Assembly: GCA_907165135.1 (NCBI GenBank)
Contig: OU015566.1
Coordinates: 3,410,001-3,474,000, forward strand
From: Oikopleura dioica
Lineage: Eukaryota > Animalia > Chordata
Direction: 5' to 3'
DNA length: 64,000 bases
In this document: positions 1 through 64,000 of the stretch, piece after piece
How positions within the stretch are numbered: the first letter of the stretch is position 1
Layout: every line of letters begins with the position of its first letter
Notes under the pieces: model-generated
What the model was told of the DNA's origin: nothing
Database searches by the model: none
The model's input: only the letters and a program-made list of their open reading frames with translations
Made by a program: the position numbers and the translations under genes

Positions 1-302
1 GCAGGGAGTTGAGGAGCAGCGGGGACAACAGGGCCAGCTGGAGCGTCCTGAACAAGAGCAGCGGGACGGGCACCACCGGCAATGCCAAGTTCGCTTTCAA
101 CTTCTTTCTCGAATCGCTCAAGCTCATTGTGAAGATAAGTCGCTTCAGAATCCTGGGCAGCTTGGGCGGAAACGCGAGCTTGTTCCCATTGCGCTTTCCA
201 ATCTGCTTGTTGGTCTAGGATTTCGTTTTCGAGGATTTCTAGGCGTTGTCGCTCGGTGAGAAGCATCGAGTGGATGAGGAGGATGGAGAAGCCGAGCATC
301 AT
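1..302 (-). CDS. 5' part of a probable secreted protein with an N-terminal coiled coil; runs off the window edge
   Basis: Open minus frame from ATG at 302: MMLGFSILLIHSMLLTERQRLEILENEILDQQADWKAQWEQARVSAQ...AAPQLP. Hydrophobic N-terminus, coding-like codon use, and TATAAAA upstream (454-460, minus strand). No family recognised. Confidence 0.5.
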   Translation of the reverse strand, partial: MMLGFSILLIHSMLLTERQRLEILENEILDQQADWKAQWEQARVSAQAAQDSEATYLHNELERFEKEVESELGIAGGARPAALVQDAPAGPVVPAAPQLP

Positions 303-1208
303 TCCGAGGAAGACTTTTTCAGAGGTCGAAAAAATGAAAATTAAAAGGAATTTTTTTTTTGAAATTTTTTTGATTTTTTTTATCTGAAAAAATGCCGCTG
401 GACGAAAAATAAATTGAATTGAACCCAACTCGTCGATGAATTAATCTCGCATCTTTTATACGCGAGGATAGATTTCGCCCCTCAATTTTCGCAAAATTAC
501 AAAATGTTCATTTTGACCTCTTTCCTGTCGACAAGCATGTTAAACTTATGCCGCAACGTGCCATGGCTCTTTCAAGTTCGATCGCGCAAGCGGTATGTAT
601 GTATCAGATGGCGAGTTTTCCGGGCTGAGGTAAGGATTACAATTTTCTCTGCATGATAAGAAAAAGGAAAAGAGACGAAGGTTGAGATCAAGCTGCAGAT
701 TTGGGTGCGGCAACACGAATTGGCCGGCCAAATGGAACCTTTCAAAACTGCCCCGGGCAAATTCATGCGCTGAAGTTATGTTTTCTTTTCACTCGATTTC
801 GTGCACTCAGGCTTAATTTGTGATCCTCTTGGACCATGATGGGATTATTTTTCCGTTGTTCTAGCTTTCTACTGAATATAATGAAGGATCCTTAATCATC
901 TTCAAAAAAGTGACGTAAAGGTAAGGTGATTTTCAGAAAAAGTGCACTTTTAGGTGCACCTTACAAATTCTTTTTTCATTGAAGTTGAAGGTGAAGTTCT
1001 TTTAATACCCTCTTCCCAAGAATGATTCTATTTTTATCTTTCTAATAAGCACTTGTTTCTGAAGAGATATAGTCTCGTACTTGCTCTAGGAATTCGAGGA
1101 AATTTTATAAAATTCCATCGTAAAAATTCGTCGTAGAATTATTTCTCGGTAAATATGAGAATAATAAAAATGTGCTTCAATGAGAGTTTGTCGCAGTTTT
1201 TTCGAAAG

Positions 1209-4200
1209 ATGATAAGAAAACGACTAATTGTTTTGCTCCCTTTTCTCGCAGCTCTTCCCGATAGAAACTGTACTGATTGCATCACCTTCCTTGACGAAAA
1301 TGATATAAAACCAACACAAGCAAGCACGACAATGACAGTTGATGAAAACGAGCAAGTAACCCAATCATAAAAAATATCTAAAAAATTCGTTAAATTTCAA
1401 GAACGATTTCAATATTCTTGTCCTAATGAACAACTTAACAAATTCATACATTATCTCTGGTGACGGCTCAACAATCACTTCGCCAACAATAAAAGGACTT
1501 CTTGAGTATCCTACAACATCTTATGACTACGTTGCTAATTCTCCATATGCGTTATTAAAGGATCAGTTATATATTTTTGGTGGAAGCAGATATGGAGATC
1601 AGCGAAAAGTGTCTTTAAAAATTGTATTAATGTTACAAAAAAAATATAGATCAGAGGTGGATATTTTGAAATCAACCATAATTCCATTTTTTCTATAGCA
1701 AATTTGGCTTGATGAATCGGCTTGAATTTTCGCATGTTATCATCTTTTATATACAATCGGAGTCCAAAATAAGGGACTTTTTTTGCTCAAAATTTTTCGA
1801 AAAAAGTCCCTTAAATTGGGTCATCAAACCAAAAAATATGTCGCAAGCAAATTTTTTCGAAGTATATTTTTTGCGTCAAAATAAGCTAAAAGCATTGTTT
1901 TTGTGTCTTTAAAGACATTTTATAAAGAGGAAAACATATTCTGAACGGCAAATCACTTCAGTTTGTCGCAAAACTGATTGTAATCAAGGCTATTATTACC
2001 CTTTATCAGCTCTCAACTGACTGAAAAAGCTAACTTATCTCAGACAGCCCCTTAAATTGGATTTTTTTCTGCCGCTGATTTTCGGCATTTTGAGTCAAAA
2101 AGTCCCTTATCTTGGTGTCCCTTATTTTTACTCAGACTGTACTCGAATCAATTCTGAAAATCTCAGACTGATTTATTAAGCCAGTTTTGCGCTGAAAAAA
2201 ATGGAATAATGATTTGATTTCAAATTATCCACCCCTGCTATAGATAGCAAAATTATTCGGTTGTCGATTTAGTCAATTGGGAACTCGATTGAATTATCCA
2301 TATGATGGAAGAGCTGCCGCTCTAGCGATTGAAAATAACACTCAAGGTTAGACGAAATTTATACGTTCTAGTTTAAGATTGATATTTTAGCGCTTATTTG
2401 TTTTGACAGTTACAAATGGAATTTAAGATGTGAGATTTTCGATACAGTCAATGTTAAAACGACGCACTCTGTTAAATACCTAGGCATAACGCACAAAAAA
2501 TCGACTTTTTATCTGAACGTCGCAGGAAGCTGATTTTCAGATATGATATAGACTTTTGTGCTCGGATAACATTACAAATAAAAAAAATTTCAAAATTTTC
2601 AAATTTAGTACTTTTTAAGTACCCCAAAGTTGTCAAAAAATTGATTTTTCGAGCAATCCAAGCTACGGGGTTGTAAGTATGCTCATTTGAAAGAGCGCAA
2701 AAAACTGAGTAAGAAACTTCAATAAAAAGGGGTGCATTGGGGGTTCTCTGGATTCTAGGGATGAAAAACTCGGAATCTGATGAGTCATCACTTATTTCAA
2801 AAATCGGCCTTTTTCAAAAATAACATGATTTTTTTGAAACTTATAGGTTTGGCATAAAAGATGTCCAGGATTCCGATCACGTGATCAAAAATTTTGAAAA
2901 AGTTCATCTTGGGGTCACTCGAGGTCATCAAAGTTCAAAAATTTGATTTTTGAAAAAAATACCGTATTTACCTGAAACTTATTGGTTCAACATAAAAAAT
3001 GTCGAGGATTCCGATCACATGATCGAAAATTTTTAAAAAGTTCATCTTGGGGTCATTCAAGGTCATAAAAGTTCAATTTTTAATTTTTTGAACTTTTCGG
3101 AAAAATCATGACTAACGTAAAATTTATGCGTTCCACGTTAAAAAAGTGGACATTTTTTATCTAGTCACACGAAAGTTCAAATTGAGGTCATCTAAGGTCA
3201 CTGTAGTTCAAGAACTCACAAATTTGAAGAACAAAAAATTAAAAAATCCTTTTCTCTAAATTAAGTCTTTGAGACGGCGCCTTGTATTCTGCAAGCACGC
3301 ATTTTTAACGCTTCTTGAACGCCGGTTACTTCACTTGCCGATCGCATTGGCTTTTTTCGAAATGAGATCTTTGTTTTTACTATTTTTTTCGACATTTTAT
3401 ACAATCAGTCATTCGACTGATTTTTGTGTGCTAACTGTAGAGAGTGTGAAGAAGATTCTTATTGCGAATGGTGTCACAACTGAAGATGAATGGAACGAAA
3501 ATGTTTCTCTTTACAAGCAAGGATACAAACAAAGATGGCGAGATTATATCAAATGCTCATCCTACTATCGATCGAAAGGGAGTTCGAAGATCAACAATTA
3601 CCTTCATAAGTAAAAAATGAACTCGTCATTTTTAAATACCTAATTTTTCAGTGGAATTTTCGATCCGTCTAAACGACACCTCTTGTTTCCACCTGAAGTT
3701 CTTGATATCGCTGATTTTCCAAAACGTTCTTCGCAGCCATGGTCCGGCTCGATGAAGATGGTGCTTTTCGCTCCCATGATGAGTTTCATCGCATGTACCG
3801 TGTGGCTGTCGTCTGGCTCGCGCAAACATGGATGGAAGTTTTTGACAGTGACAACAATGAGTTTATTTCCTGGAACGAATTGGATATGGCTTTGCAAGAA
3901 GTGAAAAGACGGCGAGAAAAATTCGGTGCTGCACTGGAGAGTAAAGAAGTTCAGTATTTCTTCTCAAAATGGAAACCATCGGTCTGGAACACATTGAAGT
4001 AAATATAAAAAAATATATTTAAGACAATTCATGGTCTCGACATTGACGACCTGGTTGTATTTACTTCAGAAGCCTGGAATTATTACATTGAGAATCTTCG
4101 CCCGCCGACAAACCAACGAAATTTTGCGTGATTTTGTGTGCTAGAATAATTCTTCTCTGACTTATCAAAATTATCTTTTTCTAATATATTTCAAAATTTT

Positions 4201-5600
4201 GAAACCAAAAAGCCTTGTTCACCTTAAATGACCTTGAATGACCTCTATTTGAACTTTTTTATGTGACTAAATGAAAATGTCAATTTTTTAGCGTGGAACC
4301 AATAAATTTCACGTAAGTCTAGATTTGTCATAAAAGTTCGAAAAATTAATAATTGAACTTTTGTGACCTTGAATGACCCCGAGATGAACTTTGTGAGAAT
4401 TTTTGATCACGTGATCGGAATCCTCGACATTTTTTATGTTGAACCAATAAGTTTCAGGACAATACAGTATTTTTTCAAAAATCAAATTTTTGAACTTTGA
4501 TGACCTCGAATGACCTCAAAATGAACTTTTTCAGAATTTTCGATCACGTGATCGGATTCCTCGTCATCTTTAATGCCATACCTGTAAGTTTTAAGGAAAT
4601 CAAGTTATTTTTGAAAAATGCCGATTTTTGGAATCAGTGATGACTCATCGAATTCCGAGTTTTTCATCCCTAGAATCCAGAGAACCCCCAATGCACCCCT
4701 TTTTATTGATGTTTCTTACTCAGTTTTTTGCGCTCTTTCGAATGAGCATACTTACAACCCCGTAGCTTGGATTGCTCAAAAAGTAGCGAGAAAAGGGATG
4801 AAAATAGTACTAAAAAGTACCAAAATTTTTTTTCCAAAAAATTTTGAAAAGTCGTTTTGGGTACTCTTGCTGCTCCCAAAGTTTCAAATTGATATCTCTT
4901 ACAGGGAAAAAGTTGATTTTTTTGTACGTTATGCCTATAAATACCAACATGTTTATGGCAAGCTTGGATACTATGAGGGAAAACCAACAGCAATCGGTGG
5001 TTTGAATTCGAAAATGAATATTGAAAGCTGGACAAAAAATGGCTGGATAACAAAAGGCCACTTTAGCCAAGTTTATGGAACAATTTACGGGCACTCTTTG
5101 ATAGGACTTGAAAGCGGTTCACTTTTCCTGTTTGGTGGAGCTACAAGAAAATTCAATGAAGACACATACTTGAAATCTGTCTACAAAATTGAGGACAATC
5201 AATTGATAGAAATTGGAAATTTGGCAAAGGTACTTTTTAATTAAACTTTTTCTTTTGGGCAAGAGGTAGGCCGTAAGATGCATTTACCGACAAGATATTC
5301 TCCTCGCGATTAAAATATAACTTACGTTTAGTACTTTTTCTCGGCTCTTCAATCAGAAATGGGCATTTTGTCTACCTCGTTCCGGGAAAAAGCCCTGGGT
5401 TTTCACTTCAACGAATCAAAATCAACGAAAGTGAGGTGATAGATGCAGCTATTATCGGCCACCATTCGTATGAGAATGCGATTCCTGTTTTATTTTCAAC
5501 AGATTCAGATTACTGTGTCAAGGATCCTTCGATTTCAAATGCCTCTTATGAAACATTCTCCCTGTTTATCTTCATAATCTTATTTATAAATTACATTTAA
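1209..5600 (+). CDS. Kelch-like beta-propeller protein with signal peptide and GPI-like C-terminus; interrupted by a transposon at 2481-4937
   Basis: Manual exons about 1209-1355, 1402-1607, 2244-2348, 2390-2480, 4946-5229 and ~5332-5600. Kelch-type motifs LYIFGG, KLGYYEGKPTAIGG and LFLFGG; ends SNASYETFSLFIFIILFINYI*. Removing the insertion and one TSD copy restores ...HSVKYQHVYGKLG in frame. Confidence 0.7.
1754..2140. mobile_element. MITE with TA target-site duplication (Tc1/mariner-like), intronic
   Basis: Imperfect TIRs: CAATCGGAGTCCAAAATAAGGGAC versus the reverse complement of the right end, CAGTCTGAGTAAAAAATAAGGGAC. TA flanks both sides (1752-53, 2141-42). Confidence 0.6.
2481..4937. 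mobile_element. Non-autonomous long-TIR (foldback-like) DNA transposon with 8-bp TSD and a cargo gene
   Basis: TSD TAAATACC at 2473-2480 and 4938-4945. Termini TAGGCATAACG(C/T)ACAAAAAA. Inverted arms of about 700 bp (2481-~3200 and ~4225-4937) with internal ~125-bp tandem subrepeats. No transposase. Confidence 0.9.
3362..4131 (+). CDS. Secreted EF-hand-containing protein carried as transposon cargo; has a frameshift or error at ~3715
   Basis: Signal-like MRSLFLLFFSTFYTISHS; GT-AG intron 3610-3651; canonical EF loop DSDNNEFISWNE. One extra T is needed in the T-run 3715-3718 to join the frames. The 3' splicing is uncertain. Confidence 0.6.
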
Positions 5601-5819
5601 TGACTGCGAGAATGAAGACAATCAAAAAGTAGGAAAATAAAAAAAAATAAAACCAAAAATTATCAAATTCGCCTGCAAAAAGCATAATTGCCATCTTCTT
5701 TCGTACTAAAAAAACCAAGGAAACAAGTTAACGACAGGATTATCAAAAATGTCAGATTCGCCAGAGCGAGAAAAATATCTCTCAAAACCATCAGTTATAA
5801 AACTAAGAGGGGAGAAAAT

Positions 5820-7279
5820 ATGAGGAAAATTCTTGTTTTGAAAATTCTTCTTCATTTCTTCAAGGTCGAGGCTTGGATCGCTGAAAAATCTTACAAAGGT
5901 AGTTTTTCATGTTTTCTTTATTAGCTTATTTCTTCAAGAAAATCCATGCTATTCGAAAAACAACTGCAAACCCGAGGAAGTTTGCGTCCCAGAAGGGCAA
6001 TCGCTGTACCAATGCTGCGATGTTGGATGGGATTATGATGAATTTGAAAAATGCCGTAGTGGGATCGCCCATCCATGCCTTGACCAACATCCCTGTCAAG
6101 AGGATGAGGTCTGCCAGCAGAAGATTAAAACTAATGAGATTTCTCATGACTTCGATTGTGTCAAAAAGGATGAAAAATGTCTCGGTAAGATCATTTATCA
6201 ATGATAAATTACCATTCATCAAAAGTGGCTAGATTTTGTAAAAAAGCGAAGATCTACGATATTCAAATCTTCTGTAAAAGTCTCTAGATGTGGCGCAAAA
6301 GAGCCGCGATCGCATTATCAGCGCGTTTTTACGCATCCAGAAAATTCCAATACAGAGAGTTTTTCTCTAGTGCTTTTGCATAAAAGCTCTGGTGCGCTAT
6401 ATCTAGCGATTTTTCCTCGCTTCTTCGTACCGTAGATTCTCGCGCTTTAGACTCCATGGTTGATCTTCTTTCTCAGGAACAGTCGTTTGCGAGGAGTACC
6501 ACCTTGGTTCCTGTTCCGCCAATCATCCGGAAAACCGAACTCGCATTCCCGTCCGCAGCCTCGGCGACTGCTACAACCTTTGCGACCAACGAGACGATTG
6601 CCTCGGCTTCGACATTGACGAAAAGGGCGGCTGTTTTCTCGCTAATCAAGACTGCCTCGAAGGAAACTCGACTCTTGTCCAAGATGATGGTCTTGAAGGC
6701 TGGTCAAAGTATGAATGCCCTTGGGGATGGTGGTGCTATTATATGGATTTGAGCAGTTACAAGCCGATTAATAGAAAACTTCGGATTCAGTACATTTACT
6801 ATCCGATGAAGAAATGCAAAGCGCCCGGTGAGTTTTTGAAATTGATGAAGATCGTTGTTGATTTCATGGTTTTCAGAGCGCTCAGAGGAATGCTCAAAAG
6901 ACTTGTTGAAGGACCTCGATGATCATATGAAGCAAGGGTATTGATGAGGCTATTTTCTTTCCGATAAATTGTCAATACCCTTGAAAGACATTCAGCAATG
7001 TCATGCTATCAATAGAGCCAAGCGTCAAAGAACTAGCAGGAATCTACGGCGAAATTCAAACGCTCGAGACATCTTTTGCCGACCAAGGAAAGAGTTTTTC
7101 ATCACAAAATAGAAATCGAAAGACGGCTTTTAAACTCGAAGAAAGCGAATGGATATATCAACGTTCTCGTCGGCCTAAGTGTGTTGCTCCTGCTGATTAA
7201 AATTGTCGGGATGATTTTGAAAGCGACGAAGACGGATGAGATCATCATTGAAAAATTGCCGACAAAACAAATTCTCTGA
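5820..7279 (+). CDS. Type I membrane protein with Cys-rich EGF-like repeats and a PAN/apple-like domain
   Basis: Signal peptide MRKILVLKILLHFFKVEA. Exon ~5927-6185 is Cys-rich (NPCYSKNNC..., HPCLDQHPCQEDEVC). Exon ~6476-6827 has CYNLCDQRDDCLGFDIDEKGGCFL (PAN pattern). TM segment INVLVGLSVLLLLIKIVGMIL near the 3' end. TATAAAA at ~5796. Confidence 0.65.
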
Positions 7280-7429
7280 TGTTTTCCTTAGAAAAATAAA
7301 CTAAATCAAGAAAACATGATTCTTGTATTTTGTTCGATTTATAAGTTTTTGTCAGGATTATTGATGAAAATGATGATTATTGCTAAGCCCATTCATGTAG
7401 GTTTTATCCGTTTTTATTTCACTTGACGA

Positions 7430-8348
7430 TTATTCGTAGATGATTTCAGAGTTGTAACTGAGCTGGTGTCTTGATGGAGGATACGCAGGATAAATCGGTT
7501 GTTCTGGAGAACTTCGATTAGTTGCTTGAATTGTTGTGATGTCCATCAAATTAAATGGAATAGCTTGGGCTTCGAAAAATTGATCAGCCTCGCTTCTGTT
7601 TGACGATGGAGAATTTTTGTCTCGAAGAGCTTTTTCTTGATTGTTTTTCTTCTGACGATGAATAAGAAAGATGATAAAAAGAAGAAAAAGGATCAAAAAT
7701 ACGATGAAAACGACCGCTATGATTTTGAATTTTTTGAGATCTTTTAGAAGTGCTTTGTTGTTGCTTTTGCATGACTCTGTTTGAGAAATCGGTACAATTT
7801 TCGCTTTTTGTAATGTATCAAGAGCCGTTGTTGTCGAGTTCGTCATTGGTTGTTGCTTTTTGACCATTTTTATTGGAGCTCTGGATGTTGAGATTGTTGT
7901 TGAAGTTGTTGTTGCTCTCATTGGTGTTTTTGTTGTCGTTGTTGCTGTTGTAGTTGTTGGGCAAGTTCTTCTTATTTGGAAAGATTCATAGCATTGCTGA
8001 AGTCTCATTTGACGATTCTCACTCTCTCCTTTTTCATTCCTCAATTTCCCTTTGAAAAGCTAAAAATCATGTTAAACTTTATGAGAATCAAAATAAAAGC
8101 AAAAGAATGCTCACATTTTTCTTGCGAGTCATTTTCTCCAAATCATCCTTCAAATTTTCGATCGTTAAATCTTTTGACCAATTTTCTTGCTCCAAACCCT
8201 TGATCCTATCCAAAAGAGAAGACCGATCAGAAGCGGAAAAATCATCATCATCAGTCAAAGAATCTCTTTCGACCTCGCCATCCCCGCTCGATTCCCCACT
8301 CGATTCTTCCGCAAAAACAGCGAAAATAAAAATCAGAAAAATTTTCAT
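7430..8348 (-). CDS. Type I membrane mucin-like protein (coiled coil, T-rich stalk, TM)
   Basis: ORF 8088-8348 gives the signal peptide MKIFLIFIFAVFA. ORF 7430-8044 gives poly-Thr, the TM IIAVVFIVFLILFLLFIIFLI and a cytoplasmic tail. Confidence 0.7.
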
Positions 8349-8565
8349 TTTGCATTTCTGAGGTTTTCCCTTCTCTAAAGATGGTTTTATAGTTGCAGTA
8401 TTTGCGCATTACTAATAACAAGATCGAAAAAATCATTAGACAAACATCGCCAATTTTTATTTGCAAAAATTGCTCATGCTTATTTTCCATGGAATCGTGA
8501 ATGAGTCAAAAATTAATATCGAGATAATTTATTAAAGGGAAACATGTAACATGTATTTTTCGACA

Positions 8566-8991
8566 TCAATAGTCAAATTCGGGAATTCCAAAGTCAAGTC
8601 GAGGGCTTCTTTTGTGCATCATCTGAAAAAAAAAATTGAATTTGGGCCAAAACCTTGGACATTTTTTACCTTGTAATCGACCATTCGTCGGAGAACGCCA
8701 TTTAATCCCCGATTGTTGCCAATGGAATTAAGGGTCCAGCCTCGTGTTTCTCGAGCTGGGAAGAAGTTTGACTCCTAAAATGATGCAAAACTTTTTAATT
8801 GGTCAAAATTTTCTATGTTTTTTTATTAAAAAGGCCTATTTTTTGTAGATCGTAGCGAAAAATTGCCTTTGAATACCAAAAAATTGATGCTTTTAGCGTT
8901 ATTATTCAATTTTAAAAATATTAATGAACAAATTTCTTACCTCTTCAGCGTTGAAAGCAGCAAAAAGTCCAAAAATCTTGACAAATTTCAT
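8566..8991 (-). CDS. GAL-like: Galanin-like neuropeptide precursor (70 aa, 3 exons)
   Basis: Exons 8991-8941, 8774-8670 and 8622-8566, joined by phase-0 GT-AG introns of 166 and 47 bp. Product: MKFVKIFGLFAAFNAEEESNFFPARETRGWTLNSIGNNRGLNGVLRRMVDYKMMHKRSPRLDFGIPEFDY*. Contains the galanin signature GWTLNS, a signal peptide and a KR site. Confidence 0.85.
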
Positions 8992-9485
8992 TTTCTTTTT
9001 TTTCTGTCAAATTTTTATTTTCACTCTTTCGAAAAAGAATATCTCCACCCAAATCGCAGCAGCTTTTAAAGGATTGCGAATTAAATTCACTGGAAAATCG
9101 GGCTCGTCTCGAAAAAGCACTAATGATGAAAAACCCGTTTTGTGACTGATTGAGCTTCTTTTGCGATGCGACTTGTATCTTTTGCGTCAAGATGTTTTTA
9201 TCGATGCTTGAGTGGCGGGACAAAGGTGCTTTCAAATTTTAAAAGCCGGAGACATGTGTTGCAATTTGTGCATTTTGCATAATATAATGCTGATGCCAGA
9301 TGTCGCTGAATTAAATATTTTTGACACTAAATGAGTACTAGATAGAAACAAGATTTTTCAGAACTCGCTTGTTTTCCATCAAAAAATTGAAGAGCAAATA
9401 CATAAAAGCAGGGTGATATTTACTGTCTTCAGAATTTTAGCGACAATTTCGCATTGCGCGAATTTAACTCATTTTTAAAGTGCAA

Positions 9486-10199
9486 ATGTCGGAAGAACGA
9501 CCCCTTTCAGTAAAAGAGAGACTGGCAAGATTTGAAAATCTTGCAAATAAACCCCAGGAAAAGCTCTTACCTATTCACTTTGCCATTAAGAGTCTTAAAT
9601 TAAGACCTTTAATTTACGGATAGTTTTGATGACTGAGCCCTAAATACAGGAACCTGTAAGATTGAGACAGCGACAGGGTCCCAGAAGACGCCGGCCACAT
9701 ACTCTCAATACGTTTGCTCGAGATGAACTTGAAGGTTTCTTGAACAATCATTTACAAAACAGGCCACTAATTCCAGAGCAGCGAGAAAGTACTCCTGAAA
9801 ATTCGCCTGATGATTCTCCGGTTGAATCTCCTCCAAGAGGTACCTTTTCAATTTTTCCAAAATCATTATTTCATTGAGATTTTTAGAGGAACCTCCTCAG
9901 CAAAATAACAATCAGAGTTCTTTGGAGTTTGAAGAAACGAAGGAAAAACTCAAACTTTGCGTAAGAAAATTAAATATTTTCAATATTATAAATATCCTTA
10001 GGAGAATGCGAATAGACAACTCCAGCAAGATGTTAAGAAATTCGAGAGCAGAGTTGAAAACTTGCATTTTCTGACTCATCAAATGAAGAAGCTGGTATGC
10101 AATTCGTGCCACGAAGAAGCTATATCTGTTGCGTATGTTCCTTGCGGCCATGGCTTTTGCTTTAATTGTTTGAATGAGTTCGAGAGACCTGCGAAATAA
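9486..10199 (+). CDS. RING-finger-like protein with a coiled coil; the last Cys pair is not seen
   Basis: Spliced product MSEERPLSVKERLARFE...LVCNSCHEEAISVAYVPCGHGFCFNCLNEFERPAK*. The C-x2-C, C-x-H and C-x2-C ligands of a C3HC4 RING are present. Confidence 0.6.
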
Positions 10200-11230
10200 A
10201 ACACGGAAAGAAAACTTTCATCTAAAGAGTAAATTTATTAATTGATAAAAACATGACATGCATAATGTTGTTTTGAACGTTGTTTTTCAGAAACAGTTTG
10301 TTTAGTCAGTTAAATTAAAAATAAAAGTAGTAACAGATATGAATGAACGGGTTTTCGGCGAAAAGAACAAAAAAATAAAAATGTTAAGTCTGGATTTTAT
10401 CAGTCGGTTGTTTCGAAAATAAACGTGAAGCTATTACAGTTGAGAAGCTAAGCGGACTGGGCATTCGTGTTCTTATTGAAAATGCGACGAAGCTGCGCGG
10501 TAATCGTGTGCATTTGGTAATTGTGCGTGTATTTTTCATCCTCCTAAGGGTTTTCGGCCAATCAGATTGCTTCAATTCCCAAAAAATGGTATCGGACGCT
10601 CTGATTGGCCGAAAACCTCGTCACTTGCGGCGCTATCGAAAAATTGCGCCAACTCGATTCTGACCAATCAGAAAGCGTTATTTGACATACAAAGTCAAAG
10701 CTTCTCGTCCTTTGATTCGTCAGAAAAAATCTTCCATGATGGCGCTGTTTGACAAATAGCGCCAAAATCATTCCAAAAAGAATACTAAAATTTTCGCACA
10801 CGAAAGCAAAAACAAACTTCTGCTCAAGCATCACGTAAGTCAAAGCCCCCTTTTTCTTCCAAAAATTTGAAATCGAAGAAGACTCGACCTGTCGTGGATA
10901 CAAAAAGCGGCTTAGCTTTGGGCTGTTGGTAAAAAATATGAAATTTCATCTAGTTGAATGTTTCTTGTCTTTTTGTAAAATCGATAAAATTAGTTTCAAA
11001 AAAAGAAAACGAATCGAAGCAGCTGTAGGAAATGTTGGGCTTCTGGTGGGACTGTAAATAAAGAAAAAAAATGAGATTAAATAAAAAGAAGCGATAAAGC
11101 CGAAAAAATAAAGCTAAAAATGAGAATTGGGGAAAATGAAGAAATCCAAAAAGTAAGCTCAAAGCAGCAATAATACAAAATAAGTTGACTGAAAAGAGAA
11201 GGATCATTTCTGAGGGTTTCGTGCTTTCTC

Positions 11231-11386
11231 AGCCAATCAGAGACGAGTTTTGCTTGTCACAGCCAATAAGAAGTCGGTCTTTTCTCTTAGCCAATCAGAG
11301 ACAAGTATTTCATCTCCTAGCCAATAAGAAGTGAGCTTTTTTGTTCTTAGCCAATCAAAAACTAGTACTCTTTGTCTTAGCCAATG
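11231..11386 (+). repeat. Array of six AGCCAAT (CCAAT-box) motifs with ~30-bp period
   Basis: CCAAT at 11233, 11263, 11291, 11321, 11351 and 11381. Confidence 0.8.
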
Positions 11387-11751
11387 AAAAAGCCGCAAAA
11401 GCCCATTACCTCACAGAAAATCACCTACCCAAAATAAGGAGAGTTTAATTGAGCTGAAATCTTGGATAAGAAATTTAAAAAGTTGGGGAATTAAAAAAAA
11501 AGAAAAGGGATTAATTAAAAGAAGCAGGGGTCAGTTTTGTGAGCTTGAAGAAAAACCAGGGAGGACTGACTTCCTTGGCCGCTGCTAGAAAAGAAAGAAC
11601 AAAAATAGAATTGAATAAATGGGTTTTGAACTAAATCGGACGTCTAGTAGGAACTTTTGGAACTTCGGAAGGTGTTTTTTTTTTTAGTCTACGGAAAATA
11701 TTCTAGATTTCACCACGTGGGCTGCTGCTGCTGTTTTTTGCTGTGCAAAGT

Positions 11752-14444
11752 TTAGTTCGACCAATTTCGCTGAAAAAAGAGGGTTAATTCGGGAAACGAA
11801 GAAGAGAACTTACAATATTCTGGGCTTCTTGTTCGCTCCAAGTTCCGATTGGCATGGTCATTGGACTTAAAATGGGGTAAAATTGGTAAATGGAATTTTT
11901 CAACGATTTTCCGACTAAATTAAATAAAATTAACTCACTTGACATTTCGAACTTGCTGCTGCGCCGCCCAATTATTTTGCTGCAATTGGACTTAACCACA
12001 ATTTTAATCTTCCTCTATCAATTTCTTTCATTACCGTTGGCGAAGGGCGCTAAAGAGTGATGAGCTTGCGAAATCGGCATCATGTAGGAGGTCATCATTG
12101 GCATCGCCAGCGATGTTGTTGGAAAACCCCCGTTTTGAGAGCTGTACTCTTCGTGAACTTTGAAAAAGGGATGAAAACGGGCTTTCGGGAAAAGGCGCTT
12201 ACGATTAAGGGAGGTGCCGGATGAAGCGCGCTGCTGCTGGCTGGACTGGATTGGATCGAAAGTCTGGACTCCGGAGGGGCGGCGTTGTTGCCCGTTCAAA
12301 TCGTATTTCATGTTGTATTTGTTCTCCAACTGCTGGCTCTAGAATGGTCGTTGGTTCTAGAAGGGCTTGTTTCGGATTACCTGAAGCTGGAAGCTGGCCA
12401 TGGGCGAGGAAACACCACTGTTGATCATCTAAAATAATGGATGAAGGAGGAGAACATGAAGTTCTTAAATAGATTGTCTACTAGACAATTTGTCTGCTAG
12501 ACATCGCGGATTTACGTTAATTATACCGTCAGATAAGCTTAATTTATTTCATGAAAATCTTGATTCTGCAACGGATGAGTCTAGTCGACAATTTTGAGAT
12601 AATACTGTTCCAAGTTTTAAGATAAGGGGGTACATACGGGTTTGCTCTCAAAAGTTGTTGGAAGAATCGATCTGGATGTTTGGTCCGTTTGTTGAGAAAC
12701 AAGGGTTTGTCGATGTTTCACCTCGCTCTGAAAAGATTTTTATGAATTCAACTTTTTTTTGAGCTTAAAACTAAGGGTATCACTTACAATAAGATGGCTG
12801 GGCGGGTGAAAGTACTTGCAAAGCGGCCGCTGACATCTGCCTTTAACCGCGTCCATGCAGACAATTACAGTGTTGTCAGAAGTATCGATCATCGACTGAT
12901 CCCCTTTTTGCAGAATATCCAGCTAAAAGCACGAATTAAACAGTCATTCTTTTTTAACCTTGATTGTGGCTTTATCTTCCCTCACGTACGAATAAAATAT
13001 AAATCCGACTGAACGTCAGCTATTCTCTACGTGCGCCGGTGAAGAAAATAAAGCGCTTAGTGTGAATTATTAATAAATTTATCAAATAGAAAAAATATAG
13101 CTTACCGGTGGATGCGCAAACTTGCAAGTTTCGATGCCTCGTTCGCAGTTGGAACGAATGTAGTCGCGGCAAATTTCGAGCCGATCGGGGCGGATACCCT
13201 TAATCGTCGCCGGCTGCTCTTGGTTAAGGATCTAAAAAGAGGGATGAGAGTGGTTTTTAGGGAGAAAGAGCTTACCATAACAGGAGTTTGGACGATTGAA
13301 AGAGGTTGAACTCCGGATAGGACGCCCTTAATATCGCATTATTTTTCAGAGAGATTATTAACTGACCATTTGAGTTGTATTTTGAAGAAGTTTCTTGTTC
13401 ATTTGCGCGTTTCTTCCATTTATTTCCAGCTGATTTTTGATGTGTGGCGAGGGATGAAGATATTTGCAAAACTCTCGGTGGCATTTTCCCTGTATTAAAA
13501 GAAAAAGGGATGAGCAAGATCGAATGGGGGTTGATTTACCTTCAACGAGTCGAAACAAGCCGTGACTTTTCCATTTTCGACGACGATGCATTTGGACTGC
13601 GGATGGGCGAATTTGCACTCATCCTCGGATCGCTTGCAGGCGCCGCGCATGAACTCGCGGCAGACCTCGACTTTGAGCCACTCGGTGTCCCTGAAATCGC
13701 CCTTGATTGCGTGTTACGTAAGCTAGTCTCTCTAACCGGTTGGAGTTTGACGCCGGAAAGGCATTGGAAGCGAGCGAAGCGGCATTAAGCGATTGAGTTG
13801 GAAGCGAAGCAATCTGAAAGCAAATCTGTCACTTTCAGAACGCGAATCAAGAATATAAGGACGGACAAAAAATAAATGACAAATTCAATAATGGGCAACC
13901 TGAAAGGTTTTTGGGGCCCCGACGGGGTAGCGTGAGGAACCGACAAAATAATTTCGACAAATTTTGCGTGGGCGGCTACTCGTCTGCGGATTGGCCGATG
14001 AGCCAAATCGTGGCTTCTGATTGGTTGAAAATTTCGGGGAGGTTTCTTGGACCGACAAAAAAATTTCGACGAATTTTGCTTGGAAATTTTCGACCAATCA
14101 GAAGCCTTGATCTGGCATACCGGCCAATTAGCAGCCGAGTAGCCGCCCTCGCAAAATTTGTCGAAATTTTTTTGTCGGTTCCAGACACCATCCTAAAATT
14201 TCAAACAAAATTAGTCGAAATTTTTTGTCGGTTCTTGACACCTCCCCGCCCCGACTTTGGGAAAAGATTGTTTTCGAATAGTAATGATCCCTTTTTTTAT
14301 AAAATTTTGAAGCAAAAAACTGTGCACCAGTAAGCGCTAAAACAATCCATCTGTACTTACAGGCATTTTGTTGTTTGATCTTTCGCCATCCAGCTTTCTC
14401 GGGTCGCCCCAGGTTTCGATAGGAAAGTTGCTTTGTTGATACAT
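11752..14444 (-). CDS. MBNL: Muscleblind-like RNA-binding protein with four CCCH zinc fingers
   Basis: ZF1 [31 protein letters not shown]; ZF2 [19 protein letters not shown]...QLEINGRN; ZF3 [26 protein letters not shown]; ZF4 [26 protein letters not shown]. First coding exon from ATG 14444 splices in phase 0. Q-rich tail. Confidence 0.92.
13923..14253. mobile_element. Palindromic MITE-like element in the first coding intron of MBNL
   Basis: Inverted arms of about 100 bp (13936-14036 and 14084-14182) plus further copies of the ACCGACAAAAAAATTTCGAC subunit. No TSD identified. Confidence 0.65.
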
Positions 14445-17293
14445 CAAATGGCTGAAAACAAAAGTTTGAAAACAGGAATAAATTGGGCATCAAGCGATTT
14501 TGGTCAACCTCTTGGTCAAAAAATTGCAATTTCCGTCAATCGGTGAGTTTTTTCTGCTTTTTTTAGAAATCACTTTTGGGGGAGAAAATTTCGATCTTTT
14601 CATCAAGCACTTGTGATTTTTTGAATTTGATTAAGGTGAAGTTCTTAGTTACGGTCACGCATCAGTTGGCGACATAACAATGTGTAATTCTGGTTCTGGA
14701 GCAGAATACATATTGATTTGACGAAAGAAGAAGGTCTTTCGAAAGAGCGAGATATTTTTGGAGTGTCTGTCAGACAGTAAAATAACGAAGAAGCTACATT
14801 TCAAGCTTAAAATTTAGACAGTTCTAGAGTTTTAGAATTAGAGAACAAAAAAACGCTTGACGCTATTTTGAGCGAGAAAAAAATCAAGATTTTCGAGTCA
14901 AAAAGCAAATTGATGAATCAGTTCTTTGAAGCGATTTCTTCAAAATTAAGATTTATTTCCTCCTTGAAAACTTTGAAAAAATACATTTAAAAATTTTCTA
15001 TAATAATAAAAATAATAAATTTGTCAACTTACAAGCTCATTTTTCCCCTTTCAAGCGTTGCACGAGAAAAATAATAAAGAAAAAACGGACAATTTTTATT
15101 CTAACTTAAAGTTCAGCGTCAATGGCAATCTCTTTGGAGGGCGAGGGAAAAATAGAGAGAGAGGCGCGGATGATCGCTCGCGCAGCGTCCTTCTGAAAGC
15201 GGGAAGCGAGCCGCGGTCAAAGTCAATGTAGCCAGCGACGGGCGCCAGAACAAGCCCGGCTCAAGAACAAGAGCACGCACACAACGAACCCGCTAGGGCT
15301 AGGGTTAGCGCGGGGGTTTTGGCAAGAAGTTCATTCTTTTTGATCTGAGAATTTCATACTGAAGAGGTCGTCTTATTGAGAAGAAAAATACTGTAAGACC
15401 TCATGATAAGACAAGCCCAAGCTCAACCGATACTGTCACCCTTTATCGAAGTAGTTAATATTATTTACAGGATTATTTTTCAGACTTCATAAAAGGATAT
15501 TTGCTATAGCAACACCCTTATTCTATCTGACTTAAAACGTTCTTTTGAAAGAGTTTGATAAGGGCGTCACTTTTGTTGTCTTTTCACAAGGCCCTGACAC
15601 CCTTATTTGATTCCGCCGAAAGGATTTTTTGAGTATAGAAAAATAAGGGTGTCGCATTCTTAAATATGTTGACATAAAATCTTAAAAAACTCGATATGAA
15701 AAAGTTCAACTGATCTAGCTTTGTTTGTGGGTCCACCCTTAATCCTTCTGAGTGCGAACGTGCCTGTCAATTGTGCTGATCAAATTGAGCTGAGAGGTAA
15801 GTTCTGGCTCACGAATAAATGAGCCGCCTCACGCGTTCGCTTTCTCAAGAGCCTTTTGAAATTGAAAACGGCGCACGAAGCTAGCTGCTGCTCGCGCTGC
15901 GGCGTTCGGACCCCCCGACAAGGGGATTGCCCGCGATTCTGCCTTCCAGCTGGATGATTAAACGCTTTTAGGGGATTTATTACTTATCGCAAAGCATTGG
16001 CAAAAAAATTCCTTTTGAAATAATTTCGCAAAAATCCTGAGATAAAGAATTTTAGCTTTCAGTTTTGTACTTTATTTTTTCTAAAGTAATCGGTAGAAGC
16101 TACCATCATGATAACCAAAATTAATATAAGATTTGGTGTAAATTTGTTTCAATACTTAACAAAGATCTAAGTAAGTGCTTGCAAACGAAAGCTTTGCTAG
16201 AAAAATAACCTTCATTCTTTCTCTACCAAGCAACTCTTATCTTTTGAATAAGAGTTGCTGGGTTCGACTTGTCTTGCCTTGGTCAAATCTTAAGATTTGT
16301 TAACTATACAACTAGAAGTTATCTATTTTTATACCGCTATTTTAAATAGCCTATTTATTACCGGTATTTATTAAACCGCTCTTAACCTTAGAAACTCGTT
16401 ATGACAAGTGGAAAGTCTTTCGCAATTAGAGCTGCCTTTTTATCACCAGAATTCATCCTCAGACATTTTCCAGACCTTCTTATTTGGTCAGATGGGTACC
16501 TCCGTCTTTTTTTGAGCTAATTTATTTAATTGATGTGACGCTTCCTTACAATGATGGAGTCAATTATAAAAAAATCCGAGTATAGTCAGAGTCGATTCAT
16601 CCTCATAAACCGTCGCGTCATTACTAATATCTTATCAAATCTGAGTCCAAATATTCAAAATGAATAGTTCTTCAGGCGCATTCCTCGCTCAAATTTGCTG
16701 GTAAAAAAGGAGCATTTAATATTTCTCAACAAAGCCTTTCACCTTAAGATCATTTGGTGGTCTGGTATCGGAAACTGCATCAGTGCAAACATTGATCATT
16801 TGGTCATTTTTGACACATTTTGGACCAATTTCAAAAGATTTCAAGAAGCACGTGATCTGACCAAAACACAAACCTTTATTTATTTCGTTGAAAAACTGTC
16901 TTCCGATCTTCAAAAAAGTCTCTTTCCTTCAAGAAGAATCCATCAAGAAAAAAATCAATTAAAAAGACGTCTTTTCTGAGAAAGGTCACTTCAGAAGGGA
17001 GCTCAGAATTAAAGTTGAGCTCCGACTTTGCCAAGTCTGATGCCGTTGCAGTTGGCGTCTTTTCTTCGACCAATTGGAGCGGAGGCGCGCGGTGCAAACG
17101 TGAGCCACACGCGCCGGAGTCCGCGCGCCGTCCGCGATCTTGACCGCGAGCGAGCGCCTGCGCGCCGCGATGCCCAACCGCCGATTTCGCACGTTCCAGC
17201 CCAAAATCGTTATTCAATTAATAATAAATAAAAAGAAATGTTCTTTTTAGAAATCACAGATGAACTTTTCGAAAAGCATTTTCATTTCAAAAC

Positions 17294-17535
17294 CTTGGCT
17301 CGACAACCTGTGTAAAAAAATCCTGAGTCAGGGTTTCTATTTTTTTAAATTAAAAAGCCGCGTAGCGGCTTTTTTTAGAAAAGTAGCCGCGGAGCGGCTT
17401 CGCGAAGATAATCTTTAAATTCAAATTCTGGCGAAGCCGCTTTGCGGCTTCGTTTAAAAAAAATTGCTTTGCGGCTTTTCTTACTAAAACTCTGAAACCC
17501 TGACTCAGGATTTCTGAACACGTAGCCGAACCCAG
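17294..17535. mobile_element. hAT-like MITE, copy 1 of the CTGGG...CCCAG family
   Basis: 8-bp TSD TTCAAAAC (17286-93 and 17536-43). TIRs contain CTGAGTCAGGG/CCCTGACTCAG. Internal AAGCCGC-N3-GCGGCTT palindromes are shared with 20386-20633. Confidence 0.85.
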
Positions 17536-17774
17536 TTCAAAACCTGACACAGGTTTTTCACAGGTCGAAGAGCCAAGAAAAAAGTCAGATCATAACTGAC
17601 ATCTTTTTGTTGACAACATTAACAAATCAATTTATTCCCATTAAATCTAATCGAGTTGATCATCACATGATCCCTCTTCAAACAGAAGAGTCAAAGTCCA
17701 TCATTCTATTTTCAAGTCCATAAGAGTCCAAAGTCGTTAAATATTCAAAGCCAACTTGAACAACATGGTGCTCG

Positions 17775-18907
17775 TTGCGCAACTCGACACAAGTCGTCGA
17801 GGGTCAAAGTTGCCGTTGTCAGCGTTTCGCTCCCCTTTTCGATTGGCCGTGTCGCCGGGCGTTGGCCTTGCTGCTCTCTCCCCGTCGCTCGGCCTCGGTC
17901 TCAGAGACACTCGATCTGCGAGCCGGAGAGAAACGATCTTACCAGCCAATTTCGCGACTCCAAATTCCAGCGCTAGAAAAAGCATGCCGCCGCCTCTCCT
18001 TATTCGTCGATTGGGAGAACAACCACCAGCTGCCAGTTTTGGATAACGGGATGATATACCCTCAATCGACTGAATGAAACAAAACTGGATTTCGATTCGC
18101 GATTTTCTGAATCCGGGATCATCCCATTAACCCAAATCCTGACTGACAATGGGTCTCACTTACAACTTGAACTTTTGAATGAATTTTTGACTTAAGGGTA
18201 TCCCTATCTTTCGGTTTGAGCATTTTAAGGGCGGTTTTGGGGTCTTTTCAGGCGCTTTTAGCATATCGAAGGCTATTCCCTTAAGTTTTTCGTCATAAAA
18301 CTTAAGGGAACCCCTCTTTCCAAATTTTGCCTTGGCAGACCCTTAACTCAACCCCTTAGGAATCACGATTTAGCGTTTTTCCAAGCGAAAATTAAGGGGA
18401 TACCCTTAAGAAACTGTTAGAAGAATCACTATCAAAACTGTTTACTCAAAACTGTTAGTATCTCTATCTCTCTGTCTCTGTCTCTCTTTTTCTTTATCCA
18501 TCGTTTTATTTTTCCCCTGTTTAGTTAATTGCCAATAAAAAAAATTTGATCCGAAAATTGATGGATTAGAAATTTTCGATTTCTCAAAAATGTGTCCTAA
18601 GCCAGGTCACTCGTTCTCGAAATGATGAGCGATGATCGGATGGCGGAGTGTGCGCGAGGCAATGCGCTTGTTTTATTGGAGCATTTTGCGCTGAGTCGGC
18701 CGAGTCTGAAAGACGAGCATCGCAACTTGCGTCCGACAGAATATTTTCCGCAGGCAAATTTACGTTTCAAGCGACTCGAAAACACTGTCTATCAGAACGC
18801 GAATCCAACTTTTGGTAAATCGTTGTTGTTTTCAACATATCGTCCGGCACATAGGTCAAGCGTTTTGTGCGTGTTCTGGTTCTGATAAAAAACTCAGAAA
18901 CGTCTAA
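17775..18907 (+). CDS. Possible small spliced gene of unknown product
   Basis: GC-richer open frames at 17775-18077 and 18622-18812, and a plausible ~43-bp GT-AG intron leading to GQAFCACSGSDKKLRNV*. No recognisable motif; the exon joins are speculative. Confidence 0.25.
18196..18405. mobile_element. MITE with TTAA target duplication (Kolobok- or piggyBac-type target)
   Basis: TTAA|GGGTATCCC ... GGGATACCC|TTAA, with TTAA at 18192-95 and 18406-09. Confidence 0.7.
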
Positions 18908-19730
18908 ATGGGAAGTATAAAAAAAGAGCTTTCACCTTGACGTGATGAAATCTCAAAAGTCAATGTGAGATGTTAGCGAAGTTCCTTTAAATTCTGTCAG
19001 CAAAAACAGAGGTGATTTCTTTTTGCCATTTTATCTGATCGTCTCTACAGCAAAATTAAATTGTTTTTGATGATTTTAAATACTTTCGATTAACCGAACA
19101 CCTCCTCAGAGACAGAGGTGGAAAAATTGCCTTTGAAAAAGAAAGAATCCGTAGGGATATTTATCGATGAGCTTTTTTTTGGTTTCTTTTCGAGCAATTT
19201 TCACGAAAATGAACCTACTTTGGGGACATTTTAGCAGATTTTTTCTGGCCAAAATTTTTTCTTGTTTTTGCCGATGAATTATTTCAACCCTTTTCAATTC
19301 AATCCTCATTTTAAATTTCTCCATCCAATCAGGTTTCACCGCTTTTTTTTTTGTTTTTCCGTAATCCGGATATTGACGGCACCCCCCCTCATGGTTTTTA
19401 GGTCTAAGGACAGAAAATCAAAATTAACAAGTTAATTTTTTTGAATCATTTTACTTTCATTTTAGTCAGATTCAGCGTATTCGTAAACCCCGATAATTGG
19501 GTACTTCCCCTTAGGGTACTTATCCTTCCGACGTTTCAAAGGCCAAAAACGTCCTACTTTGATCCTGGAATATGAAGGCATATTTGCCTTTTCACTTATT
19601 TGCTTCGCAAACTCTGATCTTACTCTCGTAAAAAAGACATGTTGAAACAAGTGAGTGTTCAGAGTTTAATAATGACCCTTCATTTTTTGTGAATTTTTTT
19701 CATCTGAGATACCAAAATTGAAACAAAAAA

Positions 19731-22700
19731 ATGGCAAAAACAATAGAGCCTGAAAATGGTCAAGATATTGGCCATCCAAGTCAACTGGAAAGAAAGAAAG
19801 TTGAATCTTGGCTAAAGGAATTTCTTCCGAAACTGAAGAGAACAACTTCGCGGAGTCAGAAATGCCGACTTGTGGAATCAGTTTCGAGAAGCTATTTTGA
19901 AGATGATGGCTGGTGCGTTTGGTGGTACTTTATTATTTTCAGGAAGGACGGCTTTGCAGATGTTTTCTTCAGCCGGCAATGGTCACAAAGGGAATTGAAG
20001 CTGACGACATTCCAAAAAATGCTTCTTGAGAATAACCCTTCCTTTTATGGTGAGACAATAAGTCGATGGGATATCAAAGAAGAAACTGGCGAATGGCAGC
20101 TAGCCGATGATTTGGAGAGTAAGATTATTTCGAAAGGAGGAGAAGCAATCGTTCTTGCTGAGAATTTCGATGGTTTTGAGACCGCGGTGCGAGTCCAGGT
20201 TTTTGATCCCTTTCTTTTTACCGAGGAATTCGGAGCCGAAGAGATTATTTTTGATGTGAATTTTTCTAAAGGTTTAATAAGGTTTTGAGAATTTTTTGCT
20301 CAAGAAATTATTTTTAGATTTTGAGCCAGCAAAAAGCCAGGAATCATCCGAAGACAACGATAAGAAGATCCCATGCCATAAGAATCTGGGCTCGGAAGTC
20401 TGAGTAGAAAACCTAAGTCAGGGCCTGCAAGAGCTAAAATGAAAAGCCGCGTAGCGGCTTTTTTTAAAAACGAAGCCGCAAAGCGGCTTCGCATATTTTA
20501 CCTTCTTAGTGTATTTATTAATTTTGGCGAAGCCGCTCTGCGGCTTCAATTTTAGAAAAAGCCGCTACGCGGCTTTTCATTTTAGCTCTTTCAGACCCTG
20601 ACTCAGGTTTTCTAGTCAGGTTGCCGAGCCCAGATAAGAATGTTATCAAGAACTACGTTAATATTGAATTATTTCACGAAAAAGACGAAGAGAAAGAAGA
20701 CTGTTTGGGATGGATAACCATCATAGAAAAAGGAGAAGTTTCTTTGAGAAGTTTGCTTCAGGAAGAAAAAATTGATTTGGAAGAAAGAAAAATGATTGCG
20801 TACGGAATTTTGGATGGAGATAAATACTTGAATGACAATTGTGGAATTTCGCATTGGGATCAGAAACCGGAAAACTTTCTGATTATTGGCGGAGTACCAA
20901 AGTTCATAGACTTTGGGCTTGTTATGGACGAGACTGGACGAAAAAGCTACCGAAATATGGGTTACGTGAGAAGAGGATCTAAATACAAAGCTTATATTGC
21001 TCTTGGTAAGTCTTTGAACATTTTAATTACCTAAGTACTTTTAAATTTCGAAGCTGCTGGGACGCCAGGATTTACGCATTCTAAACCAACTTCGACTGGA
21101 GGAGGTTATGAAGCTTCAAATTTATATTATTTTCTTTTTGCGACTGGAAAACGTCGTGGACGCTTCTTTATCAGCCGATTAGTGATGAGCAACGCAAAGA
21201 AATCGATGAAATCGCAAAGGTTTTTAAGGACCCCCTTCCCCGTCAGCTTTTTTCGAAAAATTTAGTTTCGAATTTCGAAATTTTGACCCGGGAAATAGAT
21301 TCTGCGGGTTAAAAACGATTTTAGGCTGCATTTTTGAGGGTCTAATCTTGACTCCTTCACCCCCAAATCGCATTTGAAAATTGGACTTTTCGCCGAAAAT
21401 TGACGAATTTCCCTTATTTTGGCAAAACATTGATTTTTATTGGTCCAAAATTCCTCTGACCAAGTTTTTAAAGCAAGTTTAACCTGAGGACGCATGAAAA
21501 ACCAAAAATATGGTGTTTATAAAAATTTCCATTTTTCGAAGGAAAAAGCTGACGGGGGTTCCTTACTGTTTATTTTTTTTATATTTTTAGAATTGTGGCG
21601 CTCATTCAATTACAACTTGGGCAAATGTTTATGATTTCGACGAGCAACGCAATTTATTTTCCGAAATCACGAAAATAATCTCTCTCAAAAATGCGTCTGA
21701 CGATTTTTGCCAGGAAAATCCAAACTTGACTGAGTCCTGTCAAATGTCGATTCTGAGACAAAGCGCGAGCAAATGTGTCGAGCAAGGAATGCAAAACTTG
21801 ACCGAAAACGTCTTTGACCAGAAAAACTCGCAACTTTGCGTGCCAATTTCTGTCACGACACTTCTTCGACACGCAATAAAAAATGATCTTGGCTTCAACG
21901 ATGCGGACTGTTCATACACTTTCGAGAAAATTTTGTCTACTTTGACGATGATTGTTTTTCCACAAAGCATGGCTGGACTCAATTTGAACCCAAACGAGAA
22001 AGAAAAACAATTTCAACAAAATGAAATCGAGATTCTTCTTCAGCGACTTTGCCAGAAAACATATTTAATGGAAAGTGGCTGGGAAAATATAAAAAACCTT
22101 AGCACTCAAAGCTTCAGTCCTCAGATTCACGCATCATCTTGTGAATATCAAGAAGGTAAGGAGAGATTCCTTTTATCAAATTTTGCCAAGTTCAGTAATT
22201 CTTAACGAAAATTTCTCCTTCACTCGCCCCGCAACTGTCACTGGCGCATATTTATTTCCTTCTGGCGAAATTCTTTTCCACCAAATGACGCTCGACCGAG
22301 TTGAAAATGACGAGTACGTTCTCCAAAACACCGACTTCAAGGACCACTCTCCAGGTAGGTTCTCTATTTATCGAAAATTAATTTAAGGACCCCCCGTGAG
22401 CTTTTATGTCCGAAAAGGGAATTTTTTAAAAACACCATATTTTTGATTCTTAACGCGTCCTCAGGTTAAACTTGCTTCAAAATCTTGATGAGAGAAAGTT
22501 TTGACCAAGATAATTCAATACATTTGCCAAAATTTGGGGAAATTCGTCAATTTTTGGCGAATAGTCTAATTTTCAAATGCGATTTTGGGGGTGAAGGAGT
22601 CGAGATAGACCCCCAAAAAATGCAGCCTAAAATCGTTTTTTGGCCTGTAGAATTCAATTCCGGGGTCAAAATTTTAAAATTCCGAAATTTGATTTTTCGA

Positions 22701-22942
22701 AAAAAGCTGACGGTGAGGTCCATAAAAAAATTATAGCTCTGCGAATCCCCCTGAAAAACCCTTACTACGAGAAGTTTGACTTCGTGCGGTTCTATTTTGA
22801 CAATGACACCAGAACTGCAGAGTTCGAAGAAGACGGGATGAAAATAAAGGTCGTCAACGAGCATCCATCTATCGACAATATGGAAGCCAACACTTGGTAT
22901 TTGATGCCCACTGCTTTTACTCTTAAACTGGCGAAAATTTGA
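19731..22942 (+). CDS. Atypical protein kinase fused to a papain-like (clan CA) cysteine-peptidase-like domain
   Basis: Kinase motifs SKGGEAIV, TAVRVQ (beta3 Lys replaced by Arg), HWDQKPEN, IDFG and AAGTPGF. C-terminal DQKNSQLCVPIS and FHQMTLDRVENDEYVLQNT. Exonic MITE at 20386-20633; one T missing at 21135-39. Confidence 0.75.
20386..20633. mobile_element. hAT-like MITE, copy 2, inserted in a kinase exon
   Basis: 8-bp TSD ATAAGAAT (20378-85 and 20634-41). TIR of about 40 bp, CTGGGCTCGG(A/C)A... Excision restores ...IPCHKNVIKNY. Confidence 0.92.
21227..21563. mobile_element. Intronic MITE, TA-flanked; same family as 22386-22722 in opposite orientation
   Basis: TIR AGGACCCCC..CGTCAGCTTTTT. 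The internal sequence matches the reverse complement of 22386-22722. Confidence 0.75.
22386..22722. mobile_element. Intronic MITE, second copy
   Basis: Reverse-complement homolog of 21227-21563, within the last kinase intron. Confidence 0.75.
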
Positions 22943-23004
22943 ATCGCACAAACATGTTTATTCTTGATTGAATTTGTACAGGAGAAAAAAGAGTTAAAGC
23001 CAGT

Positions 23005-24370
23005 TCAGTTGGAAGACAAGGAGGAAAGCTGGTTCTTGATAACATCGTTCATCAAGTAATTTGGGTCTGTTGATTTTTCCACAATGTCTAAAAAGAATCA
23101 TTCTTTTCTTGAAAAAAAAATTTTCTTACTGAAATGATCGGTATTTTCGAATTCAATGAAATCGCATCGAACTCCAGTTGCATTCAGCATTTCGTAAAAG
23201 CTTAAAAATGAAAGAGAAAGCCAAAGTAAAAGATTACCGAAGAGACTGATCGTGGAAAGCTGGAGAGTCATTTTCAGCGATGCAGATAATGAAACGAGTC
23301 GATTGTCTTGAATTCGCGTAGATTTTCTTGAAGTTAGTCGGGTCCATTGGAGACATGGCTTCGGCGTCGTCGATGGTGAGTTTCAAGGCATTATTGACGG
23401 AAGTTTCCACAATCGGCCTAAATTTATTTTAAGGAAAAATTGGCCCCTTTTTTCACCTCAAATCGAAAATCCCCGAAACAGCATAAATCGTCACGGGCAG
23501 CAAGCTTGGAAAATCGTGCGAATGCTGCGCCAAAACCATCGTCGCCAAATGAGCACCAGCCGAGTGTCCCATAATGTGAATTCCGACAGTGTAAGGAAAT
23601 TTGTGGCGAATGAATTGAAATGCTGCTTGCACTTGAGCGACGATTTCAGACATTGAAACACTGAAAAGGATGAGTTTGTTGCGCAAGGAGGTTAAATAAG
23701 GAGAGGGCGAGGGAGGGTTTTATTTTTAGGGGATGACACGAGAGAAGAATTAGCAGCGAGTTAAAAAATATTCCACTGTTGAAAATAAGCAAAAAGGACT
23801 TTCCTCTGAAAATTAACAAATTGATATCCTTATTTTTGGTAAAAAAATTTTCAAATTCTTCCGAAAATTCCCGAAAAACTAATTTTTTTTTTGAAAAAAT
23901 CCATTTTTATGGCTTTATTTGCAATTTTAAGGGTGTCACTCTGTAAATTTCACGAAAACATCTCATTGAAATCTCACCTCGGACAGAGATCATAACCAAT
24001 TCCGACATAAATTGCGCCCATTTTCGTCACCGATTCTGCTGCATGTCCCGAAACATCTCTACTGCACTCTTGCCAGTAACCACCGTGGATGTAGACAAAA
24101 ACTGGCGTTCCTTTCGTCACTTCTTCTGGCTTGTAGATGTCTAGCAGACAGTTCGGGCCGAGATCACTGTATTTCACTCCGGTTTCGCAGTTGATGCTGC
24201 TCCGCGCGTTTTTCGTCGCAGAAACCATCTTTTGAAAAAAAGTATTTTGGAGAAGGGGTTGAAAAGGACTTACGGTTTCCACATGATTTCCCACAATTGT
24301 TTCGGGTGTCAGGCGAGTCGCCCATTGTGACGGCGAGTACTGCTTGTCCAAATTTGCGGAGTCATCGAGC
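23005..24370 (-). CDS. AFMID: Kynurenine formamidase (arylformamidase), alpha/beta hydrolase; 5' end uncertain
   Basis: LDKQYSPSQW, VFVYIHGGYWQ, GYDLCP, the nucleophile motif GHSAGAHL, VSGIFDLRP and AENDSPAFHDQS. Confidence 0.88.
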
Positions 24371-24865
24371 GACTGCGATTTGTGCCTAAAAGAGGGTTGA
24401 TGAAAATTTTTTTTCCAAGGAAAATCTTCTTCAAAAATCCTTTTTATGTTCATTTCAAACCTTGATCTTGCGATTCCTCTGGGAGAGCTTACAGTCATTC
24501 TGACTTTGACAGCCTTTGTATCTTATTTTTTCTTGACTTTTCCCTTTTTTCTGTTGATAATAAAAAATATCAGCGATCTCGAAATCTGCACTCGCCACTG
24601 GCGAGTCGCCAGAGAAAAAAAAATGATAAGCACGGATTTGGTAGCTTTGAATGAAAAAGTGACACCTTGGGACTCGAAAACACGCGCCTCAAAAAACGCG
24701 TTTCATAGAAACAGAGAGACCATTCGTCACACCACCCCACTGCGATGCAGCATGTTAATCACTTTCCATACAAAGAAAATGTGACTCAAGGAACCTTTGA
24801 AATAGAATTCGTAGAAAAAAAAACGAAAATCAAAAATTTGAGCAGATTCGTGGCGATTTGCTCTC

Positions 24866-25072
24866 CTCAGCTTGGCTCACCTCAGCTCAGCCGAGCTCTG
24901 CTCAGCTCAGCTCAGCTCAGCTCGGCTGAGCTCGACCCAGCCCAGCCCAGCCCAGCCCAGCCCAGCCCAGCCCTGCCCAGCCCAGCCCAGCCCAACCCAG
25001 CCCAGCCCAGCCCAGCCCAGCCCAGCCCAGTTCTGCTCAGCCCAGCTAAGCTCAGCCCAGCTCAGCTAGGGC
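24866..25072 (+). repeat. Pentanucleotide array (CTCAG)n-(CCCAG)n-(CTCAG)n; G-rich on the minus strand
   Basis: Directly visible tandem pentamers. The PSPAQ-repeat ORFs are its translation shadow. Confidence 0.95.
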
Positions 25073-26168
25073 TTAGTTTAACCCCTATAAGCGAAGCAGT
25101 CTAAAGAACCCCTTAGACGAAGTGTACAATTTTTGTCGATTTGGCCTTCCTCTTGAGATAATCTCCTGAAAATCACAAATTATACATAAACGAACATTTT
25201 CTTTCAAACTACACTTTTAGATTTTCTATACTACGCACTAGAATTTGTTTTTCTTCTATAATTAATTATGTCGAAATTATTAAAAATCTTCATCCAATCT
25301 TTTCAAAGATCCCAGATTCGAATTCTCCATACTTAAAAACCTTTAAATAAGTTAAAAACAATAGCTCAGAGACGCCTAAAAGATAAATAGAATTTTTTGT
25401 TCCTTTGAAGCGCGCAGGTGGAGGTGAGAAAAACGGTGCTCACGCAGTACTCGTGGGTCTTATCAGACTGAAACTTTTTAGGGAGGTGCGTAATGCGTGT
25501 GCAAATACTCATTTAAGTTTTCAGATCGTTCCGATCTACCAGTTCTGTTTGGCAGGCGATAATAACCCAAAATCGACAAAAATTGTACACTTCGTTTATA
25601 GGGGTTAAGCTCAATCTCGGCTCAAGAAAGTCGGATTTTTCGCTCAACAAATTGAGCGATTTTCAGCTCAAATTTAATGAAACTTCAGTCTTAAAATAAC
25701 AGAAACATCAAAACCCTAACCCTAGAACGACGATTTTTGAATAACTTACTTTGTATAATATTTTTCTATCACCGTCAAAATATCCATCTTTTTCGCAACT
25801 CTCTTTCTGTATTCTTCTTTGCTTACGCGATATTTCCGTGAGAATAAAAGTCTGCAAAACTGAAGCTTAAAATTTTCAAGGTGACAAAATATTGATATTG
25901 CGACTGACTGATGAGTAAGCTCCCACACACGTCCGCCGAGCTCGCTTTTGTTTTCAAAACTAATAAATTTGCGTTCAATTTAATGCTTCGAATAATTTTG
26001 TGGAGCAATAAATTTATGTTTATTGCTCTCAGAAGAACTGCTTCCCTGCTCAATCTTCTAATTGTTAAAAAAGAAAAATAAAGGAGCAAAACAGTTTTTC
26101 ACTTATCTGCTTTTGTAAAAATAATTATGCTCAACAAGCTCATATTTTCGAAACACTTGAGTTTCGAG

Positions 26169-26245
26169 TTATTACTGTAATTTTTAATTATCAATCTTTC
26201 GATTTCCAGATAGGTTTTCTCGAAAAACATCATGAGCAGTAATAA
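26169..26245 (-). promoter_or_regulatory. SECIS element in the deiodinase 3'UTR
   Basis: Minus strand: UUAUUACUG pairs with CAGUAAUAA (9-bp helix I); core AUGAU/UGAU; helix II GUUUUUCGA pairs with UCGAAAGAU (9 bp); apical AAAA plus a CC/GG ministem. Lies about 140 nt after the stop. Confidence 0.85.
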
Positions 26246-26384
26246 AAAATGCAGAAAAATTAGGTTGAACCAATTTATGGAAGTGGTTTGATAAATCAGG
26301 GTTTTGATTGGCCGGTTGGCCGAATACAGCAATCTTATTGGTTATCCAAAAATTCACTTCCATAAATTGGTTTCGTCCGAAAAA

Positions 26385-29300
26385 TTAGTTTTCTTTCAAA
26401 ATTTCCTCCAGTTTTCGCACCATTTCGTCCAAATCGTAACCAAACGGTCCAGGTTCACCAACATACTCGACCTTTTTATTTTTAAAATCGCGAGTCTTTC
26501 AGGAAGGGCTGAGAAAAACTGCTCGATTTCGTCGCCGATTGGGTCGGCGAGAATTGTTCCGATCTCGCCGGCTTCTGCTTGGAGGATTTTTGCGGATTGA
26601 ATTCTGTCGGAGTTGGAAGTTGCCTGGGGAAGATTGTAGGAGTTTTGGATTGCCCAGCCGTCGGTGGGGTGAGCTTCGCGGACGTAGATCGTGAGAAAGG
26701 TTACTAAAAAATTAATGATTTGGGAATAAATTATTTGAAAACGAAGATAAGAAAAAGATTACAATGAGTGATCGACGTCGCAATCTTTTTATCTGTCAGG
26801 CGAAAAATTCATATCAGAAACAGTTTGAAATCTTTTATCGAAAAATCAAAATAAACACGCATAAAATCGAGCATTAAATTCGTCGTCAACGGAAACAAAA
26901 GATCAAATCTTCAAAATGAAAATAGAAAATTACAAAAAAATTCTATATATTTTATCAATAGTGGTTCTTCTCTCAGCTATATCATCCATTACAACGCCAG
27001 TTTTCTTGAGAAGACATGATCACGACTTTGATAAGACACTACCAAATATAGAGAAAAACACGACAGGATCTTATGGAACAAAACAATGGACATCAAACTC
27101 TTTTCCGATGGATTCAGAATCAACAACTCCAACAAGCTCGATTTCAAGTTCTTCTACAACCTCGTCAACCTCTTCAACAAGCACGGTTTCGACAACAACA
27201 AAAGGAAAAACAACAACGGTTTCTAATATGAATCCTTGCTTTGGAGTCGACTGTGGGGAAAAAGGCTCTTGTTTTCCGATTGAAGACGAGGCAACATGTT
27301 TTAGCCCTGATGTGAAAATTGGTTTTCTCACTTACGACCTGGGGTCTCTTTTTCAGTCAGATTTAATGATTTTAAAAGGATTAAGGGGGAGGTCGTCAAT
27401 ATCGGGGTTTCTCTTGAGCAAAAAAGCGGAAAAACCTGATTGGATAGAAAAAACTAAAATTGTCAGGGGAAAGAAAAGGGTTGTAAAATTCTATCGGCGC
27501 AAACGAGAAAAAATTTGGCCAGAAAAATCGGTTAGAAATGCCGCCAAAGTAGGGCCATTTCGCGAAAATTCACCAAAAATGATCATTTTTTCACAAATTC
27601 ATCGATTTTACCCCCTAAAACTTATTTTTATATAATAATTTTAGGCTCAACAGACTCGTCAGAATTTGTAGATTCCAAAAATATAATTTTTATATGCACA
27701 CTATATGTAGAAGTGGGATTTTGATAAACCCTGAAAATCCATATTGACGACCCCCCTCTTAAAAATAAAAGTTAAAAATATTTAATAGAATATAAAGATA
27801 TTTTCTGATTGAATTGCATACCCCATAAGAGGACAGAAATGTATGATACTATCGATAACATTTATTTCAAAATTTGATTAAGATGACAGTTGTAAGGTTT
27901 TGGCAAATCCTGCGGCTTGCTTGATAGTTCCCCACTTTACGTATTCTCTAGTGCGGTGAATGAAAGACGAAACTCTGGAAAAGGTGTTGCTCGAGTTTTA
28001 TTTACAAGACGACTGAGATGCACGCGTAGCGCGCAGTAAGATGTGGCCTCAGATAAAATCTCCGGCCTCAGGGTTCGTAAAACCTCACATCCCCCCTAGA
28101 GTTTAGTATGAGGGTACAGTAAGAGAAGAATTGCATCGCAAGTCGGCTTCTGAGAAGTAGTTGGCGGACAGGCGAGACCTTTTCGAAATTGCTCTAGTAG
28201 TTTTGAGTACTGACTGGAGAGCGGCAATTTCTCTTGGGAGTAGATGGCGGCGACGATGTACGAGCAACAACACACTTGAGCGGCGTATCCAAGATTTCCG
28301 TCGGGATCGTGGGAAAGTTCACCGGGGTCGTCGACAGCGGCGGACGCTGATTGGCTGGTCGGTCGAGATTTCCGGCCAATCTGCCCAAATCGGACTTTTC
28401 AAGGGCAGAATTTTCTGCTCGTTCCTGGGAATTCGTTGTCGAGAGAAACGTGGCATTCTGTCCAAGGTAGACTTGAGGTTGATCTGTAGCGGGGTCCGAA
28501 GGATTCTGCGACGAAGTATTTTTCGCGACGGTTGAAGTTGGAGATTCGACGATTGTAGTTTGATGTTCTGTGCTGAGAGAACTATCTTTCTTCGTTTTAC
28601 CAGAGACATCCCCCTTAGACGAAGAAGGCATCGAATCAGCTTTGAAACTAGCAGCTTGGATCTGACCAGTATCAAATGCAGGGGTTTCGGTGAGCACTTT
28701 TTCGGTAGGCTCGACTACCAGTGAAGATTGGGCCTGCGGAATCGAGTTCTGCTCACGGTTTCGTACCTCGCCAGGCACGGAGTGCAACTCTGCGTCTTCC
28801 GGAAATTCGCCAAGTGACTGCGGAGAAGTTGCAGATGCGGCCTTGAGCTCTTTAAGATCAGCTGTGATCGTATTTTGGTGCTCCAAAGGCGCGTGTGTAG
28901 GCAGATCGTGGCCGAGACTTTGCTTCACCGACAAAGTCAGGCTTCCATCGGGTACCTGATGAACCTCGTTTCCACCGTCAGGTTTGGCGATCCCAACCCG
29001 CGAGTTTCGCTTGAGCTGGACCTTCAACGGTGAAAATGACTTGTACCTGCCATCGAAGTTCAGGCGAAGGTAGGTTTTCTCGAATTCGACTGATCGAATT
29101 TCTGGAGATTGGAAGATGTCGCGCCCTAGCAGGCTTGGGCAATCCTCCAGCACGTAGACTTTTGCTTCTAATTCAGGGCCCGCGTCGAAGATCATTTTCA
29201 TCTCCAAATAGCCAAGTGGGCTTTTGGCGGCACCATACAGTCCAGAAATCGTCAATGGAGCTGGTTTCAGCTGCGACAGTAACTTTTCAGGGACTACCTT

Positions 29301-32288
29301 CTTTGGCAGCATAGTGGCGCAGGATCCGGAGTCGATCTCTACGTCGGTGACGAACGAGCAGTTGTCACGTGTGAATTTGATGCTAGCGGTGTAGGGGTCT
29401 GGCACTAGCTTTGGCAAAGATTGGTACACTGGAGCAGCTCGCCAGCACGCAAGGGTAATGGCCGATTCATCCTCGTGTGCATTGTCGGTGGTTGGTTGAG
29501 CTGTGGCTTGCTTGACTTGCTGGTCATTATTACCGGTCTCAGAATCTTTGCTGTTTTGACCACCATTTTTGGTACGGTAAGCCCCTCGTTTACCGTTTTT
29601 AGTTTTGTTGTCGGGCTTCGACTTGTTATCGCGGCGTTTTCCCAAGTAGTAGCAGTTGGCGTCGGTCGGAGTCATATTTCGGCGGAGTGTCTCAGCGACA
29701 GCAGCTAAATCATCTGGTCTGAAACTGTCGGACATTTTGTCGATCAACTTGTTGTAAAGATCTGGCATCTGGAGACGGAGCTTTTCTGACAGGAGATGCG
29801 TACCAAAGAGATAGAAGCAATCTTGGGCGGTCATCTCTTTATCAGGATTTACGCGTTTGAATTCACGTAGACAAGCTTCATACGCCTCGTTTAGCTTTTG
29901 TTGGACCTTTCCGGCATAGTCGTGGAGCGGCAAATCAGCATCGCAGTCGGTAGCAGCAGCTTCAGCGATGATCAAAAGGTGGTTGAGCTTTCCGCCGAAC
30001 TGTCTGTTGATGAGTTTACGGGCGGCTTCGTAGTCTGCACATTTATCAAGAGCATCACCGATGGCGCGAGACGGGGCAACATCCAGATGGGCGCGCAAAC
30101 AGCTGAGAAAGAACTGCTGTTTGTCCATGGCGGGCTTGCCGGTGGCGCGGTCGATGATGTAACTCTTTTGGAAGGAGTCGGCGAGACCGAGGAAGTGATC
30201 AGTTTCTTGTGGGCTGGTACCTTGGAACTTTGAAGTGCCGAAGTGGCGGGTGAATGCCGTGTTGATGACAGAAGCGGAGATGACAGAGCTACCAGCAGTG
30301 GACTGAGCAGCAGGAGCGCCAAGAGGTAACTTTCCAGACATGACGAGAGAAGTGCACTTATCGATGATCGCTTGGTACTCTCCGATCTGGTTTTGACCTC
30401 TTCGTTTTCTCGTAGTGTAGCTGGGAGCTTTTCAAGGGCTTCTTTCTGCGCTCGAGTTGTGCTGGCGAACTCCAGGGCTTCTTTTACAGTTTTGATGCTG
30501 TCCGGGTTGAATGACATTTTCAGCGATGAAGACGGAGATATGCTGGCGAGACGCTGCGAATGGACTGAGTCGACTGGTTATCTGTTGGGTAAGACTTGTA
30601 CCTGGACCGATCCCTTTGACGCTAGATAGTTAAAGTCTAGGTCAAATTATAGGGATGATAGGCGAGCTGAGAGCGACAGGAAATCCCCAAACCAGATTTT
30701 AGGAGGCCAGTGACTGGTGGGTGCGGCGAGGTGAAGAACGAAGTAGCAACAGCAGCGCGGGCCGGACTAGAATGCGCGAGAAATCAGCAGCAAAACGGTT
30801 GTACCTGGCCTGACCCCAGTGAACTCAGATAGAGATCACTTTTAGGGGCTTGCGGAGCGGGAGCTAGTGGCGACGGTTGGGCTGATTCGATCAGCGGGAG
30901 TGCGCGAAAAGTTTTACGCCGTTGGTTCCACAGGAGAAGGATGCGCGGCCTTGGAACGGAAAAGGCGTCTTCCGGGAAGAAATCAGGTTTAGCGTCGACG
31001 AAGAATTGATTGGAGAGCGGTTGATTGTTCGAGGATCCTTGTAGATTTTAGTTTTACCGGTAAGTTGTACTCGAGGAGCCGTCTTGTCTTCGCACAATTA
31101 CGATGACACCACTTGTAAGGTTTTGGCAAATCCTGCGGCTTGCTTGATAGTTCCCCACTTTACGTATTCTCTAGTGCGGTGAATGAAAGACGAAACTCTG
31201 GAAAAGGTGTTGCTCGAGTTTTATTTACAAGACGACTGAGATGCACGCGTAGCGCGCAGTAAGATGTGGCCTCAGATAAAATCTCCGGCCTCAGGGTTCG
31301 TAAAACCTCACACAGTTAAATGCGCAACAAAAACCTCAGTCGATAGAATGCTCGTCAAACATGAGTGCCTTGCTGGAAATTCGGCGATTCCCTGTGAAAC
31401 TGATGGAGTCAAAATTCATCATACATTTCTCGAAGCAACGGAAAGAAAAAACGAGTACTGCATCAATACTCATGTCTCTGAAGATGACCCGCCGATGCGA
31501 GCGATGTACTATAAAGACCTTCCTCTTCATGAAGATCCTAGTCTACTCGGGCTTGTTCTTCAACGACCATTTGGCGCGAATAACCATTATAATTCTGAGT
31601 TTGGGGACACTTGGATTCTCGACAAGCAAGAATGCATGGAAGAAAAATGTCCTTACATTGTGAGAGCGGGAGAACGTCCTCATAAAGGTGATGAAAAACA
31701 AAGAATAATTCTTTAAAATCAGGTTGGAAACGGAATCCGAGTCATTCCCAAATGGAGTCTAGCGACAACTGGCTCTTGTTCGAACAAATCGAAGACGACA
31801 ATGATGACTTTCTTTGGTTCATTGAAACCCAAATCAAAAACTGAATATCAGAAGCTCTTTGATTGAAAAATATATATTTACATTTCCTTGTTGATGAAAA
31901 TCTATTACCTGATGGAAATTTTTTCAAAATTTTCTTGAACTCTTTTATCGAGTCCATAAACGGAGGTCACGTGCACGAGCCAAAGTTGAGGACGGTTATT
32001 TCGCCAAGATACTTTTCAAGTTCCTCTAATCCAGAAGTCTCGATATTGAGAACTTGAAAATTTGGGACTTCTTTTCTGATCGGTAGGGGAATTGTCGAGT
32101 TACGAATTCTCTCCCGGTAGAGTTCCAGGTAGCATTGAATAGGGCTTGAATTTAGTTTGAAAGGGATGAGAAAGGAAGCTCTACCTTTTGCGAAAGAGTC
32201 CAGGAAACTGGCCGGAAATGTCGAGCCAGAAAAGGATCGGAATCCGTAGAATCGTTTGAATGTGAGCCCAAATTATATAGGCCCACAT
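26385..32288 (-). CDS. DIO: Iodothyronine deiodinase, a selenoprotein (~219 aa, 3 exons)
   Basis: Exons 32288-32185, 32144-31909 and 26703-26385. Motifs VLNFGSCT-TGA(31969-31967)-PPF, TFLTIYVREAHPTDGW, ALPERL and GEPGPFGYDL. Hydrophobic N-terminus. One A is missing in the run at 26479-83. Confidence 0.92.
26916..31716 (+). CDS. Gene or genes nested antisense in the deiodinase intron: signal/TM, S/T-rich stalk and EGF-like motif at the 5' end; the 3' exon is split by the LTR element
   Basis: 26916-27298 encodes MKIENYKKILYILSIVVLLSAISS...TTT...NPCFGVDCGEKGSCFPIEDEATC. A 42-bp GT-AG intron at 27841-27882 precedes ATGACAGT, and the frame continues after the LTR as TVKCATK...KQRIIL* (ends 31716). 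Linkage of the two parts is unproven. Confidence 0.5.
27891..31312 (-). mobile_element. Ty3/gypsy-type (Tor-like) LTR retroelement, 3422 bp, non-autonomous (gag-protease only)
   Basis: Two 199-bp TG...CA LTRs (27891-28089 and 31114-31312) that I read as identical. TSD CAGT. PBS TGGTGTCATCG from 31111 and PPT AGGGGGGA at 28097-28090. AATAAA in the LTR on the minus strand. Confidence 0.95.
28194..30517 (-). CDS. gag-pro: Gag plus aspartic protease polyprotein with a disordered C-terminal tail; no RT, RNase H or integrase
   Basis: Protease motif VEIDSGSCATMLP...CPSLLGRDIF. The 30517 ORF (MSFNPDS...ENEEVK) joins the 715-aa ORF (NQIGEYQ...MSGK) if one A is added at 30391-94. No YxDD or HHCC motif. 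Confidence 0.8.
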
Positions 32289-33824
32289 TTTTGTTAATTC
32301 GTTTCTCTTTTTTCGCGATTGTGAGATGTTTTATTTGCCTTCCTTAAGTCGTCAAGACTTGCGTAAGAAGGAAAACATTAAGTAATTACAGAAACACAAA
32401 ATTCTGAAAAACGAGATAATTTGATTGATTAGGCAGGTGCATCGTTGCTTGCGAGTTTTTCGAATAGGCAATCCATCTTTGTCCATTCATCGGAACCGCT
32501 CTTTTTTGAACTAACAATTTTGACCTCGATTTTTCTGAACCTTTTTTAATAAAACAAAAAATAAGGGGATCAATAATCAATCGATTATCACGTCAATTAC
32601 GGTTAGTTGTAAAATTATTTTGAGTCCAAAATGATTTCGAAATGCGCCATGTCAAGTGAATGAATTTGCTTAACAATGTTACACGTTACTTTCGGAGAAT
32701 TAGCGGCGGAGAATGTTGAAAACAAGGATAGAGAGAGCCCCAATTTCTTTAGCCCTGGAGCTAGACCTCACCCACTTTTCATGTTTTCTGCAGATTGCCG
32801 CCAAAACGGGTTCAACATAAGCACCGCAACTACTCAACTGATAAGCCTTCCGAACGACTTGATAATGCTTAAGGACTTTCCAAGAAGAAGGATAATTATA
32901 TTAAGGACCCCCCCCCAAATCAAGCATCGAGAAAATAGGCCTCCTGGGAGCAATTTTTTCTAAAAAACTATCTTAGATACACCCTTAATTTTAGTTGGAA
33001 CTTTTAGATCAAACTCTCTTCTGCAAAAAGTCCCCTTTTGATGAGCCAATTTAAGAGTATACAGGCCGTTGGAGGTAGCGTTGCTAGGAGCGGGTTTTTA
33101 AAGAATTTTTATTGAGGTAGACCCTTAATTTTTTCAGGATAAAGCTAGATCCGTTCGATATTTGAAAGTTTTTGATCGACAAAGAGTCCAGAATTTTGAG
33201 GACAGTCCCTTAAAATTTTTGTTTCTTCAGTAAAACTCAAAAATAGACTCCTTCGAATTTAAAAATTATAAGATGTCGAAAATCCGACCGCGGAATCTTG
33301 CACAAGCTTTTATCTCCAATGCCTGCGGCATTCTACTGAAAAAATAAAATTCCAGCGAAATTGGGTTAAACCGGAGAGTCCACGGTCTAATTGGATTAAA
33401 TCAGAAGAGAAGCACCTCTTCTCATCATTTTTAAAAACCGTTCAATTCGACCGAGCAAAAACAAGTTGTGGCTCTTTTGCAAGGTTGTATCAACAACTCT
33501 GGACATTTCCAATCTTGCGAAATCGAGTCTTAGAATAAAGGCGAAGCATAAATATTATGGCATCGAGCGGCGGACATGCTCACGTTAATTTTTTTAGGCA
33601 AAATAAGCCTTGGAAACTATCGTAAAAAGTAAACTTCCGGAAATTCGTTATTATGTCGATTCTAATAGAAGGAAATTTTCATCAGAAATAACCCCCTAGA
33701 TGATAATTTTCGACCTAAAATTCGAGTTTTTATTCAGAAGAAACTCATTTTATGAAAAATAAGGGCAATCATGATTATAAAAAGTTATTATGGTTATTAT
33801 TTGAATTATTATTTTAAAAATATA

Positions 33825-34496
33825 CCGTGGTTTTCCATTTTAAGAGCGTTTTTTGGATGACAGGTCTCGCTCAAATCGCTCTTAGATTGGAAATTTTTCA
33901 ATCAAGGTAGGATGACAGTGGGATTTTTAATTTTTGTGACAACCTTGTGTTCTGTAATTAAAAAAAGATCCGATGTTTTCTTGACGATTTCATCGTCGAT
34001 CATGATCATCTGAACATCAAGGAAGAAGATCTCGTGAACAAAGCGAACGAAATCTTCATGAACATGAATCCAGCAATCTTCAAGCGCTATTCGATCAATA
34101 CTGGGCTGATCAAGGAAGAAGAATTCGAAGCAGCTGTTGAAGATTTTGAGGATTTGGATGTTTTGTGTGCTGGAGAAAGAAGACGAGGAAGAGCTGGTCG
34201 AGCATTTTCTGGCGCTTCAAATCGATGAAACACGATCCGCGACCCCGATGGAGATTGAAGAAGAACCTCAAGTTCAAGAGATAGAGACCCTGCGAAGCCT
34301 TCGACTTCAAAATAGCCAGAAAAGCAGTCAAAGATTACAAAATTTTTTAATAAATGATTCACTGTAAGTCTGAAAATTTTTTGAAAAAAAAATCTTCAAA
34401 ACCGCTCTTAAACTGGAATTTTGGAAGATGACAACATTTTCAAAATATAGGCAAAAACGCTCTTAAAGTGGGCGCTCTTAAAATGGAAAACCACGG
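33825..34496 (+). mobile_element. Internally deleted pogo/Tc1-mariner-type DNA transposon, nested inside an outer inverted-repeat element (~33700-34612)
   Basis: Perfect 24-bp TIR CCGTGGTTTTCCATTTTAAGAGCG with TA on both sides. The interior has a broken acidic ORF (IRCFLDDFIVDHDH...ETRSATPMEIEE) consistent with a transposase C-terminus, but no DDE core is seen. Confidence 0.75.
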
Positions 34497-36214
34497 TATT
34501 ATTAATTTAACAGGTGATAATTTTTTTTGCAATAATGATGACTTTTTTTTAAATAAAATGAGTTTATTATGAATAAAAACTGGAATTTTAGGTCGAAAAT
34601 TATAATCATTGAGGTCATTTTTGTTGATAAGTTTGACTTCAGATTTGTTAATCCTTAAAAATGGCACCTTTTCGGGGAATATATAATCCGTACAGGAAGA
34701 AAATTGATCTAAAAATTGAGAAAAATGAGCTCTCGGTTTTTCTTGGGCTAGCCCGGCTAGGTCATGTTCAAAGGCTTCGCACTTTAGATAAGGAAGTGAA
34801 CTGGAAATCATCTTTCTTCTTATCAGTCGACCGGTGAGAAGGCACCAGCGATGAATAGGCTGTTCGCACCTCTAGAATTGAGTAGGCACAGATTTCATTT
34901 CATGTTCAAAGATGATAACTTATCATTGATAAGAAGGATTTGCTCATCGTTTGGCTGGTAAGAAAAATAAAAGTCCAGAGGATTTCTCTGAGTATTTGAG
35001 TTCAAAACCAGGATCTTTGAAGCTCATGCTCTTAAAATTCGAGAGCGCTGGATCACTTCTCACTTCACTTAAAACCCTCAAGATTACAGCATTCTGACAA
35101 AGCACGTTATTTTCATACTTTCCGAGAAACCCCTATTCTTTCAAAAATTGACCTTGGAAAATGAAAAAAGGAACGTGAAGCTGAAAATGTGACAAGAGAA
35201 ACGGGAGGGAATGAGAATAGAACGCGCAGCTGCAGTTTAAATTTGCACGTGCGAGAATTCTAGAGCGCGCGCGGGCACAGACGGATCCATCAAATTTATT
35301 CAAGAGCTTGTTTCACGCTTCTCTAGAATTTTTTTTACATTGAACTTTCAAGGCAAAAATGATTCGTTTTTAGTCAGGTTTTTTAGTCAAAAAACGTCTC
35401 TTTTGCCTCGAAAAATCGTTTTGTGAGTAGTAAAATAGTCATTTTATATGTTAAAATGAGTAAAAGAGACGTGAAATTGTCTCTTCTGACATATTTAAAA
35501 AAAATTCGAGTGAAATTGTGATTTTGGAAGCTCAAGAATCTATTTTTGGCTCAAAAATAGCCAAGAAAAATGATACGTAAGAACAAGCAATTTAGCGAAT
35601 TGAAACTGAATCACCAATTTTCCGAAAATTACCAACTTAATCACGCACTTGAGAACAACGTCAAATGATTATGGATAAGTGCCAACTCAAGTCACCGCAA
35701 GAATTTCAATGTTTACTGCGTAGAACCTGCTTGTTCAGCTATTTCCGAGCGTAGATGAAAAAATTCTACGCTCAAGTCTTTAACACGTTTTTGAAGATGA
35801 GTTCTAGACTCTTAGACTCCGCGATTTCAAGTGTTTGGTAGGGCGAGAAAGTCGTTATGTACTTCACTGACCGTTTTCAGATTCGGTTTCAGAAAAAAAT
35901 AATTTTAGATAAAAAAAATTTCTTTTCGTTAAAAAATGGTGACAGTCGATTGAATATTGTTGCCTTTGAATTTGTTAAATATTATTTTTTTAAATAAATA
36001 TTATAGAAAAAAACTGTAAAATCACCAATTTTTTGGCAAAAATTCTTTTAAAATTGCTTAAATGATCGAAATAATTCGACAAAAATTGCTGCGCGGAAAT
36101 TACAAAACAATTTCAAGTTCCACGAAGCGATTCACTTTCGCCTAACTGCTGCTGCCACCACTTTTCAGAAGATTATCATCCGCAGTGCCGCGGGCCCTGC
36201 TCCACCAAGTTCCA

Positions 36215-36221
36215 TATAAAA
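36215..36221 (+). promoter_or_regulatory. TATA box of the TSP1-repeat gene
   Basis: TATAAAA followed by a short non-coding exon (donor GGTAAG ~36262) and a 5'UTR intron ending at TTTCAG ~36466. Confidence 0.6.
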
Positions 36222-36503
36222 ATGCCCGCTCGCGTCTTTCAACTTACATTTTTCCCATTTGGTAAGTTTTTTTTTGCGATTTTTGGTGAAAAAATTGATG
36301 ATGCGGCAGTTTCCAGAAAATCAGAGAAAAATTTGATAAATTTTTACAAGAGAAAAAAATTAAATAAAAAAATTAGAAATAAAATATTTTTAATAATAAA
36401 TTGACAAAATCATCAATTTGACGTGATTTTTTAATTAATTTCGCATTTTCTAACTTATTTTTCAGATTGACTTGAATCTCACAAAGGAGATTTCCTGTCA
36501 ACA

Positions 36504-39500
36504 ATGGTCAAACCTGTGTCTTTTCTTCTGGCTTCGGCCTCGGCAATGAACGCGAATCAGTGGTGGACCGGCGGTGCCATCAATCCCCAGCCAGCTGCGC
36601 CAAAGGCTCAGCCTAGTGCCAAGCCACTCTGGCTTCCATGGGGCGCCTGGTCTAGCTGCCGCGGTGTCTGTGGCTCTGGAGTGAGCAACCGACTCCGAAG
36701 ATGTCTCAACGGCGTCGCTGGCGTTGACTGCGAAGGCGACTCCCTCGACTCGCGCGCCTGTAACAACCCAGTCGACGACACCTGCTCCTACTGGTCCGGA
36801 TGGGGACAGTGGGAGAGCTGGGCCTGCGTTGAAAACCAGCCCAACAAGCTCCGACGCGTCAAGACTAGAACTTGCTTTGGAAGAAGCACAGACCAATGTG
36901 TGGGATCTACGACTATTGAAGAATTTGATGTAAGTTATCAAAAGAAAAATGAAATTTGTTATATAATAATATATGATAATATACTAAAAATAACCAAAAT
37001 CAAATAAGGGTATCACTCTATTAAATCAAAATTTTAGATTTTTCAGTGGGACCCCTAATTTTTTATTTATTTCATTTTATTGAATATTTTTTAGACCGCG
37101 CCAATTCGAACCTACTGCGTGGAAACCAATCAAGCCTCTTGCTGCCCATACAACAACCCACAATGCAACGAGAAAGTCTGCTACATGGAGGGTCAGTGCC
37201 AAGCCAAGGTGATGACTGACCGAACTCCAATCACTCTCCCCTGCTGCGAAGAATACTCCACCTGGACCTCGTGGTCTTCTCCAGTCTACAAACTCGCTGG
37301 AGACGAGTGCAAGGACCAGTCCGTCTACAGAACCCGATACAACGTCTGCAACAAGGCCCAGACCGAAACCCAGGAGCAGACCATCAAAGGACAAGATGGC
37401 CAATACAGTGCCTGGCAAGAGGTCCAATCCTGCGACGGAAAGCAGCTCACCTACGGACCAAACCAAAGCAAGGTCTGGCAGTGCGCTGGAAAGCAGGTCT
37501 CTCGACGAACTCACTCTTGCTACACGGAGGGAGTCCACACCGTCGACAAATACGGCAACGCTCTTGATTTCACTCGAGTTGATGCTTGCGGTCAAAATGC
37601 TCAGCCACAGTTAAGCGACTGGGACATCGATGATGCTTCCTGCGCTGCTGTCTGCCGAGGCTCCGGAGTTTTCCGATACAAGACTCTCATCGACTACTGC
37701 GCTGGTACTCAGACTCCATGCCAGCAGGGCGATGCCACTTGCATGCAAGAATGCGGTACCAACGGCGACTGGCACCTCTGGTCAGCTTGGTCCGGATGCT
37801 CTCGAAACTGCGGCGAGAAAGAAACCCGATACCGAAAGCACAGCTGCGCCCAGTGGAATGGACAAGCCGATCAGGTTGAAGAGCGAGCTTGCGGATTTGA
37901 CGAAGGATGGGCTGCTTGGGGACAGTGGGATGCTACCTGTGCTACTTCCTACCCAGACGCCTGTGCTGACACTTTCACCAAGCGAGTTCGAACTTCTCGA
38001 TGTGGAGTTATGGACGCCGCTGGAAACTTCGTCTACGAAGATTCCCAGAGCTCTATCTGCCAGAAACCAGTCATGCCCGCCCCAACTGAGATCGTCGGTC
38101 AGTGCTCTGCTCAATGCCACGACACTCGAAACGGGATCTACTCCTTCCGAAACATCCAATACGTCAATGCTTGTGGACAACTCGTCGATCAGAAGACTGA
38201 GCAGTGCAATGTCCCAGCTTGCTGCGAGCTCGGATGGTCCGACTGGTCCGATTGCACTTGCGCTGGATTGAGAACTCGATCCGAAGTCTGGATCTGCCCC
38301 AACAAGCAGCCCGAGCCCACCGGAAAGGTCGAGTCCGATAGCTGCCAGGTCCCAACTCTCCCACTCCAGCCATGGAGCAACTGGAGCAGCTGTGAAGCTG
38401 ATGTCTGCACCAAGCAATCTTCTCGATTCCGATGCCCAGTCTGCGCTGATAATGCCAACGATCCTACTTGCACTATCGGCATTTCCGGTGCCCGCCAACA
38501 GCCCGAATACGAATACGCTGAGTGCCCAGCCAAGACCGCTTACACTTGTGATCCATGCTACACCGTCTGCGGAAACGGTCAACAAAAATGCTACCAGAAG
38601 GATCTCTGCACCAACATGCTCGTCCCTGGAACCGAGACCATGGTCGCCTGCCAATCCACTTACAGCTGTGTCCCCGAGGAGACTACTACCGGATGCATCC
38701 ACAACTACAATAATCCCAAATGCCCAGGAACCGAATTTTTCAAGCGAAGCGCCTGCGTCGACAAGAACTATGAATGCTCTGCCGAGCAGTCTTGGCAATT
38801 GCCATGCGGTCCAACTGAGCTTCCAGAAGCTGTCTTCGGCCAGTGGTCTGCCTGTGACCCCGCAACTTGCACTCAGCGACGATCTGTCACTTACGAATGT
38901 AACCCAGCTGACAACTACGAAGAAGAACAGGCTTGCAAGCCGTATGCTCAGCGAAACTGGAGCGCCCCAGGCGAGTGCCTCGCTTCTGACGCAACTTCTC
39001 CACGATTCTACTACAATGGCGAGACTCTTCCATGCTCAGGTGCCCGAAAGCAAGTCCTTCCACCAATGTGCCCAGGCGAAGTCGAAGAGGTCCGATTCAT
39101 CCCATGTGGTCTTGAAATCGAGCTTGATCAATACAACAATCTTGACAGCGAAACTTGCCTTGACAACGTCCCTCAGTACGTCGACTGCATGAGAGACGAT
39201 ATGGGCGAGTGCATCTTCCCCGCTACTCGATCTCAGGAAGAAGCTTGCCAGACCGGAATCTTCGAAGATGTCGTTTCCATCATCCGACAGCCAGTTTGTC
39301 CAAAATGGTCTGCCATCCAGTGCTCCAAGACCGTCGTTCTTCCAAAGAACTGCATCGAGTGCGAAAGAAACTGGAGCCCATTCGGAGCTTGCTCTGACGA
39401 GTGCAAGCTTGGCTACCAATACCGAGAGGAAATCGAGACCTGTAAGAATGAGTTCTTGCCCGATCAAGCTGGACAGACCCGACTTACTGGAAACCGACAG

Positions 39501-42103
39501 TGGCAACAGTGTGGACCATCTAACCCAACTTCCTACACCGAAGAAGGAGAATGTCTTTCTTCTGGCTACTGCAGCAAGTGTTCCAACACTGGTGCTGGCT
39601 TGAAGACCGTCACTACCTGGGACGAGTACCCAACCCTCCCACAATGCGGTCGATTCAACATCCGAACTGAGCAAGTCGCCTGCCAGCTTCCACAATGCCC
39701 ACAATGGCGAGAAGAGCAGTTCCCAACTTGCGCCGTTTGTGACGTTTCCGTCTCTCGAAACCGACAGTGCATCAAGCCACTTGGCGCTGAAATGTGCGAC
39801 TGCCTCGATACTCCTTTCGAATCCGAGCGATTCTGCCCAGTTGTTGCTTCCTGGAGCGAGTGGAGCGCATTCGGTCCATGCTCCCGATCTTGCGAAGAAG
39901 GTGAGATGACCCGAACTCGAACCAACATCTGTGACAGCAGCCAGGTTGAGACCAACACTGTCAAGTGCACTCCTGAGCCAACTCCCTTCCTCCCCGCTGG
40001 ATTCACTCAATGCACAAGCAACCGATGCGTCGTCGGTAAACACATGCCAATTGAGAAGAACGCTTGCGGACAAATCCGATACGGAGCTGAACAAATCTGC
40101 TTCGAACCGACTGACCTTGCTATCACTCGAACTGCTACCGGCGGCTGCATGATGAGCCCCACTGAGCCCGCTCAAGCTTGCCAGACTGGTGTCCAAGTTT
40201 TCATCGTCCGAAACGAGTGCGCCGACCTCGCCAGCCAGTACCCACAATTCGCTGACAAATACGACTACGAGCAGTGCACTGTTGCTCCAATTGAGCCAAC
40301 TCCATGGAGCCAGTGGGCCCCATGCCAGAAATCTTGCTTGAACTCTGGCGAAGCCCAGGAGATCACCACTTCTCAGCGATACGACCAGTGCGGCAAATTG
40401 GAGATCCGAGAACAGCTTTGCACCGTTCCTTCTTGCGCTGCATGGTCTGGCTTCCAGGTCACCGCCAAATGCTCATGCAACAACCCAGGATCCGCCGTTG
40501 TCGAGCGATTCTGCATTGACGGAAACGGTAACCCAGCTGTTGGATGCGTCGGTGAGAGCCGATTCCAGATCCCCTGCGGTGTTGGCACCTCCAACATTCT
40601 CGTCAACCCTACTCAATACAACTTGCCACAGCCTTCCCCAGCTGAGATGGCTGCCATCCAGAACCTCGACCTTGGATCTTGGACTCAGAACCCAGGAACC
40701 TGGACTGGATTCAGCGGATGCGTCAAGACCTGTGACGTTTCCGGCCTCTGCGGCAGCGAGTACCGATCCCGAGAGCCATTCTGCACTGACAGTGACGGAA
40801 ACACCGTCAAATACGCTCGAATCGAAGACTCCCGCCCTTGTCCATGCCAAAAGGGAGAATGGCGAGTCACTGGCGACTCTTGCAGCTCGCTCAGCCCAAT
40901 GTCCTGCCCTGGCGTCCGAACCGTCACCAAGACTCACTCTTGCACCGGTGATGTTGTCCAAGAGCCAGCTGGTCAGTGTGGTACTCAAGGCCAATGGGGA
41001 GCCTGGTCTGCCTTCACCCAGTGCTCGACCGAGTGCAACATCAATAACCGAACTCCAGTCAAAACTCGACAGCGATCGTGGACTTGCGCCGGCGAGAAGG
41101 CCGATGAAGTCGAGACTGTTGCTTGCCCAACACCAACCTGTCCCTACTTCGGCGCCTGGTCCAGCTGGTCTGCTTGCACTGTCTCTTGCGGACTCGGTCA
41201 GAAGACCCGAACTCGATACTGCCACGGTGGTCCAGTCGGTTCCGGATTCTGCATCGGTGGTTCTGACAATCTCCTTGGAGACGAAACTGTCAGCTGCGAC
41301 ATGGTAAGATTGAGTTTTCCTTCCTCATATTAACTTTTAAATCAAGGGTGATTGCTGCGAATGGGACTGGTCCGGATGGACTGGCTGCTGTAACGCCGGA
41401 ATGACCAACAAGCGACTCCGATTCCGAGGAAACAACTGCGGACAAGATGTCGAAGAGATCCAGAAGGATTGCGAAGCTGACAAGATCAACCCAGGGTAAG
41501 AGACTTTTTCCAATTTTCAAAAGCCTTATGATTTATTTCAGACAAACCTACCCATCCTGCTCTGTCTTCCAGCAATCGAGTCTCCAGATGGTCAGAAACG
41601 GTGGCTCCCTCACTTGGTTCAAATACGACGACAGCCAAATCGTTGACTTCCTCAACCCCGACAAGAAGCGAAACGTCGTCTACCAAGACTACAAATACAA
41701 CGAAGATCCACTCACCCACAAGGTCATCAGCCAGGCTGAAGTGATCAACAAGGCTCCAGTCAACTATGCTCCAGTTAACGTTGCTCCAGTCAACATTGCT
41801 CCAGCTCCAGTTGCTCCCAACATGGTCTACACTCCAGTCAACCAGTCGGTCAAGGCTCAGCCAGCCTTCAACCCAGTGATGCCAGAGCCAGTCGCCCAGC
41901 CTAGCACGAACATCTTCTCCAACATGTTCCAGGCTCCAGTCGCCCAAGCTCCAGTCGCCCAAGAGCCAGTTGCCGCCCCAAAAGTCCAGGAGCCAGTTTC
42001 AAGCCCATTCAGCAACCCTTTCAGCTTCCTCCTCAGCGACAACACCGCCTTCAAGACCGGCAACAACAACGACATGACCCCAATGACTGGTCACAACAAC
42101 TAA
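36504..42103 (+). CDS. Giant secreted Cys/Trp-rich thrombospondin type-1 repeat protein (~1781 aa)
   Basis: Exons 36504-36929, 37095-41303, 41347-41495 and 41542-42103; all GT-AG and in frame (5346 nt). Many WxxW(S/G)xCSxxC...R.R.C repeats; P/V/A/Q-rich tail; AATAAA at 42312. Confidence 0.9.
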
Positions 42104-42418
42104 CTTCTGACTTCACTTAAAAAACAACTAGCAGCTTGCTTATTGCTTGATTGCCAATTTCATTTCATCCTGCCTATATATGTATTTTAACAAAGCTTAC
42201 CGCTCATCCAATTGACTCCCAAAGCATATGTAAAATGTGCGCTAACAATTTTTCCTCGGGTTAAATATTTCTTTTTTCAATTTCTGCTTGATTTATTTCT
42301 GCCTGAAGAACAATAAAAAACCCATTGAAACAACGAAAAACATGTTTATTACTAATAAACTACTAAAATGACTATTTTTAGAGGCCAAATAAGTTATTTA
42401 TTAAAACTTAGATAAGAT

Positions 42419-44024
42419 TCAATTTTTGATAAATGAACTTTGATAATATTTCTTCAGAAGATTTTTTGACGACATCATATTCAAAGCTCGGACAGCTAGG
42501 CAGCTTGCTGAGTGCTTTTGGTTCGATAATGAGCAGTTTTTCGGGTGCCACGGGTGGACGATGTCCACGACATTTCCTCGGAAGAACTCGATCTTTAGAT
42601 TTCGTCAGAGTGGTCGATCTTTACAATCTACCTTTGATTTCAATATTTCTTCAGCAAAGAGAACATCTTCTCCTCCCCATCCAGTCAGATTCAAATTGAA
42701 ACCAGGCGTTTGAAGATAAGTTTGCTTTGTCATCGCGACCATTCCATAAGCAGTCGATCTCCAGTAGCCTTGATTCTCCGCGATTATTTTTCTTTCTTCG
42801 AAGGATTGTTCATACTCACTGAAAATTGTTATTTGTCAATTTGGGCGGTAAAACCTGAAAATGATTGGGAAGAAAATTCGATTTTCAGCACTAAAGCTTC
42901 TGACAACTTGAATCGCATTTTCGTTGAGAATCAAGTCCACATCGCAGATGAAGAAAAGATCGGATAATTCAAGAGTGTCGATTCCTTTCGAAATACATTC
43001 TTTTAAAATGTTCCTTTTTTTGCTTTTTTTCTTAAATTTTCTGAGAAGACGAACATTTCCTGCGCGGCTGAAAGGCTCTAGTTTGCAAGGTACGATTTTG
43101 ATGATTCCAGAGTTAAGGAAGGGGTGATAGTTTTTCTCAAGAAAAAGTTGAGTTGATTCAAGGGAATCTTCGTGAATCGCAAGCGTCAGTTTCACAGTTT
43201 GATTCTGTCGCATTTTTTCAAAGTTCTTCAAAAATCTTCAAAAAAATAAGCTAATTGTTACGTTCTTTCCATTACCTCGAGAAAGTTGAGCTTCTTCCTT
43301 TGAGTGGTAGAATTAGATTGACAATATTTCTGTCATGTGAAAAGCGATTTTCTCCAATCTTCAGCGTTAGTTCCTCTTTTTCGCGAACAAAAGCAAATTT
43401 CTCCAATTTCTAGTTCTGAAGTCAACAACGATTTTCAACCAATACTATCGAACCTGGTACAAATATTCATTGCTTTCTCCTTTTCTTATCAAGCTGTTTC
43501 TTCCATAAAGCACTGTCACCGTTCTCGTTTCGTTCGAAAAATCTTCCATCAAATCATGAACCAACGGATTTGTCTTCATCACCAGCGGGCCTTCGAAATG
43601 ACATTGCTTTTCCCACTGAGTATGGACGTTCAAAACGGCGAAAAAGGTCTCTCCGTTTGCTTCTTTCAAATCATCAAAGCCAAATCTCGAATTGTCGACG
43701 ATTGAAATATGTTTCTGTAGCTTCTCTATTTCTCGACGAAAATCTTCGATAGAAAAGCTGACCGTGATTTCCGTCGTTTTTCTGACATTGGCAAGTCGGA
43801 AATTTTCACCGATCAGAAATCCCAAAAGCGCCCAGTAAGCAATTTGGAAGATTTTTCTCGCCGTCAGAACAATCAGGCTGATTCGATATTTCTCAAAAGA
43901 GCAGCTTCGCTTTTCTTTTATCCAGTCATCTCTTTTTAAATAAACTTTTTTCGAGTCTTTTTGATTTGACAAAAAATAATTGCTAATAAAAACGCTTTCC
44001 TTGATTATTGTTATTTTCTTCCAT
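42419..44024 (-). CDS. Type II glycosyltransferase with a chondroitin synthase/CSGALNACT-like GT7 C-terminal domain (paralog 1)
   Basis: LFFICDVDL (DxD), IFFPIIFRF, GYWRSTAYGM, GFNLNLTGWGGEDV and HPWHPKNC. N-terminal TM. The first intron is modelled as GA-AG (43999-43957). Confidence 0.8.
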
Positions 44025-44541
44025 GGGCGGCTCTTCTGAAAATTTTTAAATTGATAAAAATAAACTCGAAGGAGATTTTGTTAGTTTCCTAGCAAACACT
44101 CGTTTTCCCTTTACAATCATTCCTTTAGATTAGTTTTTTACCCAAGGTCGCTTCATAATGTCCCGAAAATTGTGATGGATTCATGATGTAGGAAGGCAAT
44201 GTTATAAATAACGTCTCCTTTTATTTTTGAGTTTTTTATTTACCTTTTCAAATTATCGTTTTTCTCGTGAAAAAATATTATTGTCAAAAAATTGTCGTGA
44301 TTCAGTAAAAACTCATTATAACGATGAGTTGTCTGACTTTTGCAAATAATTATTATTTATTTTTTGCACACCTGCGAAAATCAAAAACAAGGCGACGCAG
44401 AAAAAATTTCCTTTTTTGGAAATTTGAAATTTGTGAAAATAATTCTTTTGGAAATTCAGACGAAAAATTTTATTTAAAAAAATTATAATGATAATTTTAT
44501 TGCGGCAAGTTTACAGAGCATTTTTTGTTGTACAGACGTTA

Positions 44542-46675
44542 TTATTTGTAAATCTGATTGCCATTATCAAGAAGGATGATTTCCGCTTCTTTTGAGGGAA
44601 TCAACCAGCAATCATGATTTCTCTGGTGGCGCGTTTTGTAGCTCACAATCGTCGTCTGATCATTGAAAGTAAAAATTCCAAGCCGATCGGTCAATTTTTC
44701 CACTGAATAGCTTCCCGGCCGCATGAGCTCTCCGATGAGCCCAGTAAGCAGCCTCGGCTTGGACTCGCCGACTTCAAGAACGCGGAGATTCAGGTCTTTG
44801 TTTTTGAAACCAATGCTGATTTCAAACTTGATCTCGTCGACGACAACATTGAAAAAGTAGAACTTTGCGCCTTTTTTGACTTCTCCGATAGATATTTCTT
44901 CTCTCGGCTTTTTTGAGTCAAAAATTTATGAGCGGTTTTCAAATTTTTTGATCGAAAAATGAGCGGAAAATATTCGCTCGAAAACCGCTCAAATTATCAT
45001 CATGTCTAGAGCCCAGTTCCTTCATACCACACATTTCCCGTCTCTTCATCAAAATAAGGCTCTCCCTTTGTTTCCTTCATTCTCCAGTTTTCTTGACCAA
45101 CTTTTAACTCGTTCTCCCCGAAAACGAAAGTGAACGATTTGAAGAATTCGCGATTCTCGTCCAATTCCGCCGTCACTTTGAATCCAGAAAAGAGATCCTC
45201 GAGTAGAACGACGGAATCCATTCGCAGCTGAAGATCAAAACAAAGGTCAGCGGACTCACCTGAGATGTGGAAATGCGGATCTCCGTAAACAGCACTGAAC
45301 TGCTCGGAACTTGGCGTTTCCACTTGATGGTAAGTAAAATTCGTCTCGATGTAGTCCTTAGCAAAATTCCTGACACAAACTCCCTCGTCCATTCTGTACC
45401 CTGGCATGCATCCACAAATCGGCCCAGCACAAGTCTCCTCACAAAAACTAAACGAGCCACAGTCCAAATCCGAACATTTCGCTTCCGAGCAAATTTTCCG
45501 ACAGACGCCATTTTCCGACTCAAAGCCATCTTTACACGAACAGGTCGCCAAATCGCATCCATTTTCGTCGGAAATTATCGAGCATTTTTCGTTTTCGCTG
45601 CAATAGCAAGTTGCAGCGCTTTTGCTGCAGATTTTCTTGCAGATTTTTCCTTCTAGTTTGTGACCAGCAGGGCAATCCTGAAAATAAAATTTCGATGAAA
45701 AGGAAAGGATAAATTTCTTTTTAATTTTTTAATTGAAATTAAAAATTTTAAATGAAATTTATTTTTTTTTATTTTAGTTTTAAATTTCATATTTTTGATT
45801 CAAAATTAAAATTTTTTGATCTTGAAGTATTAAATTTTTAATTTTTTTTTTCAATTTTACCTTTTGGCATTGACTTCCTTCCCCTTTTCGCGAAAACCCT
45901 TTTCTGCATCTGCATTTCTTCAGGGTGCATTTTCTAAAATCCACCGCCCGGATGCAAATTTCATTCATTCCACAATCGCATCTCGTCTTTTCACATTTGT
46001 AAACGCATTCTCCATTCACTTCTTCTTTCCCCGCCGGGCACTGAAGCTCGCAGCTAGAGCTTTCAAAGTTCCATTTTCCCTTTTCGCAAAGACATTCGAA
46101 TCCAGAACAGCGATTCTGACAGCGAGATTCAGCTGGGCAAGGATTGGCGAGGCACTGGTCCGCGTCGCATTTTTCTGCTGAGATGCAGGTTGAACCGCTT
46201 TTGAAAAATCCTTTCTAGAGGCGGAAAATGAGAAAAACTAGGGCAGGGCGGTTTTTGTTTACCTTGCATTGGCAAACGTACTTGGCACATTTATTGATGC
46301 ACTCTGAGTTCGCCGGACACGCCCACTTATTTTGGCATTGATCTTCATCGCAGTGCAGACCCTTAAGATTGGATTATTGAAAAAGTATTTAAGAGGGTCG
46401 AAATTATAAAGAATGAATTCGCAACAGAATTTATTTTTGTGAAAAAATTAAAAAAAAAATTAAAAATTTATCTTTGAAAATTGAAAAGTGGAGTTAAGAG
46501 TGTCTACACCCTTAATTGTACTCACATGTGTTCTCTGTAAGTCTTCAAACGAAACTGCTTGTTCATCGAAATCCAAAATCGTCACATTCGCGAATCTCAA
46601 ATTTTCTTCCAAAATTGCTGGGTTCGCAAAAATAGAAGTAAAAAATGAAAAAAGAAGTAAAATAAATCTGATCAT
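44542..46675 (-). CDS. Secreted protein with EGF-like repeats and an ITIH C-terminal/VWD-like domain
   Basis: Signal MIRFILLLFSFFTSIFA; several C-x-C EGF-like repeats; AVYGDPHFHI..ADLCFDL and LLTGLIGEL motifs. The splice around 44900-45030 is unresolved. Confidence 0.7.
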
Positions 46676-46858
46676 AATTGAATCTCAATCTGAACGGCCA
46701 TCAACTGAATTGCCTTTTTTCAAAAATGGATAGTCAGACGGATTCATTAAATTCACGTTGCGTGGAGGAAAACCGCCGAATTTGCATCCGGCGATTCTCA
46801 GTGACAGGTTTTGGAGACGCTTTTTAGAACTCAAGACTGTATCCCTGAACTCCAGCGC

Positions 46859-46960
46859 CCGTGGAGAAAAGCTGAGTCAGGGTCATGAAAAAGCCTTTCT
46901 GCCGGAAAAAAGCTTTTTCAGGACCCTGACTCAGGTTTTTTCGGCAGGTTTCGACCCCAG
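46859..46960. mobile_element. Miniature copy 3 of the CTGGG...CCCAG MITE family
   Basis: CTGAGTCAGGGTC...GACCCTGACTCAG core, ending CCCAG. Flanks TCCAGCGC and TCCAGGGC match at 7 of 8 positions. Confidence 0.65.
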
Positions 46961-47330
46961 TCCAGGGCAAAGATATGCGAGTTCGTTTCGAAGCCTCAGG
47001 CATTTTATTACATTTTAGTCTTATAATTTTATTTTAACGAATTTAAAAGAATCCTGAAAAGCATTAATCATCATCATTAGCGTAAAAGGTAATTTTCTAT
47101 TTCCTTTCCTTACTGCACTGTACCATTTTAGACAGTAGAAAAGAATGAGGCGTGAAATAAAATGTTTGTTCAAGAGAGCAATGTTTGGGACTTTTGTCTT
47201 TGAGCTCTATCTGAGCCTGCCTCACTTCATTAAATTTAATAATCGTGCCATCTTAAAACTTGAACAAGCAAAATCGAAAAAATCAGCAGATTTGAGAAAC
47301 ATCAACTTTGAACTCAGAGAAAATTACAGA

Positions 47331-49277
47331 ATGAGGAAGAAACTACCAGAGGAAGCGATTATAGTTTTGTCGCAATTGGGAGCGATGCTGTATGCTTTCA
47401 TCACTGTTTTTCCCGTTTTTGGACACGTAAGCCTCTTTTTTCTTGAGTTTTCTAAAATATGTTTTCGACTCAAAAAGGCTTAATTTTGACATAAAAATGA
47501 GCTTTCTTAAAAAAATTGACTAATAAGCCGCTAAAATTTAGCTTTTTTTCTGATTTTTTAAAAATTTCAGCTTGTTCCGGAAATCAACTGTATTAATAAC
47601 TCGTCTGATCCCTGTAAATGCGAAGAAAAAGACCTCAATTTCAATTTTTCTTCCGTTCAGCCTTCAGGAAATTTGTTCGGAAACGACCATAAATCAGACG
47701 ATAAACTTTTCTTTTCACAACGAAATGGCTTCTTGCCAGGATTTTTATTGCTTTTTCCCCGCTTTTGAACTTGAAAAAAGACTTTTTCATCGACGAGTGG
47801 AATTCTTTGGCGACAGAATTGAAGCTCGTCTGCGAGAAAGACAGCCACAATGCGGTCATGATCTCTTTAGGAAAGTTGTTACGTAACTTCTCACTTTTCT
47901 AGCGCTAGTTATATAATTATCAATTGACGCCCCCTGACAACTTTGGAAAGGAACTTTTGGAGAAATCACGTCTATCTTTCTTTCAGGCTATATTTCGGAC
48001 ACCTTCGGACGGCGAAAATCATTGTTGTTTTATAACTGCATCTTTTTTGCTTCCATCGCGCTGCAGTTTGTTGGCCAAGGATTGGTCTTTTTCTCAGCGG
48101 CGCGGTTTTTTATTCATTTCAGGAAAAAGGGGTCAATGTTTTTTTTCAATTTTTTATCGAAAATTTTTCCGGAAAGACCCGGACAAGTGGAATAGCATTG
48201 ATGCTACTAGCCGTTTTGTATGGATCTGAAATGGCGGAGAACCAAAATTTCGCATACATCATTTGGGCACTGTATTATTACTCCGGGACGGCGATGGCTT
48301 CTGTTGTTGCTTATTTTCTTCCAGATTGGAGAGCGCAAATGGCTGTCAACTTGACTTTATCCGCAATTTATTTCATCTTGTAAGATCAGTTCATAACTCA
48401 GATCTTTAAAAATTTAAGCTTGTTTCTGATTCCAGAATCGTCCGTTTTCAAAGCAAGCCGAGCAAGGGCCGAAGAAAAGCCAAAGTTTTACGATACCAGA
48501 CCAAATCGATTCTATTTCCTGAGCATTTGTATTCTTAGGTAAACTCTTTTTCGACAATCACCCCGTCATTTCTTTTAGTTTTTCAATGTTCGCCTGCAAC
48601 TTCATCTATTTCGGCCTCCTCTGGAACGGCGGCTCCCTCTCTCCGAACCCCTATCTCAACGTCTTCTACCTCGGCCTTCTTGGAACAATCGGAGCTCTTC
48701 TTCAAAAACCCCTGCTCAACATTTTCTCCTCGATAAAAATCGTGGCCTTCTCTTTCTACGCCTGTTCCGGGGTCATTTTCCTTGCACTCATTATTGGCGA
48801 TGACTGGTGGACATCGATTCTCTGCTTTTTCGGGTTCTTTTGGATTTGCCTGACGTATATTAATGCGTACGATGCTGCTGCTACTTTTCCGGTTAATAAT
48901 CGCTCGATTTCTTGCAGCATCTGGAACGGATTAAAGACAAAATTCGACCATTTTTAAATTCTAAAATGGTCAAAAAATGGTTCAAAAATGATGAAAAAAT
49001 CCGCAAAAAAAGCTCTCTTTTAGCCAGATCAGCAATTTTGACACCCCCTTTTATGAAATATTTATCCCCGAAAATGCAGCTTGGAACTCTCGTCATCATC
49101 AGCGCCGCTTCAGCTTCTATTTATCTGATTCTTCCGCGAATTCCCCCTGAAATGCCGTTTTTCACGATGGCAGAAGCGAACAAGGTTTATGAAGAAACAT
49201 ATTTTTCTGGCGCAAGATATGAGAAAGGAAAAGAGAAGAAGGAGGATCTCCAGCAAATTTTCCTTGAAACTGCCTGA
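47331..49277 (+). CDS. SLC22/MFS-type organic ion transporter
   Basis: SLATELKLVCEK, YISDTFGRRK (MFS motif A), YFLPDWR, LIPES and multiple TM segments. Confidence 0.78.
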
Positions 49278-49335
49278 TTATTTCATGTTTTTTTTTAATA
49301 AAGCAATCGATTATAAATACATAAATACAAAAAAT

Positions 49336-50658
49336 TCATCCTTCGCAATTGTATTTGACAGGACAGTACTCCCATCTCACGTCTGGATCCGTGGTATAAC
49401 ACCATGCTCCACCAGCGTCCCCATCGTGGTCGGAGCAAAAGTTGTGCGACGAGTTCTCAGGCGCAGATTTTGGACGGTGCGGTTTTCGAGCGTCCCAGCG
49501 CTGGCAATCGAGACCGGAGATGGTTTGACTTAGTCGGTTTTCTTGCTTCAGGGAGTATTCGCCGATTTGGCCGGGGAAACAGTCTTCTTGTTTTAAGGGT
49601 GGCTCGCCGTTTTCATCGCATTTTGGGATCGAGCAATATTCAAAACGGACCTTTGAATTCTTTATTATTAGAAAGAAATCGGATTCTTTACCTCAGGATC
49701 GACTGTATAACACCAAGGACCTTGTTTATCCCCATCTGGGTTTCGACAAAAACTGTGTCCTTCCCCAAGATCAACTGGCTGATATTTGGGAATGTGAGGA
49801 AAACCAACGTTCCATTGCTGACATGCTCGGCCGGTTTTCGTGACATTGACTGTCCCAGAATAGCGGAAATCAGGTGACCAGCAGGATCGACGAGAGCTGA
49901 TCGGTACGTTTGGATTGATGACTGGGACGGCTCGGGGAATGTCGTAAAGGATTTTTTCTGGTGGCTCGTTGGTTAGGGTCGTGGGGATCTCGGTTGTGAT
50001 GGAAGTCGTGGTCGTTGTTGTTGATGATATTGTCGTTTCTTTTGCCATTTTTGTCGTTGTTGTTGTCGTCGTTGTTGTTGTGCTTGTTGTTGCTGGGGAA
50101 GTTGTTGTTATTGTCTTTTGTTCTGTTGTTTTCAATCCAGCAAGCTGCTCATTTGAAATAAGGGCTGCTCGAAGAGCTTCTCTTCTCTCAGTCGTGTGTC
50201 TTAAAGTCAAATTTGAAAAAACTCATTGAAAAAATGATGCCTGAAAATTTTCAATTCAACAAAAAACAGAAATTAAAACAAAAAACGGGGCCGAGATTAA
50301 ACCTGATGGTACTGAAGGGAGTGGTTTCAGTTCGCCAAGTTGTCGTTGATGTTGTTTCAATAGATGTTGTTGTTGGCAATACCTCATCATAGTTGTCAAC
50401 TGGATAGCTTGTTGGAATCACTGGTCGTTGCTCCTAAAATACGAGATTGGTTTTGAAGAAAGGTTTTGAAAATTTTTTTATTACTTTTCGAGGAAAATAA
50501 TTGTCAAGACTCAAATCTTCGAAGATTTCGTTTTCTTCTGTTGTTTCAAAGCTCTCTGTTGTTGTAATTTCTGTTGTCGTTTCTATTTCTGGTTCTTTTG
50601 GCCGCTTTTTGCAAGCAAAAGAGACCTGAAGAATTGATAAAAGCTTTATAAGTTTCAT
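49336..50658 (-). CDS. Secreted Thr-rich mucin-like protein with two kringle domains
   Basis: Signal MKLIKLLSILQVSFA. Kringle 1 TKTGRACQQW...HSFCRNPDGDKQGPWCYTVDP. Kringle 2 TISGLDCQRW...HNFCSDHDGDAGGAWCYTTDPDVRWEYC. No protease domain. Confidence 0.85.
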
Positions 50659-50956
50659 TTTAGTTTGTGTCACAAACTTTCTTACTTCAAGAGTTTTTCA
50701 AGTAACAAGTGTATATTTGGCGCCACCAGAACGTGCACGAGTTAATTTGCGTGTATTTTGAGTGAGTCACGTTGTTGAGATAAGCTACACTTATAATTGC
50801 ATGGCAACATAAATAAAGTAAATGAAACATAATTCTGCCTTTTATAAAAAAATCGTTTTTTGAATGAAAAAGGCTCCAAGGCGCTATTACTCTTTAAAAT
50901 AAAAGGTTAATTGATCTGATTTTTTACTGCTAAAATATTTTTACCTGAGACTACAG

Positions 50957-52490
50957 ATGGCGGTCCTTAGCTCATTTGAAAGTAAAAGTCGTTCATTTAT
51001 ATTCAAGAATACCAGTGAGCCGAAAATTGTCTCCAGAATGCTTTGTGAGAAAGAAATGATTGAAGGCAATTTTGAGGATCAAGATCTCTTCTGTCATTCA
51101 TCGCCAATGAGAAATTTTTTTGTAAAAATTGGTTTTTGGACGATTATTGGTTTCCTCCTCGGCGAGAGCTTCAAAATTCAAGGAAGAAAAATCAAAAAAA
51201 AATTTTCCGATGAAGAAATTTTTCGAGAAATCGAGAAACTGCAGAGACATATTCATCTCGTTGATCAAGCGAGATTTTCATTCGAAGATCTGAGAGAATC
51301 AAGCGGACAGATTCATTTTGCCGTTTTGAATGTTCATACTCAATGGGAAAAACGATGCCATTTCGAAGGCCCTCTCGTCATCAAGACGAACTCGCTTGTC
51401 CACAATTTAGTGAAGAATTATCCAAATAAGACGCGAACAGTTACCGTTCTGTATGGAACAAACAGTTTGATAACCAAGGGAGAAAGCTCAGAATATCACG
51501 TCAAGGTATTTTAGAAATTATTCGAGTCCATCCTAAATTTTTTTAAGAAATTGGAGAAATTCGCGTTCCTAAAAGAAGAAGAAGCGCTTGATCGAAAAAT
51601 AAGAGAGAAAGCTGAAGAAAAAATTTTGAATATCATTCTCCCAGTCAAAGGAAGAGGCGATGCATTATCGAGATTTCTCGTTAATTTCGAAGAAATGAGG
51701 AAAAGTCTGAAGCTGAAAATGACGATTGCTGTGCATGAGGAAACGATGGTTTCGACGAAAAATTTTCTTGAAGAAAAATATTTATCGTTGCTAGAATCAG
51801 GCATTTTACAAGTTGTTCCCTGTTTTCAAAAGCCTTTTAGTCGCGCAGGAAATGTTTCTTTATCAGACTAATTTTATGTTAATCAAATAAGGAGCATCTT
51901 GAAAGAATGTGTATCTAATGGAATCGAAGCTCTAGAATCATCTGATCTCTTCTTCATCTGCGATGTCGATCTTATTCTGAGCGAAAACGCAATCCAAATC
52001 GTGAAAAGTTTCACTGGCGAAAATCGAATTTTCTTCCCAATCATCTTCAGGTTCAATGGCTTCGATGAAACAATAATGATTTTCTAGTGAGTATGAAAAA
52101 TCTTTTGAAGAAAAAATAGCAATCGCGGAGAATCAAGGCTACTGGAGATCGACTGCTTATGGAATGGTCGCGATGACGAAAAAGACTTATCTTGAGACCC
52201 CTGGTTTCAATTTGAATCTGACTGGATGGGGAGGAGAAGATGTTCTTTTTGCCGAAGAAATTCTCAAATCAAAGGTTTATTATAAAGATTGACCTCTATG
52301 ACAAATTCTTAAGATCGATTTTTTCCGAGGAAATGTGGAAAACATCATTCACCCGTGGCACCCAAAACACTGCTCATTGTCGAACCAGAAACATTCGGCA
52401 AGCTGTTTAGCTGTCAGAGCTTTGAACAAGATTTCGTCAAGAAATCTTCTTAAGAATTTTTATCACAGCTCATTTGCAAATCAAAAATAA
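50957..52490 (+). CDS. Type II glycosyltransferase with a GT7/chondroitin-synthase-like domain (paralog 2)
   Basis: Same motifs as 42419-44024 (DVD, GWGGEDV, NVHTQWEK.CHFEGPLV.KTN). The start codon is uncertain. Confidence 0.8.
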
Positions 52491-52594
52491 CGATAAAAAA
52501 AGAGTGTTTTTTATTTGAAATTGTAAGATCTGAACTCGCGAGTGCTATAGGTTTTAGCATTTCCGCGAAAGAAGATTCAGGGAGAATTTTTTTC

Positions 52595-55500
52595 TTAGCA
52601 CACATCTTCGTATCTGCAGACGATACCGAGGGGACCATCACAAGAAACGTCGTTCCAATTGCTATTTGGATTCGCCTGGACACAGTTCTCCATCCCGTCA
52701 GCGTTGTTGGGCTCGAATTGGTCCCAGCTAGTAAATGGGAGATCTTTTCGTTTCAAGTCTTTGAATTTTCTGCCATTTTTTGTTCGCTTCATTCCAAGCC
52801 AGTCGGATCGATCAAGACCATCGCGAGCAGATTTAAAATCGTCAAATTCTTCCTGAAATAGAATTATTCGACTTTCGGCGAAAAATATGGCTTAAACTAA
52901 CCATTGTCTCGAAATGAGCAAGTTCTCCACCAGTTAGCCGACAGATTTTTTTAGCCAAATTCCAAGTGGTTTTGACATTTGTCGGAAAAGATTCGAATCG
53001 TGCGCATTTCTTCGGAAGATTCGTGCCGAATGTGCGGACTACCAAGTCTTTGACCTCGAAGTCAGACTCAACAGTTTTGAAGGTCTGAGATCCAAGGAAA
53101 AAATCTATAGGTAGATTTTCGATGTTCTCCCCGAGTCCCTCGGAAACAAGAACTGCTCTGTAAATTCCATCAATTTCTGTTCTCTTGTAAATTTTACCGT
53201 CTTCACCAAACCACTACGAAGTCGTGAATTCGGGAACAATTGTCAATACCGATCTCACCTGATTAACAGTTATTTCCATAAATTCACCATCCGTGCAATC
53301 ATTGAAGATGTAATCATCAACCTCATTTTTCGGGTTCACGAACTCTTCATTGATGTAAGTTTTGTCATTGTAGTAGTCCAATGGCCACACCACACCCTGA
53401 TACATTCCTCCTGACACTGCTCTTATACCAAGAGCACGGCTGGAGATGATATACGACCATGAACTTGTATGGGATTAGAATCTATACTCAGTGAAATTAT
53501 ATCAAAACTTAATATCAATAATGCTATTGAAAGCTAAAGAATATAAATCCCAGTCCTTCTCAATTTACTAAATTTTGAAAAATTGCACTCGACCTTGACT
53601 TTCACCTCGTATTCGCTTGAAGATCTCGCTGGGCAGGCTGTTTGAAACTCTTTTGAGTCAATCGCTACAACAGGCGTGCTTCCGATCAAAGTTTCTTCGC
53701 AAGTTGCATCCCGAACCGGTGGGGTCTAGAAAAATGATAAAAAGGAAGTGATAATTGTTCTTTACCATAGCAGGCGGAGGAACTTCTCCAAACGATCGAA
53801 TTTCCAGGTCTTTGACCAGAAAATCGGAGTCAACAGTTTTGAACGTTTTTCCACCAAGAACGAATCGGACATCTTCTTCTTCTTTGTCCTCAGGAAGTCC
53901 ATCGGAAACCATTACAGCCCTCCAAATTCCATCGACTTCCGCTCTCCTGTATATTTTGTTGTTTTCGCCGAACCACTATATTTGATTTGAAAAATTTTTC
54001 ATTGAAAGGAGTTTAGATGAATGTAAATAACATTCTCGGGGCAAAATCCTAACCCTCAGGTTTCTTGTCCTTATGTGAGAGCCCGTGCTCTGAGGATTCG
54101 AATGGTATATAGTTCTGGGGCTGACTCATCGGTAATGACGTCATTTTGGATAGTGAAGGGCCGTATGGGGTTAACCTATAGCTACCGCTAATTTTTAATT
54201 GAATATAGGAACCTATATTGATTTTGGGCTCATTCGAAAGTGCAGCTCGAAATCTACTAGCGGGCCTACAAATCTGGGTCAACCAACCGGTTTTCAATTT
54301 TTGACCACGTGGTTAGGTGGCTCTAGAATTTTTTCCCCTGGGAATTTTTCCTCCCGCATGATCCCCGCTCGTAGATCTCGACCTGCTCTTTCGAATGAGC
54401 CCAAAATCTGCATACTTTTATCAGCAAACTTAAAAGTTACAGGTGTCGGTTGTTTTCAACCAATCACAGAGACCCTATGACGTCATTTCTGATGACTAAG
54501 ACCCAAAACCTATACCATTCGACTCCCCAGATCACGGGCTTTTAGATGAGCACAAAAAACATGGGGGTCTGGATTTGGTCCCGAGAATGTCATTTTCATT
54601 CATCTTTACCTGATTAACAGTGATTTCCATGAACTCTCCATCTGTGCAATCATCGAAGAGAAAGTCGTCATCATTATTAGGGTTATCATATTCTTCATTA
54701 ATATAGAATTCGTCATTCTGCCAATCTACTGGCCAAACAACACCCTGGTATTGTCTTCCGGAAACTGCTCTCAAAGAAAATGCATTGCTGCTAAGAATAA
54801 ATGACCAGGAACTTGCAAGGGATAAGAATACGAGTTTCATTAAAAACGTCAAAAGAGACTTTCATCTAAAAAAATCGTCTCTTTTGAGAAAAAAACAAGC
54901 GTTATTCATATCCCTTTCCTTCCAACTGCTAGAACTTTTGCGAAATTGCATTCGACTTTAGCTTTGATTTCGTATTCGTCAGCAGATTTTACGCCACAAA
55001 CAGTACTGAACTCCTTTGAGTCAATCGCTGGTACTGGCGTGCTTCCGATTAAAATTTCCGAGCAAGTTGCCTCTCGAATCGGCGGGGTCTAGAAAAATAC
55101 TTAAACAGGAACAGATTATTGTTGTTTACCATCGCAGGAGGAGGAACTTCTCCAAACGATCGAATTTCTAGGTCTTTGACCAGAAAATCGGTGTCAACAG
55201 TTTTGAATGTTTTTCCACCAAGAACGAATCGGAGAGCCTCGTCCTCTTTGTCCTCAGGAAGTCCATCGGAAACCATTACAGCCCTCAAAATTCCATCGAT
55301 TTCCGCTCTCCTGTAAATTTTGTTGTTCTCGCCGAACCACTAGATTTGATTTTATAAACACTCATGAAAAAAAAATACCTGATTAACGGTTATTTCCATG
55401 AACTCTCCATCTGTGCAATCATCGAAGAGAAAGTCATCATCATTATTCGGGTTATCATACTCTTCGACAATATGAAATTCGTCATTTCGCCAATCTACTG

Positions 55501-56034
55501 GCATAACAACACCCTGGTATCTTCTTCCTGAAATTGCTCTCAGAGAAAACGCTCTGCTGCTCAGAATATATGACCATTTACTTGTAAGGGACGAGACTAA
55601 CATTTCCATTAAAATATTTAAAAGAGACGTCCTCTCAACAATAATCGTCTCTTTTGATGAAAACGAAGCGATAATTCATATCCCTTTCCTTCCAAGTGCG
55701 GCGAGTTTTGCGGAACTGCATTCGACTTTCACTTTTAACTCATATTCTTGCGCAGTTTTTACGCCACAAACAGTATCGAACTCCTTTGAGTCAATCGCTG
55801 TTACTGGCGTACTGCCAATTAAAATTTCCTTGCAAGTTGCCGTCCGAATCGGTGGAGTCTAGTTAATAAATTTATTAAAAAAAAAAATTTTTCTTTACCC
55901 ATTCTGGTTGTTCGACAAATGATCGTTGGGGAGATGTCTGAATGGTTAAAATAATTGAAGTTATAAATTTTATCTCTTCTTACCAAGGACTCGCCACGTG
56001 AGAAGTCAAGAAGGAAAAAAAGTAAATTCTTCAT
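52595..56034 (-). CDS. Secreted protein with three tandem ~200-aa unrecognised modules and a C-terminal C-type lectin domain
   Basis: Signal MKNLLFFLLDFSRG. The module TPP.R.ATC...IDSKEF...KVEC / SWS.I.SS.A...RA.SG..YQGVV.P.D...DCTDGEFMEITVNQ / WFGE...Y.R.E.DGI.RAV.VS.GL...FKTV..DF.VKDL occurs three times with the same intron positions. The CTLD has WLG, FEPNN, ENCV and WNDVSC. Confidence 0.8.
54047..54573. mobile_element. Intronic MITE with ~100-bp imperfect TIRs
   Basis: GCCCGTG.TCTG.GGA.TCGAATGGTATA...AATGACGTCAT occurs in inverted orientation at ~54080-54146 and ~54478-54542. Confidence 0.7.
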
Positions 56035-56969
56035 CCTAAGTGCAAAGGGTCTGCTACTGACAATCAGAAGAGAAGATTTCGTATTTATAGGAGTAGGATC
56101 GGGGATAGAGAGCAATTCAAATGGGTAAAATACGCCATCAAGTATAGCGCGCCCCGCCGCAGACTACGTCATATGCATCAAAAGTTCTAATCTTTATTAC
56201 AGTGAAATCTCAGAATTCGCGAAACCGAAATTTTTGCAATCATTCTCAAAAAGCTATTCCGGCGAAACTTCTCCGGAGAGAGTGCGCCAAGTCGATGATG
56301 AAAAAGTCTTTTTCGAGAAAGAGCTTTTTTCGCGATTTTTGGGCTTATCATCTCTCGAAAGACGCGAAAGTCGCGAAAATGATGTGAGAAAATAATTATT
56401 GCGCATATTTTTTTCTTTAGTACGCGTATTAACAATTAAACTAAAAAAATCCAAATTATTTTTCTCTCCTCGACAAGGGAAAAATCTCTGGATAAACTTC
56501 AATTCAACTTGGATTCTTTTTTTTATTGTTACAAATAAAAAATTGTGCAGTAGTTCCGCAAGGAGGGAGAATCTTATCAGTATACGTCGCTAATTAAGGC
56601 TCTTAAAAAAGCTCTTGAGTCGCTTAAACGATTTAGGCTAAACCTCGTCTCTTTAATCTTTAAAATTATCTTATCATCTAAATTGACTTTTCGAAGAAAC
56701 TTTTAGATAGCATCAAACTCGCGATACGATACATAACTATTAAATACATACGTCGCATTCAAAAGTTCAGATAGATATTTTGAAAGAAGCGGTTAACCGG
56801 AAAACTCAGCAGCGGTTTCGGATTAACTCCCCTGCCCGCAACTTACTTAAACCTCCAAGAAAATTCAGCAATACGGTTTTCAAAATAAGGGGAATTCTGA
56901 AGTAGGCGCAGCGAAATACGGCTGTATCATTTTATTTATAATCTTTGATTAATAATCAGTAAAAATAAT

Positions 56970-57935
56970 TTATTGAGTCTTCTGTCTTCCGCGGAACTAA
57001 AGAAAAATTAACGACCGTATTAATTAAATTTTACTTACAGTATTCATCGACTCAAAGTTCCCGCCCCACTTGCAGAGGTGCAAAAATGCTTTTCTCGGAA
57101 AAATAGCTTGGCAAAACTAAAAGATAGAAATCAGCTCTAGAATATTTTCAATCGGATTTACATCAAGTGCAGTTAGCCGTCCGGGAAGAAGAACCTTATC
57201 AGCGTCAGTTTCGATCGCTTTGACAATGTCGTCAATGACAGATTGCGGCTCTAGAATCGCAGAAACCAGCGGTCGATTTGCTTGGAAACCGTCGAAGAAA
57301 CCGGTGTTGATGGCGTAGGGGCAGATCCAGGAGACCTTGATGTCTTTGTTGTCCCGAAACATTTCCATCGAAAGAGTCTGAAATTTTTGGTTTCAATTTC
57401 TAGCGCAAGAAACGAGCTCTTACGTCAGCAAAATGAGCAGCAGCAGCTTTACTGGCGCAGTAATCGGTCAGACCAGGAACGGCGAAATATCCAGCGGCAG
57501 AGGCGATAGAAACTAGAAAAAAGGGAATGAAGTTTTTCAGTTCAAGATTTCTCGCTTACCAATATGTCCCTTGTTCTTCTCCATCATTTTGGGCAAGAAC
57601 GCCTTGGTCGTCCAAAAGTGCGAAATCGCGTTGACCTCAAAAGTCTTCAAAATCATCCTGTCGTCCGAGTCGATCAAGCTCTTTCCTCCAACAACACCTG
57701 CGTTGTTCACCAAGATCGTCACATCTCCGGCGACTTTGACGGATTCCTTTGCGACGGCGTAGACCTCTTCTCGGTTGCTGACGTCGCATTTGAAGGCGAA
57801 GGCTTTTCCGCCAGAGTTGTTGATTTCGTTGACGGTTTCAATGTTTCCCTTGACATTGACATCCCAGCAAATGACTGTCACTCCCTTAGCAGCGAGTTGT
57901 TTTGAAACTCCTGCTCCTAGGCCACTTCCAGCGCC
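56970..57935 (-). CDS. Short-chain dehydrogenase/reductase, SDR16C-like (RDH10/SDR16C5/HSD17B11 group); 5' exon not located
   Basis: GAGSGLG, CDVSNREEV, LVNNAG, FEVNAISHFWTTKAFLPKM, catalytic YCASK, CPYAINTGFF and C-terminal SMNTFRGR. Confidence 0.85.
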
Positions 57936-58929
57936 TTAGTTTTGAATCAAAATTTAGGATCATCTATTTTGTATTGATTTTAGCCAATTTGGAGAATGCG
58001 CGCGAATTTCAAATTCGAAATTCAAGCAAAATTACGAATTTCAAATTTCAATATTTTTTTTGTAATTATTTTAAGGGATTTCTTAATGAAGAAACTCTAG
58101 TACAGAAATTAATTTTCATAAGGGGAAACACCTTGAAAAGACGGGCTGAAAACATTGATACTCGCGAAAAACCCCATTTTGGGCCATTTTCAAAATCGAA
58201 CTTGTTTTTCCTGCTCTTAGATAGAGCCCTAAATCAATAATAACTGTCTTCCTTGATCCCTGATCTACAATCTCTAGTACAGGCATGTGATTCCGTCAAG
58301 GATTGTAGAATTTTTCTTAACAAGATGTTTTTTAACTGATTTTTGCCATTTTTTTGACTTTCTTTGCTCTCTAGCGCCTGTAAGTGGTTAGATATTTTAT
58401 CAAATCTATTTTTTTCTAATTCAGTTTTCTCCAAGCTTTCTAAAGAGCCCTTATTCATCTGATGATGTCGACTTTGAAAAGTCGAAAATATTGCAAATTT
58501 TTTCTAAGTAAAATTTTTCGTTAAAATAAGGCATTTTCAAAGCTGTGTCACGACTTACCACGTGACGGACTTCCTTTGACATAATATATGAAAATGATCG
58601 CCAGACAACGGAGATTCCAAAAATATATCACATAAAAGCTCTCGATGATATTTTTCAAATCGGGAGGGGATCCCTTAAGGAAAAATTATTTTTGATGAAA
58701 ATACCTGTAACAAGTGCAACTTCTCCGTCCAAAGATTTTCTAGGGCTCGGGAGCGGAAAAAGCAAAATAGACTTGACAATTTCATAAAAACACAAAATCA
58801 GCGGTTTCAAATCGTTTTCCCAAGAAATCATTACTGCTCTCTTTTCTTATATTTTTTTTACGAGAATGAGATTTTGGACTTGATGAATTTTTATTTGACT
58901 AGAGGGTCGGTTACGTAACTTGATCGGCT

Positions 58930-61347
58930 TCAGAAGGCATGGTCGAGAGATTTTGGCAGAAAGAGGAGAAAAATTATGTAAACAAAAATGCACCACTCGA
59001 TCACTTGAACAACTGCGATGGTTAATGCTCGTTTCGGGGATCCTCGGGCCATTCTAGGGCATGATTCATGAAAATCTTCTTTTAGCAGAGAAACAATGTA
59101 CCTTTGGACCTGTTGAATTTTGGCTTGGCTTTCATAGTATGTGTTTGTTATTAAAATCGAGGCTCGTTTTGATGCTTTTTTGATCTTCTCCGGAATATCT
59201 CCTGGTAATTGAAATTGCTTGACTCTAAGTTGGCTCATTTTTTTTATTTTGAATCATTTCCTGTCCTTTTCAAGAGGTTTTGCTTGATACCTTACCTGTA
59301 AAGAAACCTGAGACAGGGCCTGTTTCCTATTTTTTGGACCCTGTTCTGTCTGCCTGATTGAAAAAAGGACTCATTTTCGGCCTGTAGTAACTCATTTTCA
59401 TTGATAATTTATTATCTTATTGTATTTTTAAAGTATATTTATTTTATATGAATAATGACATGGATAGAAGTCGTTACAAAGCAGAATTGAAAGTACAGAA
59501 GGCAAAATTTCTTTCAAGTTTTTAAAGAAAATAACACTTTTTCATTTTTTTTCTTCACATAATATGGCATGAACTTTTCTCCTCGTATCTGGAACTCTTT
59601 GGAATGGCCGATTTCAAGCTCGTTATACTCGCGTCCTCTGTGTCTTTGACTTTCGGCATGATGCACGAAAACAAGGAGGACTCCTTGAGACTTCCTCGAC
59701 GCCCTTTTTTTATGAAAGCGAGGAAAAGATTTTCGGCGCTGGGATTTTGTGAAAGAACTCCCCGCTGCGGAAGATTTGGAAATTGAGGCACAATCAAGCT
59801 TGGTTGAATTTGTTTCTGGATTGTCGATTTTTCGAGGCGCTAGAATGGGCGCTTGCTCGGGCTTCGTTTCGACTTGTACTTTTGGTGCTTCAGGGGAAGA
59901 GATGATTTCAGTTGTTTTTGGTTCCTCGGATTTTGGAGAACCTTGTACTTTTTCGTCCTTGTTTGTGTTGATTTCTGTTTTGGATTGTTCTTTTTTCTCC
60001 GCGGAATCGGGAATTTCTGAAGAAGAATTGTTTGTTGTGGTCCTTTCTGCTGATGCTTGTTCAAATGATTCTAGGGCTTCGATTTCTAGAAAAAAAAATG
60101 AAAATGAAAAAATTGCGAATTTTCTTACCAGATTCAGTTTTCTCCTCTTTTTCTTCATTTTCTCCTTTCTTCCATTCCGAAACCGCTTCCTTCTTACAAT
60201 CAGCAGCATCTGTATTTGAAACCACATCTTTCGACTGTTCTGGTTCTTCTTTTAATTCTGGCTGTTCTCCACTCGCGGTTTGATTGATTAAATTCGACGC
60301 TTCCGGCTGCGGTTTTTTCGCTTGAGATTTGGAGTTTTTCGAGAATCGCTGGGATTTGCGCACTTCTGAAGGACGAACAAGATTTTCTGACGAGATTTCG
60401 GCTTGGCATTCTTCGAGGCTGAAGAATATCGTGAAAAGTTTGAAAAAAATGAAGCGAATTTTCGGGCTTGAAAGAAAAGATACCGTCTAGCAATCTCAGC
60501 CTCTCGAATTTCGGCAGCAAGGAGCTCAATCGCGAAATTAATCGTCTCGGTGACAATTTCTTCTGCCATGATTTTCGTCTCGGATTCAAAGAACTCTTCT
60601 TCCTCGTCCTGAAATTGAGCCTCGCAGGTGTCGTCCAAATCGTTCAGCATTGATTCAAGAAGATTTGCGCTGGATATTTTTCGGCCTTGCTCTTAAAATT
60701 GATGATTATTTTTTCGTTGAAAAGCATTAACAATTTATCAAACTGAGCGTTTAGATTATTTGACGGGCAGAAATGGAAGTTAAAATTAGCTAGAGGGAGA
60801 GAGAGACAGAAGAAGTCCAAATATATTATACTTGGTGAATCGCTCAGTTTTATGATCAAAAAAATTGAAATTTACAAATTGAAAATCGAGTTATGGTTTT
60901 TTCGATAATTGTCTCTATCAGAGGCTCTCAAAAATAAAACTCAAAATTATAAAAAGTGACCACTTTGACCTTAAATTTAGCAAATTTCTTGTGGAACAAT
61001 ATAAAAACTCTTCTGACAAATTGAAAATCTAAGATAGAGGGTATTAAGAAAGCCCATTTGATTCCCCTTATCATTAACATTTTCCGAGTTATTCAACGGT
61101 AAAGTTGCGGAAATTAAAGGCAGTACCCTTAATGAAAAGCGAAATGAAAGGCTCATAATAATTTTCTCGAATAATCAGTACCTTCTGAGCTTATCTTCCT
61201 CTCCATTCTAGCTGCCTTTTTCCTGCTTTTCTCCTCTTCCTCCTGCTCTCTCCTTAGCTCTTCTTCGTCTTCTTCGGCTATTGTCCTCAATGAATAGGTT
61301 CCGCTCTCGAAGTATTCAAAATTCGCCGAATGAAAATAGTCGTCCAA
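58930..61347 (-). CDS. Acidic, low-complexity protein of unknown function (multi-exon); may extend to acidic exons at ~63100-63600
   Basis: Several E/K/S-rich minus-strand ORFs (59514-60227, 60061-60363, 60288-60650, 61153-61347) separated by short GT-AG introns. Exon chaining is not fully resolved. Confidence 0.5.
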
Positions 61348-62685
61348 ACTTTTTGGCGTTTTTTTCCAACTCTCGAATTCAAGAATTCATAAAAAAAGGG
61401 CTGAGAAAAAAGCGCTGACAGGCTTGGCAAGCTGAGCAGCAAAAAAACTACTGCTGTGGCCCGGGGCGGAGCACCAACTGCACCTCGCCAATCTCGCGAA
61501 ATTTAAATTTTTCACCTGCAATTTGTGGCTCATCACACCGCCGCAAACTAAACCCACAAAACATAATTATGCGCAGCGCTGCGAATCTTGGTTTTGAAAA
61601 ATATTGAACCTTAAAGATATTTCCCTAAGGTTAAGCAACCTGTTTTGAACATTCGTCACAAAGCTGTTATCTTATTTTTTTAATTAAATTTTATTTAATT
61701 AGAAAAAAATATTCAAAATCAATTAAAATGGTTTTATTAATAATAAATAAAATAATAAGTTAATTTTTTTTAGTATAATTCTTTAATTTAAGGGGGCGAT
61801 TTTTGACTGGCGCTACAGACAAGAAAATCTTAGATTTTCAATTTTTCTCTTCATATTTAGATAGAAACATCTACGACCTACGAACATCTCCCTCGAAATT
61901 TGTTTTTGTCATCAAATTTTTGAGAAATAGAGCTCAGAAGCAACTCATCTCTCCAAAATTCTCGATTTTCGCACATTTTCAACTTCGAATATCTTGAGTC
62001 AGGTAACAGGAAAAGAAATTTGATTCACATTTTTCTGAAGCTGAACCCCTTTCTAAGGAACATCCATGAGGAAATTCTGTAAACATAAATAAATATGATG
62101 TTTTCTTCTATGTTACATAAATTATGTATAGGCTTCCCGCACTATTTTCGATTTTGCAGGATCTTGTGCCAAATGACATGAAACTCAGTGAACATATGTA
62201 TCAAGACACGCAAAAAAATCCTGCACTAGCAGATTTTCAAAAAGACCCAATCTTCTGACCTTTTTCGGCCAATAAATAGAGAGAAAAAAAGCACTAAAGT
62301 CAATCAAATCGATTTTTAAGGGTGTTCCGACCCCTATCTTGATATTTTCAACCTCACCAGATGAAAGCTGAGCGTCTTCTCTTTCACCAGGATGTAAAAT
62401 TTTTATGGTCGGAGTACTCCTTCATGATTTCACGGAGCTTCAAAGTCGAGCAAAAGTGTCAGATACGGAATTTCAAAATTTCCAACTTCCGATAGAGCTG
62501 TGCTACAGACATGTTTGATAGCTAGAATTGAAGCTCGTAATGCACTGAGTTGAGTCGACCATGTTTTGACTGACCAACCGGTCATTTTCGATGAACCAGC
62601 CGGTACAATTGGATTTTTGCCTCAAATATCGATTTTTGGGATCTAAAAATAAAAAAAAAATAGATTTATCACGAATTTTAATTTT

Positions 62686-62940
62686 GAACCGATGTTGAAC
62701 CGGGTGGTTGAAGCCGCGGTTTATCGCGGTTAATTTCAATTACTACATAAAACTCCTCGATATGGGTTTTTTATTGAACCGAATACTAAATCAAATCGTT
62801 CTGTGATGAAATAAAAGTGAACCGTCGATTAACCGGGTGGTTAGACACGTGGTAAAACGTGGTCAAGTGCAATATATGATAAATACCCTCCGATATGGGT
62901 ATTTTATTGAGCCAAACAATCAATCAAAGCGGCCAAGCCT
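62686..62940. repeat. Diverged tandem duplication of a ~133-bp unit
   Basis: Two copies of AACCGGGTGGTT...CGATATGGGT.TTTTATTGA.CC.AA. Confidence 0.55.
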
Positions 62941-64000
62941 AATTATGTAGCTACAGTCCAAAATCGAGAAAGCTGTTTCTACCCTCTTAATAAAAAAAAG
63001 ATTTAAATTTTTTTTTGTTATATTTTTTCAAAAATAAGGGTGTCATCATCATAAATTTAAAAATTTAATTAAAAATTAAAAACAATTGCTCCGATAGTCA
63101 TCCTTTCTTCTTCCTGCTGAAAATCTAGCGAAAAATTGCCATTTTCTCCCTCAAAAAGTACAACCCTTTTTGAAAAGGTTATTTCGCTAGTAAAGCTCTC
63201 ATTTTTTCTCTCTTCAAAAATGTCATTCTCACGCTGAAAAAGAAAGAACGCTCCCTTATTTCTTCAGAATCGAAGCAAAAATTCTTGTCTCCAATCGCCT
63301 CTTGAAAATCTTTGGCACAATGCTCTCTTCTGTTTGAATTTCAATCGTCAATATTTTATCCGCTCATAAATCAAACGAAATCATTTTCTGTTTCATTTTT
63401 TTCACGAAAGAGCATCATTTCCTGACTCGACAAAGGATCTATCAAGTAAGCCGCCGAAATCGTCCTCGTCGTCTTGGTCATTTTCTTCTTCCTCGATTCT
63501 TTCGGTGGATTCGTCGTCGTCGGAATAATTGGCGGCGAGGACGGCGGAGGAGAAGATGTCGTCGGGATCGGGGTCTGTCAGGTCTGACTCATTTCGGCTA
63601 GAATGATATGAAGTAATGTTTGGTTAGGGTTAGGATAAGGGTGAAAATACACATCAAATTTGGAACATTAATAATCAAAAGATGAAGTAGATAAAATTTT
63701 TTCTTAAAAATCAGATGGCCATCAGAAGGCCTTGGTTCATTCTAGATCTGATTAAAATCATAGCCTGTAGATTTTTGCACATAAAAAGTAGCTTCGAATG
63801 CACTCAAAGTATCATTTTAAAATGATCTCGAAAAGGAGTTTTAACAGGTTGTGTTCGATATTTCTTGTACCAATTGTACTTTTAAATCACTTCAAAATGA
63901 AAACTTGTGGGTTATGACGAAGTCTGCTATACAAACCGTTTTGGTTGTCAAATAAATAAAAAATTCTTACGTTAAAGTTTCTGCCATAGAAATTATTTCC

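Follow-up and report, generated by a model that had tools for sequence, protein, structure and literature searches.

Internally deleted, non-autonomous hAT elements of the Ac/Ds type have 8-bp target-site duplications (TSDs), short terminal inverted repeats (TIRs) that start with TAG, and long subterminal repeats. Such hAT derivatives arise when internal sequence is lost at short microhomologies, in some cases with filler DNA added. The terminal motif of hAT TIRs is YARNG, and the target pattern of Ac is nTnnnnAn. The Buster target consensus is nnnTAnnn (PMC3517528). A Pack-TIR element, by definition, carries gene sequence with an identifiable parental locus; such fragments are short and frequently chimeric, template switching has been proposed as their origin, and examples include Pack-hAT-N8_XT and Ssk-FB4 (PMC8277862). 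In Oikopleura, 44% of repeats are unclassified (PMC8008620), and O. dioica is reported to use microhomology-mediated repair (PMC11067885).

We analysed a 64,000-nucleotide stretch of O. dioica DNA (the window), in which a cut-and-paste transposon interrupts a host exon. We consider it likely that this element is a recently transposed, non-autonomous hAT-like copy, mobilised in trans, whose core joins the start of its own transposase gene (G) to a 491-bp EF-hand piece (segment X). The features are as follows.

2391..2480, + strand: kelch-like host gene, interrupted exon, 5′ part; a 44-nt intron (2347-2390) precedes it
2473..2480, no strand: left TSD copy, TAAATACC, exact 8-bp repeat
2481-4937: the element, a cut-and-paste transposon of ~2.5 kb with TIRs and TSD at its ends
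2481..2500, + strand: left TIR, 20 nt, starting TAGGCATAAC
2481..3214, + strand: left arm, a 165-nt unique tip followed by the inverted-repeat part (2646-3214)
3215..3361, + strand: upstream region or 5′ UTR of G, common to the chr2 and C3 copies
3362..3610, + strand: G exon 1, with a hydrophobic N-terminus and a conserved Cys-containing N-domain; the same exon is in CAG5114203.1
3611..3651, + strand: G intron 1, 41 nt, GT..AG; the public gene model of the chr2 copy has the same splice
3652..3737, + strand: start of G exon 2 (86 nt); beyond 3737 the sequence no longer matches the chr2 copy
3738..4228, + strand: segment X, 491 bp, apparently the 3′ part of an EF-hand gene, adjoining the G exon 2 piece and the right arm
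3739-3998, + strand: ORF in X with two EF-hand-like loops, in a different frame from exon 2
3999-4069, + strand: intron in X, 71 nt, GT..AG, followed by a short last exon and 3′ UTR
4215..4937, - strand: right arm, the inverted-repeat part (4215-4782) followed by a 155-nt unique tip
4918..4937, - strand: right TIR, 20 nt, one mismatch relative to the left TIR
4938..4945, no strand: right TSD copy, TAAATACC, identical to the left copy
4946..5241, + strand: kelch-like host gene, interrupted exon, 3′ part

The exact TSD that an earlier note on this DNA had claimed is present at both ends. The two TIRs are 95% complementary (19/20), and the element tip, TAGGC, agrees with YARNG at four of five positions; a sister variant, TAGGG, agrees at all five. 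The same note described inverted arms of ~700 bp. The arms are inverted and contain tandem subrepeats, but their inverted part measures ~570 nt, and the outer 165 and 155 nt match between left and right at the TIR only. Pairing is between 2646-2958 and 4470-4782 (313 nt, 93%), between 2938-3148 and 4281-4491 (86%), and between 3172-3214 and 4215-4257. A 138-nt unit is repeated twice in tandem on the left (2796-3071) and a 137-nt unit twice on the right (4337-4610), and the palindrome GATCACGTGATC lies within each left-arm subrepeat.

The insertion is within a coding exon, as first proposed: the disrupted exon is open and belongs to one gene of a large kelch-like family, and removing the element and one TSD copy restores the host frame. 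As assembled, the insertion truncates the gene. The element cannot be spliced out scarlessly at its TSD, since no offset yields G[N]..AG; in-frame cryptic splicing across the element is arithmetically possible in 181 combinations. Other copies do not keep an open frame of 107 codons that here extends out of the right arm into host sequence of the exon (shuffle p ~8.5e-4), and we treated it as chance.

The exact left TIR 20-mer occurs 30 times in the O. dioica OKI2018_I69 genome, where the family numbers at least 15 copies that are 99–100% identical. Among 14 TIR pairs at sequenced loci extracted from the genome, 12 have a perfect 8-bp TSD; the TSD of the C3 copy agrees at 7/8 positions, and all 13 of these duplications (the 12 exact ones and that of the C3 copy) fit the consensus nnnATnnn. 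The chr2 copy (C5:15210185-15213149) is 99% identical to the window element across 2481-3737, has its own TSD, and is inserted in another foldback repeat, whose other copies serve as uninterrupted (paralogous) empty sites for the insertion. Internal deletion gave rise to the C3 copy, whose joint lies at a 6-bp microhomology, TTTCGA. These data support the view, already taken in the earlier note, that the window element is a real non-autonomous TIR element with hAT-type features and has been mobile as a unit.

A TIR variant with 3/20 differences also occurs as pairs 2.8–4.7 kb apart. Searched for an autonomous partner, TIR 20-mer pairs at this spacing held no transposase, and one encloses a nested Penelope-like reverse transcriptase; the element's TIRs are likewise absent from the genome's seven PF05699 loci. 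Because no intact autonomous copy of the family was found in the assembly, calling G the element's own transposase rests on its position in three element copies and on homology rather than on activity.

The 477 bp at 3261-3737, comprising upstream region, exon 1, the intron and 86 bp of exon 2, are common to two other copies. In the chr2 copy, G continues in frame through more exons and is annotated as CAG5114203.1, and a second, more complete G paralog is present in two copies that are 99.3% identical, at C1:1355239-1358523 and C5:10822762-10826049. Homology identifies the core's 5′ half as what remains of a putative transposase-type gene, hAT-like and the element's own. The element had been described as having no transposase; none is intact, but half of its core appears to derive from one. 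An EF-hand-like loop in an alternative frame of exon 1 (ORF 3462-3620) was rejected as spurious, as it lacks a Pfam match and the paralog match fixes the other frame.

With a profile built from CAG5114203.1 exon 3 and the genome paralogs, we found 15 proteins among 1.84 billion. The G relatives contain DG/DES, SD and CxxH motifs, in the family order D..D..CxxH..E; a 531-aa relative additionally has a C-terminal VES..F, and VES..F..K resembles, by eye only, the hAT C-terminal block. For an AF2 model of this 531-aa relative, the top 11 Foldseek matches were Hermes hAT transposase (E 5e-6 to 3e-5), and VIA-align likewise ranked Hermes at the top, with a middling Z of 7.9 (rmsd 3.5, 125 residues); the model is of a relative rather than the window copy and has an overall pLDDT of 51.6. 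Atlas leads for the G family were also hAT families. The relatives are predicted to have a Hermes-like RNase H-like DDE core with a CxxH block. At the sequence level, comparisons with Pfam, PDB sequences and profiles gave no link between the G family and hAT: the 531-aa relative matched no Pfam entry, including PF05699, and hhalign of the family against the genome's own PF05699 ORF returned a probability of 0.2%. The metagenome contig of a 551-aa relative has no TIRs. For a nuclear enzyme, such a hydrophobic N-terminus is unusual, which counts against the hAT reading. We tentatively raise the possibility, which we regard as somewhat less than even, that the remnant represents an undescribed, very divergent hAT-related transposase lineage, blank in Pfam, targeting nnnATnnn, with a hydrophobic domain at its N-terminus and ~15 relatives in 1.84 billion protein clusters, apparently restricted to larvaceans and marine metagenomes, very recently active in Okinawan O. 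dioica, and shuffling gene fragments by microhomology-mediated repair.

Segment X is held by the window copy alone; O. dioica OKI2018_I69 contains no other DNA copy of it, and its donor locus was not found. Its best protein-level relative, with 27% identity and a pairwise E of 7e-7, is a genuine EF-hand ORF on chr1, and the alignment starts at residue 19 of that ORF, inside the first loop and mid-exon. Pfam EF-hand models score X at E ~8e-4 and 19–20 bits, against cut-offs of 25–30, so that X holds no EF-hand domain above the Pfam threshold in an intact ORF with a start. X is unlike the transposase profile and was rejected as a transposase C-terminus (hhalign probability 0.3%). X looks like a host-type EF-hand fragment with its intron, probably acquired by capture.

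The core had been read as one spliced ORF with a signal peptide and an EF-hand. After the 3611-3651 splice, the exon-2 frame reaches a stop at 3902-3904, and the EF-hand ORF lies in another frame. When all G[N]-AG introns were enumerated for a single-gene model, only weak, non-consensus sites joined exon 1 or 2 to the EF-hand frame, and we rejected that model for the assembled sequence. Because the G and X pieces differ in reading frame, the core as assembled encodes no protein with signal peptide and EF-hand under any canonical splicing. Word-index searches of proteins, run exon by exon, gave no matches to the exon-1 ORF, G exon 3 or the EF-hand ORF, and they found no public protein of expected size carrying the G or the X part. 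Less likely than the divergent-lineage reading, of which it would be an extension, is an error in the assembly, perhaps of 1 nt, at the junction of the two frames; the element would then have created a novel gene for a secreted EF-hand protein.

We weighed other accounts of the core. That the element is a Pack-type vehicle spreading an entire, working gene, introns included, whose product is a secreted EF-hand protein, is suggested by the hydrophobic N-terminus, GT..AG introns and EF-hand-like pair, all on one strand inside the element, and by documented animal Pack-TIR elements, among them hAT-borne ones and one gene carried by a foldback (PMC8277862). A distant paralog of exon 1 at C4:262073, moreover, has an EF-hand ORF ~450 bp downstream. 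Against these stand the frame conflict and stop described above, the failure to find a public protein of the expected size with either part, and the distribution of the two halves: the 5′ half is common with transposase-type genes, whereas the EF-hand half is in the window copy only. We regard this account as very improbable. Of the vehicle claim, what survives is a captured-looking host-type fragment; the intact spliced EF-hand gene does not, exon 1 belongs to G, and there is no donor locus in this assembly.

A better, but still unlikely, alternative makes X the native 3′ accessory EF-hand gene of a lost autonomous element, with the window copy produced by one internal deletion. It needs a single deletion, a more parsimonious history than two template switches; X directly adjoins the right arm; and the C4:262073 paralog has an EF-hand ORF after the same N-domain. 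That ORF, however, has no detectable similarity to X; X occurs in no second copy; and its beginning mid-exon in the EF-hand pair, at the equivalent of residue 19 of the chr1 ORF, fits a fragment rather than a gene. Finally, the genome's many short family copies might suggest that two independent MITEs flank a resident gene, but a single 8-bp TSD flanks the whole unit, the host frame closes across it, and the junction of arm and gene recurs at two other loci with different TSDs; we give this idea almost no weight.

We therefore favour a non-autonomous hAT-like copy combining its own transposase-gene start with an EF-hand piece. The ancestor would have been a longer element with its own intron-containing transposase gene. 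The window copy would have retained both arms with their TIRs, whose subterminal 138-nt repeats probably bind the enzyme, together with the opening 477 bp of its interior, running from the upstream region through exon 1 and intron 1 into exon 2, while the 491-bp EF-hand piece would have replaced the rest of the transposase-type gene. The replacement most likely occurred by template switching or by microhomology-mediated repair after a break; we infer this step, and the sister C3 copy shows a deletion across a 6-bp microhomology. The element would move only in trans. It landed in the kelch-like coding exon, where it duplicated 8 bp and, as assembled, truncates the gene.

These results correct an attractive first reading, as a working calcium-binding gene is not being ferried. 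They reveal very recent DNA-transposon activity in a tiny, gene-dense genome, with one copy interrupting coding sequence. Standard domain models do not detect the hAT-like transposase family, and Oikopleura repeat annotation therefore probably misses it. The copies exemplify internal deletion and gene-fragment incorporation, which bears on how O. dioica rearrangements arise.

Compared with Pack-TIR elements, the window element is alike in being a non-autonomous TIR element with a TSD that contains a host-type gene fragment, introns included. It differs in that the assembly holds no identifiable parental locus for the fragment, only one copy carries it, and one half of what was taken for cargo comes from a gene of the element itself; X alone fits the Pack-type idea. 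The element's nnnATnnn target matches neither the Buster nor the Ac pattern, which also counts against the hAT reading. In contrast to Ac/Ds-type elements, it has a PF05699-blank transposase family, ~570-nt foldback arms and a hydrophobic, signal-peptide-like N-terminal start. It nevertheless shares with them the 8-bp TSD, TIRs starting with TAG, subterminal repeats and microhomology deletion (TTTCGA in the C3 copy), and the modelled transposase of a relative appears closest to Hermes.

The element (2481-4937) lies inside an exon of a kelch-like gene and is built as follows:

2473-2480 and 4938-4945, exact 8-bp TSD, TAAATACC, flanking both TIRs
2481-2500 and 4918-4937, TIRs, 20 nt each, 95% complementary
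2646-2958 and 4470-4782, inverted repeat 1, 313 nt, 93%
2938-3148 and 4281-4491, inverted repeat 2, 86%
3172-3214 and 4215-4257, inverted repeat 3
3362-3610, exon 1 of a transposase-type gene (gene G), followed by a 41-nt GT..AG intron and, from 3652, exon 2; the public model of the C5 sister element is spliced identically
3739-3998, EF-hand-like ORF, followed by a 71-nt GT..AG intron (3999-4069), a short terminal exon and a trailer of ~100 nt

Each arm contains two tandem units of 137-138 nt and a partial third, and, the TIR aside, the outer ends of the arms (165 nt on the left, 155 nt on the right) share no similarity. A 12-bp palindrome, GATCACGTGATC, which contains an E-box core, is present once per 138-nt subrepeat (2875, 3013, 4405 and 4542); these are its only four sites in the 64-kb window, all within the arms, against 0.08 expected, and it is a candidate protein-binding site. 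The earlier note, which described an exact 8-bp TSD, inverted arms with tandem subrepeats and insertion in an exon, was largely right in these observations.

Copies were sought in 64.28 Mb (19 contigs) of the Okinawan O. dioica assembly (64.3 Mb, Nanopore and Illumina, one male, merged haplotypes; PMC8008620), in which the window spans C4:3410001-3474000. The left 780 nt of the element had 48 matches genome-wide, and the exact TIR 20-mer occurred 30 times. Among the loci examined, 12 of 14 TIR pairs, spaced 280-2965 bp apart, were flanked by perfect 8-bp TSDs; the TSD of a sister element on C3 matched at 7 of 8 positions, and all 13 followed the pattern nnnATnnn. Most short copies have the left-type end on both sides, and the right end of the window element is common to five copies only. 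The window element thus belongs to a family of TIR/TSD elements that has transposed recently. A TAGGG variant of the TIR was also seen in the genome. The TIR variant TAGGGTAAACGCAC... delimits an element at C4:8244900-8249800. Its 831-aa ORF has reverse-transcriptase and GIY-YIG-like motifs and is identified by them as a Penelope-like retroelement nested inside; according to PMC8008620, this assembly contains almost none of these.

A genome search with 3261-4200 returned the window itself and two partial matches, with no complete second copy:

C5:15211896-15212371, query bases 1-477, 100% identical
C3:602456-602583, query bases 1-128

The core thus consists of two pieces, the start of gene G (3261-3737) and segment X (3738-4228), for which no other DNA copy was found genome-wide. 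The C5 element aligns with the window over 2481-3737 (99%) and diverges beyond, where it has 1574 bp of different sequence and, of the right end, just the last 143 bp. It is flanked by the TSD GAGATAAG and is itself inserted in a different foldback repeat; other copies of that repeat are uninterrupted at the insertion site and therefore represent paralogous empty sites. The family of this repeat, which flanks the C5 element within C5:15208000-15217000, is palindromic, ~310 bp long and present in at least 30 copies. A 220-bp fragment from a different copy lies inside the C5 element, and the family position at which it ends coincides with that of the outer insertion site, which hints at a preferred target or a common rearrangement history. 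The C3 element jumps from window position 3392 to 4736 across the microhomology TTTCGA, and its left tip carries a small palindromic duplication. Family derivatives therefore differ by internal deletion or replacement, one of them at a 6-bp microhomology.

The protein of the C5 element is identical to GenBank CAG5114203.1 (Oidioi.mRNA.OKI2018_I69.chr2.g8267); here gene G continues in frame through more exons, and diverged paralogs of its exons occur at five loci at least. Searched one by one, no gene G exon matched Pfam. Built from exon 3 and its paralogs, a profile found 15 matches among 1.84 billion cluster representatives. Several share the order ...LTL..DG/DES... strand, ...I(M/L)SD(S/T)...Q...N.LL, CxxH block, F.TD.GSRY, which we take to be the layout of hAT transposases; among these matches, only a 531-aa protein has ...VES.F..K near its C-terminus. 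The structure of this protein was predicted with the family alignment, giving low overall confidence (pLDDT 51.6) and a confident beta-beta-beta-alpha-alpha-beta-alpha region at residues 110-240. Foldseek against the PDB placed the Hermes hAT transposase at ranks 1-11 (E 5e-6 to 3e-5), followed by ISCth4 and P-element transposases. An independent aligner also ranked Hermes top (Z 7.9, rmsd 3.5, 125 residues; model 102-245 on Hermes 133-265), with retroviral integrase cores below it. Atlas comparisons gave DUF659, ZBED-type and Dimer_Tnp_hAT clusters (0.76-0.77) as leads only. Because sequence-level comparisons of the protein family with hAT found no link, we call the family hAT-like. A canonical hAT dimerisation-domain ORF elsewhere has directly downstream of it a tandem array of 30-bp period with a CCAAT motif in each unit (C5:13847990-13848450).

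The annotated C5 protein has Gly at the place of the first catalytic Asp; a 58-nt GA..AG intron would instead yield ...TLAL-DGTVTNR..., matching the family. GA..AG introns are common in O. dioica. After the second Asp the gene is broken by a tiny palindromic repeat and the 220-bp foldback fragment, and hence no intact enzyme of the gene G family was found in the assembly. The family also includes a more complete gene, a 31%-identical paralog with the D, D, CxxH and GSRY motifs, which is a candidate autonomous relative or element. It is present in two copies, in stretches of more than 3.3 kb that are 99.3% identical to each other:

C1:1355239-1358523, first copy
C5:10822762-10826049, second copy

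Segment X shows no resemblance to the transposase profile, and a word search found no public protein for it. Its ORF has two EF-hand-like loops, with Pfam EF-hand models scoring below threshold (E ~8e-4). Over 78 residues this ORF can be aligned (27% identity, pairwise E 7e-7) to a chr1 ORF that Pfam identifies as a bona fide EF-hand pair. Because this alignment begins at chr1 ORF residue 19, within the first loop, and the ORF is followed by an intron, terminal exon and trailer, X is an unprocessed EF-hand gene that lacks its 5' side and retains the 3' part. The core had been read as a single spliced EF-hand gene, which the frames contradict: exon 2 reads ...KRSSQ at the junction and keeps to its own frame until it meets a stop at 3902-3904, the EF-hand ORF is in a different frame, and no canonical or convincing non-canonical intron joins the two as assembled. 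At C4:260573-263758, a 149-aa ORF containing an EF-hand loop lies ~450 bp downstream of a distant paralog of the transposase N-domain exon, in the same orientation. The order is that of the window copy, and this ORF has no detectable similarity to that of X; the arrangement may be coincidence or a recurring association.

Deleting the element and one TSD copy in silico restored a single open frame that starts at the acceptor (2390/2391), passes position 2480 and extends over 4946-5241, and the preceding exon (2244-2346) and 44-nt intron are consistent with the same frame. The downstream part of the exon has a weak Kelch_4 match (E 0.002) and 57 matches across the genome, which makes the host gene part of a large kelch-like family. 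Translation of the host frame beyond the insertion point meets a stop ~17 codons into the element. The insertion is truly exonic. Precise intron-like removal is impossible, since no TSD offset yields G[N]...AG; sequence enumeration predicts many in-frame cryptic splice pairs, such as GTGAGA at 2430 with TTTCTTACTCAG ending at 4723. Within 4618-5244, the final 320 nt of the element lack stops in the host frame (shuffle p ~8.5e-4), making in-frame exonisation of this end possible; the open frame is probably due to chance, because other copies do not retain it. The upstream neighbouring intron of the host gene (635 nt, 1609-2243) consists almost entirely of a second foldback repeat:

1644-2245, second foldback repeat, with arms 1644-1730 and 2158-2245

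The tip of this repeat supplies the AG acceptor (2242-2243), and the intron looks transposon-made or transposon-remodelled.

We conclude that this is a copy, now decayed, of a divergent hAT-like transposon, and that it contains one gene fragment, probably captured. It would have been mobilised in trans by a hAT-like enzyme recognising the TIRs and the palindrome-bearing subterminal repeat units. Repair of a break, with the template switching to an EF-hand gene, may have given rise to the window copy; alternatively, a single deletion would suffice if X was already in the ancestor. Reportedly, O. dioica depends on microhomology-mediated end joining (PMC11067885). Of the Pack-type vehicle moving an EF-hand gene that had been proposed, the vehicle stands, as a mobile TIR/TSD element, but the cargo becomes a transposase-gene start and an out-of-frame EF-hand fragment. 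Pack-TIR elements are documented in animals, are mostly hAT-borne and usually carry small, chimeric fragments (PMC8277862). Segment X fits this description, with the exception of a parent locus, which the assembly lacks.

Follow-up and report, generated by a model that had tools for sequence, protein, structure and literature searches.

A predicted second galanin-like peptide precursor in the larvacean Oikopleura dioica and its relatives in marine plankton

Galanin pharmacology has singled out Trp2, Asn5 and Tyr9 as the classical receptor-binding residues of the peptide, with Tyr9 as a key contact. In vertebrates, GALP and the spexin/kisspeptin peptides are paralogous ligands of one receptor superfamily, and these ligands share or divide the galanin-type receptors. 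Galanin-type signalling outside the vertebrates was documented only for Ciona in the literature searched; there, Ci-GALP-R, which belongs to the galanin-receptor clade, is activated at 1.3 nM by Ci-GALP, the galanin-like peptide of Ciona intestinalis type A (PMC6475428).

The locus described here lies in a window of 64,000 nucleotides of the Oikopleura dioica genome (G000:C4:3410001-3474000; the assembly has 64.28 Mb in 19 contigs). Three exons on the minus strand, of 17, 35 and 18 codons, encode a product of 70 aa (Table 1). A first-pass annotation, made from the letters alone, had proposed three micro-exons joined by phase-0 GT-AG introns, and this model proved right exon for exon. An exhaustive database search with exon 2 as query found a protein of 70 aa (P0001; GenBank CAG5103706.1, Oidioi.mRNA.OKI2018_I69.chr1.g898.t1.cds) that carries no functional name. 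Residues 18-52 of this protein are identical to exon 2, and its full sequence is that of the three translated exons placed end to end. The gene had been said to be absent from the list of open reading frames, which is correct, since even at a cut-off of 20 aa none of its exons is listed in the correct frame. It had also been described as hidden from annotation pipelines, and that part has to be withdrawn: because the database search returned CAG5103706.1, an exact copy of the 70-aa model, the gene is missing from the list of reading frames and not from the annotation, where it merely lacks a name.

The product of exon 1 contains Lys2 and Lys5, a hydrophobic run of eight residues, Asn-Ala, and then acidic residues. 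By inspection, this is likely to be a short signal peptide with a putative cleavage site after Ala15. The likeliest signal-peptidase site has Phe at position -3, and signal peptides are clearer in the homologues than in the window precursor. In exon 2, R-E-T-R directly precedes the core GWTLNSIGNNRGLNGVLRRMVDYK. The KR that had been noted downstream of the core is present in exon 3. Next downstream on the same strand, beginning about 220 nt past the stop of the peptide gene, are two open reading frames (8348-8088 and 8044-7430) with a signal-peptide-like start, an acidic, Ser-rich, coiled-coil-like stretch, and then a transmembrane segment within a Thr-rich region. These may belong to one two-exon gene, which is possibly an operon partner of the peptide gene.

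Table 1. Features of the peptide gene, in positions of the window
Feature	Position	Strand	Description
Exon 1, coding part	8941..8991	-	17 codons; ATG at 8991; residues 1-17 of P0001
Intron 1	8775..8940	-	166 nt, GTAAGA...TTTTAG, phase 0
Exon 2	8670..8774	-	35 codons; short propeptide ending R-x-x-R, then galanin-like core
Conserved peptide core GWTLNSIGNNRGLNGVLRRMVDYK	8670..8741	-	Alignments, hhalign against the Ci-GALP-type family, sub-threshold Pfam Galanin match
Intron 2	8623..8669	-	47 nt, GTAAAA...TTTCAG, phase 0, immediately 3' of the DYK codons
Exon 3	8566..8622	-	18 codons and TGA; MMH, KR at exon residues 4-5, 13-residue C-terminal peptide
AATAAA, putative polyadenylation signal	8528..8533	-	32 nt past the stop; inferred from sequence

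Exon 2 of the window gene spans the whole of Ci-GALP, with 15 of 28 residues identical and one gap (E 4e-9), and the alignment includes the P-x-R upstream of the motif. Both the Ci-GALP sequence given in the first pass, which is printed in PMC11345136, and the close alignment claimed for it are correct. In a six-frame search of the entire 64.3 Mb genome, Ci-GALP matched two loci only, that in the window and one other; therefore, the resemblance is not a matter of chance.

In what follows, type B refers to a group defined here around the window gene, and type A to the Ci-GALP-like set. The segment GWTLNSIG (exon 2 residues 12-19) aligns to positions 1-8 of the Pfam Galanin model (PF01296) with 11.1 bits and E 0.41, below the gathering threshold of 20.5 bits, while the whole of P0001 gave no Pfam match. 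The same sub-threshold match recurs in eight of nine type-B and in all eight type-A members, with best E values of 0.015 and 0.041, respectively, so that all tunicate-type sequences tested fall below the cut-off. When a type-B profile was searched against 177,635 PDB sequences, galanin and a galanin chimera were the only matches (E 0.2), and GWTLNSIG was aligned with galanin residues 1-8 in chain L of PDB 7WQ3; with exon 2 alone, only an artificial repeat protein was returned (E 0.47), which is noise. Since the Pfam match is sub-threshold and covers eight positions only, what ties the gene to vertebrate galanin is the N-terminal motif, together with the published clade placement of Ci-GALP-R (PMC6475428). 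The protein language-model neighbours of the gene product are nearly all neuropeptide precursors, including those of galanin and spexin, and serve as a lead only. At the level of sequence comparison, the assignment of the window product as a galanin/GALP-family (Ci-GALP-like) peptide precursor holds.

About 20 type-B relatives of the window gene were found, all of them proteins without a name in the marine metagenomes and metatranscriptomes of Tara Oceans and JGI. They have the core GWTLNSIGYNRGF.DVLKKL(I/M)DYK, and the pattern G-W-T-L-N-S-I-G-x-N-x-G..V-L....D (columns G29-G36, N38, G40, V44, L45 and D50 of P0001) is invariant among them. The window gene has the core that defines the group, GWTLNSIG(Y/N)N(R/G)G(F/L)..VL(K/R)(K/R)(L/M)(I/V/M)D(Y/Q)(K/R), and lacks an amidation signal; of all members, it deviates most at positions that are otherwise conserved (Y9N, F13L and D15G). 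Trp2 and Asn5 are kept in the window peptide, and position 9 is Asn rather than Tyr. Asn9 also occurs in two metagenome contigs (L051 and L053), whereas Tyr is present in every other type-B and type-A sequence. A comparison of the type-B with the type-A profile by hhalign gave a probability of 98.3% (E 2.5e-14, 26 columns). The literature search returned no paper with the type-B motif, and none tying Oikopleura to a galanin-like ligand. The subfamily is apparently undescribed; the family itself is already known.

A second mark of the subfamily is an intron in phase 0 right after DYK, and Met as the first residue of the exon that follows. This arrangement occurs in the window gene and in contigs L051, L044, L048 and L052, with the position and phase in L051, L044 and L052 as in the window, and the intron is absent in the species of L007. 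In genomic contig L052, one GT-AG intron lies upstream of the core and a second immediately follows DYK; both are precisely absent from metatranscriptome contigs L006 and L004, which are from the same or a sister species; L004 is cDNA, because a remnant of the template-switch oligonucleotide is present at its start. Likewise, metatranscriptome contigs L012 and L013 lack a 42-nt intron that is present in the metagenomic contig L007. In another metatranscriptome contig (L048:426-640), the first intron is gone, the post-DYK intron is kept and the sequence extends past the polyadenylation signal; this may be a partly processed transcript, or reflect a difference in intron presence between genomes. 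Four RNA runs carrying the species label gave zero to two partial reads anywhere on 7400-10400, neighbouring genes included. Because the neighbouring genes are likewise nearly devoid of reads, these runs are uninformative on expression of the window gene; perhaps they come from another cryptic lineage.

The reading that we consider probable is that the locus is a functional gene of three exons and encodes a secreted galanin/GALP prepropeptide of 70 aa, a divergent type-B paralogue whose product would act as a non-amidated GPCR ligand. According to this proposal, the predicted signal peptide of 15 residues would be removed after Ala15. Cleavage by a prohormone convertase would come next, both behind the R-x-x-R that precedes GWTLNS and behind the KR of exon 3, and the basic residues would be trimmed by a carboxypeptidase. 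The expected product is about 27 residues long; its N-terminus resembles that of galanin, and its C-terminal half is conserved and probably helical (..VL(R/K)(R/K)(M/L)(V/I)DYKM). An internal dibasic pair is kept in every member. Since its counterpart in Ci-GALP remains uncleaved, the pair in the window peptide is expected to stay intact. As a neuropeptide or hormone, the long peptide would signal through a class-A GPCR of the galanin/somatostatin/opioid group. A conserved C-terminal peptide of 13 residues would also be released; its conservation suggests that it may have a separate role, and it may be a second bioactive product.

It is tempting to go further and to regard type B as a separate, larvacean-restricted signalling system that arose by duplication of tunicate GALP, with a receptor or receptor selectivity of its own, with the replacement of Tyr9 by Asn, fixed in the O. 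dioica-like lineages, as the mark of altered receptor use, and with the near-invariant 13-residue peptide as second bioactive product, but this extension is speculative and, in our estimate, unlikely. Less probable still is that the product is a constrained secreted small protein rather than a neuronal GPCR ligand, for example an epithelial or house-associated protein or an antimicrobial one, in which the ancestral motif has been retained. The loss of the canonical Tyr9 in O. dioica-like lineages would suit such a protein, as would the lack of an amidation signal in the window gene. Yet what is invariant throughout type B is the part of galanin that binds the receptor, its N-terminus; in most members the core has basic cleavage sites on both sides, and the nearest neighbours in feature space are neuropeptide precursors. 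All of this argues against such a protein.

The second locus matched by Ci-GALP in this genome lies on another contig (G000:C2:6146997-6147047) and is the better match of the two. Its GenBank model (P0026; XSR.g15051, OKI2018_I69) is identical to Ci-GALP at 18 of 24 residues (75%, E 1e-12), and at 18 of 36 to the window gene. Both locus and model read KR-Q-T-GWTLNSIGYNAGLNALQKLF-GKR, that is, they include an amidation signal. The type-A tail, ..GYN(A/G)G(L/M)..L..(L/M)F, usually followed by G-K-R, is present in P0026 and replaced in the window gene by ..GNNRGLNGVLRRMVDYK. The particular form in P0026, ..GYNAGL.AL.KLF, is shared with Clavelina and other sequences; the Clavelina protein, the sole named ascidian protein found, is of type A. 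The KR-Q-T-GWT.. start of the type-A gene (L002:1357-1780, at about 6.1469 Mb of G000:C2) could form an N-terminal pyroglutamate. Downstream of the gene lies a convergent alpha/beta-hydrolase gene, and the same is seen in a related contig (L049).

These data bear on the possibility of direct orthology between the window gene and Ci-GALP, which would make the product of the former the single galanin-like ligand of the animal. Alignment over the whole length of Ci-GALP, P-x-R included, is what would be expected of an orthologue, but the gene in the same genome with 18 of 24 identical residues, against 15 of 28 for the window gene, is P0026. It is also P0026 that has the Clavelina-type tail, while the window gene groups with the separate NRG(F/L)..VL...DYK family, which makes direct orthology very improbable. 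The first-pass proposal of a larvacean galanin-family ligand thus stands as regards the family and the secreted precursor, and fails as regards a Ci-GALP counterpart, a place better filled by P0026 on the other chromosome. From the sequence comparisons, the window gene is best described as a divergent second paralogue, the O. dioica member of a separate, conserved type-B subfamily. With a type-A gene elsewhere in the same genome, larvaceans therefore carry two predicted galanin-like ligands.

A scan of metagenome contigs with a degenerate pattern found a close orthologue in L051 and L053, with the same phase-0 structure of 17, 35 and 18 codons. The first exon of L051 ends in ..LNA-xx. Its GT-AG introns, of 39 and 41 nt, are at the codon positions of those in the window, while the intron sequences of the two cannot be aligned; all splice sites are preserved, and the stop codon is in the same place. 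In exon 2, the differences between the two genes are mostly at third codon positions, and in exon 3, 17 of 18 residues are identical, with six synonymous changes and one non-synonymous change. For the core and exon 3 together (changes counted exon by exon and summed), pS is 0.55, pN 0.03 and dN/dS 0.03. Exon 1, encoding the predicted signal peptide, evolves much faster, with 52% of synonymous and 31% of non-synonymous sites changed. In two other species pairs of type-B relatives, dN/dS is 0.05-0.09. The 13-residue C-terminal peptide (8566-8607; L051:4004-4045) is identical at 12 of 13 positions, and about 60% of the synonymous sites of the exon are changed.

A dN/dS of 0.03 at near-saturated synonymous sites, together with the conserved structure, therefore rules out a wrong frame, a chance reading frame and a dead copy. 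This also disposes of a different reading frame for exon 2 (8670-8774), which had been named in advance as the result that would overturn the model. Chance resemblance, or a decaying duplicate modelled by an ab initio gene finder, is scarcely credible: the window copy is indeed the most divergent member at conserved positions, but about 55% of synonymous sites have changed at a dN/dS of 0.03, exon lengths and phases are identical to those of L051 with intact splice sites and the same stop, and Asn9 is common to the window, L051 and L053 and is therefore an old, retained state. By these sequence measures, the window gene is real and evolutionarily constrained.

The exons neighbouring the orthologue in L051 and L053 match the chromosome of the window (contig C4) with 67-80% nucleotide identity at scattered positions, which fits a divergent O. 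dioica-like lineage as their source. The neighbours in L051 and L054 are found at 3.06, 4.08, 4.71 and 4.96 Mb of contig C4, outside the local neighbourhood of the window; as judged from these matches, linkage is conserved and gene order is scrambled. In the synteny check, the contigs of the relatives shared no flanking genes with the window. No DNA match in this genome was obtained for contigs L007 and L052, and a neighbouring gene of 389 aa in L005 has neither a Pfam match nor a match in this genome.

A search of the genome for a GALR-like GPCR had been proposed in the first pass; among the loci tested, none had a galanin receptor as best match. The PF00001 profile found at least 53 7tm_1 exon matches, and the GPCR loci tested against the PDB had angiotensin, opioid, somatostatin or amine receptors as best matches. 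One GPCR exon (L015; G000:C5:3690848-3691423) has SSTR3 as its best PDB match (1e-11) and also matches GALR1 (3e-9). From these matches it is predicted to belong to the somatostatin/opioid/galanin group and is a lead only as a candidate receptor. A homologue search in this hunt for the receptor returned only unnamed metagenomic relatives.

Larvaceans are the fastest-evolving chordate lineage. The nervous system of O. dioica is very small, and the species is therefore attractive for mapping peptide use cell by cell. It has two genes predicted to encode galanin-like ligands, one of them from a conserved subfamily that has no name and recurs across plankton metagenomes. The two provide a concrete pair of peptides for synthesis, localisation and receptor tests, and a case of ligand duplication, perhaps also of change in a key binding residue, in this lineage. 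GenBank CAG5103706.1 could now receive a name.

Among the known systems, vertebrate galanin has GWTLNS-x-G at its first eight positions right after a basic site, as does the window peptide, and the two are also similar in predicted length, at about 27-30 residues. The similarity between the two ends at about residue 12, and the window gene has no GMAP domain and has Asn for Tyr9. Vertebrate GALP and spexin/kisspeptin set a precedent for several paralogous ligands, and spexin precursors are among the feature-space neighbours of the window gene. Of the alignments to galanin and spexin that had been suggested, that of GWTLNSIG to galanin residues 1-8 was obtained, while for spexin and kisspeptin no match to the window gene was seen at the sequence level, so that any relationship would consist of the galanin motif only.

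Like the window product, Ci-GALP is a tunicate peptide with the motif GWTLNS-x-G-x-N-x-GL in an internal or N-terminal position and a dibasic pair in the C-terminal half that looks uncleaved. The two differ in this C-terminal half, which is ..NGVLRRMVDYKMMH in the window and ..GALRKLFE in Ci-GALP, in residue 9, which is Asn instead of Tyr in the window peptide, and in the basic R-x-x-R directly before Gly1 of the window peptide. The nearest comparison within the same genome is with P0026, which has the GWTLNSIG start and the same design of a signal peptide plus small exons. P0026 is split into four exons by introns that differ in position and phase from those of the window gene, and has the sequence KR-Q-T-GWT.., an F-G-K-R amidation signal and the tail ..YNAGLNALQKLF, whereas type B lacks the amidation signal and is characterised by phase-0 introns and the DYK/M junction.

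What the first reader, a model, noticed from the sequence alone, without database searches (positions are those of the whole stretch)
19731..22942. Kinase fused to a papain-like Cys-His-Asn domain
Seen: after the kinase C-lobe come Q-x5-C (DQKNSQLCVPIS, Cys codon 21837-39) and H-x15-N (HQMTLDRVENDEYVLQN, codons 22279 and 22327). The kinase keeps HxDxKPEN and DFG but has Arg in place of the beta3 Lys. Established: papain has Q19-x5-C25, H159 and N175, the same spacings. Inference: a kinase or pseudokinase-protease fusion that I do not recognise from known families; it could be an autoprocessing or defence-type signalling protein.
Basis: partly seen in the sequence, partly recalled or inferred. 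Interest (0 to 1): 0.76.

Follow-up and report, generated by a model that had tools for sequence, protein, structure and literature searches.

The report
Kinase fused to papain-fold protease
This Oikopleura dioica gene joins an unusual protein kinase to a very divergent papain-type cysteine protease domain; it belongs to a large, unstudied, Oikopleura-only gene family, but this copy has a frame shift as assembled.

Summary
The window lies on Oikopleura dioica OKI2018_I69 chr1. Positions 19731-22942 (+) hold a six-exon gene with GT-AG introns, collinear with ~700-aa O. dioica proteins.

- **Kinase part (exons 1-3):** a divergent eukaryotic-type kinase. It has Arg at the beta3 Lys position, and keeps the HxDxKxxN loop and DFG.
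- **C-terminal part (exons 4-6):** a ~230-aa domain with no Pfam or PDB sequence match.
  - An AlphaFold model of a paralogue places the conserved Cys at the N-terminus of a helix, followed by a beta sheet.
  - All 50 best structural neighbours are papain-like peptidases (C1, C39, staphopain; Z up to 9.9).
  - Cys is the most conserved column of the domain (81/83). Gln (80/83) and His (36/40) are also conserved; Asn less so (35/49).
- **One chain, not two genes:** some paralogues carry kinase and protease in a single uninterrupted ORF.
- **Family:** at least 100 loci in this genome. Outside O. dioica I found only unnamed marine-metagenome fragments.

Caveats:
- This copy has a one-base frame shift in exon 3. 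It could be a pseudogene or an assembly error.
- No RNA evidence was obtained for this copy.
- Triad geometry and enzyme activity are untested.

The scan reported this family before on other DNA of this genome (s1-400277, s1-409161).

The parts
19731..20271 (+). Exon 1: N-terminal region, glycine-rich loop (SKGGEA from 20130) and beta3 strand with Arg (codon 20190) in place of the invariant Lys. An alternative donor 10 nt downstream (exon end 20281) is also in frame.
20616..21005 (+). Exon 2: kinase hinge, catalytic loop HWDQKPEN (from 20852), DFG (20909) and start of the activation segment. The only Pfam Pkinase match in the window (35 bits, cut-off 31.7).
21054..21219 (+). Exon 3: AGTPGF and the CDWKTSW (alphaF) part of the kinase C-lobe. 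It is read in two different frames.
21135..21139 (+). T-run where the reading frame shifts. It is one base short relative to paralogue L002. As assembled, translation would stop about 29 codons into exon 4.
   Evidence: reading
21591..22155 (+). Exon 4: end of the kinase C-lobe and linker, then the helical lobe of the papain-fold domain. Holds Gln (21819) and the nucleophile Cys (21837) in DQKNSQLCVPIS, the conserved loop FPQSMAGLNLNP, and the GW motif.
22196..22354 (+). Exon 5: beta hairpin of the papain-fold domain, with His (22279) and Asn (22327).
22737..22942 (+). Exon 6: the variable last beta strands of the domain, and the stop codon.
20384..20635 (.). Hairpin (MITE-like) repeat filling intron 1, with 109-nt arms 90% complementary. 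Its right arm reaches the acceptor and the first bases of exon 2.
21237..21546 (-). Copy of a ~310-bp repeat in intron 3, inverted relative to the copy in intron 5.
22402..22716 (+). Second copy of the same repeat, in intron 5. The two copies bracket exons 4-5, which encode Cys and His.

Best explanation
The locus is one member of an Oikopleura-restricted gene family with at least 100 loci in this genome. Family proteins are about 700 aa and have three parts:

- a family-specific N-terminal region;
- a very divergent eukaryotic-type protein kinase domain;
- a C-terminal papain-fold (clan CA, canonical papain/C39-like) domain.

I take the papain-fold domain to be an active thiol hydrolase, most likely a peptidase or isopeptidase. 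In this reading the Cys at the helix N-terminus is the nucleophile, His on the next-lobe beta strand is the base, Asn 16 residues on orients the His, and Gln six residues before the Cys forms the oxyanion hole.

The kinase domain has an invariant catalytic Asp, Lys, Asn and DFG, but Arg instead of the beta3 Lys and no modelled alphaC helix. I take it to bind nucleotide. It may phosphorylate, or it may act as an ATP-dependent switch or docking module for the protease, as nucleotide binding gates the C-terminal RNase in IRE1 and RNase L.

What is shown: the gene structure, the fusion in one chain, the fold class and the conservation. What is inferred: catalysis, the coupling of the two domains, and any cellular role.

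As assembled, this copy has a one-base frame shift in exon 3. That would prevent translation of the protease part unless it is an assembly error.
For: **Species and assembly**
- All named database relatives are O. dioica proteins.
- A cluster member is an OKI2018_I69 chr1 gene model on a contig of the same length as the window's contig.

**Gene model**
- Collinear tblastn of P0004 and P0012 over six exons, with GT-AG introns.

**Fusion in one chain**
- Single ORFs in L021 (655 aa) and L022 (669 aa) hold the N-terminal region, the kinase and the Cys motif.
- A single ORF in L026 (404 aa) holds the kinase C-lobe and the whole papain-fold domain.

**Fold**
- AF2 domain model: pLDDT above 90 over most of residues 78-302 (one conserved loop near 124-130 is below 50), Cys80 as the first residue of helix 80-95, beta lobe 178-301.
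- VIA search of 48,161 chains: 19 hits with Z >= 8. All 50 listed are papain-like: xylellain 9.9, Der f 1 9.8, cathepsin B 9.6, PCAT1 9.4, ComA 9.3.
- The Foldseek and Atlas lists are enriched for the same fold.
- Weak Peptidase_C1_2 sequence signal over the Cys helix in 5 of 89 members.

**Conservation**
- Cys 81/83 (the other two are Ser), the top column of the domain. Gln 80/83, His 36/40, Asn 35/49.
- His is kept in 28 of 30 genomic loci.

**Kinase**
- Pkinase hits above threshold.
- Catalytic Asp, Lys and Asn 31/31; DFG 30/30; beta3 Arg 25/26.
- Generic eukaryotic protein kinase structural matches at E ~3e-6.
- Full-length model pTM 0.82.
Against: - No coordinates were available, so I did not measure whether Cys, His and Asn converge.
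- Gln lies in a segment with pLDDT below 50 in both models.
- Asn is only about 71% conserved.
- Foldseek gave no match at E <= 1e-3. Z ~10 is only moderately above the 7-8 that unmatched models typically reach (note).
- High conservation in a young, species-restricted family partly reflects shared ancestry.
- The kinase lacks the beta3 Lys, and in the model an alphaC helix. These are features of pseudokinases.
- This copy has a frame shift. No RNA read of 95% identity or more lay on it.
- There are no experimental data on any member.
Confidence: 0.6

Rival explanations
1. This particular copy is a decaying pseudogene of the family. The exon-3 frame shift is real, so the locus cannot make the fusion protein. 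At most it makes a truncated kinase fragment. This rival concerns the locus only and is compatible with the family-level reading.
For: - The frame switch shows in two independent protein-to-DNA alignments and against paralogue DNA.
- The closest paralogue, L002, also has a stop in exon 4.
- No reads of 95% identity or more lay on the locus.
- Three introns are filled with repeats.
Against: - The defect is a single base in a homopolymer, in a Nanopore-based assembly. Short-read polishing can fail in multi-copy families.
- Every other exon is open, all splice sites are canonical and all catalytic residues are intact.
- The RNA runs come from a diverged lineage and are uninformative.
Confidence: 0.4
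2. The papain-fold domain is catalytic but is not a protease. It would use the Cys-His pair for another reaction known in this superfamily: acyl or acetyl transfer, transglutamination, deamidation or amidase activity.
For: - The superfamily includes many such enzymes (PMC10318531).
- The neighbours at Z 7.5-8.8 include a pseudomurein isopeptidase, a lyase, phytochelatin synthase and a CdiA toxin.
- No known peptidase sequence family is matched.
Against: - The best-scoring neighbours are true peptidases of families C1, C39 and C47.
- The family keeps a Gln six residues before Cys. According to PMC10318531, transglutaminase and acetyltransferase clusters mostly lack this canonical oxyanion residue.
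Confidence: 0.15
3. Both domains are non-catalytic: a pseudokinase plus a pseudoprotease that serve only as binding scaffolds. The conserved residues would be structural or ligand-binding.
For: - Arg replaces the beta3 Lys in 25/26 members, and the model lacks alphaC.
- Some members have Ser, Tyr or Thr at triad positions.
- Inactive papain-fold domains are common.
Against: - Cys is the single most conserved column of the domain.
- The kinase Asp, Lys, Asn and DFG are invariant across paralogues of 30-50% identity. That is more than scaffolding usually requires.
- In P0045 all three triad residues are lost together, as expected if they work as a unit.
Confidence: 0.12
4. The kinase exons and the protease exons are two adjacent genes that only look fused.
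For: - Exons 3 and 4 are separated by a 371-nt repeat-filled intron.
- No splice junction reads were obtained.
Against: - Uninterrupted ORFs span both parts in L021, L022 and L026.
- Database gene models from another O. dioica assembly have the same architecture.
- The phases of all exons fit.
Confidence: 0.03

Closest known systems
Canonical papain-like cysteine peptidases (clan CA, 'cluster I' of PMC10318531): C1 papain/cathepsin B/xylellain, C39 bacteriocin-processing peptidase domains (ComA, PCAT1), C47 staphopain
   Same: - Helix with the Cys at its N-terminus, followed by an antiparallel beta sheet.
- Best structural matches: Z 9.9-8.0, 124-163 aligned residues.
- Gln-x5-Cys and His-x15-Asn/Asp spacings. 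The spacings quoted for papain and ComA are from my memory.
   Different: - No sequence match to any Pfam peptidase family or PDB chain.
- About 80 residues of extra helices lie between the Cys helix and the sheet.
- The window's copy has no signal peptide or propeptide.
- The domain is fused behind a kinase and is restricted to Oikopleura.
EDR1/CTR1-type kinases with an EDR1 domain (PF14381)
   Same: A papain-fold domain and a protein kinase domain in one polypeptide. This is the only such fusion I found described (PMC10318531).
   Different: - PF14381 is not matched here.
- The paper places EDR1 with the C71/C93-like transglutaminase cluster, which mostly lacks the oxyanion residue.
- From my memory, domain order is reversed (EDR1 domain N-terminal) and these are plant MAPKKKs.
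KSR1/2 and other Lys-to-Arg kinases or pseudokinases (from established knowledge)
   Same: Arg at the beta3 'VAIK' position, with the catalytic loop and DFG retained.
   Different: No sequence relationship was shown. Here the model also lacks alphaC, and the domain is followed by a hydrolase domain.
IRE1 and RNase L (kinase or pseudokinase followed by a C-terminal hydrolase domain)
   Same: An analogy of function only. In those proteins a nucleotide-binding kinase-fold domain sits N-terminal to an effector hydrolase and gates it. IRE1 appears among the kinase-domain Foldseek hits.
   Different: Their effector is an RNase (KEN) domain, not a papain fold. Gating is purely an inference for this family.

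Membership tests
Papain-like fold (clan CA / SCOP d.3) | Core alpha-helix with the catalytic Cys at its very N-terminus (PMC10318531) | tested here: met
   In the AF2 model of paralogue P0003:396-697, Cys80 is the first residue of helix 80-95, with pLDDT above 90. The window's Cys (21837) aligns to that column.
Papain-like fold (clan CA / SCOP d.3) | Antiparallel beta sheet after the helix; overall structural similarity to solved members | tested here: met
   Strands 178-301. All 50 top VIA hits are papain-like, with Z up to 9.9 and 154 aligned residues. Foldseek gave only weak hits, E >= 0.018.
Papain-like fold (clan CA / SCOP d.3) | His on one strand and a polar residue on the next, converging on the Cys | tested here: inconclusive
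   His213 lies in strand 210-221 and Asn229 at the end of strand 224-228. Order and spacing fit. Distances could not be measured because no coordinates are returned.
Papain-like fold (clan CA / SCOP d.3) | Oxyanion-hole Gln shortly before the Cys (canonical cluster) | tested here: inconclusive
   Gln-x5-Cys is present and 96% conserved. The residue sits in a segment with pLDDT below 50 in both models.
Pfam peptidase families C1 (PF00112/PF03051) and C39 (PF03412/PF13529) | Sequence match at or above the gathering score | tested here: not met
   No family for the window exons or for L026. Only sub-threshold Peptidase_C1_2 hits in 5 of 89 members; the best E-value was 0.0036, and the one hit inspected (P0036) scored 12.4 bits against a cut-off of 22.
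EDR1 domain (PF14381) | Sequence match to PF14381 | tested here: not met
   Absent from all Pfam scans.
Eukaryotic protein kinase (Pkinase PF00069) | Profile match above the gathering score | tested here: met
   Exon 2 scores 35 bits (cut-off 31.7). L021 scores 44.8 bits. Only profile positions ~74-155 are matched. Structural hits to ERK2, DAPK1 and GSK3 at E ~3e-6.
Eukaryotic protein kinase (Pkinase PF00069) | Catalytic loop Asp/Lys/Asn and the DFG Asp | tested here: met
   HWDQKPEN and DFG are in the window. Family-wide they are invariant, 31/31 and 30/30.
Eukaryotic protein kinase (Pkinase PF00069) | Beta3 Lys (VAIK) paired with an alphaC Glu | tested here: not met
   Arg in the window (codon 20190) and in 25/26 members. 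The full-length model shows no long helix between beta3 and beta4.

The most novel reading that the evidence does not exclude
The family is a chordate-lineage invention. In this reading, a single-chain switch couples nucleotide binding or phosphorylation by an atypical kinase to a papain-fold protease. The switch has diversified into more than 100 paralogues, many near contig ends. They would act as sensors or effectors in innate immunity, or in intragenomic or reproductive conflict.
Probability: 0.15. Interest if true: 0.8.

Novelty: new variant of a known kind. Interest (0 to 1): 0.55.

Why it matters
If the protease and kinase parts are both active, this would be a previously undescribed type of bifunctional signalling enzyme. 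It is also one of the largest lineage-specific gene families in the very compact genome of a close invertebrate relative of vertebrates.

It adds a sequence family to the papain-like superfamily that profile methods do not detect. It also offers a natural system for asking how a kinase fold can control a protease in one chain. The many diverged paralogues with variable C-terminal strands suggest that target recognition is diversifying, which is testable.

Tried and rejected
**RNA evidence.** I laid four O. dioica RNA runs on 19600-23100. Only short patches at 90-95% identity matched, and even the neighbouring gene's end (22993-23100) matched at only 90-95%. The runs are therefore from a diverged lineage, and the patches come from paralogues. 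This gave no splice or expression evidence for this copy.

**Sequence searches for known relatives.**
- Pfam on the exons, on paralogues and on 89 family members: nothing above threshold for the C-terminal domain.
- PDB by sequence and by profile: nothing.
- HMMER search of 1.84 billion representatives with exon 4: 63 hits. The ten whose sources I checked were O. dioica or unnamed metagenome fragments.
- Profile word search: 241 hits, of the same origin.
- Pattern scans of viral contigs and of bacterial and archaeal genomes: no relatives.

**Other scans.**
- Rfam on the window: nothing.
- ESM-Atlas by features: papain-family clusters at 0.85-0.89, leads only; the first hit, a fucose isomerase cluster, is probably chance.

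**Literature.** I found no paper on this family.

**Rejected ideas.**
- Secreted C1-type protease: the window's copy has no signal peptide.
- A tiny intron rescuing exon 3: there are no usable splice sites.
- A viral or transposon gene: none was found in the viral contigs, and the copies have ordinary introns.
Full report
**What is in the sequence**

The region is eukaryotic and split by introns. No single ORF spans 19731-22942.

Reading the DNA and aligning full-length relatives to it gives six exons on the + strand:

| Exon | Coordinates |
|---|---|
| 1 | 19731-20271 |
| 2 | 20616-21005 |
| 3 | 21054-21219 |
| 4 | 21591-22155 |
| 5 | 22196-22354 |
| 6 | 22737-22942 |

All introns are GT-AG and all phases fit.

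- Gln 21819
- Cys 21837
- His 22279
- Asn 22327
- beta3 Arg 20190
- HWDQKPEN from 20852
- DFG 20909

One thing was missed. Inside exon 3 the frame changes at the T-run 21135-21139. AAGTPGF...NLYYFLF is in one frame and CDWKTSWTLLYQPISDEQRKEIDEIAK in another. The run is one base short compared with the closest paralogue L002. As assembled, translation would stop about 29 codons into exon 4.

**Organism**

All named database relatives are Oikopleura dioica proteins.

One cluster member is gene model OKI2018_I69.chr1.g3529, on a contig of 14,533,022 bases. That is exactly the length of the window's contig C4.

The genome is 64,281,565 bases in 19 contigs. This fits the published Nanopore-plus-Illumina assembly of 64.3 Mbp in 19 scaffolds (PMC8008620).

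**One gene, not two**

Database models from another O. dioica assembly (P0003, P0004, P0005, P0007, P0012, P0013; 692-707 aa) have the same order: N-terminal region, kinase, C-terminal domain.

Independently of any gene prediction, some paralogues in this genome carry the parts in one uninterrupted ORF:
- L021 (655 aa) and L022 (669 aa) run from the N-terminus through the kinase to past the Cys motif.
- L026 (404 aa) runs from the kinase C-lobe to the natural stop, through the Cys and His motifs.

**The C-terminal domain**

It has no Pfam family. It has no PDB relative by sequence or by profile.

I modelled P0003:396-697 with AlphaFold, using an 89-row family alignment that included the window's exons 4-6 by reference. 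Findings:
- pLDDT is above 90 over most of residues 78-302; one conserved loop near 124-130 is below 50.
- The conserved Cys is the first residue of helix 80-95.
- A helical lobe follows.
- Then comes a beta lobe, residues 178-301.

Structural searches with this model:
- **VIA-align, 48,161 PDB representatives.** There were 19 chains with Z >= 8. The best were xylellain 9.9 (154 aligned), Der f 1 9.8, cathepsin B 9.6, PCAT1 9.4 and ComA 9.3. Staphopain, UfSP, ATG4 and ZUFSP came lower. All 50 listed chains are papain-like.
- **Foldseek.** No hit at E <= 1e-3. The top of the list was still dominated by the same superfamily.
- **ESM-Atlas shape search.** It returned Peptidase_C1 and C39_2 clusters.

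The starts of the aligned ranges put model Gln74/Cys80 on cathepsin B 23/29 and on ComA 11/17. From memory, those are the oxyanion Gln and the catalytic Cys of those enzymes.

His213 lies in strand 210-221, and Asn229 lies at the end of the next strand. This is the arrangement that defines the superfamily (PMC10318531).

A faint sequence signal also exists. Five of 89 members touch Peptidase_C1_2 below threshold. In P0036 the matched stretch covers the Cys.

**Conservation of the C-terminal domain**

In the family alignment:

| Residue | Conservation | Note |
|---|---|---|
| Cys | 81/83 | most conserved column; the other two are Ser |
| Gln | 80/83 | |
| His | 36/40 | |
| Asn | 35/49 | weaker |

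Across 30 genomic loci, His is kept in 28. P0045 has lost Cys, His and Asn together, as expected of residues that work as a unit.

A loop, YPRSLAGLNLNP, is almost invariant in sequence but has low confidence in both models. I cannot explain it.

**The kinase**

Exon 2 and the paralogues pass the Pkinase threshold, but only over the catalytic core.

The full-length model has pLDDT 82.4 and pTM 0.82. It matches ordinary eukaryotic kinases only at E ~3e-6. It shows no long helix where alphaC should be.

Conservation family-wide:
- catalytic Asp, Lys and Asn: 31/31
- DFG: 30/30
- GG-E-A loop: invariant
- beta3 position: Arg in 25/26

So the domain lacks two hallmarks of active kinases, yet its phosphate- and metal-binding residues are under strict constraint. 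I read it as nucleotide-binding, with its catalytic competence open.

**The family**

Exon 4 finds 132 matches in this genome, and 118 of them have no internal stop. They lie on four large contigs. Dense groups sit near contig ends: C1 at 16.1-16.6 Mb of 17.09 Mb, and C2 at 11.6-12.7 Mb of 12.96 Mb.

Searches outside the genome:
- 1.84 billion representatives: 63 hits.
- Profile word search: 241 hits.
- The named hits are all O. dioica; the rest are unnamed short ENA or JGI contigs.
- Viral, bacterial and archaeal collections: none.
- No paper describes the family.

The only kinase/papain-fold fusion I found in the literature is the EDR1 domain (PMC10318531). It belongs to a different cluster of the superfamily and is not matched here.

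Two earlier notes of this scan reported the same family elsewhere in this genome. They are unchecked AI notes that agree with what I found independently.

**Mechanism**

My best reading has two parts.
- **Protease.** A Cys-His-Asn thiol hydrolase with a Gln oxyanion hole, most likely a peptidase or isopeptidase.
- **Kinase.** An atypical ATP-binding kinase fold in the same chain. It either phosphorylates, or it gates or docks the protease, in the manner of IRE1 or RNase L.

The variable last strands fit diversifying target recognition. Exon 6 is only 25-50% identical among paralogues, against 50-65% for exons 4-5.

Catalysis, the coupling of the two domains and the cellular role are all inferences.

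**Limits**

- No coordinates are returned by the fold tool, so triad distances were not measured.
- RNA runs of the species label were from a diverged lineage. All reads were 90-95% alike, even on the neighbouring gene, so they gave no evidence on this copy.
- Exons were searched by reference, and whole-protein work used database paralogues and single-ORF paralogues.

Noticed in passing
window 21237-21546 and 22402-22716: Two copies of a ~310-bp repeat lie in opposite orientation in introns 3 and 5 (arms 57-118 nt, 71-88% complementary). They bracket exons 4-5. Such pairs can favour exon skipping or back-splicing. This was not tested.
   Followed up: partly
window 20384-20635: A hairpin MITE-like element (109-nt arms, 90% complementary) fills intron 1. 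Its right arm supplies the splice acceptor and the first bases of exon 2.
   Followed up: partly
window 23453-24498 (- strand): ORFs with HGGYW and GHSAGAHL motifs, typical of an alpha/beta-hydrolase (esterase or formamidase type), form the next gene downstream. I identified it by eye only.
   Followed up: no
window 22993-23100: RNA reads cover this stretch at depth ~10-17, but at only 90-95% identity with fixed differences. It appears to be a neighbouring transcript's end. The public RNA runs labelled with this species therefore come from a diverged lineage.
   Followed up: partly
L022 and L023 (G000:C4:3228036-3234479 and 3282852-3289256): Two near-identical paralogues with Ser in place of the catalytic Cys. 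Each is followed by the same EGF-like, Thr-rich (mucin-like) ORF. This looks like a recent segmental duplication about 125-180 kb upstream of the window.
   Followed up: no
L030:3796-4422 (- strand): A 209-aa ORF with a GIY-YIG-like motif sits inside a paralogue locus. It may be a Penelope-like element inserted in an intron.
   Followed up: no
P0003 residues 516-534; window ~21951-22010: The loop YPRSLAGLNLNP..E...Q is among the most conserved stretches of the family. Both AlphaFold models predict it with pLDDT below 50. I have no explanation for it.
   Followed up: no
G000 contigs C1, C2, C5: Many family members are grouped near contig ends, for example C1 at 16.1-16.6 of 17.09 Mb and C2 at 11.6-12.7 of 12.96 Mb.
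   Followed up: no

Follow-up and report, generated by a model that had tools for sequence, protein, structure and literature searches.

The locus analyzed here, located on the minus strand of a 64-kb stretch of DNA (the window) from the Okinawa-type Oikopleura dioica genome, very probably represents an intact and functional gene of the iodothyronine deiodinase family, predicted to encode a selenocysteine (Sec)-containing protein of ~217 residues, or roughly 25 kDa, in its corrected three-exon form (Table 1). Deiodinases of this species already figure in UniProt and in published work (PMC8699336), as truncated models, and thus the finding is an annotation correction and not a new system. A survey of thyroid-hormone genes described the O. 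dioica deiodinase, like most of the tunicate ones, as lacking an N-terminal portion that amounts to almost half of the protein, together with the catalytic FGS motif, and considered that these proteins 'may possess different catalytic sites' (PMC8699336). The present analysis shows that this absence is an artefact of annotation, since both the N-terminal half and the active site with Sec are placed upstream of an in-frame UGA.

According to the proposed mechanism, the three exons would be joined in one mRNA, in which the ribosome would read the UGA at 31969-31967 as Sec, directed by the SECIS element of the 3′ UTR (26180-26243) and using the tRNA-Sec and the Sec-synthesis machinery of the genome. 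The product would present a hydrophobic N-terminus followed by the deiodinase catalytic domain, with Sec in GSCT-U-PPF. A preliminary description of this DNA had proposed a Sec deiodinase-family gene with a 3′ UTR SECIS, which was borne out by the Pfam match across the TGA, the conservation of this codon and the SECIS itself, and its coordinates were all verified.

Table 1. Features of the deiodinase locus and of its insertions, in positions of the window.
Feature	Position	Strand	Description
Deiodinase gene	ATG 32288, stop TAA 26387-26385	-	Three exons
Exon 1	32185-32288	-	ATG at 32288; 34 codons + 2 nt; from translation
Intron 1	32145-32184	-	40 nt, GT..AG
Exon 2	31909-32144	-	Active-site motif LNFGSCT-U-PPF
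In-frame TGA, read as Sec	31967-31969	-	Within LNFGSCT-TGA-PPF; FGSCT-TGA-PPF at 31984-31958
Intron 2	26704-31908	-	5,205 nt, GT..AG, phase 1
Exon 3	26385-26703	-	EAHPTDGW ... GPGPFGY; ends with TAA
A5 run breaking the frame	26479-26483	-	A6 in read-set contigs
SECIS element	26169-26250	-	Helix 1, AUGA/UGAU core, 9-bp helix 2, AAAA apical loop (fold)
MITE	26264-26379	.	~116 nt; 18-bp perfect inverted arms; flanked by TAATTTTT duplication
ORF A, unverified	26916-27314	+	Signal-peptide-like start, Ser/Thr-rich stretch, Cys-rich end
Foldback repeat	27381-27762	.	22-nt inverted ends with TTAA at both termini
Original start codon of nested gene B	27883-27885	+	Split off from the remainder of gene B by the LTR element
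LTR element	27891-31312	-	3,422 nt; LTRs 27891-28089 and 31114-31312, CAGT target duplication
Nested gene B (OKI2018_I69 chr1 g903)	CDS 31348-31687 + 31723-31844	+	Antisense to deiodinase

Family identity and gene structure

The assignment to the deiodinase family was based on the Pfam T4_deiodinase profile (PF00837), whose curated cut-off of 27 bits was exceeded both by exon 2 (profile positions 105-134, 27.1 bits) and by exon 3 (positions 137-208, 57.9 bits, E 1.2e-15, and 57.8 bits in the genome scan). The exon 2 match was seen only because the scan read across the TGA, and the part of this exon preceding the TGA, searched alone against Pfam and PDB, returned nothing significant. As the two matches adjoin on the profile, the junction 31909^26703 restores the domain without a gap, and the match goes on at profile positions 210-235 in the other frame past the break in exon 3 (E 0.0079). 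Moreover, the protein carries the family active site G-S-C/A-T-Sec-P-P-F, with a UGA-coded Sec, and exon 3 matched the mouse Dio3 structure 4TR3 with an E-value of 5.7e-9. The 32-residue C-terminal piece retrieved from PDB mainly designed coiled-coil false positives, with Dio2 at only E 0.24.

The translation of exon 1 and its comparison with orthologues revealed a conserved and mostly hydrophobic N-terminus, with 26-28 of the 34 residues identical to those of the orthologous contigs L003, L001 and L015; vertebrate-type DIO1-3 enzymes have a membrane anchor at the N-terminus, to which this stretch may correspond. Both splice sites of intron 2 present the consensus GT..AG with a T-rich acceptor tract, and both of its exon-intron boundaries are crossed by contigs of X1 and X2, two DNA read sets that come from separate studies.

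Proposed decoding of the in-frame UGA

The single Rfam SECIS_1 match found on either strand of the 64 kb was placed at 26180-26243 of the minus strand, with 22.6 bits, which falls below the gathering cut-off of 35. This element presents a canonical architecture on the correct strand, 142 nt past the stop codon, and it is kept in L001 (30.6 bits), L003 and L015. The genome also carries a tRNA-Sec (72.8 bits, called SeC(tca) by ARAGORN) and a multi-exon SepSecS gene, and SPS2-Sec has been reported for O. dioica (PMC4561486).

The gene annotated as 'Iodothyronine deiodinase' in the Bergen O. dioica genome (GCA_000209535.1, FN653773.1; P0001, 122 aa) is the orthologue of the window gene, with 86% identity in exon 3 and the same TGA, two intron positions and SECIS sequence. 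It differs in that its introns have 34 and 42 nt with nothing nested, its 3′ UTR has no MITE, and the annotation divides it into a 94-aa model that stops at the TGA plus a 122-aa protein starting at the next Met, the kind of truncation or splitting by gene predictors that had been anticipated from the window sequence. Were the TGA a true stop, the locus would encode a 93-residue N-terminal protein and a separate C-terminal protein from the next Met, and the two separate products of the Bergen annotation agree with this possibility. It is nevertheless highly improbable, considering that GSCT-TGA-PPF runs on in frame with the deiodinase profile matched across the stop, that the TGA is conserved in six loci, that SECIS, tRNA-Sec and SepSecS are all present, and that the ascidian Halocynthia roretzi has hrDx, a characterized homologue of vertebrate deiodinases (cited in PMC13170672).

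The frame break in exon 3

The coding sequence of exon 3 is interrupted in the window by an A5 run, and the preliminary description had raised the concern that a real and fixed –1 frameshift would make the gene a pseudogene. The read-set contigs removed this concern, as both carried one extra T (plus strand) behind 26478, at 38.6/38.6 depth in X1 and 95.5/95.5 depth in X2. The break is therefore a homopolymer error of the assembly, and A6 restores the frame. A further homopolymer discrepancy between assembly and reads, at 26705, demonstrated that the assembly has errors of this type. In addition, the protein past the break is 81-88% identical to orthologues, which have no frame break. The idea of a decaying gene with a genuine one-base deletion at 26479-26483 draws on the break being present in the window sequence itself, and it has very little probability in view of the full-depth extra base in both contigs, the second discrepancy, the identity to orthologues and the Pfam match carried on in the second frame.

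The break also falls exactly on a heptamer of the X XXY YYZ type (U UUA AAA, 26486-26480), where a one-base slip back would yield the conserved protein. A programmed –1 ribosomal frameshift at this site was ruled out by the extra A found in both DNA read-set contigs, so that no frameshift is needed, and the unbroken frame of the orthologues also stands against it; its probability is practically nil.

Conservation among orthologues and transcript evidence

The same TGA was found in the orthologous contigs L001, L003, L015 and L016 and in the paralogue L004, and protein conservation extends to either side of this codon. The four orthologous contigs share the TGA, the SECIS and the positions of both introns with the window gene, L001 itself being intron-less; the position of intron 1 is common to L003, L015 and L016. 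Conservation covers each of the five coding pieces, also past the TGA and past the frame break, and the comparison of the window gene with its orthologues yielded a dN/dS of ~0.09, with dN of 0.13-0.15 and saturated synonymous sites. In a synteny check, tblastn found no match in the window to the upstream gene of the Bergen-type contigs.

L001, a metagenome contig from a related lineage, has the three exons joined, both introns absent and the in-frame TGA and SECIS kept, and to judge from its sequence it is mRNA-like, looking as a spliced mRNA would. Concerning the window itself, two oligo-dT RNA-seq runs (X11 and X12, labelled with the same species) provided no reads over 26125-32114 on any deiodinase exon or on the nested gene, and no spliced read at the junction 31909^26703; a few partial TE-related reads at 30725-30924 were all that mapped, suggesting that these runs may derive from another cryptic lineage or stage.

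The intron 2 position holds 42 nt in the Bergen genome, ~340 nt in L002 and 5,205 nt in the window, with 34-42 nt in the Atlantic-type relatives. It is conceivable that the gene is crippled in the window haplotype, correct splicing or expression being blocked by a 5.2-kb intron that contains an antisense gene and the LTR element, so that the two halves would stay unjoined with their exons intact. The absence of RNA reads on the exons in both runs, an intron exceeding its Bergen counterpart more than 100-fold in length, and the recent and polymorphic LTR and MITE insertions are in line with this. Against it, the splice sites and acceptor tract of intron 2 conform to consensus, correction of the assembly error leaves an intact coding sequence, the genome profile scan found no other exon-3-like sequence nearby or elsewhere, and the RNA runs may come from a different lineage or stage; a crippled haplotype is thus unlikely, and an intact, functional gene is the preferred reading.

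Insertions in intron 2 and in the 3′ UTR

Intron 2 contains an annotated plus-strand gene, an unverified ORF, a foldback repeat and a polymorphic LTR element; a possible 5,035-bp block spans 26869-31903. The annotated gene (gene B) is 100% identical to the annotated protein P0006, and the genome contains at least six loci paralogous to it; a search for contigs encoding P0006 returned none. The empty allele present in X1 joins 27885 to 31312, reading ATG ACA GTT AAA TGC (M-T-V-K-C), and the gene B paralogue on C1 begins MTVKCATKK. The unverified ORF A is single-copy in the genome, without a real paralogue, and searches revealed no homologue, no annotated protein among the 73-233 aa proteins searched and no Pfam match. 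ORF A and gene B are unlikely to be parts of a single gene, because the start codon of B is conserved with the C1 paralogue and an in-frame stop precedes it. The foldback repeat reached a depth of ~1,100-2,600 in the DNA runs.

The LTR element has near-identical 199-nt LTRs and a gag-protease-type ORF with no reverse transcriptase. A related element on C3 has an ORF of ~1,750 aa, to whose two ends the ORF of the window element matches, and this fits an internal deletion in the latter. The insertion is recent and belongs to the window haplotype, as an empty-site contig represents one allele in X1. Consequently, the three levels of nesting formerly described for this gene stood in part: the antisense gene in the intron and the LTR element are present, but the latter lies in the coding 5′ end of g903, just past the original start codon and not in an intron, and the arrangement is haplotype-specific, the LTR element being missing from one X1 allele.

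The MITE sits between the stop codon and the SECIS, and it is likewise polymorphic, with an X1 contig that lacks it and a very high read depth; at least 45 copies with 82-90% identity occur in the genome. Neither the LTR nor the MITE insertion touches the deiodinase coding sequence or the SECIS.

Comparison with known deiodinases and possible substrate

The same genome harbors a second Sec-deiodinase on the minus strand of C1 (9647661-9648146), which shares GSCT-TGA-PPF and EAHPTDGW with the window gene and has a SECIS-like hairpin of 25 bits and the same architecture just downstream, and which differs by having no intron at the exon 2/3 position. Regarding the catalytic domains of mouse Dio3 and Dio2 (PDB 4TR3 and 9H48), the window protein shares S-x-T-Sec, Y-x-x-E-A-H-P-S/T-D-G-W and a G-P-x-x-Y near the C-terminus, with a similar Sec-to-EAHP spacing (21 versus 22 residues), whereas its loop past the DGW motif is one residue shorter and no sequence similarity to mouse Dio was detectable in the N-terminal half that precedes the motif.

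The residues proposed for proton relay and substrate contact are Ser, Thr, Tyr, Glu, two His and an Arg/Lys clamp (PMC11592359). The window protein keeps Ser, Thr, Tyr, Glu and the first His, and the alignment placed Ala at the position of Dio3 His219 (Dio2 His182) and Pro at that of Dio3 Arg275 (Dio2 Lys241), so that the vertebrate-type DIO1-3 residue set is only partly present. In contrast to the window gene, which has lost the clamp residue, the C1 paralogue keeps Lys at this position in the alignment, and one of its His residues, displaced by a single position from Dio3 His219, may correspond to the latter, judged by eye. Given the Ala and Pro at the two Dio3 positions, iodothyronines may not be the substrate of the window protein.

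Among tunicates, hrDx of H. roretzi is a member of the same enzyme family (Shepherdley et al. 2004, as cited in PMC13170672). The larvacean deiodinases are known here from sequence, and the comparison with hrDx was made by description. The ascidian enzyme reportedly belongs to the selenoproteins, has a SECIS and shows measurable deiodinase activity.

Reductive dehalogenation would be expected of the window protein by family analogy, and activity on thyroid hormones specifically is a conjecture that we infer from this membership; the thyroid-hormone-type iodine metabolism put forward in the preliminary description was thus overstated. O. dioica does not metamorphose. The species was reported to have no thyroid hormone receptor (PMC7540406), in conflict with a receptor candidate listed for it elsewhere (PMC8699336). 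A tentative proposal, to which a rather low probability is attributed, starts from the two Sec-deiodinases kept under strong purifying selection and from the loss, in the window copy, of two residues that in mammals contact or protonate iodothyronines. This copy may act as a Sec-dependent dehalogenase or reductase on another substrate, with iodotyrosines and further halogenated phenols as candidates, or in iodide salvage for the endostyle.

Implications

The deiodinase locus exemplifies how homopolymer errors of the assembly break real genes, and selenoprotein-aware re-annotation of tunicate genomes would correct survey conclusions of the kind drawn from the truncated models. It is also a clear case of one intron whose size varies among O. 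dioica lineages, with 42 nt at the short end and, at the long end, 5.2 kb enclosing genes and mobile elements. Finally, the corrected gene sharpens the question of what role Sec-deiodinases have in an animal for which the receptor has been reported as absent; if the proposal of another substrate were true, deiodinase chemistry would be separate from nuclear thyroid-hormone signalling in a chordate.

Deiodinase Gene Structure and Family Identity

The deiodinase gene was found on the minus strand with three exons, and re-reading of the window sequence bore out the exon and intron coordinates proposed in the preliminary description. Both ends of the long second intron, which hosts a plus-strand gene (g903) and several repeats, were spanned by contigs from two DNA read sets (X1 and X2), so that it cannot be ascribed to misassembly.

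Features of the deiodinase locus and of its second intron (window positions)
Feature	Position	Strand	Remarks
Deiodinase exon 1	32288-32185	minus	ATG start; 34 residues, mostly hydrophobic
Deiodinase intron 1	32184-32145	minus	40 nt, GT..AG
Deiodinase exon 2	32144-31909	minus	LNFGSCT, then in-frame TGA, then PPFMDSIKEFKKILKKFPS
In-frame TGA	31969-31967	minus	in exon 2
Deiodinase intron 2	31908-26704	minus	5,205 nt, GT..AG
g903	CDS 31348-31687 + 31723-31844	plus	annotated; near 5′ end of intron 2
LTR element	27891-31312	ORF minus	near-identical 199-nt LTRs; CAGT target duplication; gag-protease-type ORF
Foldback repeat	27381-27762		22-nt inverted ends beginning and ending in TTAA
ORF A	26916-27314	plus	signal-peptide-like, Ser/Thr-rich
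Deiodinase exon 3	26703-26385	minus	begins (V)TFLTIYVREAHPTDGW; ends ...GEPGPFGYDLDEMVRKLEEILKEN
Stop TAA	26387-26385	minus	
MITE	26264-26379		about 116 nt, between stop and SECIS; 18-bp perfect inverted arms, 8-bp duplication
SECIS_1 match	26180-26243	minus	

Exon 3 matched the Pfam T4_deiodinase family (PF00837; E 1.2e-15, profile 137-208), the match resuming in another frame after a frame break (profile 210-235), and it also resembled the catalytic domain of mouse Dio3 (4TR3; E 5.7e-9). When the entire assembly was scanned in six frames with this profile, exon 2, read across the TGA, fell at profile 105-134 (27.1 bits), and the exon 3 match began at profile 135; since the two matches adjoin, the proposed splice 31909^26703 yields an uninterrupted domain. 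The exon 2 sequence located 5′ of the TGA presented no significant similarity when searched alone, which is unsurprising because the region preceding the active-site motif is variable within the deiodinase family.

In two oligo-dT RNA-seq runs labelled as this species, which may stem from another lineage or stage, no reads were found on the deiodinase or g903 exons. Because O. dioica comprises divergent cryptic lineages, this absence carries little weight.

Selenocysteine Decoding

The SECIS described earlier 3′ of the stop corresponded to the sole Rfam SECIS_1 match on either strand of the 64-kb window, at 22.6 bits and thus below the gathering score of 35. In its fold (z = -2.0), helices 1 and 2, of 9 bp each, flanked an internal loop with AUGA and UGAU, and the apical loop opened with AAAA, 11 nt past AUGA. 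Moreover, the genome carries a tRNA-Sec (72.8 bits; called SeC, anticodon tca, by ARAGORN) and a multi-exon SepSecS gene, and one SPS2-Sec gene was reported for O. dioica (PMC4561486).

The Frame Break in Exon 3

The reading frame of the window shifts within an A5 run of exon 3 (26483-26479), and the preliminary description had considered that a real and fixed frameshift would make the gene a pseudogene. Contigs from X1 and X2, which derive from different studies, carried one extra base at this run at full depth, giving A6 and the reading ...ERLAILKNKKVEYVGEPGPFGY, and a second homopolymer discrepancy was found at 26705, in a T-run of intron 2 (26705/26706; the first being 26478/26479). The frame break is, therefore, an assembly error. 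The A6 run in both read sets ruled out a pseudogenising mutation, and likewise a programmed frameshift, even though the break sits on a U UUA AAA heptamer. The window thus differs from the two read sets by two homopolymer lengths within about 6 kb, and other genes in this assembly are therefore likely to be broken by false frameshifts.

Orthologues and a Paralogue

The TGA, both intron positions and the SECIS of the window gene recurred in the orthologue of the Bergen reference genome (GCA_000209535.1, scaffold FN653773.1), whose introns measure about 34 and 42 nt and whose SECIS lies about 30 nt 3′ of the stop. Its annotation consists of two proteins, one of 94 aa up to the TGA and the other, from the next Met, an 'Iodothyronine deiodinase' of 122 aa, the kind of splitting that had been forecast for gene predictors. 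Two marine metagenome contigs (L015 and L016) presented the Bergen layout of TGA, introns and SECIS, and in another (L002) the second-position intron reached about 340 nt. At 1230-1250 of L016, the last ~20 codons and most of the SECIS were absent, with a jump from GATTTGGACGAGAT to TAACTGAGAATAAAC, which reflects a deletion allele or, alternatively, an artefact of assembly.

A JGI contig of 923 nt (L001) was collinear with the genomic orthologues but devoid of both introns, and retained the in-frame TGA and a SECIS of 30.6 bits. On the simplest reading, this contig would represent the spliced mRNA of some related lineage, and it provides the best available evidence for the joining of the deiodinase halves. 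The approximately 160 nt at its beginning (1-161) hold the intergenic region and sequence matching the upstream gene's 3′ end as found in genomic contigs, which hints at a polycistronic transcript, the deiodinase of that lineage being a downstream gene in an operon.

Synonymous sites between the window gene and its orthologues were saturated (pS 0.5-0.9), with dN of 0.13-0.15 and, relative to L001, dN/dS of about 0.09. All five coding pieces were conserved, including those 3′ of the TGA and of the frame break. Elsewhere in the same genome, a paralogue (contig C1) presented GSCT-TGA-PPF and EAHPTDGW together with a SECIS-like hairpin (25 bits) of the same architecture as the window SECIS, but lacked an intron between the parts corresponding to exons 2 and 3.

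Nested Gene and Mobile Elements

The product of the nested gene was 100% identical to Oidioi.mRNA.OKI2018_I69.chr1.g903, which identifies the window as derived from an Okinawa-type O. dioica. Only 64 nt separate the end of g903 from the donor site of the deiodinase. The gene is a member of a small family that counts six or more further loci in this genome (related entries: L010 1495-2037 and L011 1486-1959); no Pfam domain was found in this family, and a beta-trefoil (ricin-B-like) fold emerged as a weak lead from a protein-atlas search. In one paralogue, a signal peptide was accompanied by a Ser/Thr-rich region.

The antisense gene and the LTR element described within intron 2 were both recovered, except that the latter does not lie in an intron of g903. 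An X1 contig with the empty site joined 27885 directly to 31312, reading ATG ACA GTT AAA TGC (M-T-V-K-C), and the g903 paralogue on C1 starts with MTVKCATKK; therefore, the element was inserted in the third g903 codon. The annotated model begins at the Met after the insertion site. The LTR end (31264-31312) offers an ATG in frame with the rest of the gene, which could replace the start codon severed by the insertion. The element's ORF matched both ends of a related element on contig C3, whose ORF spans roughly 1,750 aa, which would fit an internal deletion relative to the latter.

No homologue or annotated protein (73-233 aa) was found for ORF A. The foldback repeat, into which the long ORF from 26916 extends, is a high-copy element as judged from its read depth of about 1,100-2,600. 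One X2 contig seemingly joined 26868 to 31904, possibly with further letters between the two sides; as a lead only, a 5,035-bp block (ORF A, foldback repeat, LTR element and g903) would be gone, leaving a 170-nt intron.

The MITE belongs to a family of about 116-120 nt with at least 45 near-full-length copies in the assembly (82-90% identity). This copy was absent from one allele (X1 contig), and the stop-to-SECIS distance without it equals that of the orthologues. Elsewhere in the window, a hairpin (46865-46941) matched Rfam mir-1296 with 42.2 bits (E 7e-5), far under the gathering score of that family, and probably represents an inverted repeat instead of this microRNA.

Functional Implications

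Deiodinases perform Sec-dependent reductive dehalogenation. Their proposed proton relay includes Ser, Thr, Tyr, Glu and His residues (PMC11592359); the Ser, Thr, Tyr, Glu and first His were all present in the window protein. In alignment, the position of Dio3 His219 was occupied by Ala, and the clamp position (Dio3 Arg275, Dio2 Lys241) by Pro, in both the window and Bergen-type proteins, whereas the C1 paralogue kept the clamp Lys and, by eye, had a His one residue offset from His219. A thyroid hormone receptor was reported as lacking in O. dioica (PMC7540406), whereas a candidate was listed elsewhere (PMC8699336). Activity on thyroid hormones is, therefore, an inference.

Eight O. dioica deiodinase sequences retrieved from UniProt were previously discussed, and the O. 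dioica deiodinase was reported to be missing half of its sequence at the N-terminus, along with the catalytic FGS motif (PMC8699336). The window locus carries both this half and FGSCT, which marks the reported loss as an artefact of truncation at UGA. The locus amounts to a sound correction of annotation, with local genome dynamics of some interest, and represents no new kind of system.
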